IMG/VR virus record: IMGVR_UViG_2531839524_000005
Direction: 5' to 3' (one strand)
Length of the DNA stretch: 34,440 nucleotides
From: a virus
Lineage: Duplodnaviria > Heunggongvirae > Uroviricota > Caudoviricetes
In this document: positions 1 through 34,440 of the stretch, one piece after another
How the letters are laid out: every line of letters starts with the position of its first letter
Numbering within the stretch: position 1 is the first letter of the stretch
The notes under the pieces: generated by a model
What the model saw: only the letters and a program-made list of their open reading frames with translations
What the model was told of the DNA's origin: nothing
Databases searched by the model: none
Translations under genes and position numbers: made by a program

Positions 1-7245: not shown

Positions 7246-8337
7246 ATGAGCAGACCGGACTGGGGGGCGTTGCAGCAGGAGTATATTGCTGAATACACCC
7301 GCTCCGGTATATCTCCGGTGGCATGGTGTGAAGCAAGGGGACTGAATTACGCAACAGCCCGTCGTTACATCAAAAAACCTCCGAAAAATGCGCAGACAGA
7401 AATGCGCAAAACTGCGCAAAAAAGTGCGCAGAAAAAATCTGCGCAGACTGCGCAAAAGCAGAACGGAAAATCTCAGAAAAAAAAGCCAGTATCCGATGCG
7501 TGCCTGAATAAGGGCGACACGGAGGAATTTTCGTTCTGTCCCGATGAATTCGGCATCTCAGAGCAGCAGACGAAATTTGCGATGCTGGTTGCACAGGGGA
7601 GAAAACTCGTTGAGGCATATCGCCTGGCAGGATACGAGTCAGAGGGGAATGCGGCCTACGTCACTGCCAGCCAGCTCCTAAGAAATCCTAAGGTTTATCG
7701 GGCTATCTCATGGTTCCGCAATCAGTACCAGAAACGCTATACCGCAGACCTAGATTTACTGGTGAGTCAGTTGATGGCCATTGTCCAGGCCGACCCCAAT
7801 CAGTTGGCACAATTTCGCCGTGTTAACTGCCGTTATTGCTGGGGCGAGAATCATCTCTACCAGTGGCGTGATATTGCAGAATTCGATAAGGCAGCAGCAC
7901 AGGCCTCCAGAGATGGCAAACCCGAGCCGGAATATGGAGGCCTCGGCTTTGTTGATAACGCCATACCCAATCCGGATTGTCCGAAGTGCTGCGGTGAGGG
8001 AACGGGACAGCTTTATATGGCTGATACCACTCTGCTTGATGGGGATGCGCGACAATTATATGCAGGGGCAAAGCTCGGGAAATTTGGTGTTGAGATCCTG
8101 CTGGAGGATAAGGCTGCCGCCCGGCGCGAACTTATCAAGCTGATAATGGCGACGAAAGGAGGTTCTGCTAGTGGTGCAACTGACAGTCGCAATGATCTGG
8201 AGCTTGAAGGACTGAGGCTTCGCAACGAAAAGCTGCGCACTGAGATTGAAAACCTCAAAAAAGGCGTGGGTGGTGAGAATAACGAAATAATTATCCACAA
8301 CTCTCTGCCGATGCCGGGAGGGGATAATGTCGATTGA
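7246..8337 (+). CDS. Putative terminase small subunit / DNA-packaging protein
   Basis: 363 aa immediately upstream of, and overlapping, the terminase large subunit. N-terminal HTH-like segment (GISPVAWCEARGLNYATARRYI), basic AQK-repeat region, Cys4 motif (CRYC...CPKCC) and C-terminal coiled coil. Role assigned by position. Confidence 0.45.
   Translation: MSRPDWGALQQEYIAEYTRSGISPVAWCEARGLNYATARRYIKKPPKNAQTEMRKTAQKSAQKKSAQTAQKQNGKSQKKKPVSDACLNKGDTEEFSFCPDEFGISEQQTKFAMLVAQGRKLVEAYRLAGYESEGNAAYVTASQLLRNPKVYRAISWFRNQYQKRYTADLDLLVSQLMAIVQADPNQLAQFRRVNCRYCWGENHLYQWRDIAEFDKAAAQASRDGKPEPEYGGLGFVDNAIPNPDCPKCCGEGTGQLYMADTTLLDGDARQLYAGAKLGKFGVEILLEDKAAARRELIKLIMATKGGSASGATDSRNDLELEGLRLRNEKLRTEIENLKKGVGGENNEIIIHNSLPMPGGDNVD
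7389..7454. repeat. Array of six palindromic TGCGCA hexamers at roughly helical spacing, inside the putative terminase small-subunit gene
   Basis: TGCGCA at 7389, 7403, 7413, 7425, 7440 and 7449, giving spacings of 14, 10, 12, 15 and 9 bp. The same stretch encodes the repetitive peptide TAQKSAQKKSAQTAQKQ. Confidence 0.6.
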
Positions 8338-9655
8338 AATCTACCTCCCAAAACCTCATGAGGGGCAAATAGCTGCATGGACGGCGGCAATAGAGGAACG
8401 CTTCCACGCGGTATGCTGTGGTCGTCGCTGGGGTAAAACGGTGATGCTGGTGAACATCGCTACCAGTTTCGCGACGCGGAAATTTGCCGTTCCTACCACC
8501 GGGCAGCTTATCGCGGGTAGGGTGGGGATTTTTACCGCACAATACCGACAGTACCAGGAAATCTGGGATGAAATTAGCGCCGTTCTGCAACCGCTGATCC
8601 TCAGTCAGTCAAAAAATGAAAAGCGCATCATTCTCCGGAACGGTGGCCGCATCGACTTTTGGGTAACGGACAATAACAAACTGGCCGGGCGTGGGCGTAA
8701 ATATCACGCTGTGCTGATTGATGAGGCCGCATTCACTAAATCGCCGGAAATGCTCGAAGAAATCTGGCCCCGCGCTATACGCCCGACGCTTGTCGATTAC
8801 CGCGGCTGTGCGTGGGTATTTTCCACACCAAACGGTATCGACGAGAGCAATTTTTTCTACGCGATATGCCACGATGAATCCCTGGGATTTGTCATGCACC
8901 ATGCGCCAACTTCATCGAATCCGTATATTCCGAAAGAAGAACTGGAGGAAACGGAGAAGAAATCCGATCCGCGCGTCTGGCAGCAGGAATATCTTGCCGA
9001 GTTCGTGGACTGGTCCAAAGATGCGTTACTCGATGTCGATAAGCTGCTGGTGGACGGTCAGCCGATTGAGATGCCACCGCATTGCGACATGATTTTCGCA
9101 GTGATGGATACGGCGCTGAAAGGCGGGACCGAAAATGATGGTACTGGCATGGTGTATTTCGCTTATGAGTCAACGTATTCGGACGAGCCAAAACTGACGA
9201 TTATTGACTGGGATGTGACGCAAATTAAAGCGTCATTGCTTCCTGAATATATCCCCGGCGTTTATGACAACCTCGAGCGCCTGGCGAAATTATGCCGTCC
9301 GCGTCTGGGCAGTCAGGGAATTTTTATGGAAGACGCTGCGATGGGGGCAATCCTCAACCAGAAGGCGGAAACCGAAGGTTGGGATATGACGCCGATTAAA
9401 TCGGCACTAACCAGCAAAGGCAAAGACGAACGGGCGGTGATGGCATCCAGCTACCACTATCAGGGGATGTGCAAAATCGTCCGGGAGGCTTACGACAAGA
9501 CCGTTTCATTCAAACGCACCACCGCAAACCACCTCATTAAGCAAATAGCCGGGTTCCACCTGGCAGACAAAGACGCACATAAACGTGCTGATGACCTTTT
9601 CGATTGTTACACCTACGGATTGATTATCGCGCACGGTAATTACGCGGAATTGTAA
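8327..9655 (+). CDS. Terminase large subunit
   Basis: 442 aa. Walker A-like motif CCGRRWGKT near the N-terminus, acidic ATPase motif (HAVLIDEAAF) and a C-terminal nuclease-like region with conserved Asp residues (MIFAVMDTA, ADDLFD). Overlaps the upstream gene. Confidence 0.8.
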   Translation: MSIEIYLPKPHEGQIAAWTAAIEERFHAVCCGRRWGKTVMLVNIATSFATRKFAVPTTGQLIAGRVGIFTAQYRQYQEIWDEISAVLQPLILSQSKNEKRIILRNGGRIDFWVTDNNKLAGRGRKYHAVLIDEAAFTKSPEMLEEIWPRAIRPTLVDYRGCAWVFSTPNGIDESNFFYAICHDESLGFVMHHAPTSSNPYIPKEELEETEKKSDPRVWQQEYLAEFVDWSKDALLDVDKLLVDGQPIEMPPHCDMIFAVMDTALKGGTENDGTGMVYFAYESTYSDEPKLTIIDWDVTQIKASLLPEYIPGVYDNLERLAKLCRPRLGSQGIFMEDAAMGAILNQKAETEGWDMTPIKSALTSKGKDERAVMASSYHYQGMCKIVREAYDKTVSFKRTTANHLIKQIAGFHLADKDAHKRADDLFDCYTYGLIIAHGNYAEL

Positions 9656-9673
9656 AAATCTGGATTTTTTCTG

Positions 9674-11110
9674 ATGGCTGAGATCGAGATTTCTGTAAAT
9701 CTCAGTTCTTCGCTGATGCGCATTCTTGAGGCTGAAGAAATTCAGCCGGGAACCGACATTGGCTATGAACTGTGTAAACTGCTGTGGCAGTACCACCCGC
9801 TGGGCGGGAAACTTGTCGAAAAACCCATACTGATGGCGATGTGTAAGCCGCGCCAGTACAACGTGGAGACAGACCCTGACGAGCGGGTTGTGCGGCGTTT
9901 TCAGGAGGTATGGGAACGTATGAAGGTTAACGAGAAGATTAAAAATCTTTTTTTTCTGTCTCGTTGCTACGGTGCTGCAGCGATCGGCGTGGGCACCGAC
10001 AGTGTTTCATGTCGTGAACCGCTTCCGACGTTCGGACTGACAGAAGAGGATGTGTATATCAACGCGTGGGATCCGTTGAACGCTTCCGGTTCGATGGTGA
10101 CTGACCAGAATCCAAACAGTCCGTTTTTCCAGGAAGCCAATAAAAAGCTGAAGATTGGCGGAAAAGACTGGCATCCGTCACGCACACTAAAAATCTTCAA
10201 CGGCACACCGATTTATCTGGAGTTTCAGAGTTCATCGTTCGGATTCACCGGGCGAAGCGTATTTCAGCGCGTTCTTTATTCCCTGAAATCCTATATCAAT
10301 ACGATGGAGGCGAATGATCTCGTCAGCCAGAAGGCGGGCGTACTGGTAGCTAAAGTTGTGCAGTATGGCTCCAAACTTGACGGGATAATGGCTGCCGCCA
10401 CGGGACGAAAAAGGGAAAACGTCAAAGAGGCAAAAAATAAAGGGGTGCTTAGTATCGGGAAGGATGAGGATGTTACCTCGCTGAATCTACAAAACATCGA
10501 TGGTGCGCTAAACGCTGCACGCGACAATATTATTTCCGATATTGCGTCAGGGAGTGACGTTCCGGCGATCCTCATTAAAGAGGAAGCCTTTTCGAATGGT
10601 TTCGGTGAGGGGATCGAAGATTCGAAAGCCGTCAGCCAGTATATCGATGGTGTACGCCAGCAGATTGAACCTGTGATGGATTATTTCGAACGCCTGGTGC
10701 AGTACATCGCCTGGAACGAGGAATTTTATCAGTCGCTGAAAAATGATTACCCGGACATCATAACCGACGACTATAAAACCACGTTTTACCAGTGGCGACG
10801 TGAATTTACCGCGACGTGGCAGGAGCTGGTGGAGGAGTCGCCGGACAAACGCCGGGAAAGCGACAGTAAAGTGATTCAACAGGCGATAGCACTTTTCTCT
10901 GCCGTGTCGCCACAGGTTGATCCTGAAAACCGTGCCGCCGTCACTGAATGGCTGGCAAGCCTTGTTAATGCCACGCAAACCTATGGCGAAGCTCCACTCA
11001 TCATTGATGTGGACGCGCTGGCAAATTATGAACCACCGAAGCAGGAGACGCCTGATGGCAATTTCCAGCCGGGCGGGGAGGAGGAAGAGACGGATCAGGA
11101 CGCTGTATGA
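9674..11110 (+). CDS. Portal protein (putative)
   Basis: 478-aa protein directly after the terminase large subunit, with an acidic C-terminus; call by position and size. Confidence 0.55.
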   Translation: MAEIEISVNLSSSLMRILEAEEIQPGTDIGYELCKLLWQYHPLGGKLVEKPILMAMCKPRQYNVETDPDERVVRRFQEVWERMKVNEKIKNLFFLSRCYGAAAIGVGTDSVSCREPLPTFGLTEEDVYINAWDPLNASGSMVTDQNPNSPFFQEANKKLKIGGKDWHPSRTLKIFNGTPIYLEFQSSSFGFTGRSVFQRVLYSLKSYINTMEANDLVSQKAGVLVAKVVQYGSKLDGIMAAATGRKRENVKEAKNKGVLSIGKDEDVTSLNLQNIDGALNAARDNIISDIASGSDVPAILIKEEAFSNGFGEGIEDSKAVSQYIDGVRQQIEPVMDYFERLVQYIAWNEEFYQSLKNDYPDIITDDYKTTFYQWRREFTATWQELVEESPDKRRESDSKVIQQAIALFSAVSPQVDPENRAAVTEWLASLVNATQTYGEAPLIIDVDALANYEPPKQETPDGNFQPGGEEEETDQDAV

Positions 11111-11888
11111 GGTTCTGACGGATGCCGTTAACTACTACGTAAATCACGGGTGGGATAGCGAAAAATCATTGCTCGAATGGTGCCGGAAACTCCGTGTAGC
11201 CGCTCAGCGAGAAACCCCTGATGATACCGTAGCCAGAAAACATCTCACCGCTATCTACAGCCGTCTTGTCATCGACGGCGGGGCATTACGGGATCAGCCT
11301 CCTGACGGCCCTAAAAAAATCACTGTTGAAAAACTGAAACCTGAGTTTCGCAAGGAACTCGACAGGCGAATTTTCGCCAGTGCCAACCTGATAAAACTCA
11401 ACCGAGAACAGGCCATCGAGAAAACCATACAGCGTTTTCAGGGGTGGGTTACGTCCATTCCGCCTGACGGGGTGAGCGAAATTGATCGCCGGGAAGTGAA
11501 GTCCAGTTTTCAGAAGTCCGTGAAGGATATGGATTTTATCAGTCGCCGGGTGGCAATTGACCAGGGGCATAAGCTGGCAAGCAACGTTAAGTATCTGCTG
11601 GCTGTTCAGAGTGGTGCGATTGCTCTGCGCTGGCATTCGAACTGGCGGCGTCCGGGCTACAAATACCGACAGGACCACAAAGAGCGCGACGAGAAAATTT
11701 ATCTCCTCCGCGATTCTTGGGCGCTGGAGCAGGGGCTGATTAAGCCCGTATATGGTTTTTATGACGAAATCACTGCTGCCGGGGAGGAGGTTTATTGCAG
11801 TTGCGATGCACTGCCGATCTACGCCCCTCAGAAACTACCTGACGAATTTTTAACGGAGAAGGGCAAACGTGAGTTTAACCGAGCTTGA
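11055..11888 (+). CDS. Head morphogenesis / minor head protein (Mu gpF or SPP1 gp7-like, putative)
   Basis: ATG at 11055 with AGGAG upstream, overlapping the portal 3' end; about 277 aa. Position after portal is typical; not verified. Confidence 0.4.
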   Translation: MAISSRAGRRKRRIRTLYEVLTDAVNYYVNHGWDSEKSLLEWCRKLRVAAQRETPDDTVARKHLTAIYSRLVIDGGALRDQPPDGPKKITVEKLKPEFRKELDRRIFASANLIKLNREQAIEKTIQRFQGWVTSIPPDGVSEIDRREVKSSFQKSVKDMDFISRRVAIDQGHKLASNVKYLLAVQSGAIALRWHSNWRRPGYKYRQDHKERDEKIYLLRDSWALEQGLIKPVYGFYDEITAAGEEVYCSCDALPIYAPQKLPDEFLTEKGKREFNRA

Positions 11889-13191
11889 AGTGGCAGAACG
11901 CATCAGGGACGGAACCGTACCGTCTCCGGTGAAATTCTCCAACATGTGGCTGGTGAATTTGCGAATAACCGGAACCGGGCTTGCCTATCGCGCCGGGCTG
12001 AAAGAGCACGTATGGCGTGATCCAAAGCTCTATCTGAACGAGGAGTTTTTAAGGCGATGCAATGGCCTTCCGGTTATCGCAAACCATCCTGACGACGCAG
12101 TTCTGACGGAGGAGGATTTTAAATCGCGGATCGTCGGCAGTGTCATGCTGCCGTATATCCGGGGTGACGAGGTATGGGCGGTGTGCCGCGTTTATCTCCA
12201 GAGCATTGTTGAAGAAATCACTGAGGGGGATGTTTCGACAAGTCCGTCGGTGGTGTTCAACAGCACATCAGGAAATGTGGAAGTACAGGAAGGTGACACC
12301 AATTTTTTAATCGAGGGCGTTCCTTTCCTTGTTGATCACATCGCCCTGGTGACGAAAGACCACGGCTCGCTGGGCGTGTGGGATAAAGACCGGATCCCCG
12401 CAGGGGTTGAAGTGACAAATACAGGTGAAATTGAGATGGAAAAAGAAGAACTCCAGGCCCTGTTACAGGGGGTGGTTAACGATGCCCTGAGCGGCATTAA
12501 TCAGAAAATTGATGGAGTAGTCACGCGCATGGACTCACTGGAACAGCGGGACAAAGCGCGGGCGGACGCCGAAGATCAGGCGAAAAAAGAGGCCGAAGAA
12601 AAGGCCAAAGCCGATGAAGCCGCAGAGGAACAGCGTAAAGCTGATAAAGCTGCGGCAAAGGAGGCGGAAGAAAAAGCCAAAGCTGACGAGGCGGCAGCTA
12701 AAGACGCTGAGGAGAAAGCAAAGGCTGATTCCGAAGCGGAAGAACAGCGTAAGGCTGACGAGGAGGCAGAAAAAGAACGCAATGACTCTGCCCTGGCAGA
12801 AGCACAGGCTAAAGCCGACTCCGCATTCAGTGCCTGCGGTAAAAACGCGCCAGCACCGTTTTCTGGTGAAAATGCGCTGGACTACCGCAAGCGTGCGCTA
12901 ATCGCTATGCAGAAACACTCTCCGGCACATAAGGACGTCAATATTCGCGCGATTGCGGATTCTGCAACGCTGGCTGTGCTTGAGGACGCAATTTTCAGTG
13001 CTGCCCGTCAGTCCATCGAAAAAGAAATGATGAGTACGCAGGGACAACTGCATAAACGTATCCGCAACGATGAAGCCGGGCGTCGCATTACTGAATATCA
13101 GGGCGATCCGAACGTCTGGCTAAGTGCTTTCAAAATTCCGGGGCGTCGTCTGGCAAAAATTAACACTCAAGGGAGCCTGAACAATGGCTGA
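11869..13191 (+). CDS. Scaffold or protease-scaffold-like head protein with a central acidic/basic coiled-coil repeat
   Basis: GTG start at 11869; 440 aa. Central low-complexity region (EEKAKADEAA...EEQRKAD...) of coiled-coil character; lies between the head-morphogenesis and capsid genes. Confidence 0.45.
   Translation: MSLTELEVAERIRDGTVPSPVKFSNMWLVNLRITGTGLAYRAGLKEHVWRDPKLYLNEEFLRRCNGLPVIANHPDDAVLTEEDFKSRIVGSVMLPYIRGDEVWAVCRVYLQSIVEEITEGDVSTSPSVVFNSTSGNVEVQEGDTNFLIEGVPFLVDHIALVTKDHGSLGVWDKDRIPAGVEVTNTGEIEMEKEELQALLQGVVNDALSGINQKIDGVVTRMDSLEQRDKARADAEDQAKKEAEEKAKADEAAEEQRKADKAAAKEAEEKAKADEAAAKDAEEKAKADSEAEEQRKADEEAEKERNDSALAEAQAKADSAFSACGKNAPAPFSGENALDYRKRALIAMQKHSPAHKDVNIRAIADSATLAVLEDAIFSAARQSIEKEMMSTQGQLHKRIRNDEAGRRITEYQGDPNVWLSAFKIPGRRLAKINTQGSLNNG
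12560..12790 (+). repeat. Imperfect tandem DNA repeats encoding the KAEE/EEQRKAD coiled-coil segment
   Basis: Units such as gaagaaaaggccaaagccgatgaagccgcag and gaagaaaaagccaaagctgacgaggcggcag recur with variation. They give rise to mirror-image artefact ORFs on both strands. Confidence 0.6.
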
Positions 13192-13801
13192 TATTAACTT
13201 TCATCCGTTTAAAAACCGTGGAGCATTTGGTGGCCTTTTTAACGTCGAATCCCGTGGGCTGATGCAGGGGGATGCGCAGGATGATCCGGCAATTCGTCTG
13301 CAACTTTGCTCCGGTCGACTGGACAGCAAAATCACTGAGCCGGTATGGGGTGGCGTTGGAGTTATGGAGTGCATTGCTCCCGCGAAAGACAGCGTTAACG
13401 GCGCGGTAATTAAGCAGGCTACACAAAACGCATGTAACGCCTTTACGGTCTTTAATCAGGCATTTCATGGCATTACCACGCCGGATAATCCGGTGCCGTT
13501 ATATCTCGCGGGTGGCTTTGTTCACTATTACCGCGTTGGCTCAGGTGCCCGCATTCCTCTCCCTGTCAGTGCAGAAGTTGTTGCGCTGGCTGATGGTAAT
13601 AACACCGTTGCTGCCAGTGGTTTTGTGTGGGATCTGACGAAAAACATGGTTGATGTTTATTCGGGATCACCCGGAGCTAATCCGAAAGTGGATATTAAAT
13701 TGCTGATGGTTTCAGTTGACGGAAACCTGACGGTGAAAAAAGAGGATGGCGGTAACGTTGTCTGGGAAATCGGCAAACCGTGCGGCCTGTTTTTAATTTA
13801 A
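13184..13801 (+). CDS. Head protein, hypothetical (decoration or head-completion candidate)
   Basis: 205-aa ORF with GGGAG RBS, between the scaffold-like gene and the putative major capsid gene. Confidence 0.35.
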   Translation: MADINFHPFKNRGAFGGLFNVESRGLMQGDAQDDPAIRLQLCSGRLDSKITEPVWGGVGVMECIAPAKDSVNGAVIKQATQNACNAFTVFNQAFHGITTPDNPVPLYLAGGFVHYYRVGSGARIPLPVSAEVVALADGNNTVAASGFVWDLTKNMVDVYSGSPGANPKVDIKLLMVSVDGNLTVKKEDGGNVVWEIGKPCGLFLI

Positions 13802-13815
13802 GGGGATATTAATTA

Positions 13816-14844
13816 ATGAGCGCATTTACTCCTGCGACTACTATTGTGTCGCCGTCAATGGTGCTGCCGGAAATGATCGTGCAACAGAGCATGGCTTCCG
13901 GTGCGTTTGAAGTCCTGGCTGGCGGTGCTCCAGCGGTAAAAATCAGTTCCAGTGATTTGATGGTCTATCAGAAATATTTACGTATGACCTCGCAGGCGCA
14001 GGTCAGCCAGTCTCTGCCGGGCCAGTTGCCGTCTTCCAGTATTTCTGGCGGCTATGACGGGATGATGACTTACCGAATTTCTTCCCGCTCGCAATACAGC
14101 TATCTCGATACTGATGCAGCAGATCGCTGGGGCTATTCTCTGATTGAAGGCCTGCGCCTGGCTAACCGCCAGGGACACGCTCAAATGTTGCGTAATATGC
14201 TGCTGTATGGTGTGAATGCAGCTAATAACGAGGGGATCACCAACTCCCCGAACGCAGTGACGCTGAATCTGGGCAACGACAGCAAAGGGAATGATTCATA
14301 TACCACTTGGGATTCCGGCGAGATGGCTAAATTTATGCTTGGCCTGATTGCTGACCAGAAAACCCGCATGTTGCTGCTGGGGCAGCCATTAACGACTGTC
14401 ATTCTGAGTCCGCAGCGATTCATGAAGGCGCTGGAGTGGACAGGAATTGTTGAGCTGACCAGTTACCAGCGTCCTGGTGGCGGTACCGGAACGGTGGGAA
14501 CGGTGGTTAAAGACGTCGCTGATAAGGCGACAGGCGATGACATCATTTTCTGCCAGGACGACACGCTGATCGGTAAAGGCGCTGGTGGTAATGATCTGAT
14601 CATCGTTACGAACCCGACGATTGAGGTGCCGGAAGCGCGTCACGCCATTAACACCAATATCTTCTCCACGCTGGTTCCGAACCAGCAGGCCGTCAACGTG
14701 ATGTTCTGCGATATGGCAGCGCCGACGGAGATCCCGTCCCCTATGCCGGATGGCGGCCTGACCACGTTGTATACCATGCGCGCGACACCGGGCTGGAACT
14801 TCCGCCCTGAGGGGATCACCCTGTTGTCTGCCAAATACGCATAA
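13816..14844 (+). CDS. Major capsid protein (putative)
   Basis: 342 aa, AAGGGGA RBS, followed by a strong terminator (high-expression signature). Position after scaffold is typical; fold unverified. Confidence 0.55.
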   Translation: MSAFTPATTIVSPSMVLPEMIVQQSMASGAFEVLAGGAPAVKISSSDLMVYQKYLRMTSQAQVSQSLPGQLPSSSISGGYDGMMTYRISSRSQYSYLDTDAADRWGYSLIEGLRLANRQGHAQMLRNMLLYGVNAANNEGITNSPNAVTLNLGNDSKGNDSYTTWDSGEMAKFMLGLIADQKTRMLLLGQPLTTVILSPQRFMKALEWTGIVELTSYQRPGGGTGTVGTVVKDVADKATGDDIIFCQDDTLIGKGAGGNDLIIVTNPTIEVPEARHAINTNIFSTLVPNQQAVNVMFCDMAAPTEIPSPMPDGGLTTLYTMRATPGWNFRPEGITLLSAKYA

Positions 14845-14861
14845 ACGTTCAATCTGATAAC

Positions 14862-14890
14862 GCGGGGAGCTAAATGCTCCCCTTTTTTGT
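14862..14890 (+). terminator. Rho-independent terminator after the capsid gene
   Basis: Stem ggggagc / gctcccc with loop taaat, followed by TTTTTT. Confidence 0.7.
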
Positions 14891-14901
14891 GGGAAAAATT
14901 T

Positions 14902-15372
14902 ATGAAGCTCTACATCGCTAACTGTTCACGTCAGCCGCACACGTTCAACTACAAACTCCCCGAAAAAACGCAGTCGTTCGGTGTGACAATTCCGTCCGGA
15001 CGTCAGCATATGATCGAAAATCAGTCCGATATTATCGACCACATCATCCGACAGCATGAGCCTTACGGATTCCAGCGTTGTGACAAGGTGGACAAGAATT
15101 TTTCCGGTATCTGCTATTCCATCGATAAACCTGTGAGTGTCGGTCGCATTGAGGATTGCGCGGAGCAGAAAACGGAAAATCTGGAATCCATGTCAGAGGA
15201 AATTCTCGCGGCCAGCGCCGTATCGCTGAATAACGCAGTGGATCAGGCAGTGATTCAGAGCGGCGAAAAACCTCAACCTGGCGGTATTGAGATGGAAATC
15301 ACCGGGGAAGCGATCAACACCGAACAGGAAAATCCGCCCAGCACAAAGCGAAATATTAAGGTTAAAAAATAA
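14902..15372 (+). CDS. Hypothetical head-tail joining/completion protein
   Basis: ATG at 14902 (the track's upstream start lies inside the terminator); about 156 aa; part of a coupled gene chain. Confidence 0.35.
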   Translation: MKLYIANCSRQPHTFNYKLPEKTQSFGVTIPSGRQHMIENQSDIIDHIIRQHEPYGFQRCDKVDKNFSGICYSIDKPVSVGRIEDCAEQKTENLESMSEEILAASAVSLNNAVDQAVIQSGEKPQPGGIEMEITGEAINTEQENPPSTKRNIKVKK

Positions 15373-15812
15373 TGACCCTGCGTCCGTCACTGGAGGGATT
15401 TATTCGCTTTGTTCGTGATGACATGAAAGTACCGGTTCACGCTATTGCTGACGATGATCCGACGCTGGAATGTTGCTTTCAGTCTGCGATGGAGCTAATC
15501 CCTCACGATCAGGGGCTGGAGCGTTTACCCATCATCTATGTGCGAACGGTTTATAACGCTGCCGCCTCATTCCTCCTGAATTTCGCCCCAGGCTCGTGGT
15601 TTGCTGACCTGAGAAAAAAACTCAACCTCGGGAAACTGGCTACCGGGCTTGTCAGCGCGGCAGCAGACCAGGGGACATCGGGTTCGATCACTATCAGCGA
15701 CGCGCTGAGAAATCTGTCTTTGCTGGATTTGCAGATGTTGCAGGATCCGTATGGACGACAGGTTGTTGCGGTGCTGATGCAGATGGGTACGGTATGGGGT
15801 TACACGCCATGA
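15372..15812 (+). CDS. Hypothetical head-tail joining/completion protein
   Basis: taATG overlap with the upstream stop; 146 aa. Confidence 0.35.
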   Translation: MTLRPSLEGFIRFVRDDMKVPVHAIADDDPTLECCFQSAMELIPHDQGLERLPIIYVRTVYNAAASFLLNFAPGSWFADLRKKLNLGKLATGLVSAAADQGTSGSITISDALRNLSLLDLQMLQDPYGRQVVAVLMQMGTVWGYTP

Positions 15813-16249
15813 AACTCTGTTTTGGTGTTGTCGACCAGCCGTATGACTACGGCGACGAACCGGGAAAAACCACGTTTGACGTGGCCTGTGACCTTGAGGA
15901 GCGATACGAAATTTTTACGCACTTCTGGGAAATGCATAAGGACGAGATTATCCAGGAGGCAGGTACTGAACTGGCGTACCAGTGGGTCAATCACCTTAAA
16001 CATAAGGCTCCGCTACCAGGCGAGCATTTTCTGGAAGGGACTGAGAAGATTTTCCATATTTTTCTTGAAACTGAAGAAATGGCCGGGATGACGATTAACG
16101 GAAACCCTGTGCCAACTCAGGCCGCGCTACTGGGCGTTAACTCCAGGCTTAAGGACAAATATACCGGAGAGCGGCGTCCGTCATTCATAGACGGCGGCCT
16201 GTTTAAGGACAGCTTTATAGCGTGGATAGATAACAATGCCGAGTCTTGA
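15809..16249 (+). CDS. Hypothetical head-tail joining/completion protein
   Basis: ATGA overlap with the upstream stop, which favours ATG 15809 over the track's 15794; about 146 aa. Confidence 0.35.
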   Translation: MKLCFGVVDQPYDYGDEPGKTTFDVACDLEERYEIFTHFWEMHKDEIIQEAGTELAYQWVNHLKHKAPLPGEHFLEGTEKIFHIFLETEEMAGMTINGNPVPTQAALLGVNSRLKDKYTGERRPSFIDGGLFKDSFIAWIDNNAES

Positions 16250-17180
16250 GGAATTAGCCGAACAGCACAGTTCGCAGCTCTCATCCGTTCTTAAATCCGC
16301 AGTTGAAACCATCTCGTCAGACCAGGAAATCACGTTCAGGCTCTATGTCCGGCAGGTTCTGCCGCTGGATGGTTTTGTCTATTGGGTTAATGCGGAAATC
16401 ATCAGTTGCGATGAACTGTGTCGCCTGAATATTGAGTCACCAACTCGTCTGAAAATCAAAGGCAGCCTGCATCGTCAGGTTATTGCAATTCAGGACGAGT
16501 CTGTCTCGAAGGATGTGAACAACATTATTTTCACGCCTGTTCAGCAGGTTGATGATTTTAATGTGGAAAATCCCGATGCGATCTATCTCGGTGAGTACGG
16601 CGGCGTCCAGTTCGCTTTTTCACGAATGGAGAGCCGTTATCAGCAGTCGGGTATTTTTCATTATCGAGGCATGGCGATTTTACCAACTATGCGTTCTCAG
16701 ATTATCGACTGCGAGGAGGATATCAGCGACGAGCAGATCATCTCCAACAGCATCCCGATCTGGCTGCAAATGAAAGATGCCGCGACCGTGTATCCGTCTT
16801 ACCTGGTACCTCAGAACCTTCGCCCTCCGTATATCGCGGTGGATGTTCGCAACAGTATTCCGTTGCAGGTGGCTCCCGTTGTTTTCGGTGGTGAGCGATT
16901 CCAGCTCGTCCAGGATTCGGTTCGCCTGACGCTTTACGGATTCAGCAACAAAATGGCGCTGGATCTTGTCGACTCGGTGGTGAACAGGGCGCTGGAGGAG
17001 GAAAAGTTTGGTGTAACCAATATTCCGGTGGTTCAGGACGCAAAGTCGGGACAGGTTGAAATCAACGCTCTGGCGAAGAAAAAGATTGTCGATTTTGACG
17101 TGAATTACTACCAGAGCACCGCTCGGGAAATATCCCGGCAGTTGATTGAAAAAGTTATTTGTAAATATGAGGTTAAATAA
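16236..17180 (+). CDS. Hypothetical virion protein (neck or tail-completion candidate)
   Basis: 314-aa ORF overlapping both neighbours; precedes the putative sheath gene. Confidence 0.35.
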   Translation: MPSLEELAEQHSSQLSSVLKSAVETISSDQEITFRLYVRQVLPLDGFVYWVNAEIISCDELCRLNIESPTRLKIKGSLHRQVIAIQDESVSKDVNNIIFTPVQQVDDFNVENPDAIYLGEYGGVQFAFSRMESRYQQSGIFHYRGMAILPTMRSQIIDCEEDISDEQIISNSIPIWLQMKDAATVYPSYLVPQNLRPPYIAVDVRNSIPLQVAPVVFGGERFQLVQDSVRLTLYGFSNKMALDLVDSVVNRALEEEKFGVTNIPVVQDAKSGQVEINALAKKKIVDFDVNYYQSTAREISRQLIEKVICKYEVK

Positions 17181-26329: not shown

Positions 26330-27556
26330 ATGTCAGAAATACCAATTACTATGACCAGTGCGGGTGCGCAGCCTACGCCACCCAATGATTTGCTCGCGAA
26401 TCTTATCACTAGAGTTGCTGAAAAAGTACCTGGATATACAGCCAACCTTCCGGCGGGGCTTATTACAGACCTTGCCAGCACGGCTGTCGGGGCGCTGGCA
26501 TTAATAGACCAGGCGCGGGGGGACCTTATTAACTCCGTAAGCCCATACGGCGCGAATATTCCGTTACTGATGCAACTCGGAAACATATATGGAGCACAGA
26601 AGGGATTAAGTACAAATACGGCGGTATACGTGGTGTTTGAGGCGTTGCCGGGGTTTGGTATCCCTAAAGGATTTGTTATCGGTGACGGCAACTACCAGTA
26701 TGCGGTTTCCCGCGATACCGTGGTACCGGAAAACGGGCAGACTGAGCCAGTCTACTGTGTGGCCACAACGTCAGGCTCATGGGCTGTACCGGAAGGGACC
26801 GTGACGCAGGTCATTACCTCAGTACCCAAAGACCAGCCTGTAAAATGCACCAACTTTACCGCAGGAATGCCCGGTCAGGAGGCGCAAACGTGGGCATCTT
26901 ACCGCGCCGAAGTCATGGAGTCCGGCATGTTTGGTGTGCAAGGAACACCGGATTGCTTTAAAGCTATGCTCAAATCAGTAAGCGGTGTGCGAGAAAACCT
27001 GATTTCTTTCCGGCAGTCGTCGCTGGGGAAATGGGTTGCGGTTGTTGGTGGCGGTGATCCGTATGATGTGGCTTATGCGATTTACAAATCTGTACCGGAT
27101 ATTTCGAAACTGACCAACGATGTAAGCAATCCATCCGGTGCGGCAGTGGAAAAACGCACGGTTTCAATAACCGTTTCGCCGGACGTTTATCAGGTGCCTT
27201 TCGTTATCCCGTCATCACAAAACGTCATGGTGCTAATCACCTGGAACACGGTGTCTGATGATTATGTTGATCCGGCGGGTATTGCTATGGCTGTGCAGCA
27301 AAACGTTGCTGATTACATCAATTCAATTGAAGTCGGACACCCGATAAATCTTCTGCGTATCCAGGATATTTTTACCAGTTCTGTCAGGTTGCTGGTTGAT
27401 GCGACGTTGATCTCAACAATCAGTGTGAGCATTGGTATTAACGGTCATATTGTTCTTCCGGCGAAAGACACAAGCCTGGTTTATGGCGATACCTATTCCT
27501 ATTTTTCAACGGTGGCATCACAGGTTCAGGTCAACAAGTATGCAATATCTGACTGA
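26330..27556 (+). CDS. Baseplate J-like protein (putative)
   Basis: 408 aa; position just upstream of the gpI-like, tail fibre and fibre-assembly genes. Confidence 0.45.
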   Translation: MSEIPITMTSAGAQPTPPNDLLANLITRVAEKVPGYTANLPAGLITDLASTAVGALALIDQARGDLINSVSPYGANIPLLMQLGNIYGAQKGLSTNTAVYVVFEALPGFGIPKGFVIGDGNYQYAVSRDTVVPENGQTEPVYCVATTSGSWAVPEGTVTQVITSVPKDQPVKCTNFTAGMPGQEAQTWASYRAEVMESGMFGVQGTPDCFKAMLKSVSGVRENLISFRQSSLGKWVAVVGGGDPYDVAYAIYKSVPDISKLTNDVSNPSGAAVEKRTVSITVSPDVYQVPFVIPSSQNVMVLITWNTVSDDYVDPAGIAMAVQQNVADYINSIEVGHPINLLRIQDIFTSSVRLLVDATLISTISVSIGINGHIVLPAKDTSLVYGDTYSYFSTVASQVQVNKYAISD

Positions 27557-28166
27557 GAAAATTCTCCCTGCTTATCCATTTGCGCAGTACAGAGATGATC
27601 CGAATGTTGTTGCGTTCTTTGATGCATACAATGAAATTGCTCAGGAATACCTCGATTCATTCAACAATCTGGCATTGCCATGCTGGACATCGGAATCAAT
27701 AACCGGGCAATTACTGGACTGGATTGCACTCGGGATTTATGGCGTTGAAAGGCCTTTACTACAGGTTTCCGAGGAGGCTATTGCACGCGGCGCATACGAT
27801 ACCATTGAATACAATACGATCCCGTATGCAGCAATGCGGAATTATGTTCCGGGGCAGGCATCGTATGTACCTGATGATTATTTCAAACGAATATTAACGT
27901 GGAATTTTTATAAGGCTGACGGTTCGCATTTCTGCATTGACTGGTTAAAGCGCCGTGTGGCGCGGTTCATTCATGGGAAAAACGGAATAGACCCGCCGTT
28001 GCAGCACACTTTTGATGTGAGCGTGACTGTATCGGACAGTGTTTTTTCTATTCAGATACCAGAATATGGTGATGGTATAGGCTATTTTCTGAAAGATGCC
28101 ATTGACCAGAAATATGTAAAACTCCCTTTTATTTATTCCTATGCAACAACGGTGATTCAAAAATGA
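27540..28166 (+). CDS. Tail protein I-like (baseplate/fibre attachment, putative)
   Basis: ATG at 27540 overlapping the J-like 3' end; about 208 aa; N-terminal MQYLTEKILPAYPFAQYRDDPNVVAFFDAYNEIAQEYLD. Confidence 0.4.
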   Translation: MQYLTEKILPAYPFAQYRDDPNVVAFFDAYNEIAQEYLDSFNNLALPCWTSESITGQLLDWIALGIYGVERPLLQVSEEAIARGAYDTIEYNTIPYAAMRNYVPGQASYVPDDYFKRILTWNFYKADGSHFCIDWLKRRVARFIHGKNGIDPPLQHTFDVSVTVSDSVFSIQIPEYGDGIGYFLKDAIDQKYVKLPFIYSYATTVIQK

Positions 28167-29548
28167 TTCTTGGATTCGGCAATAATGTTGTTTCAGCACT
28201 GGCTGGTGATATTACGACGATTCAGTCTGATATTCCGGTGATGCCGGGCACGGGAGCTAAATTTGCAAAATTGCTTTCTGCCGATTTTGAAAATAAATCG
28301 AACGGGCAACGCGTCTATGCAAAAATTACGCTTACCGATAATAAAGAGTCAGCGTTTGAGATTTGTCACCTGGTATCGGTAAGCGGTGATGTGCTGAAAG
28401 TCATTCGTGGGCAGGAAGGAACAACCGCGAAAGGTTGGTCCCTTAATGACGTTGTGGCTAACTTTGCCACACGTGGATCGGAAAACTATTTCGTACAGAT
28501 AGCGCAGCTTCAGAGCGGTCATTATATTGCGGGTGTTGCTGGCGGCACTGCAAATGCACTGACGCTGGAACTTCCCGCGACGTTTTTTGTTAATGGAGGC
28601 TCGGACTGGACGCTACGAACCCCGATTATCGTTTTCCCCGTTCAGAACAATACCAACGCTGCAACGCTGCAATTAACACTGGGTGGAAGGGTTCTTGGTA
28701 CGTTCCCGCTTTATAAGGGGAACAAGTCCGGGCTGGTAGCGAACGATATCATTAAAGGTATTCCTTTGATTTGCCTTCTTGATAGCGAGAAAAGCTATTT
28801 CAGTGTGATAAACCCTGGAAATATCTATTCAGATTTTGATCTGCGATATGTAAAAAAATCTGGTGATTTGATGACCGGGGAACTGAAAATCCGTGGTGTT
28901 AATGCGCTGAGGATTTTCAACGAAGCCTTTGGTCTGATTTTTCGTCGTTCGGAAGAGTGCCTGCACCTTATCCCTACCAGTGAAGGTCAGGGCGAGAATG
29001 GCGATATTGGTCCACTTCGACCGTTCACTATTAATCTGCGGACGGGTGAAATATCCATGTCGCATAAAGTGTCTGTTGGCGGCGGTTCTCAGGTCAATGG
29101 TGCGCTGGGTATCGGTGTTCAGAACGCGCTGGGCGGAAACTCAATTGCTTTCGGGGATAACGATACCGGCCTGAAACAGAATGGGGATGGCCTGCTGGAT
29201 GTTTATGCCAATAGCGTGCATGTGTTGCGTTTTCAGAGTGGCAGTATCCAGAGTAATAAAGCTGTAAACGTTACAGGACGGGTAACACCGTCAGACTACG
29301 GAAACTTTGATGCCCGTTACCAGACCAAAACAGGCGGCGTGCAGGATGTGCGTTATGGTTCCGAAATGTATTACAACCCGGGAGGTAACCAGATATCCTG
29401 GACATTTCGCTCACCTTCAGGCCACGGGTTATCCGGTATTAATGTTCAGGAAACCGGAAGTAATTCGGCAGATAACATCGGCGGCGTGTATTACCGACCG
29501 CTTCAGAAACTGATTAACGGTACCTGGTATAACGTGGCGAGTGTTTAA
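28163..29548 (+). CDS. Tail fibre protein (putative)
   Basis: 461 aa, ATGA overlap with the upstream gene, followed by a tail-fibre-assembly gene. Confidence 0.5.
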   Translation: MILGFGNNVVSALAGDITTIQSDIPVMPGTGAKFAKLLSADFENKSNGQRVYAKITLTDNKESAFEICHLVSVSGDVLKVIRGQEGTTAKGWSLNDVVANFATRGSENYFVQIAQLQSGHYIAGVAGGTANALTLELPATFFVNGGSDWTLRTPIIVFPVQNNTNAATLQLTLGGRVLGTFPLYKGNKSGLVANDIIKGIPLICLLDSEKSYFSVINPGNIYSDFDLRYVKKSGDLMTGELKIRGVNALRIFNEAFGLIFRRSEECLHLIPTSEGQGENGDIGPLRPFTINLRTGEISMSHKVSVGGGSQVNGALGIGVQNALGGNSIAFGDNDTGLKQNGDGLLDVYANSVHVLRFQSGSIQSNKAVNVTGRVTPSDYGNFDARYQTKTGGVQDVRYGSEMYYNPGGNQISWTFRSPSGHGLSGINVQETGSNSADNIGGVYYRPLQKLINGTWYNVASV

Positions 29549-29550
29549 CA

Positions 29551-30096
29551 ATGTTGCATTTAAAAAATATTACTGCGGGTAACCCGAAAACCGCGGAACA
29601 ATATCAGCTGACAAAACAATATGGTATCACCTGGCTTTTTTCGGAAGACGGCAAAAACTGGTATGAAGAACAGAAGAATTTCGCCAGCGACACAATAAAA
29701 ATAGCTTACACCGGAGACGGGCGCGTGGTGTGGGTCGGTAAGGATGTGACAGGCATTGAACCCCGTAACGCCAGTGTTATTGAAGTTCCTGATATTACCG
29801 CTAACCGCCGTATTACCGTGCCTGGTTACTGGTTTTACCGAAATGATGAATTTGTTTTCGACTACAAACTTAAAGCGGAAGATGAGCGTGATGCCCTCTT
29901 AAAACAGGTCAGCATCATGACCAGCGACTGGGAAAAAGACCTGCTGCTGGGATTAATCAGCGACGAAGACAGGGAGAAGCTGAAAGCGTACCGCATTTAC
30001 GTGAAATCGCTGCAGGCGATGGATTTCAGCACCATCGCTGATAAAACCTCATATAACGCCATTGAATGGCCCGTCTCTCCGGAAGCCTCTTCCTGA
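29551..30096 (+). CDS. Tail fibre assembly protein (Tfa-like chaperone)
   Basis: 181 aa directly after the fibre gene; the sequence including C-terminal ...YNAIEWPVSPE resembles Tfa-family chaperones as I recall them. Confidence 0.55.
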   Translation: MLHLKNITAGNPKTAEQYQLTKQYGITWLFSEDGKNWYEEQKNFASDTIKIAYTGDGRVVWVGKDVTGIEPRNASVIEVPDITANRRITVPGYWFYRNDEFVFDYKLKAEDERDALLKQVSIMTSDWEKDLLLGLISDEDREKLKAYRIYVKSLQAMDFSTIADKTSYNAIEWPVSPEASS

Positions 30097-30119
30097 TTTA
30101 ATTTATCGCGAGAAAAACT

Positions 30120-31946
30120 ATGTCTGTAGTGATATCAGGTGCGCTGATTGATGGCGCAGGCATCCCCATGTCCGGATGCCATATTATTCTGAAATCCCGG
30201 GTAAACACCTCAGAAGTGGTGATGCGCACAGTTGCCGACGTGGTGACAGGAAACTGTGGCGAGGACTGTTTTAAGGCGCAGACCGGAAAATATTGCGTAT
30301 ATCTGAAACAGGACTGGCGCGACGAGTACTATGTTGGCGACATTGCTGTATACGACGACTCAAAGCCCGGCACGCTGAACGACTTTCTGACTGCCCTTGA
30401 TGAAGGCGATTTAAAGCCGGATGTAGTGAAACGATTTGAGGAAATGGTGGTGCAGGCACAGCAGAGTGCTGAAATCGCAGCATCATGTGCAGAACAGGCA
30501 GGGCAAATATTAAATAACATCCAGGAGGTTGCAGGGCAGCTTTCCACAGTACGCTTCGAAAATTTTAACGATATTAGCAGGCGGTGTACGACAGCCATGC
30601 TGAAGCTGGAACAACCCGAGGTTGTTAATACATCAATATCTTTAAAAATAAAAGAAAATATCGATTTTAATTATGTCGGTGCAGTTAACGGATATTGCGA
30701 TATTCCTGAACCTGAAAAGTATAAAGTCGAAATGTATGCTTATACAACTGGAGAGTATTTTAACGGCGACGCTAATTTGAATAGTGACGGAACTTTCTAT
30801 TTCAGACGTTGCTGGACGGGAGCAAAACAGTTTCGTCTTATTCGGATTGAGGATAATGCGTGGATCACAACGCTGGAATTTCCGCTGCTCATTCGTAGTT
30901 ACTGGATGCCAGAGGACGCAGATCCTGACGTGATCAGGGTGATGAAAGACCGATGTTACACGTATGACCAGGCGCTGGCAGCACTGGCGTTGATGGTTCA
31001 GCGACATGAAGCTGTGGAAAGATACGTTTCAGGTTTGTGTGCACTTGTTGATGAAAACGGCGGGGTGAAATTTTTTGTTAACAGGCTGTCGGCCATGTCT
31101 TCGCGCGCCTATTATCGACTGGGCAATGCGGCATGGGTTTACTATGCCCTTGCGTTCTATCTGGAGAAATACCCGGACGGAGCACAGGTAAATATTGTTC
31201 GGGCAAAGTTGTTATCTGGCATCAGCTGGCTGGATTCTTTCCTGGTAACCGCCCCTGGTGATTTACGTGAAGGCCTGTATAAAGGCGGCCTTGGTCGTTA
31301 TGTAAATGGCGAATTTGACGCCAGTTTCGTTGCCGAATGGTGCGCACTGGAGCATAACGTTGATATCTGGTTTTTGTTTGAACTGATGGGGAGACTGGAA
31401 TTTGACGGCTTCATTCAACGCGCCGATGCGCTGGCAAAAAGTATCATCAGGGGGTTCTGGATGGAAGAGGAAGGCCGGTTCCGGCAGGGAGTACACCCAA
31501 CCAGTTATGATAACGCGGCGGCTCTTGATCAATCGTCATGGGGCGGGCTGTTTGTAGCGAATATAGACATGGCTAAAGCTGTACGTTGTCGTAAGTATAT
31601 GGGGCGTTTCTTTTTTGGCACCCGCGAAGCCACGGGTTACACACCTTACCACCCCGATTATGGATACAGTGGTCACAGTCGAGGTGTATGGGTGGAAGGG
31701 ACCGCAGGAGTGGCACTTTTTGAGAGAAAGCTTGGAAACGAGGTTACAGCAATGAATCTCATTGCAGCAATGGCACCGCTTCGTGATGAATACGGCTATC
31801 GTGATTCATGCGATGACCCGGCATATGATGTGCTCCCACCCTGGCCATCAACAACAAACACGGCGTGGGTAATCCTGACAGTAAAACCTGATAATTTTTG
31901 GCTGGTAGATTCACCGATCATGGACGTTGGCATGATTCGATACTGA
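30120..31946 (+). CDS. Tailspike / second tail fibre with a glycoside-hydrolase-like C-terminal domain (putative depolymerase)
   Basis: 608 aa. N-terminus MSVVISGALIDGAGIPMSGCHIILKSR resembles prophage tail-fibre N-terminal anchors. C-terminal half is aromatic-rich (WVYYALAFY, WCALEHNVDIWF, DQSSWGGLF), suggestive of an alpha/alpha-toroid glycosidase; unverified. Confidence 0.45.
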   Translation: MSVVISGALIDGAGIPMSGCHIILKSRVNTSEVVMRTVADVVTGNCGEDCFKAQTGKYCVYLKQDWRDEYYVGDIAVYDDSKPGTLNDFLTALDEGDLKPDVVKRFEEMVVQAQQSAEIAASCAEQAGQILNNIQEVAGQLSTVRFENFNDISRRCTTAMLKLEQPEVVNTSISLKIKENIDFNYVGAVNGYCDIPEPEKYKVEMYAYTTGEYFNGDANLNSDGTFYFRRCWTGAKQFRLIRIEDNAWITTLEFPLLIRSYWMPEDADPDVIRVMKDRCYTYDQALAALALMVQRHEAVERYVSGLCALVDENGGVKFFVNRLSAMSSRAYYRLGNAAWVYYALAFYLEKYPDGAQVNIVRAKLLSGISWLDSFLVTAPGDLREGLYKGGLGRYVNGEFDASFVAEWCALEHNVDIWFLFELMGRLEFDGFIQRADALAKSIIRGFWMEEEGRFRQGVHPTSYDNAAALDQSSWGGLFVANIDMAKAVRCRKYMGRFFFGTREATGYTPYHPDYGYSGHSRGVWVEGTAGVALFERKLGNEVTAMNLIAAMAPLRDEYGYRDSCDDPAYDVLPPWPSTTNTAWVILTVKPDNFWLVDSPIMDVGMIRY

Positions 31947-32064
31947 ATCAGGCGCAAGTTGAGCGCAACGATGCGATTTACCAGCGCCAGCGGGAGATGA
32001 AAAGCGAGTTGAGTAATCTGGAGAATTTGAAATCGATTAGAGATCTCAGACTAGATTGATAGAA

Positions 32065-32098
32065 GCCGCGGTTCATTGTATGCAAGAACGAACCGCGG
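32065..32098. repeat. Perfect 10-bp inverted repeat with 15-nt spacer
   Basis: gccgcggttc (32065..32074) and gaaccgcggc (32089..32098); no adjacent T-tract on either strand. Confidence 0.6.
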
Positions 32099-32171
32099 CC
32101 GACTGGTAAACTTTCGATCTGGATGCGCAATTTTCCGGTGATAGATTGAGTGGTTTTAGGACTTTTGGAGT

Positions 32172-32221
32172 GGGGCAAAAATGGGGCAAAACGTTGCAAA
32201 AGGGGCAAAAATGGGGCAAAA
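32172..32221. repeat. Four direct copies of GGGGCAAAA in 11-bp phased pairs
   Basis: Copies at 32172, 32183, 32202 and 32213, with a related ttgcaaaa at 32194; in the noncoding stretch between the last phage gene and the host-like genes. Confidence 0.6.
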
Positions 32222-32514
32222 AAAATGTAGGTTATCGTGATTTATTGTAGTTGTGGATGTGTCTTAACATTCTGAAAAATAAATAAAAATCTTGTGTGTC
32301 AGATAGTTGTAGTTTTTGCCCTTACTTGTTCAGGTTGTATTGTTCTTTCTTACTAATTTCTTGATTTTGCGACATTTAAAAGCGACTCAATTCGTTATAT
32401 GGCATCAGAAGAGTATGCGTCATGCCGGAACGCCCAGCATAAGAAATCTGATATAAAAACTGTGGCGTGTATGGTACGGATTAGAGGGGAAAATGTCAGC
32501 ACATTTGCGAAATG

Positions 32515-32546
32515 AATCAAAAAGCCCGCAGCAATGTGCGGGCGTT
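32515..32546 (-). terminator. Rho-independent terminator for the universal stress protein gene
   Basis: Hairpin gcccgca / tgcgggc with an A-tract on the + strand (T-tract on -), immediately 3' of the stop at 32551. Confidence 0.55.
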
Positions 32547-32550
32547 AGTG

Positions 32551-33066
<516 letters not shown>

Positions 33067-33091
33067 TTAGATCAAAGGAGGAAGAATAAGC

Positions 33092-33118
33092 AGAAAAAGC
33101 CCGCCATAACAGCGGGCA
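33092..33118 (-). terminator. Rho-independent terminator for the porin gene
   Basis: Hairpin gcccgc / gcgggc with an A5 tract on + (T-tract on -), just 3' of the porin stop at 33126. Confidence 0.55.
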
Positions 33119-33125
33119 GGAGGAT

Positions 33126-34097
33126 TTAGAACTGATAAACCAGACCTAAAGCGACAATATCATCGGTAGAGATGCCGTTGGCAGCGTAGAAACTGTCATC
33201 TTCATCCAACAGGTTGATTTTATAGTCAACATAAGTGGACATGTTTTTATTGAAATAGTAAGTCGCGCCAACATCGGCGTATTTAACCAGATCTTTATCA
33301 TCAACACCTGCCGGGTTGTCTGCACCACCGGCAGCGTGCAGGTCACGGCCTTTAGACATCAGGAAAGAGACTGCCGGACGCAGACCAAAATCAAACTGGT
33401 ACTGTGCAGTGACTTCAAAGTTCTGGGTTTTGTTTGCAACAGCATAATCGCTGTCGCCAAACGGGGTCATATTACGCGTTTCTGAATACATGGTTGCCAG
33501 GTAAATATTGTTAGCATCGTATTTTAGCCCAGCAGTCCACGCGTCTGCTTTATCACCACCCGCCGCAGTATGGTTAACCTGGTCATTGGTGCGGTCAGAA
33601 GAGGTGTATGCCGCACCAGCGCTAAAGCCCATGCCTAAATCATATGTTGTGGAAAGACCCCAGCCGTCACCGTTTTCATGGCGAACATCACGTCCGTTGT
33701 TGGTGCCTTCCTGACCATTACTGGCACCTTCGTTGTTACCTTGATACTGCACCGCGAAGTTCAGACCATTTACCAGACCGAAGAAATCAGTATTACGATA
33801 AGTCGCGACGCCATTGGCTCGACCAGTCATAAAGTTGTCTGCATTGGTATAAGAGTCACCGCCAAATTCAGGCAGCATATCGGTCCAGCCTTCGATGTCG
33901 TACATTACGCCATAATTACGTCCGTAATCGAAAGAACCGTAATCTGCAAATTTCAGTCCGGCAAATGCCAGACGGGTCCATGACTGGTTTTTTGAAGATT
34001 CAGTGTTGTTTGCCTGAATATTGTATTCCCATTGACCGTAGCCAGTAAGTTGATCGTTAATTTGGGTTTCGCCTTTAAAACCCAGACGCGCATAGCT
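33126..34097 (-). pseudogene. OmpC/OmpN-family porin gene, 5'-truncated by an IS10 insertion
   Basis: Frame is open from 34097 to the stop at 33126; translation [25 protein letters not shown]...VALGLVYQF matches general porins including the C-terminal signature. About the first 60 codons are missing on this side of the IS. Confidence 0.75.
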
Positions 34098-34440
34098 CTG
34101 ATGAATCCCCTAATGATTTTTATCAAAATCATTAAGTTAAGGTAGATACACATCTTGTCATATGATCAAATGGTTTCGCCAAAAATCAATAATCAGACAA
34201 CAAAATGTGCGAACTCGATATTTTACACGACTCTCTTTACCAATTCTGCCCCGAATTACACTTAAAACGACTCAACAGCTTAACGTTGGCTTGCCACGCC
34301 TTACTTGACTGTAAAACTCTCACTCTTACCGAACTTGGCCGTAACCTGCCAACCAAAGCGAGAACAAAACATAACATCAAACGAATCGACCGATTGTTAG
34401 GTAATCGTCACCTCCACAAAGAGCGACTCGCTGTATACCG
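34098..34440 (+). mobile_element. IS10 (IS4 family), outside end and 5' part, truncated by the window edge
   Basis: Terminal sequence CTGATGAATCCCCTAATGATTTT... and the following ~340 bp match the IS10 outside end as recalled, including the GATC site in the promoter region. A few differences from my recalled IS10-Right suggest an IS10-Left-like copy. Confidence 0.85.
34205..34440 (+). CDS. IS10 transposase, N-terminal part (partial)
   Basis: ATG at 34205; MCELDILHDSLYQFCPELHLKRLNSLTLACHALLDCKTLTLTELGRNLPTKARTKHNIKRIDRLLGNRHLHKERLAVY matches the IS10 transposase N-terminus as recalled. Confidence 0.85.
   Translation, partial: MCELDILHDSLYQFCPELHLKRLNSLTLACHALLDCKTLTLTELGRNLPTKARTKHNIKRIDRLLGNRHLHKERLAVY

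Follow-up and report, generated by a model that had tools for sequence, protein, structure and literature searches.

A palindromic TGCGCA array within the small terminase gene of a common E. coli prophage as a candidate pac recognition element

Does the cluster of palindromic TGCGCA hexamers at 7389..7454 mark the place at which the small terminase of this phage recognises its DNA for packaging? The array belongs to terS of an E. coli prophage that is very common, and the 5' region of this gene was found in 883 of 5,426 complete E. coli genomes, among them that of E. coli 214-4 (NZ_CP025840.1), whose stretch 4511747-4512061 is 100% identical. Only a handful of phages have an experimentally known pac site, and the specificity of small terminases is poorly understood. 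A sequence-only reading of the window (the whole stretch of 34,440 bp analysed here) had proposed the array as a candidate pac recognition site. Computation supports this proposal by conservation, codon choice, probable homology to P1 PacA and co-variation of the repeated word with a helix of the TerS protein. Judged by these sequence data, the six TGCGCA copies together with about 113 bp of phased A-tracts quite likely form the recognition element of the headful pac site of this prophage.

A recount of the hexamer starts (7389, 7403, 7413, 7425, 7440 and 7449; start-to-start distances of 14, 10, 12, 15 and 9 bp) confirmed six copies within 66 bp at the previously described spacings of 9-15 bp. 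The array, which is assigned to no strand, occupies nt 144-209 of terS, and the extended consensus of its hexamers is aaa-TGCGCA-RA(a). These six non-overlapping copies represent the largest hexamer cluster of the window, where only 12 further TGCGCA copies are found elsewhere. First-order Markov simulations (n=100) gave a maximum cluster of three copies in 93 runs and of four copies in 7 runs. No second TGCGCA cluster was detected in the window; the nearest other copy lies 785 bp away, and copies with one mismatch are not enriched. A search for a second or third type of repeat box within 7000-7800 revealed a single repeat family.

The hexamers are embedded in a region of phased A-tracts of about 113 bp (7372..7484, plus strand) with A4-A8 runs at 7372, 7384, 7408, 7418, 7432, 7454, 7467 and 7477. 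The AA periodicity of 11.75 bp is the strongest in the window, with the array region taking ranks 1-4 of 3,432 sliding windows, and the AT skew amounts to 0.55-0.61. From its sequence this region is probably intrinsically curved, wrappable DNA, and 7372..7484 is likely to be the full extent of the recognition site. The spacing of one helical turn noted by the sequence-only reading holds approximately, since the mean spacing of 12 bp and the A-tract phasing of 11.75 bp are both slightly more than one turn. A phased A-tract signal of this strength fits the wrap model of Terminase_2 TerS rings, in which HTH motifs are placed about one DNA turn apart (PMC4737164).

Profile searches place the array inside a small-terminase gene, as had been assumed. 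The ORF at 7246..8337 (plus strand, 363 aa) matches Pfam Terminase_2 (PF03592; 38.6 bits at a cut-off of 26.1, aa 123-311) and phrog_51 (E=2e-69). It comprises an N-terminal HTH domain, a linker and a Terminase_2 core with a four-Cys insert (CRYC 7828-7839, CPKCC 7978-7992). The N-terminal domain (aa 1-45, encoded at 7246..7380, plus strand) is predicted to be a three-helix HTH bundle akin to known HTH families. Its AlphaFold model shows helices at aa 6-20, 24-31 and 35-41 with pLDDT values of 78-88, and the recognition helix ATARRY is encoded at 7351-7368. Comparison with the type B and type D N-domains of relatives (see below) using hhalign gave a probability of 85% (E=6e-6), and the type B domain itself matches Pfam HTH_50 (E=7e-6). 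The top Foldseek neighbours of the model were all generic HTH domains, none of them significant. The linker (aa 46-100, encoded at 7381..7545, plus strand) is basic and predicted to be disordered (pLDDT 45-66), and its coding DNA shows the codon bias described below. The downstream gene terL (8327..9655, plus strand, 442 aa) was assigned by Terminase_6N, phrog_2 and a weak match to a solved TerL; its product is presumed to be the nuclease/ATPase partner that would cut near the array. A PDB sequence search with TerS and TerL revealed no useful relatives.

The N-terminal part of TerS resembles the small terminase subunit of phage P1. Residues 6-80 match phrog_1711 (E=1e-4), the family defined by P1 PacA (E=4e-202), and the PacA N-terminus matches the Stx-type TerS family phrog_370 as well. 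Alignment of the TerS and PacA N-termini showed the common pattern W..F....G.S...W/Y....LN..TARRY(I/L). Profile comparisons gave E values of 1e-4 to 1e-6 for a stretch that includes the low-complexity basic linker, and pairwise BLASTP gave E=0.02. The match to the PacA family is limited to the N-terminal ~80 residues, the remaining TerS being of the Terminase_2/phrog_51 type. From these sequence comparisons, the TerS N-domain and the N-terminal part of P1 PacA are probably homologues.

The sequence-only reading had named conservation of the array despite synonymous drift in relatives as a check, and this is what was found. TGCGCA arrays of 4-8 copies are kept in Escherichia, Klebsiella, Serratia, Scandinavium, Superficieibacter and Pseudescherichia relatives and in Aeromonas and Vibrio phages, against a background of drifting spacers and synonymous sites. 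Individual examples are Klebsiella phage 5 LV-2017, Aeromonas phiARM81mr, Vibrio douglas 12A4 and Stx-like phages. Related cassettes are present in Stx-converting phages and in Klebsiella, Serratia, Yersinia, Aeromonas and Vibrio prophages. A protein homologue search with aa 1-80 returned only short proteins, mostly frameshifted fragments, and yielded a shallow alignment that is not a survey of distribution. Relatives that lack the N-domain (Collimonas, Acinetobacter, Psychrobacter) have no array. The Rac-SA53 lineage has lost the N-domain by deletion and retains five hexamers, three of them mutated, which we count as relaxed constraint after the deletion. Rac-SA53 is one lineage, and three changes in 30 bp are close to its background divergence of 7.5%. 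In the literature searched, virion ends or pac fragments have been mapped for no phage that carries a TGCGCA array, and binding data on such phages were likewise not found; a paper on Morganella Mecenats66 was set aside as a source, since it concerns an unrelated terminase.

Comparison of these loci revealed that the repeated word co-varies with the recognition helix of the N-domain across different TerS bodies. For type A N-domains (helix ATARRY) the word is TGCGCA, a pairing seen in eight or more genera and with two different TerS bodies. Type B N-domains occur with GTTTCCAC/GTGGAAAC in both orientations (Serratia, IMG/VR contig L084 and a phage deposited as Actinobacillus phage pPE4), type C N-domains with TCGCGA, and the type D N-domain of Erwinia with GGGGCA/TGCCCC. 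A Yersinia N-domain with the helix AKRY is found with TGCGAAT, and the Stx/933W-type with the helix ARTR with four copies of GATCAT. In a fresh set of 78 loci, TGCGCA was the top 6-mer in all 16 distinct N-domains with [ST]ARR[YH], and GATCAT in 3/3 with TARTRIK. In one pair of loci (L243 and L244) the helix segments share 7/15 identical residues, as opposed to 25/30 and 148/160 in the flanks, and the array is swapped along with the helix. One exception is the type-D-like N-domain of Pseudescherichia vulneris (L172), which also carries TGCGCA. P1 PacA shares the helix core (NTARRYL), yet its word is TGATCA, so specificity is not set by helix 3 alone. The 83-aa ORF upstream of terS (6991..7242; phrog_309, 'terS'-like) was also considered as the binder and rejected: it stands beside both TGCGCA and GTGGAAAC arrays without tracking the word, and it is missing in the Klebsiella, Aeromonas and Vibrio phages with TGCGCA arrays.

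We propose that the N-terminal HTH of TerS binds the hexamers and that these form the core of the site by which pac is recognised. The array itself is best regarded as the recognition portion of pac. Its position is the same as that of the mapped P1 pac hexamers. TerS would be a Terminase_2-type oligomer in which each subunit carries an extra PacA-related three-helix HTH on a flexible basic linker. We infer that several of these N-domains physically bind successive hexamers about 12 bp apart and that the phased A-tracts let the DNA curve and wrap round the TerS assembly. TerL (8327..9655) would then be recruited and make a first cut nearby, from which headful packaging would proceed.

The N-domain might also bind the array for another purpose, namely autoregulation of terS/terL through an intragenic operator or roadblock, or some other non-packaging role. 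The co-variation ties the domain to the word only and not to the outcome of binding, and the site lies within the coding region of the gene itself. We nevertheless regard a non-packaging role as unlikely. The same spot in the probable homologue P1 pacA is an experimentally defined pac with seven TGATCA/G in 161 bp, and synonymous mutation of these hexamers reduced P1 packaging about 9-fold (PMC10028697). Small terminases are established as proteins of sequence-specific DNA recognition (PMC4737164), and a search for a promoter-like site in 6800-8000 revealed none. Autoregulation and packaging are not mutually exclusive roles.

The palindromes could alternatively act through nucleic-acid structure, as mRNA hairpins that influence translation or stability, as antisense terminators or as cruciforms. 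The stretch 7375-7470 indeed folds far better than shuffled sequences (z = -5.2 and -5.3 for the two strands), the minus strand contains four terminator-like matches of a hairpin with a T-run, and other arrays are self-complementary too (TCGCGA; GTTTCCAC with GTGGAAAC). An equal signal on both strands is, however, the automatic outcome of a repeated palindrome, and RNA or terminator structure was rejected on this ground. The stems would be only 6 bp long. Copy number (4-8, often odd) and spacing vary by lineage, so no fixed pairing scheme is conserved. The Yersinia word TGCGAAT forms direct repeats that are not self-complementary, and the co-variation of helix and word is not predicted by a structural role, which we therefore consider very unlikely. 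A search of Rfam families gave no match at the array.

The sequence-only reading had also pointed out that the array DNA encodes a basic repetitive peptide. This part stands: the peptide NAQTEMRKTAQKSAQKKSAQTAQ (aa 48-70 of the 363-aa ORF) is basic, repetitive and rich in Lys, Ala and Gln. DNA repetition could then be the by-product of a repeat at the peptide level, either a selected basic linker or an in-frame minisatellite made by slippage, and whole units are in fact gained and lost (L033 and L040 are each shorter by one 12-bp unit, L134 is longer by one). The reading frame speaks against a mere peptide repeat. Five copies are read as xxT-GCG-CAR (Ala-Gln), but the copy at 7403 lies in a different frame (A-TGC-GCA, read as ATG-CGC-AAA, Met-Arg-Lys), and so the DNA repeat is not simply a peptide repeat. 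Two frames are used in the terS of the window and all three across lineages, the frame-shifted hexamers encoding Met/Val/Leu-Arg or Cys-Ala instead. Inverted-orientation copies, as seen in type B arrays, are impossible from a peptide repeat.

Codon choice points in the same direction. Among 66 distinct type-A terS genes, 347 of 398 linker Ala codons (87%) are GCG, compared with 450 of 2449 (18%) in the remaining gene, and Ala-Gln sites spell TGCGCA in 293/311 cases in the linker versus 5/183 elsewhere. Synonymous resampling produced on average 0.15-0.85 copies against 4-6 observed, and 0/20,000 resamplings reached the observed number in each of seven lineages; for arrays other than type A the words were picked after viewing the sequences, which makes their resampling P-values optimistic. 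Across eight lineages of the same geometry, 34/36 hexamer columns are invariant, compared with 9/30 spacer columns and 12/44 third codon positions of the N-domain; all 12 hexamer columns on third codon positions are invariant. The hexamers are under DNA-level purifying selection, whatever their reading frame. A peptide-level origin, strongly disfavoured by the codon statistics and by the independence of frame and orientation, was rejected as highly improbable. The amino acid sequence of the linker appears instead to be largely dictated by the overlapping DNA site, and linker peptides vary with the DNA word (AQK, KVST/KVET, KIANS, IDHE).

That the cluster is a target of DNA modification or restriction (TGCGCA includes GCGC and corresponds to an FspI-type site) is extremely improbable: a TAGT-family (TET-associated) glycosyltransferase gene (6102..7055, E=3e-35) and a ParB_N protein gene do lie immediately upstream of terS, but the scanned ORFs of the window include no methyltransferase or TET/JBP gene, TGCGCA arrays also occur in phages without a TAGT neighbourhood (Klebsiella phage 5 LV-2017 and the Aeromonas, Vibrio and Stx-like phages named with it), and neither the localisation of the array nor its co-variation with the TerS helix would be explained.

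Returning to the proposed packaging site, its location within the DNA that encodes the linker of its presumed binding protein means that domain and site are inherited and exchanged between phages as one cassette. On balance we lean towards a broader reading, in which a PacA-like HTH and a linker-encoded array make up one portable, self-contained packaging-specificity cassette that recombination has joined to three or more unrelated TerS bodies (P1 PacA, 933W-type phrog_370 and Terminase_2-type phrog_51). Such a cassette would have a readable code (ARRY with TGCGCA, ARTR with GATCAT, AKRY with TGCGAAT; other domain types with GTGGAAAC, TCGCGA and GGGGCA), and the linker peptide would essentially be passenger translation. 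If this holds, pac could be predicted from sequence in a large proportion of enterobacterial prophages, among them Stx phages, and a swap of ~200 bp could reprogram packaging specificity. One could then predict where headful packaging starts in these prophages, and with it the starting point of generalized or lateral transduction that carries flanking host genes and toxin genes. The array could also serve as a compact handle for packageable phagemids or non-packaging helper prophages, as P1 packaging has already been engineered (PMC10028697). A candidate pac that can be read from sequence, together with natural pairs of swapped helix and word, makes the specificity of TerS for DNA directly testable.

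Among known packaging systems, lambda cosB has several HTH binding sites of the small subunit gpNu1 on bent DNA adjoining the terminase genes, and the window likewise has multiple candidate small-subunit HTH sites on probably bent DNA by its terminase genes. The cosB site lies outside the Nu1 coding region, combines 16-bp R sites with an IHF site and functions in the cutting of cohesive ends (cos), whereas the array is located inside terS and the window shows no sign of a cos system.

The TerS core and G1P of SPP1/SF6 are both members of Pfam Terminase_2, and in SPP1/SF6 pac also overlaps the 5' part of terS, with direct repeats on bendable, A-tract-rich DNA. The SPP1/SF6 pac comprises direct-repeat boxes with A/T runs mixed with GC steps that favour bending and wrapping, and the SF6 DNA-binding domain bound pac DNA essentially sequence-independently (PMC4737164). 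In contrast to the TerS of the window, G1P has no extra N-terminal HTH domain. The repeats of the window are six strictly conserved palindromic hexamers, and a pacL/pacC/pacR organisation with boxA, boxB and boxC is not evident in 7000-7800.

Stx/933W-type phages, which have been classed as headful packagers by TerL phylogeny (PMC7317114), share the N-domain family and carry their array at the same place of terS (nt 142-181, compared with 144-209 here). TGCGCA arrays like that of the window are present in some Stx-like variants whose helix is ARRY. Stx/933W-type phages differ from the window in their TerS body (phrog_370), and the common variant has the helix TARTRIK and four GATCAT at an exact 12-bp spacing, which contain Dam sites as in P1. 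No mapped pac site for Stx/933W-type phages was found in the literature searched.

The array also compares with P1 pac. Both phages have palindromic TG..CA hexamers repeated within the gene of the small subunit, immediately 3' of the DNA for the probably homologous N-terminal HTH domains, at similar density and with spacings of 7-15 bp. Frame usage is alike too, with one copy read as xTG-NNC-Axx and the others as xxT-GNN-CAx. P1 pacA contains four TGATCA at nt 194-233, the annotated cleavage region at nt 276-285 and three TGATCR at nt 324-352. The hexamer is TGCGCA in the window and TGATCA/G in P1, and the window has one cluster of six, unlike the 4+3 copies that flank the cut in P1. The TerS body of the window is of the Terminase_2-type (phrog_51) with a four-Cys insert, not the PacA body (phrog_1711). 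Neither GATC nor CCWGG, the Dam and Dcm targets, was found in 7300-7600, and TGCGCA itself contains neither; since the hexamer lacks GATC, control by Dam methylation as in P1 is impossible at the TGCGCA array. The IHF consensus likewise differs from P1 in being absent, with no WATCAANNNNTTR match near the array, and the phased A-tracts may supply the bend instead. The candidate pac element is most likely a monopartite variant of P1 pac that does without Dam sites and an IHF consensus.

The six copies of the palindrome TGCGCA in terS, the small terminase subunit gene (7246..8337, + strand), start at 7389, 7403, 7413, 7425, 7440 and 7449, with start-to-start spacings of 14, 10, 12, 15 and 9 bp. 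This position listing confirmed the six hexamers in 66 bp at 9 to 15 bp spacing described in the sequence-only reading. The remaining 34.4 kb contain only 12 further copies, no other hexamer of the whole window reaches six non-overlapping copies per 66 bp, and the largest hexamer cluster in 100 first-order Markov simulations comprised 3-4 copies. The array encodes aa 48-70 of TerS, NAQTEMRKTAQKSAQKKSAQTAQ. Five hexamers read xxT-GCG-CAR (Ala-Gln), whereas ATG-CGC-AAA (Met-Arg-Lys) is the reading at 7403, so repetition of the DNA does not simply mirror a repetitive peptide. The array-bearing element is common in E. coli; the terS 5' region containing the array was present in 883 of 5,426 complete genomes.

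To compare relatives, about 260 related loci were collected from IMG/VR, GTDB genomes and GenBank phages. The array is kept in close relatives carrying the gene: all 25 E. coli and Shigella haplotypes have 4-6 intact hexamers, with spacer variants gacagaaa, ggcagaag, ggataaat and gaaagaaa and whole repeat units sometimes gained or lost. In 66 distinct terS genes with the same class of N-terminal domain (type A), linker Ala codons were GCG in 347/398 cases versus 450/2449 outside the linker, and Ala-Gln was spelled TGCGCA in 293/311 cases in the linker versus 5/183 elsewhere. Since most of these genes are closely related, the test was redone on divergent lineages whose terS cores share just 42-57% identity (Superficieibacter, Serratia fonticola, Scandinavium, a Pseudescherichia MAG and the IMG/VR contigs L131 and L134). 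Synonymous resampling of their linker peptides gave means of 0.15-0.85 hexamers versus 4-6 in the real sequences; in no lineage did any of 20,000 resamples reach the real number. Hexamers are conserved despite synonymous drift: among eight lineages sharing the identical 14/10/12/15/9 geometry, 34/36 hexamer columns were invariant, including 12/12 on third codon positions, versus 9/30 spacer columns and 12/44 third codon positions of the N-domain. Across lineages the hexamer occurs in all three frames (ACT-GCG-CAA, TTG-CGC-ACT, AAG-TGC-GCA). Codon usage, resampling, column conservation and frame independence therefore rule out the peptide as the selected feature.

A role as RNA structure was rejected: folding of the array is strongly favourable, but equal on both strands (z about -5.2), as expected of any palindromic repeat set, and copy number and spacing show no conservation that would preserve one particular fold. 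Rfam gave no match at the array, and no promoter-like site was detected in 6800-8000. Another candidate binder, the 83-aa ORF immediately upstream of terS (6991..7242), matches the C-terminal part of the 'small terminase' phrog_309 (E=2.5e-22); it was rejected since it adjoins both TGCGCA and GTGGAAAC arrays and is absent from three phages with TGCGCA arrays. This ORF is kept in many relatives with differing array types and absent in others.

TerS itself matches Pfam Terminase_2 (38.6 bits, cut-off 26.1) and phrog_51 (E=2e-69); downstream of its gene come terL (8327..9655) and then portal (9674..11110). The N-terminal domain of TerS (aa 1-45) has predicted helices at aa 6-20, 24-31 and 35-41 (pLDDT 78-88); helices 2 and 3 form a predicted helix-turn-helix (HTH) with ATARRY on helix 3. 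The basic linker encoded by the array (aa 46-100) is predicted to be disordered (pLDDT 45-66). Foldseek with the N-domain model revealed no significant structural neighbour; its top matches, all non-significant, were every one HTH DNA-binding domains. hhalign relates the type-A domain to types B and D (85% probability, E=6e-6), and type B matches Pfam HTH families. The Terminase_2 core (aa 123-311) carries a four-Cys insert (CRYC ... CPKCC). This insert (7828-7992, aa 195-249) spans about 80 aa, holds four or five Cys and resembles a zinc ribbon; relatives as distant as Collimonas and Acinetobacter, retrieved by the patterns NCRYCWGE and NPDCPKCC, keep it.

The repeated word changes with the N-domain. 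Type A (..ATARRYIKK) is paired with TGCGCA in Escherichia, Klebsiella, Serratia, Scandinavium, Superficieibacter and Pseudescherichia, and also on another TerS body (phrog_370) in Aeromonas phiARM81mr (seven copies) and Vibrio douglas 12A4 (five). Type B (..SHTTINNRARKEGW) goes with GTTTCCAC / GTGGAAAC in both orientations (the pPE4 record, locus L084, Serratia aquatilis), type C with three AAATCGCGAA, one out of frame (locus L085), and type D with GGGGCAAAA followed by inverted TGCCCC (Erwinia). The helix STAKRYIK of Yersinia vB_YenM_21.09 accompanies four TGCGAAT, and NTARTRIK of 933W-type Stx phages four GATCAT at exact 12-bp spacing. Collimonas, Acinetobacter and Psychrobacter have neither an extra N-domain nor a repeated word. 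A further, blinder check used 78 new IMG/VR loci whose TerS has the phrog_370 body: TGCGCA was the top repeated 6-mer (5-8 copies) for 16/16 distinct N-domains with [ST]ARR[YH], and GATCAT accompanied TARTRIK in 3/3. Most telling is the pair L243 and L244: their proteins agree at 25/30 positions in aa 1-30 and at 148/160 in the final 160 aa, yet at only 7/15 in the recognition-helix segment, with the array swapped from GATCAT to TGCGCA. There are exceptions: P1 has the helix NTARRYL, yet the word TGATCA, and the type-D-like domain of locus L172, whose helix STLRYLAKK resembles type A, carries TGCGCA. Helix 3 is therefore not the sole determinant of specificity.

The pPE4 record (L003, PP818812.1, 'Actinobacillus phage vB_Apl-pPE4') shows 92% DNA identity to the E. 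coli prophage terS-terL-portal region. Apart from this record, the type-B cassette was found only in L084, whose N-domain and array are the same, and in Serratia aquatilis (L167, L168); the record's host assignment may deserve a check.

The phased A-tract DNA of the array is the strongest in the whole window, with an AA periodicity of 11.75 bp over 7372-7484 (ranks 1-4 of 3,432 sliding windows) and an AT skew up to 0.61. Ring HTH motifs of the SF6/SPP1 Terminase_2 small terminases lie about one DNA turn apart, and A/T runs interspersed with GC steps in their pac DNA favour wrapping (PMC4737164). Neither an IHF consensus near the array nor a second hexamer cluster was found, and intrinsic curvature may replace the IHF/HU bending of P1. 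The Rac-SA53 lineage lacks the N-domain through a deletion (record entry: 'fusion of two genes by deletion') with its junction inside the array, and 3/5 remaining hexamers are mutated; this decay fits relaxed constraint, but concerns one lineage and is close to background divergence.

Frameshifts cluster in the A-runs between and after the hexamers (7372-7484): among the proteins retrieved by a search are dozens of 66-88-aa TerS fragments whose shifts fall at differing A-runs within the array. CAG-AAA-AAA-AAG holds an in-frame dnaX-type A_AAA_AAG heptamer (7479-7485), where a -1 shift is predicted to yield an 88-aa protein of N-domain and linker. Such shifts may be programmed, phase-variable or simple decay.

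The window represents a Rac-like lambdoid prophage, with Q, holins, endolysin, ParB_N, TAGT glycosyltransferase, terS, terL, portal and att region, and with further ORFs that by their size could be head and tail genes. Directly upstream of the terminase genes lie a ParB_N-domain protein (5339..6130) and a TET-associated glycosyltransferase (TAGT, 6102..7055, E=3e-35). No methyltransferase or TET/JBP dioxygenase was detected among the window ORFs scanned, and the pair may represent a DNA-modification module without its usual partners. A second repeat array at 32172-32230, intergenic after a 608-aa ORF, has four GGGGCAAAA and one degenerate GTTGCAAAA at about 11-bp phasing, and the second-strongest phased-A signal. 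The homologous stretch in Rac-SA53 is annotated as att site, and one of two IHF consensus matches in the window lies at 32354-32366; the repeats are probably attP arm-type Int/Xis binding sites. Their word equals that of the Erwinia TerS array, which we consider coincidental. Two tRNA genes (2312-2462) follow the Q antiterminator region; the minus strand carries a truncated porin ORF at 33126-33905 (Porin_1, profile positions 93-337), and the right end of the window an IS10 RNA-OUT match (97 bits; 34143-34212).

DNA-level selection, P1-like position and domain-word co-variation support the candidate pac site proposed from the hexamers, and very probably this array is what TerS recognises in a headful pac site. 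We infer the headful mode from P1 and 933W-type relatives (PMC7317114) and from the Terminase_2 and Terminase_6N assignments. By tblastn with aa 1-80 as query, TerS begins with the N-domain in Klebsiella, Yersinia, Aeromonas and Vibrio phages, as well as in >130 Stx-converting phages. In 933W-type terS, the four GATCAT words (vB_EcoS_P32, nt 142-181, L184 1642-1681; exactly 12-bp spacing; likewise in L243, L254 and L259) encode IDHEIDHKTDHEIDH and hold the gene's only GATC sites, with 1-2 TGCGCA/TGTGCA words about 75 bp downstream. In Stx phages this arrangement is a candidate P1-like pac site, which would be Dam-sensitive and possibly bipartite.

Window TerS aa 6-80 matches phrog_1711 (E=1e-4), of which P1 PacA is the archetype (E=4e-202); other N-domain carriers match it at 1e-6 to 3e-5, and the PacA N-terminus matches the Stx-type TerS family phrog_370 (E=2e-4). 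The pairwise BLASTP match of window TerS to PacA is weak (E=0.02); their alignment shares the pattern W..F....G.S...W/Y....LN..TARRY(I/L). P1 pac, 161 bp long and located in pacA, has seven TGATCA/G hexamers holding Dam sites, and synonymous mutation of the hexamers lowered packaging about 9-fold (PMC10028697). In the annotated P1 genome, four TGATCA (nt 194-233) and three TGATCR (nt 324-352) flank an IHF site (nt 256-268) and the mapped pac cleavage (nt 276-285) of pacA; the window array lies at terS nt 144-209. Frame usage is the same, with one xTG-ATC-Axx copy in P1 and the others xxT-GAT-CAx. The organisation of the window array is probably homologous to that of P1 pac, but hexamer and TerS body differ, Dam control is lacking, and there is one cluster without an IHF site.

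Follow-up and report, generated by a model that had tools for sequence, protein, structure and literature searches.

A short motif repeated five times just inside the right end of a Rac-like prophage most probably provides arm-type sites for the N-terminal (Arm-DNA-bind_2) domain of the prophage integrase, IntR. We favor this reading of the GGGGCAAAA units because both arms of the attachment site carry the motif, IntR has an arm-binding domain, the motif recurs in the intact attP sites of free phages and at 76 of 80 surveyed integrase loci, and homology among attR sequences is lost at or near the outer boundary of the array. The preliminary description of this DNA had left three choices open, namely arm-type recombinase sites, Xis sites or a regulatory array. 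The first is strengthened by the presence of the motif on both arms and by its linkage to the integrase family, and the second is weakened by a published probe that contains the array and is not shifted by XisR.

The junction itself is the known Rac attR and its overall design is that of λ attP, both of which are ordinary rather than surprising, and no new kind of mechanism is revealed. What the analysis adds is an exact right end for the prophage, a strand-exchange region narrowed to 15 bp, and a concrete, testable candidate for the arm motif, with its layout, of IntR / 933W-type integrases, a family that mobilizes Rac-like prophages as well as several Shiga-toxin phages across the Enterobacterales. 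It may be of use in delimiting prophages and in designing excision and integration assays.

The attR junction at ttcA

The segment of interest, positions 31947-32550 of the window (the whole 34.4-kb stretch of DNA that was analyzed), represents attR of a complete Rac-like prophage that has integrated into the 5' end of ttcA in E. coli. In a comparison with complete E. coli genomes, the segment was 100% identical to strain F9792, and matches to at least part of it were found in 5,404 of 5,426 genomes. Where ttcA is uninterrupted, the match (~100%) starts at window position 32326, with nothing before it; strain 2014C-3075, for example, aligns at 100% from 32326. Matches to K-12 derivatives begin at 32174, inside the first repeat unit, at ~92.6% identity, and the right end of K-12 Rac (pinR-ydfK-ynaM ... 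uspF-ompN) is alignable at that same level, likewise beginning at the first repeat. The features of the junction are as follows.

30120..31946, + strand: last intact phage gene, encoding a 608-aa protein (ORF, F9792 annotation)
31949..32059, + strand: remnant of a DUF4376 tail-fibre-assembly gene, C-terminal 36 aa, a pseudogene (annotated as a partial gene in F9792)
32065..32098, no strand assigned: conserved hairpin with a 10-bp perfect stem and the invariant loop GTATGCAAGAAC
32172..32221, + strand: putative P-arm array, with units r1 at 32172, r2 at 32183, r3 at 32193 (degenerate), r4 at 32202 and r5 at 32213
32222..32325, no strand assigned: P-arm spacer, 70% AT (from AT content and conservation)
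32326..32351, no strand assigned: attR core, an exact match to the 26-bp Rac att sequence TTGTTCAGGTTGTATTGTTCTTTCTT
32326..32375, - strand: displaced native 5' end of ttcA (the 'ttcC' fragment), with its start codon at 32375-32373
32376..32550, - strand: host DNA comprising the orphaned ttcA upstream region and the uspF terminator, also present in prophage-free genomes
32551..32985, - strand: uspF, the first host gene (F9792 annotation, ORF)

The interval between the last phage gene and uspF had been described as about 600 bp of noncoding DNA, and this turns out to be a composite of a gene remnant (31949-32059), the 5' end of ttcA (32326-32375) and host DNA (32376-32550), in addition to the phage sequences discussed below. 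The 608-aa protein has the prophage tail-fibre N-terminal domain (Pfam PF08400, E 1.2e-59), and the DUF4376 remnant shares 70% identity with the intact protein in UMNF18, over residues 153-185 of the latter. On the host side, the orphaned ttcA upstream region contains a promoter-like site at 32499-32471 (- strand), and the uspF terminator lies at 32543-32524 (- strand). An Rfam search of 31800-32700 at E <= 1 returned only a sub-threshold STnc310 match over the uspF terminator, and nothing on the hairpin or the array.

The F9792 prophage is ~46 kb long, and its far end is annotated in the order ttcA - intR - xisR - ralR - recT - recE. There intR-xisR adjoin a hybrid ttcA and, as in the K-12 layout, uspF-ompN flank attR. 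The preliminary description suggested that the uspF-porin neighborhood resembles the right junction of K-12 Rac and that the phage may occupy the same attachment site. Both suggestions hold: uspF and ompN are the flank of K-12 Rac, and the shared site is indicated by the exact 26-bp Rac core, the limits of the empty-site matches and the ttcA-intR-xisR order at the other end. Alignment with an uninterrupted host locus, which had been proposed as a check, places the junction at 32326 and maps the attR core to 32326-32351. The same 26-mer is annotated as an attP feature in the Rac-SA53 record.

We delimited the region of strand exchange with a junction alignment that included attR of five different Rac-like prophages, the empty attB and attL of this prophage. 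Identity between attL and attR is limited to the 15 bp of TTGTTCAGGTTGTAT (32326-32340); the next 11 bp of the attL core differ from attR at three positions (3 of 26 for the core copy as a whole), as in Rac-SA53. As judged from these sequences, strand exchange must be confined to the 15 bp at 32326-32340, because only these are identical at attL and attR.

The repeat array and its candidate ligand

The exact motif GGGGCAAAA occurs on the + strand at 32172, 32183, 32202 and 32213 and nowhere else in the window. These copies make up two identical 20-nt blocks, GGGGCAAAAATGGGGCAAAA, 30 bp apart, and a degenerate unit, GTTGCAAAA, lies between them at 32193, so that five units of the same sense follow each other with start-to-start spacings of 11, 10, 9 and 11 bp. 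The four copies in two 11-bp-phased pairs reported earlier at 32172..32221 are thus confirmed and extended by a fifth, degenerate unit. The array lies 105-154 bp inside the junction, and alignment assigns it to phage DNA, because empty-site genomes match the window only from 32326. The opposite outcome, in which the repeats would belong to host DNA of prophage-free strains, was checked with a negative result: the array is absent there. It is conserved in attR of K-12 Rac, O157, UTAK-6, F637 and SPF_0923, and absent from attB.

The units are short and A-rich, and the identical 20-nt blocks look like the product of a recent duplication, as would be expected of a functionless repeat that arose by chance or by slippage. 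Against such an origin, the GGGGCA hexamer occurs 16 times on the + strand of the window, and the Poisson expectation for four copies within 50 bp is only ~8e-4 over the whole window; the five-unit layout is kept in diverged attR sequences with different flanks; and a phage with an integrase of only 44% identity has the motif on both sides of a different core. These comparative data effectively refute a chance repeat, to which we assign a negligible probability. Coding across the array (a 57-aa ORF is annotated in F637) was also set aside, as the indels of its relatives are not multiples of three.

Outside repeat 1, homology is lost ~30 bp upstream in K-12 Rac and at repeat 1 itself in SPF_0923, a Salmonella prophage end that carries sitABC cargo; beyond these points the sequence of both is unrelated to the window. 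Loss of homology at or near repeat 1 is as expected if this unit is the outermost arm site. Between the array and the core, the AT-rich spacer is where sites for IHF and Xis would be expected. A conserved block within it, GTCAGATAGTTG (32299-32310), resembles an IHF site, and the corresponding position of phage PHB10 matches the IHF consensus exactly. An IHF-consensus scan of the window yielded as many matches as chance would; among them are a site with one mismatch in the spacer and an exact site in the host flank. Beside the core, at 32313-32321, there is an inverted near-copy of the motif, TTTTTGCCC; it was set aside as an additional site because it reads TTTTTACTC in O157-type ends and so is not conserved.

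A search for the motif at the other prophage end, also proposed in the preliminary description, located it in attL, which reads ATGGGGCAAATTGGGGGCAAACTTTGCAAC between the core and the intR stop codon, in the same orientation as the attR array. The units GGGGCAAAT, GGGGCAAAC and TTTGCAAC (L002 11112-11139) form a phased pair plus a degenerate third directly 3' of the intR stop codon, at a distance of 60-87 bp from the core; their spacings of 11 and 10 bp equal those of r1-r3 in attR. The motif is thus found on both arms of the reconstructed attP, and it differs from the core sequence. IntR itself is organized as an Arm-DNA-bind_2 domain (PF12167; residues 5-69, E 1.8e-25) followed by a tyrosine-recombinase domain (PF00589), a domain set shared by the Int proteins of PHB10 and phi367. 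Within residues 1-70, 26 positions are invariant across five integrases that are 43-69% identical to IntR. A PDB sequence search returned relatives of the catalytic domain only, and no solved homologue of the arm-binding domain.

Free phages allow the layout to be viewed in an uninterrupted attP. A phage collection yielded no close (>90%) Rac-like free phage with an intact attP; the entries vB_EcoS-666R9, 683R6, Rac-SA53 and SPF_0923, labelled 'phage', are sections cut from prophages that either stop at host DNA or contain some of it. In PHB10, whose Int is 69% identical to IntR, a ttcA-like core has the motif on both sides: TTTTGCCCC-N6-TGCCCC follows directly after the int stop codon, and beyond the core a ~100-bp spacer leads to TGCCC / TTTGCCCC / TTTTTGCCCC / TTTGCCCC, an array of three exact copies and one truncated copy (TGCCC). 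In the Stx podovirus phi367, with an Int 44% identical to IntR, the 3' end of int itself contains TGCCCC-N6-TGCCCC, at 60-75 bp from the core; a four-copy array spaced by 11, 20 and 11 bp occupies the far side, 120-170 bp from the core and 150-195 bp downstream. Alignment identifies the phi367 core as wrbA, because the phage sequence matches E. coli genomes in two parts that overlap by 17 bp, with 'integrase | wrbA' annotated at one of them. The motif therefore flanks a different core in phi367 at the same distances as in Rac. In Yersinia phage YP3 the P' pair is present, but a P-arm array is not obvious over 450 bp. The arrays observed on the P arm come from three independent attP/attR types, namely Rac-type, PHB10 and phi367.

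The link between motif and integrase was also apparent in a survey of one genome per species, comprising 80 loci whose Int proteins are 42-99% identical to IntR and whose taxa range from Escherichia to Yersinia, Serratia, Pantoea and Enterovibrio. At 76 of these loci, GCCCC-N6-GCCCC is present at the int 3' end with exactly 11-bp spacing and at most one mismatch in total, against a background of 0.002 such pairs per 70 bp; at three of the other four loci there are two copies, again 11 bp apart, with one mismatch each. The motif was not found in one Pantoea locus and one IMG/VR contig. Most IMG/VR contigs end exactly at the int stop codon and are of little use for the arms. At least 41 loci with the exact pair do not adjoin ttcA. 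Together with the arrangement around the wrbA core, these counts tie the motif to the integrase family rather than to the site of integration.

We considered whether the ligand of the array might instead be the excisionase. λ Xis polymerizes on X1-X1.5-X2, and XisR, a DUF1233 protein, could similarly polymerize head to tail on the 10-11-bp-phased units and so bend the P arm. Same-sense units at the spacing of the helical repeat (~10.5 bp) do resemble the site of an excisionase filament, and a DUF1233 excisionase adjoins int in every relative examined; because all of these relatives carry it, co-occurrence cannot separate Int sites from Xis sites. XisR is known to bind a fragment containing attR: the purified protein shifted a 294-bp 'AttR' probe and not a 291-bp 'AttM' control (Liu et al., 2015; PMC4632033). 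When the published primers are mapped on K-12, the AttR probe (L003 1483-1776) includes the array, which speaks for XisR, but so does the AttM probe (L003 1362-1652), which holds the entire array and ends 4 bp before the core. As AttM was unshifted though it holds the array, that experiment implies that the array alone does not bind XisR. This gel-shift assay (PMC4632033) is a single experiment, and its outcome, that the core or the host side is needed, is itself odd. The placement of the motif also counts against XisR, in that it occurs on the int-proximal P' arm as well, at times inside the int ORF. In λ-type sites, the int-proximal arm holds integrase arm sites, and excisionase acts on the int-distal arm only. 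Were the array assigned to XisR, moreover, IntR would have no candidate arm motif despite its clear arm-binding domain. We therefore regard XisR as quite unlikely to be the ligand and IntR as the preferred one.

A further reading treats the repeats as an operator array for a phage or host regulator, acting on read-through from int into ttcA at attL or on the orphaned ttcA promoter at attR. The attL pair does sit in the 52-bp gap between the intR stop codon and the ttcA start, and arm-type sites that double as operators are known for IntS of KplE1 (PMC2951348). When the attL gap was scanned, neither a promoter-like nor a terminator-like site came up, which gives no support for a separate ttcA promoter that overlaps the P' sites; ttcA is for this reason probably co-transcribed with intR at attL. 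The geometry of the repeats is, however, conserved around different cores (ttcA, wrbA and others), and their strict linkage to the int 3' end in the survey points to a recombination module rather than to one promoter. We consider a dedicated operator very unlikely, and any regulatory side-role of IntR binding to its arm sites would be secondary.

The hairpin beyond the array

The perfect 10-bp inverted repeat noted earlier at 32065..32098 is also borne out. Its arms, GCCGCGGTTC (32065-32074) and GAACCGCGGC (32089-32098), are perfect over 10 bp and 92% matched over 13 nt, and as RNA they would form a GC-rich stem of 10-14 bp, or 13-14 bp when folded as the - strand. Among seven variants, 4 of 11 stem pairs have changed on both sides, which none of 500 shuffles achieved; compensatory examples are GGTTC/GAACC to GGCAC/GTGCC and CCGCGG to CCGCAG/CTGCGG.

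The preliminary description had grouped this inverted repeat with the att junction, an assignment that does not survive comparison. The tail-fibre-assembly remnant ends in a stop codon, and the hairpin starts 5 nt beyond it; in UMNF18 it lies directly 3' of the intact tail-fibre-assembly (tfa) gene. It also occurs near the ends of prophages at dusA and pphA/yebW, which have other integrases, and is absent beyond the P arm of PHB10 and in SPF_0923. Because it accompanies other integrases, follows tfa and is missing from PHB10 and SPF_0923, the hairpin belongs on comparative grounds to the late-gene and tail-fibre module, with which it travels, and not to the att/int module.

On the circular phage map, the hairpin lies between the late operon (+ strand) and xis-int (- strand); in the lysogen, the orphaned ttcA promoter region is upstream of it. 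We lean slightly toward a role as a terminator or insulator between convergent transcription units. Such an element would stop late transcription on the + strand. On the - strand, it would stop int/xis transcription while the phage is circular or, in a lysogen, transcripts that read through from the orphaned ttcA promoter. Of the two strands, the - strand has the better T-tract, with TTTTTC in K-12, TTTTAC in O157 and a poor one (TTCTATC) in the window. A simple terminator scan made no call at the hairpin because of its 9-13-nt loop and this poor T-tract. A plain terminator does not explain the invariant loop sequence.

λ tI/sib occupies a comparable position, on the int-distal arm downstream of int. 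By this analogy, the hairpin could be a retroregulator that ends the int transcript, with read-through producing an RNase III target that destabilizes int mRNA in the non-integrated phage only. Like λ tI/sib, it lies beyond the int-distal arm (228-261 bp beyond the core), is downstream of int only in the circular, non-integrated genome, and is separated from int by integration; the covarying stem and the good - strand T-tracts of K-12 and O157 are also compatible with this function. The distribution of the hairpin is not: in contrast to tI/sib, it travels with the tail-fibre-assembly gene and accompanies unrelated integrases (at dusA and near pphA/yebW), and none is present beyond the PHB10 P arm or in SPF_0923. 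The outer extended helix is, in addition, weak on the - strand. A sib-like role is accordingly less likely than that of a terminator or insulator, and we judge it rather unlikely.

A proposed λ-like attP and its relatives

Joining the two ends gives a proposed attP for the excised circle, in which the array would be followed by the ~105-bp AT-rich spacer, the 15-26-bp core, ~60 bp of further sequence, the int-side pair and int. In this model, the P-arm set of two 11-bp-phased pairs with a degenerate unit between them would be bound by the N-domain of IntR. By analogy with λ, protomers held at the core by their catalytic domains would reach these arm sites across bends made by IHF and XisR, and the resulting integrative or excisive intasome would determine which way recombination runs. 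The two P-arm pairs may differ in their use, as P1 and P2 of λ do.

A broader possibility is that 11-bp-phased GGGGCA pairs form a general recognition code for PF12167 integrases, from Rac to the wrbA-type Stx phages. We put this forward tentatively, as a generalization that falls a little short of being probable. It would imply a fixed layout with a single int-side pair and two more pairs across the core, and the latter two could correspond to λ P1 and P2, one serving integration and the other excision. The int-side pair often lies within the int ORF, where it encodes a conserved AP..PQ tail; in such cases a DNA site would dictate the protein tail. If the code is general, the attP, attL and attR sites of a large family, including Stx prophages, would be predictable from sequence alone, and the family would offer a second, independent model of arm-directed intasome assembly. 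In the searchable literature, we found no description of an arm-type motif for IntR or for the integrases of wrbA-type Stx phages.

The closest known system is Rac of K-12, with IntR and XisR/YdaQ (PMC4632033). It shares with this prophage the ttcA target, the 26-bp core, the uspF-ompN flank and the intR-xisR pair, and its five-unit array and spacer align with the window at the identity given above. The two differ in extent, as this prophage is full-size, at ~46 kb with a complete late region, and K-12 Rac is a 23-kb remnant.

The wrbA-type Stx phages (933W / phi367) have an integrase that is 44% identical and has the same domains, along with a DUF1233 excisionase. As in this prophage, their int end carries a GCCCC pair and a 2 x 2 array stands on the other side of the core, with the distances unchanged; the differences are the wrbA core, the motif flanks TGCCCCAAA and a P' pair that is located inside an extended int ORF.

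A similar organization is familiar from λ attP, in which the arm-type sites P1, P2 and P'1-P'3 are bound by the N-domain of Int and are accompanied by sites for IHF, Xis and Fis. The λ arm-type sites were reportedly described by Ross & Landy in 1982 and by Landy in 1989. In both systems, a heterobivalent tyrosine integrase is paired with a repeated motif that is unrelated to the core and is present on both arms, with the distal P-arm sites ~100-155 bp and the P' sites ~55-90 bp from the core. Adjacent sites are ~10-11 bp apart in each, and an AT-rich spacer lies where bending proteins would act. In contrast to λ, the arm-binding domain is PF12167 here rather than PF09003, and the motif is GGGGCA(A)AA rather than of the CAGTCACTAT type. 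The putative copies are also more numerous than in λ; they are arranged as phased pairs (two pairs plus one unit on P, one pair plus one unit on P') and are all in one orientation.

KplE1 (CPS-53) provides a comparison for the attL side, where the arm-type sites of the IntS/TorI system overlap the int promoter (Panis et al., 2010; PMC2951348). As in that cryptic E. coli prophage, the putative arm sites described here occupy a gene-proximal regulatory gap, where integrase binding could affect transcription. The integrase family is a different one, as are the motif, which contains TAAA in KplE1, and the target, which is argW in KplE1; and whereas the KplE1 sites overlap the int promoter, the putative sites of the Rac-like prophage follow the int stop codon.

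Probable arm sites at the integrase end

In more distant integrase relatives, the GCCCC pair on the int side, which in Rac-like prophages belongs to the P' arm, falls within a C-terminal extension of the int open reading frame (comparison loci L013, 2738-2802; L009, 3733-3775; L014, 3727-3763; and many loci of L129-L180). The peptide encoded across the pair, AP..(V/L/M)PQ, is conserved in these relatives. Since the pair forces this peptide, a constraint on the DNA site shows up as protein conservation. No GCCCC motif was found downstream of int in Pantoea sp. alder81 (L109) or in IMG/VR 3300011712_000059 (L090), the integrases of which are ~70% identical to IntR; these two loci may represent rearranged or decayed prophage ends, or true exceptions.

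The stretch between intR and the hybrid ttcA at the attL end of strain F9792 (L002, 11053-11139) contains neither a promoter-like nor a terminator-like site. Thus, ttcA in lysogens is probably transcribed by read-through from intR, with transcription crossing the P' arm sites.

The repeat array, its neighbors and the host flank

The Salmonella 'phage' SPF_0923 (ON032529.1; L100, 2290-2700) was deposited in GenBank as a 'complete phage genome', but the record is an excerpt of a prophage with host uspF/ompN still attached. Its similarity to Rac attR begins exactly at repeat 1, and a sitABC manganese-transporter cargo adjoins the arm-site array. In strain F637 (L005, 1469-1642), the array is spanned by a RefSeq-annotated 'hypothetical protein' of 57 aa (WP_001157925.1), which is probably a spurious gene call in view of the indels that distinguish relatives.

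The 12-nt loop of the nearby hairpin, a putative terminator (GTATGCAAGAAC; window 32077-32088, with homologues in L003-L006 and L017-L019), is almost invariant across seven hairpin variants, the sole change being one C-to-T in UTAK-6, whereas the stems have diverged. A plain terminator leaves this near-invariant loop unexplained.

Beyond the junction, at window 33126-34440, ompN lacks its 5' end, and from ~34084-34098 onwards the sequence is the terminal part of an IS10/ISVsa5-type element (CTGATGAATCCCCTAATG...). The ompN/IS10-type junction was found in none of the complete E. coli genomes in the collection, indicating that the source of the window is closely related to F9792 but is not F9792 itself.

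Other features of the prophage are as follows.

2312-2387, + strand, tRNA-Thr(tgt), prophage-borne, upstream of the lysis region
2391-2465, + strand, tRNA-Gly(tcc), prophage-borne, upstream of the lysis region
25114-26289, + strand, gene for a 391-aa protein matching HSDR_N, the N-terminal domains of type I restriction enzyme R subunits (E 5.6e-14)

The HSDR_N gene, located in the middle of the baseplate and tail gene block, could represent a moron or an insert linked to defence.

XisR binding at attR

In gel shifts with the Rac excisionase XisR, the AttM probe (K-12 Rac attR region, L003, 1362-1652) served as the negative control for binding (Liu et al., 2015; PMC4632033). We find that this probe covers the entire repeat array and the P arm to within 4 bp of the core. 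Core or host-side DNA therefore seems to be needed for XisR to bind attR. Such a need is unusual for an excisionase.

Follow-up and report, generated by a model that had tools for sequence, protein, structure and literature searches.

Results

An ompN fragment and one end of IS10 at the edge of the window

The window (the whole stretch of DNA analysed here) is the complete draft contig AQDR01000071.1 (34,440 nt) of assembly GCA_000355435.2 from Escherichia coli 2845650, and its right-hand end carries most of the porin gene ompN joined to one end of the insertion sequence IS10 (Table 1). On the minus strand, the porin frame stays open from 34097 until its TAA stop (33126-33128), with ...LGLVYQF as the last residues. 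The region 32900-34100 is identical (1201/1201) to annotated uspF and intact ompN in O26, O103 and O169:H41 strains, and the fragment spans positions 55-368 of the profile for the OmpC subfamily of porins. Intact ompN has 377 codons; the 3′ fragment found here is without promoter, start codon and signal peptide, and the first in-frame start within it is Met119.

Table 1. Features at the ompN/IS10 junction (positions in the window)
Feature	Position	Strand	Basis or remark
uspF, normal downstream neighbour of ompN	32551..32985	-	NCBIfam UspF equivalog, 303 bits; annotation in relatives
Terminator-like hairpin just past the ompN stop	33089..33117	-	Pattern scan: stem of 8 pairs, then a run of Ts
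ompN 3′ fragment (codons 55-377 and stop)	33126..34097	-	Open frame with YQF end and stop
Target-site duplication, one copy, CGCATAGCT	34089..34097	.	ompN nucleotides 163-171
IS10, Left type: outside end and first 343 of 1329 bp	34098..34440	+	343/343 to IS10-Left of Tn10 in R100
Terminal ~23 bp of the IS10 outside end, CTGATGAATCCCCTAATGATTTT	34098..34120	+	Sequence read directly
RNA-OUT antisense RNA, from pOUT, directed towards the ompN 3′ fragment	34143..34212	-	Rfam RF00240
IS10 transposase, 5′ part (78 codons + 2 nt), antisense to ompN	34205..34440	+	Translation MCELDILHDS...

The IS10 outside end begins at 34098 with CTGATGAATCCCC..., and the homology to ompN seems to reach 34100 because uninterrupted ompN likewise continues with CTG. 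The terminal ~23 bp of this end are the site at which the transposase binds and cleaves. The 343 bases of IS10 in the window showed no difference from IS10-Left and 6-7 differences from copies of IS10-Right. The copy matched exactly in R100 (NC_002134) adjoins gltS/jemA, which identifies it as IS10-Left, and it encodes transposase WP_001352368.1, whose annotated start coincides with position 34205 of the window; the Left and Right transposases differ at four residues (I266V, S381L, T389A and V398A). RNA-OUT was matched over positions 1-70 of the 70 in its model (97.3 bits; the gathering score is 41). The model for IS4-family transposases gave a partial match (48.7 bits against a cut-off of 152, for the N-terminal 78 codons only). 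Since RNA-OUT lies on the minus strand and the transposase starts on the plus strand, the transposase gene is antisense to ompN, and pOUT and RNA-OUT point into the 3′ fragment. A promoter consensus scan of 32950-34440 returned no sigma-70-like sites, and pIN and pOUT were therefore placed by RNA-OUT and the established organization of IS10.

The insertion point lies at coding nucleotides 163-171 of ompN, in codons S55-Y56-A57. The IS10 target consensus is NGCTNAGCN as cited in PMC4574204, and the 9 bp next to the outside end match it at five of the six specified positions. Scores of at least 5 against this consensus were reached by 2 of 1126 9-mers in ompN and by 132 of 34432 in the window. 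A sequence-only reading of this DNA had recognized a porin frame of the OmpC/OmpN family running to 34097, an IS10 end a few bases off IS10-Right and perhaps IS10-Left, and a preferred 9-bp target. The open frame with its full identity to annotated intact ompN bears out the first of these; the exact match to IS10-Left of R100 with the full-length RNA-OUT settles the identity of the element, and the counts of 0 against 6-7 differences place it with the Left variant by sequence. The target site is further supported by a second copy of the 9 bp at the other junction.

The other junction lies on the next contig

The window ends inside IS10 because the draft contig ends there. A lone IS10 and a composite Tn10 predict different products from the 5′ part of ompN, namely 71 amino acids ending ...SYALRDPLIISPKRNHV by read-through into an inside end, and 112 amino acids by read-through into an outside end. 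An exact look-up found the 71-amino-acid product as EMW21873.1, annotated 'gram-negative porin family protein [Escherichia coli 2845650]'; the homology search, in which this fusion was inside a large cluster, had not listed it. The gene for EMW21873.1 is on the contig that follows in this assembly, AQDR01000072.1, where ompN codons 1-57 with the 9 bp AGCTATGCG (CGCATAGCT read on the opposite strand) are followed by the IS10 inside end. The junction reads ...GACCAG AGCTATGCG CTGAGAGATCCCC..., or at greater length ...GATGGCGACCAG AGCTATGCG CTGAGAGATCCCCTCATAATTTCC..., so that the second copy of the target adjoins the inside end. The 343 bases of the inside end showed no difference from IS10-Left and six from IS10-Right. 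The ompN sequence upstream of the junction is identical to the O169 reference, and the contig continues towards nifJ with full identity to the reference over the 521 nt read, which gives the gene order uspF-ompN-nifJ. Thus, both the inside end and the 9-bp duplication that were to be looked for beyond 34440 are present.

Contigs 71 and 72 each end exactly 343 bases into IS10, with the central 643 bp unassembled. This common stop looks like an artefact of the assembler or of scaffold splitting. Since the centre is unassembled, we infer how long the element is, that its transposase is intact and that the two junctions are physically continuous. The frame of ompN is split after codon 57 by IS10, and the 377-codon frame with its signal peptide is absent, which makes ompN a pseudogene in E. 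coli 2845650; with both junctions read, the inactivation of the porin proposed from the window stands.

The O169:H41 background and a probable source of the element

Positions 1-34100 of the window are collinear without gaps with the chromosomes of enterotoxigenic O169:H41 strains, which differ from it by 11-12 mismatches and have an intact ompN; therefore, IS10 is the only structural difference from them. Nine of the differences from two complete O169:H41 genomes are G for T (positions 2705, 3130, 8321, 10444, 21353, 24706, 26520, 29185 and 30264); every one of them lies on the plus strand, and GG precedes seven (GGT to GGG), a pattern that could be a signature of sequencing or consensus error in the draft or a real A:T to C:G (mutT-like) mutation bias. 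One mismatch makes a 608-amino-acid tail-fibre protein (EMW21953.1) unique. Three mismatches (10372, 10387 and 10444) cluster in a 478-amino-acid gene at 9674-11110 (+) that directly follows the large terminase gene, the usual position of a portal gene, and that is annotated 'anti-CBASS protein Acb1 family protein' in the relatives. Elsewhere in the window, a 391-amino-acid protein at 25114-26289 (+), annotated 'type I restriction endonuclease', has the N-terminal domains of the type I restriction enzyme HsdR and sits in the baseplate/tail module of the prophage, which is an unusual location. Tandem genes for tRNA-Thr(TGT) and tRNA-Gly(TCC) at 2312-2465 (+) lie upstream of the prophage lysis cassette, and the left end of the window is near a hokD-like prophage gene.

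A complete Tn10 (IS10-Left, gltS/jemA, tetR(B), tet(B), tetC, IS10-Right) interrupts ycjM in two of the O169:H41 relatives, F6326-C1 and F9792. The F6326-C1 transposon has TACTCAGCA duplicated on either side. Its distance from ompN is 89 kb, and its IS10-Left is in the opposite orientation to the ompN copy; in a third relative, F8111-1SC3, the best IS10-Left match is at the equivalent position. The ycjM transposon belongs to the same lineage and has an identical IS10-Left, and it is a probable donor of the ompN copy on this sequence comparison. Unlike the lone ompN copy, it is a complete composite transposon of 9.1 kb that includes tetR and tet(B) and is bounded on both sides by an outside end. 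The ycjM insertion is itself widespread or recurrent, given that the 225-amino-acid truncated YcjM of the ycjM::IS10/Tn10 allele (L015 12001-21147, P0170) occurs on 546 public contigs.

Lone copies are also found in this lineage. The O169:H41 relative 2014EL-1345-2 has a lone Left-type IS10 in tdcD with a 9-bp duplication, and members of the lineage have 2-9 chromosomal IS10 matches; thus, Left-type copies do spread on their own in the lineage. Many other E. coli likewise have lone Left-type copies with 9-bp duplications. In a collection of 5,426 complete E. coli genomes, 1142 records had a best match of at least 99% identity to the 343-bp fragment, a band that we took as Left type because IS10-Right is ~98% identical. 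The Tn10 left junction was present in only 363 records of the same set; therefore, the Left sequence type is no evidence for Tn10.

Recurrent insertion of IS10 at the same ompN codons

In the orientation seen in the window, 14 other contigs have IS10 at this 9-bp site, including three fully resolved lone elements, of which one is of pure Left type, one is of Right type on a GCT target allele and one is a Left/Right mosaic. The opposite orientation is found in strain E9 and in WMHS01000001 (both resolved) and in nine draft contigs of Right type, and a Left-type fusion product in this orientation is encoded on four contigs. The same 9 bp are duplicated in E9 and in L043/L044. In the assembly GCA_949767125.1 (CATKJW010000001.1), site and orientation are those of the window and a pure Left-type element of 1329 bp is flanked by the AGCTATGCG duplication. 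Its background is another one: the 1.5 kb upstream shows 37 differences, and sitABCD, not the prophage, lies beside uspF, which makes the event independent of the insertion in 2845650. E. coli E9 (NZ_CP104500) has the identical 9-bp target CGCATAGCT duplicated and ompN split at the same codons; unlike the window, its element is in the opposite orientation, is of Right-type sequence and encodes transposase WP_001339197.1. The lone element in UWJT01000004.1 (L043 10172-11500) is a Left/Right mosaic, with diagnostic sites RRRRLLLLLRRRRRR, which points to recombination or gene conversion between IS10 copies.

When the haplotype of the 1.5 kb upstream, the orientation and the IS type were combined, ~10 distinct combinations were found at this site, and therefore about ten independent insertions. 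These results show that nucleotides 163-171 of ompN are a natural hotspot for IS10. We consider it unlikely that the recurrence has a cause beyond target preference, either selection for loss of OmpN in nature or frequent autonomous transposition of Left-type IS10. A literature search found no paper reporting IS10 at this ompN site, and an exact search for the 35-base ompN/IS10 junction in collections of viral, representative-genome and metagenome contigs gave no match.

Several candidates were set aside. Partial OmpN products of 56 amino acids had been considered as contig ends related to the IS; instead of an IS10 junction, the nine ends that were readable have a G/T polymorphism at nucleotide 171 of ompN. 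A truncated OmpN of 259 amino acids is no marker of IS10, since it occurs in 2422 blocks of the collection owing to many other frameshift and nonsense mutations. The matches in two laboratory strains are unrelated rearrangements. In XL10-Gold (L018 3227-4564), a 445-amino-acid porin annotated OmpC lies beside uspF and is followed by ccp in place of nifJ, which points to an ompN/ompC hybrid formed by rearrangement. In DH5alpha, IS10 lies beside a porin pseudogene that adjoins proAB and that we take to be phoE.

Discussion

Structure of the insertion

The evidence above makes it very probable that a single 1329-bp Left-type IS10 is inserted in ompN of the enterotoxigenic strain E. coli 2845650, in an O169:H41 background, at CGCATAGCT with duplication of these 9 bp. 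The outside 343 bp in the window and the inside 343 bp on the partner contig are identical to IS10-Left of R100 (named an IS4-like element of the ISVsa5 family by NCBI), and the ompN copy also resembles it in its RNA-OUT, its transposase start and the 9-bp duplication rule. The R100 copy is an arm of a composite transposon, whereas the copy described here is alone in a chromosomal gene and its middle 643 bp are not in the assembly.

That unassembled middle leaves a small chance, which we rate as slight, that IS10 inserted first and that the junctions are now non-contiguous or enclose more than one IS10, for example if homologous recombination with the oppositely oriented IS10-Left in ycjM caused an inversion, or if two direct IS10 copies flank other DNA. 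The 2-9 chromosomal IS10 matches in the relatives and the inverted Tn10 arm 89 kb away in F6326-C1 would provide partners for such events. Positive evidence for them is lacking, however: both ends are of Left type and carry the same 9-bp duplication, the contig numbers 71 and 72 are consecutive, and the ompN site has a simple structure in the three resolved assemblies.

Even less probable is a composite Tn10 in ompN, with jemA-C, tetR, tet(B), tetC and tetD just past the window. The sequence-only reading had considered this, taking the fragment as a possible Left arm with tetracycline-resistance genes nearby. The identity of the fragment to IS10-Left of Tn10 in R100 and the presence of Tn10 in close relatives are consistent with such an arrangement. 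However, the other ompN junction of the same assembly is an inside end, where Tn10 would have an outside end; the relatives have their Tn10 in ycjM, and its distance from ompN, where measured, is 89 kb; and Left-type ends are far commoner than Tn10 left junctions. The Tn10 module (jemA-C, tetR, tet(B), tetC, tetD) is absent at this junction, and the inside end directly abuts ompN sequence. The combination of an outside end at one junction, an inside end at the other and a direct 9-bp duplication therefore indicates a lone IS10 and not Tn10. Because AQDR01000072.1 joins the 5′ part of ompN to the inside end, the proposal that this copy is an arm of Tn10 falls, and with a lone IS10 bordered by ompN and not by the tet module, the tetracycline genes are not just beyond the window. 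A chimeric assembly join of ompN and IS10 reads without a real insertion can be practically dismissed: the source is a draft short-read assembly and the contig has nine unusual T-to-G differences from its relatives, but the junction falls exactly at the terminal base of IS10 next to a consensus-like target, a reciprocal junction with the 9-bp duplication lies on another contig and many other assemblies use the same ompN site.

A Left-type IS10 thus very probably entered ompN by cut-and-paste transposition at CGCATAGCT and duplicated those 9 bp. It lies with its outside end towards the 3′ part of the gene, its inside end towards the 5′ part and its transposase gene antisense, leaving a null allele of ompN. 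The likely donor would be the IS10-Left arm of the ycjM Tn10 found in three relatives with complete genomes, or another lone copy derived from that arm. The transposase of IS10-Left has been reported as inactive or weak (PMC11148124), and a Left-type copy therefore depends on transposase made by a different copy or on whatever activity its own enzyme retains; presumably, one or the other was enough for Left-type movement.

Consequences for OmpN

The ompN::IS10 allele is null. Its 5′ piece encodes a stub of 71 residues, in which the signal peptide is followed by 36 residues of the mature protein and 14 that are encoded by the IS, and pOUT transcription may run into the 3′ piece. OmpN is a quiescent porin that is barely detectable unless sigma-E is depleted (PMC5745476). 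The gene micC lies upstream of ompN and is transcribed in the opposite direction (PMC5745476), and it should therefore be untouched. Elsewhere, ompN is often a pseudogene, with single-base deletions at several positions and nonsense codons (L005-L014, P0006-P0037), and some of these frameshifts may be errors of long-read assembly. Other ompN products end ...GNDSNLLIVFYVQIMPDDFVMQLHRF, joined after codons 55, 74, 79 and 84; this tail is presumably read-through into an IS1 end.

Since OmpN is quiescent and ompN is often a pseudogene, the expected consequence of its loss is small. The altered phage or antibiotic susceptibility predicted from the window was thus probably overstated, and a marked change is not expected.

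Knockout by IS10 of a normally silent and often decayed porin gene is known biology. For annotation, the value of the finding is that ompN is a pseudogene in 2845650, that one IS10 very probably joins contigs 71 and 72, and that no resistance genes are to be inferred at the ompN locus. What is mildly new is that ompN has a natural hotspot for IS10 and that lone Left-type copies of the element are common; the Left sequence variant should therefore not serve as a marker for Tn10.
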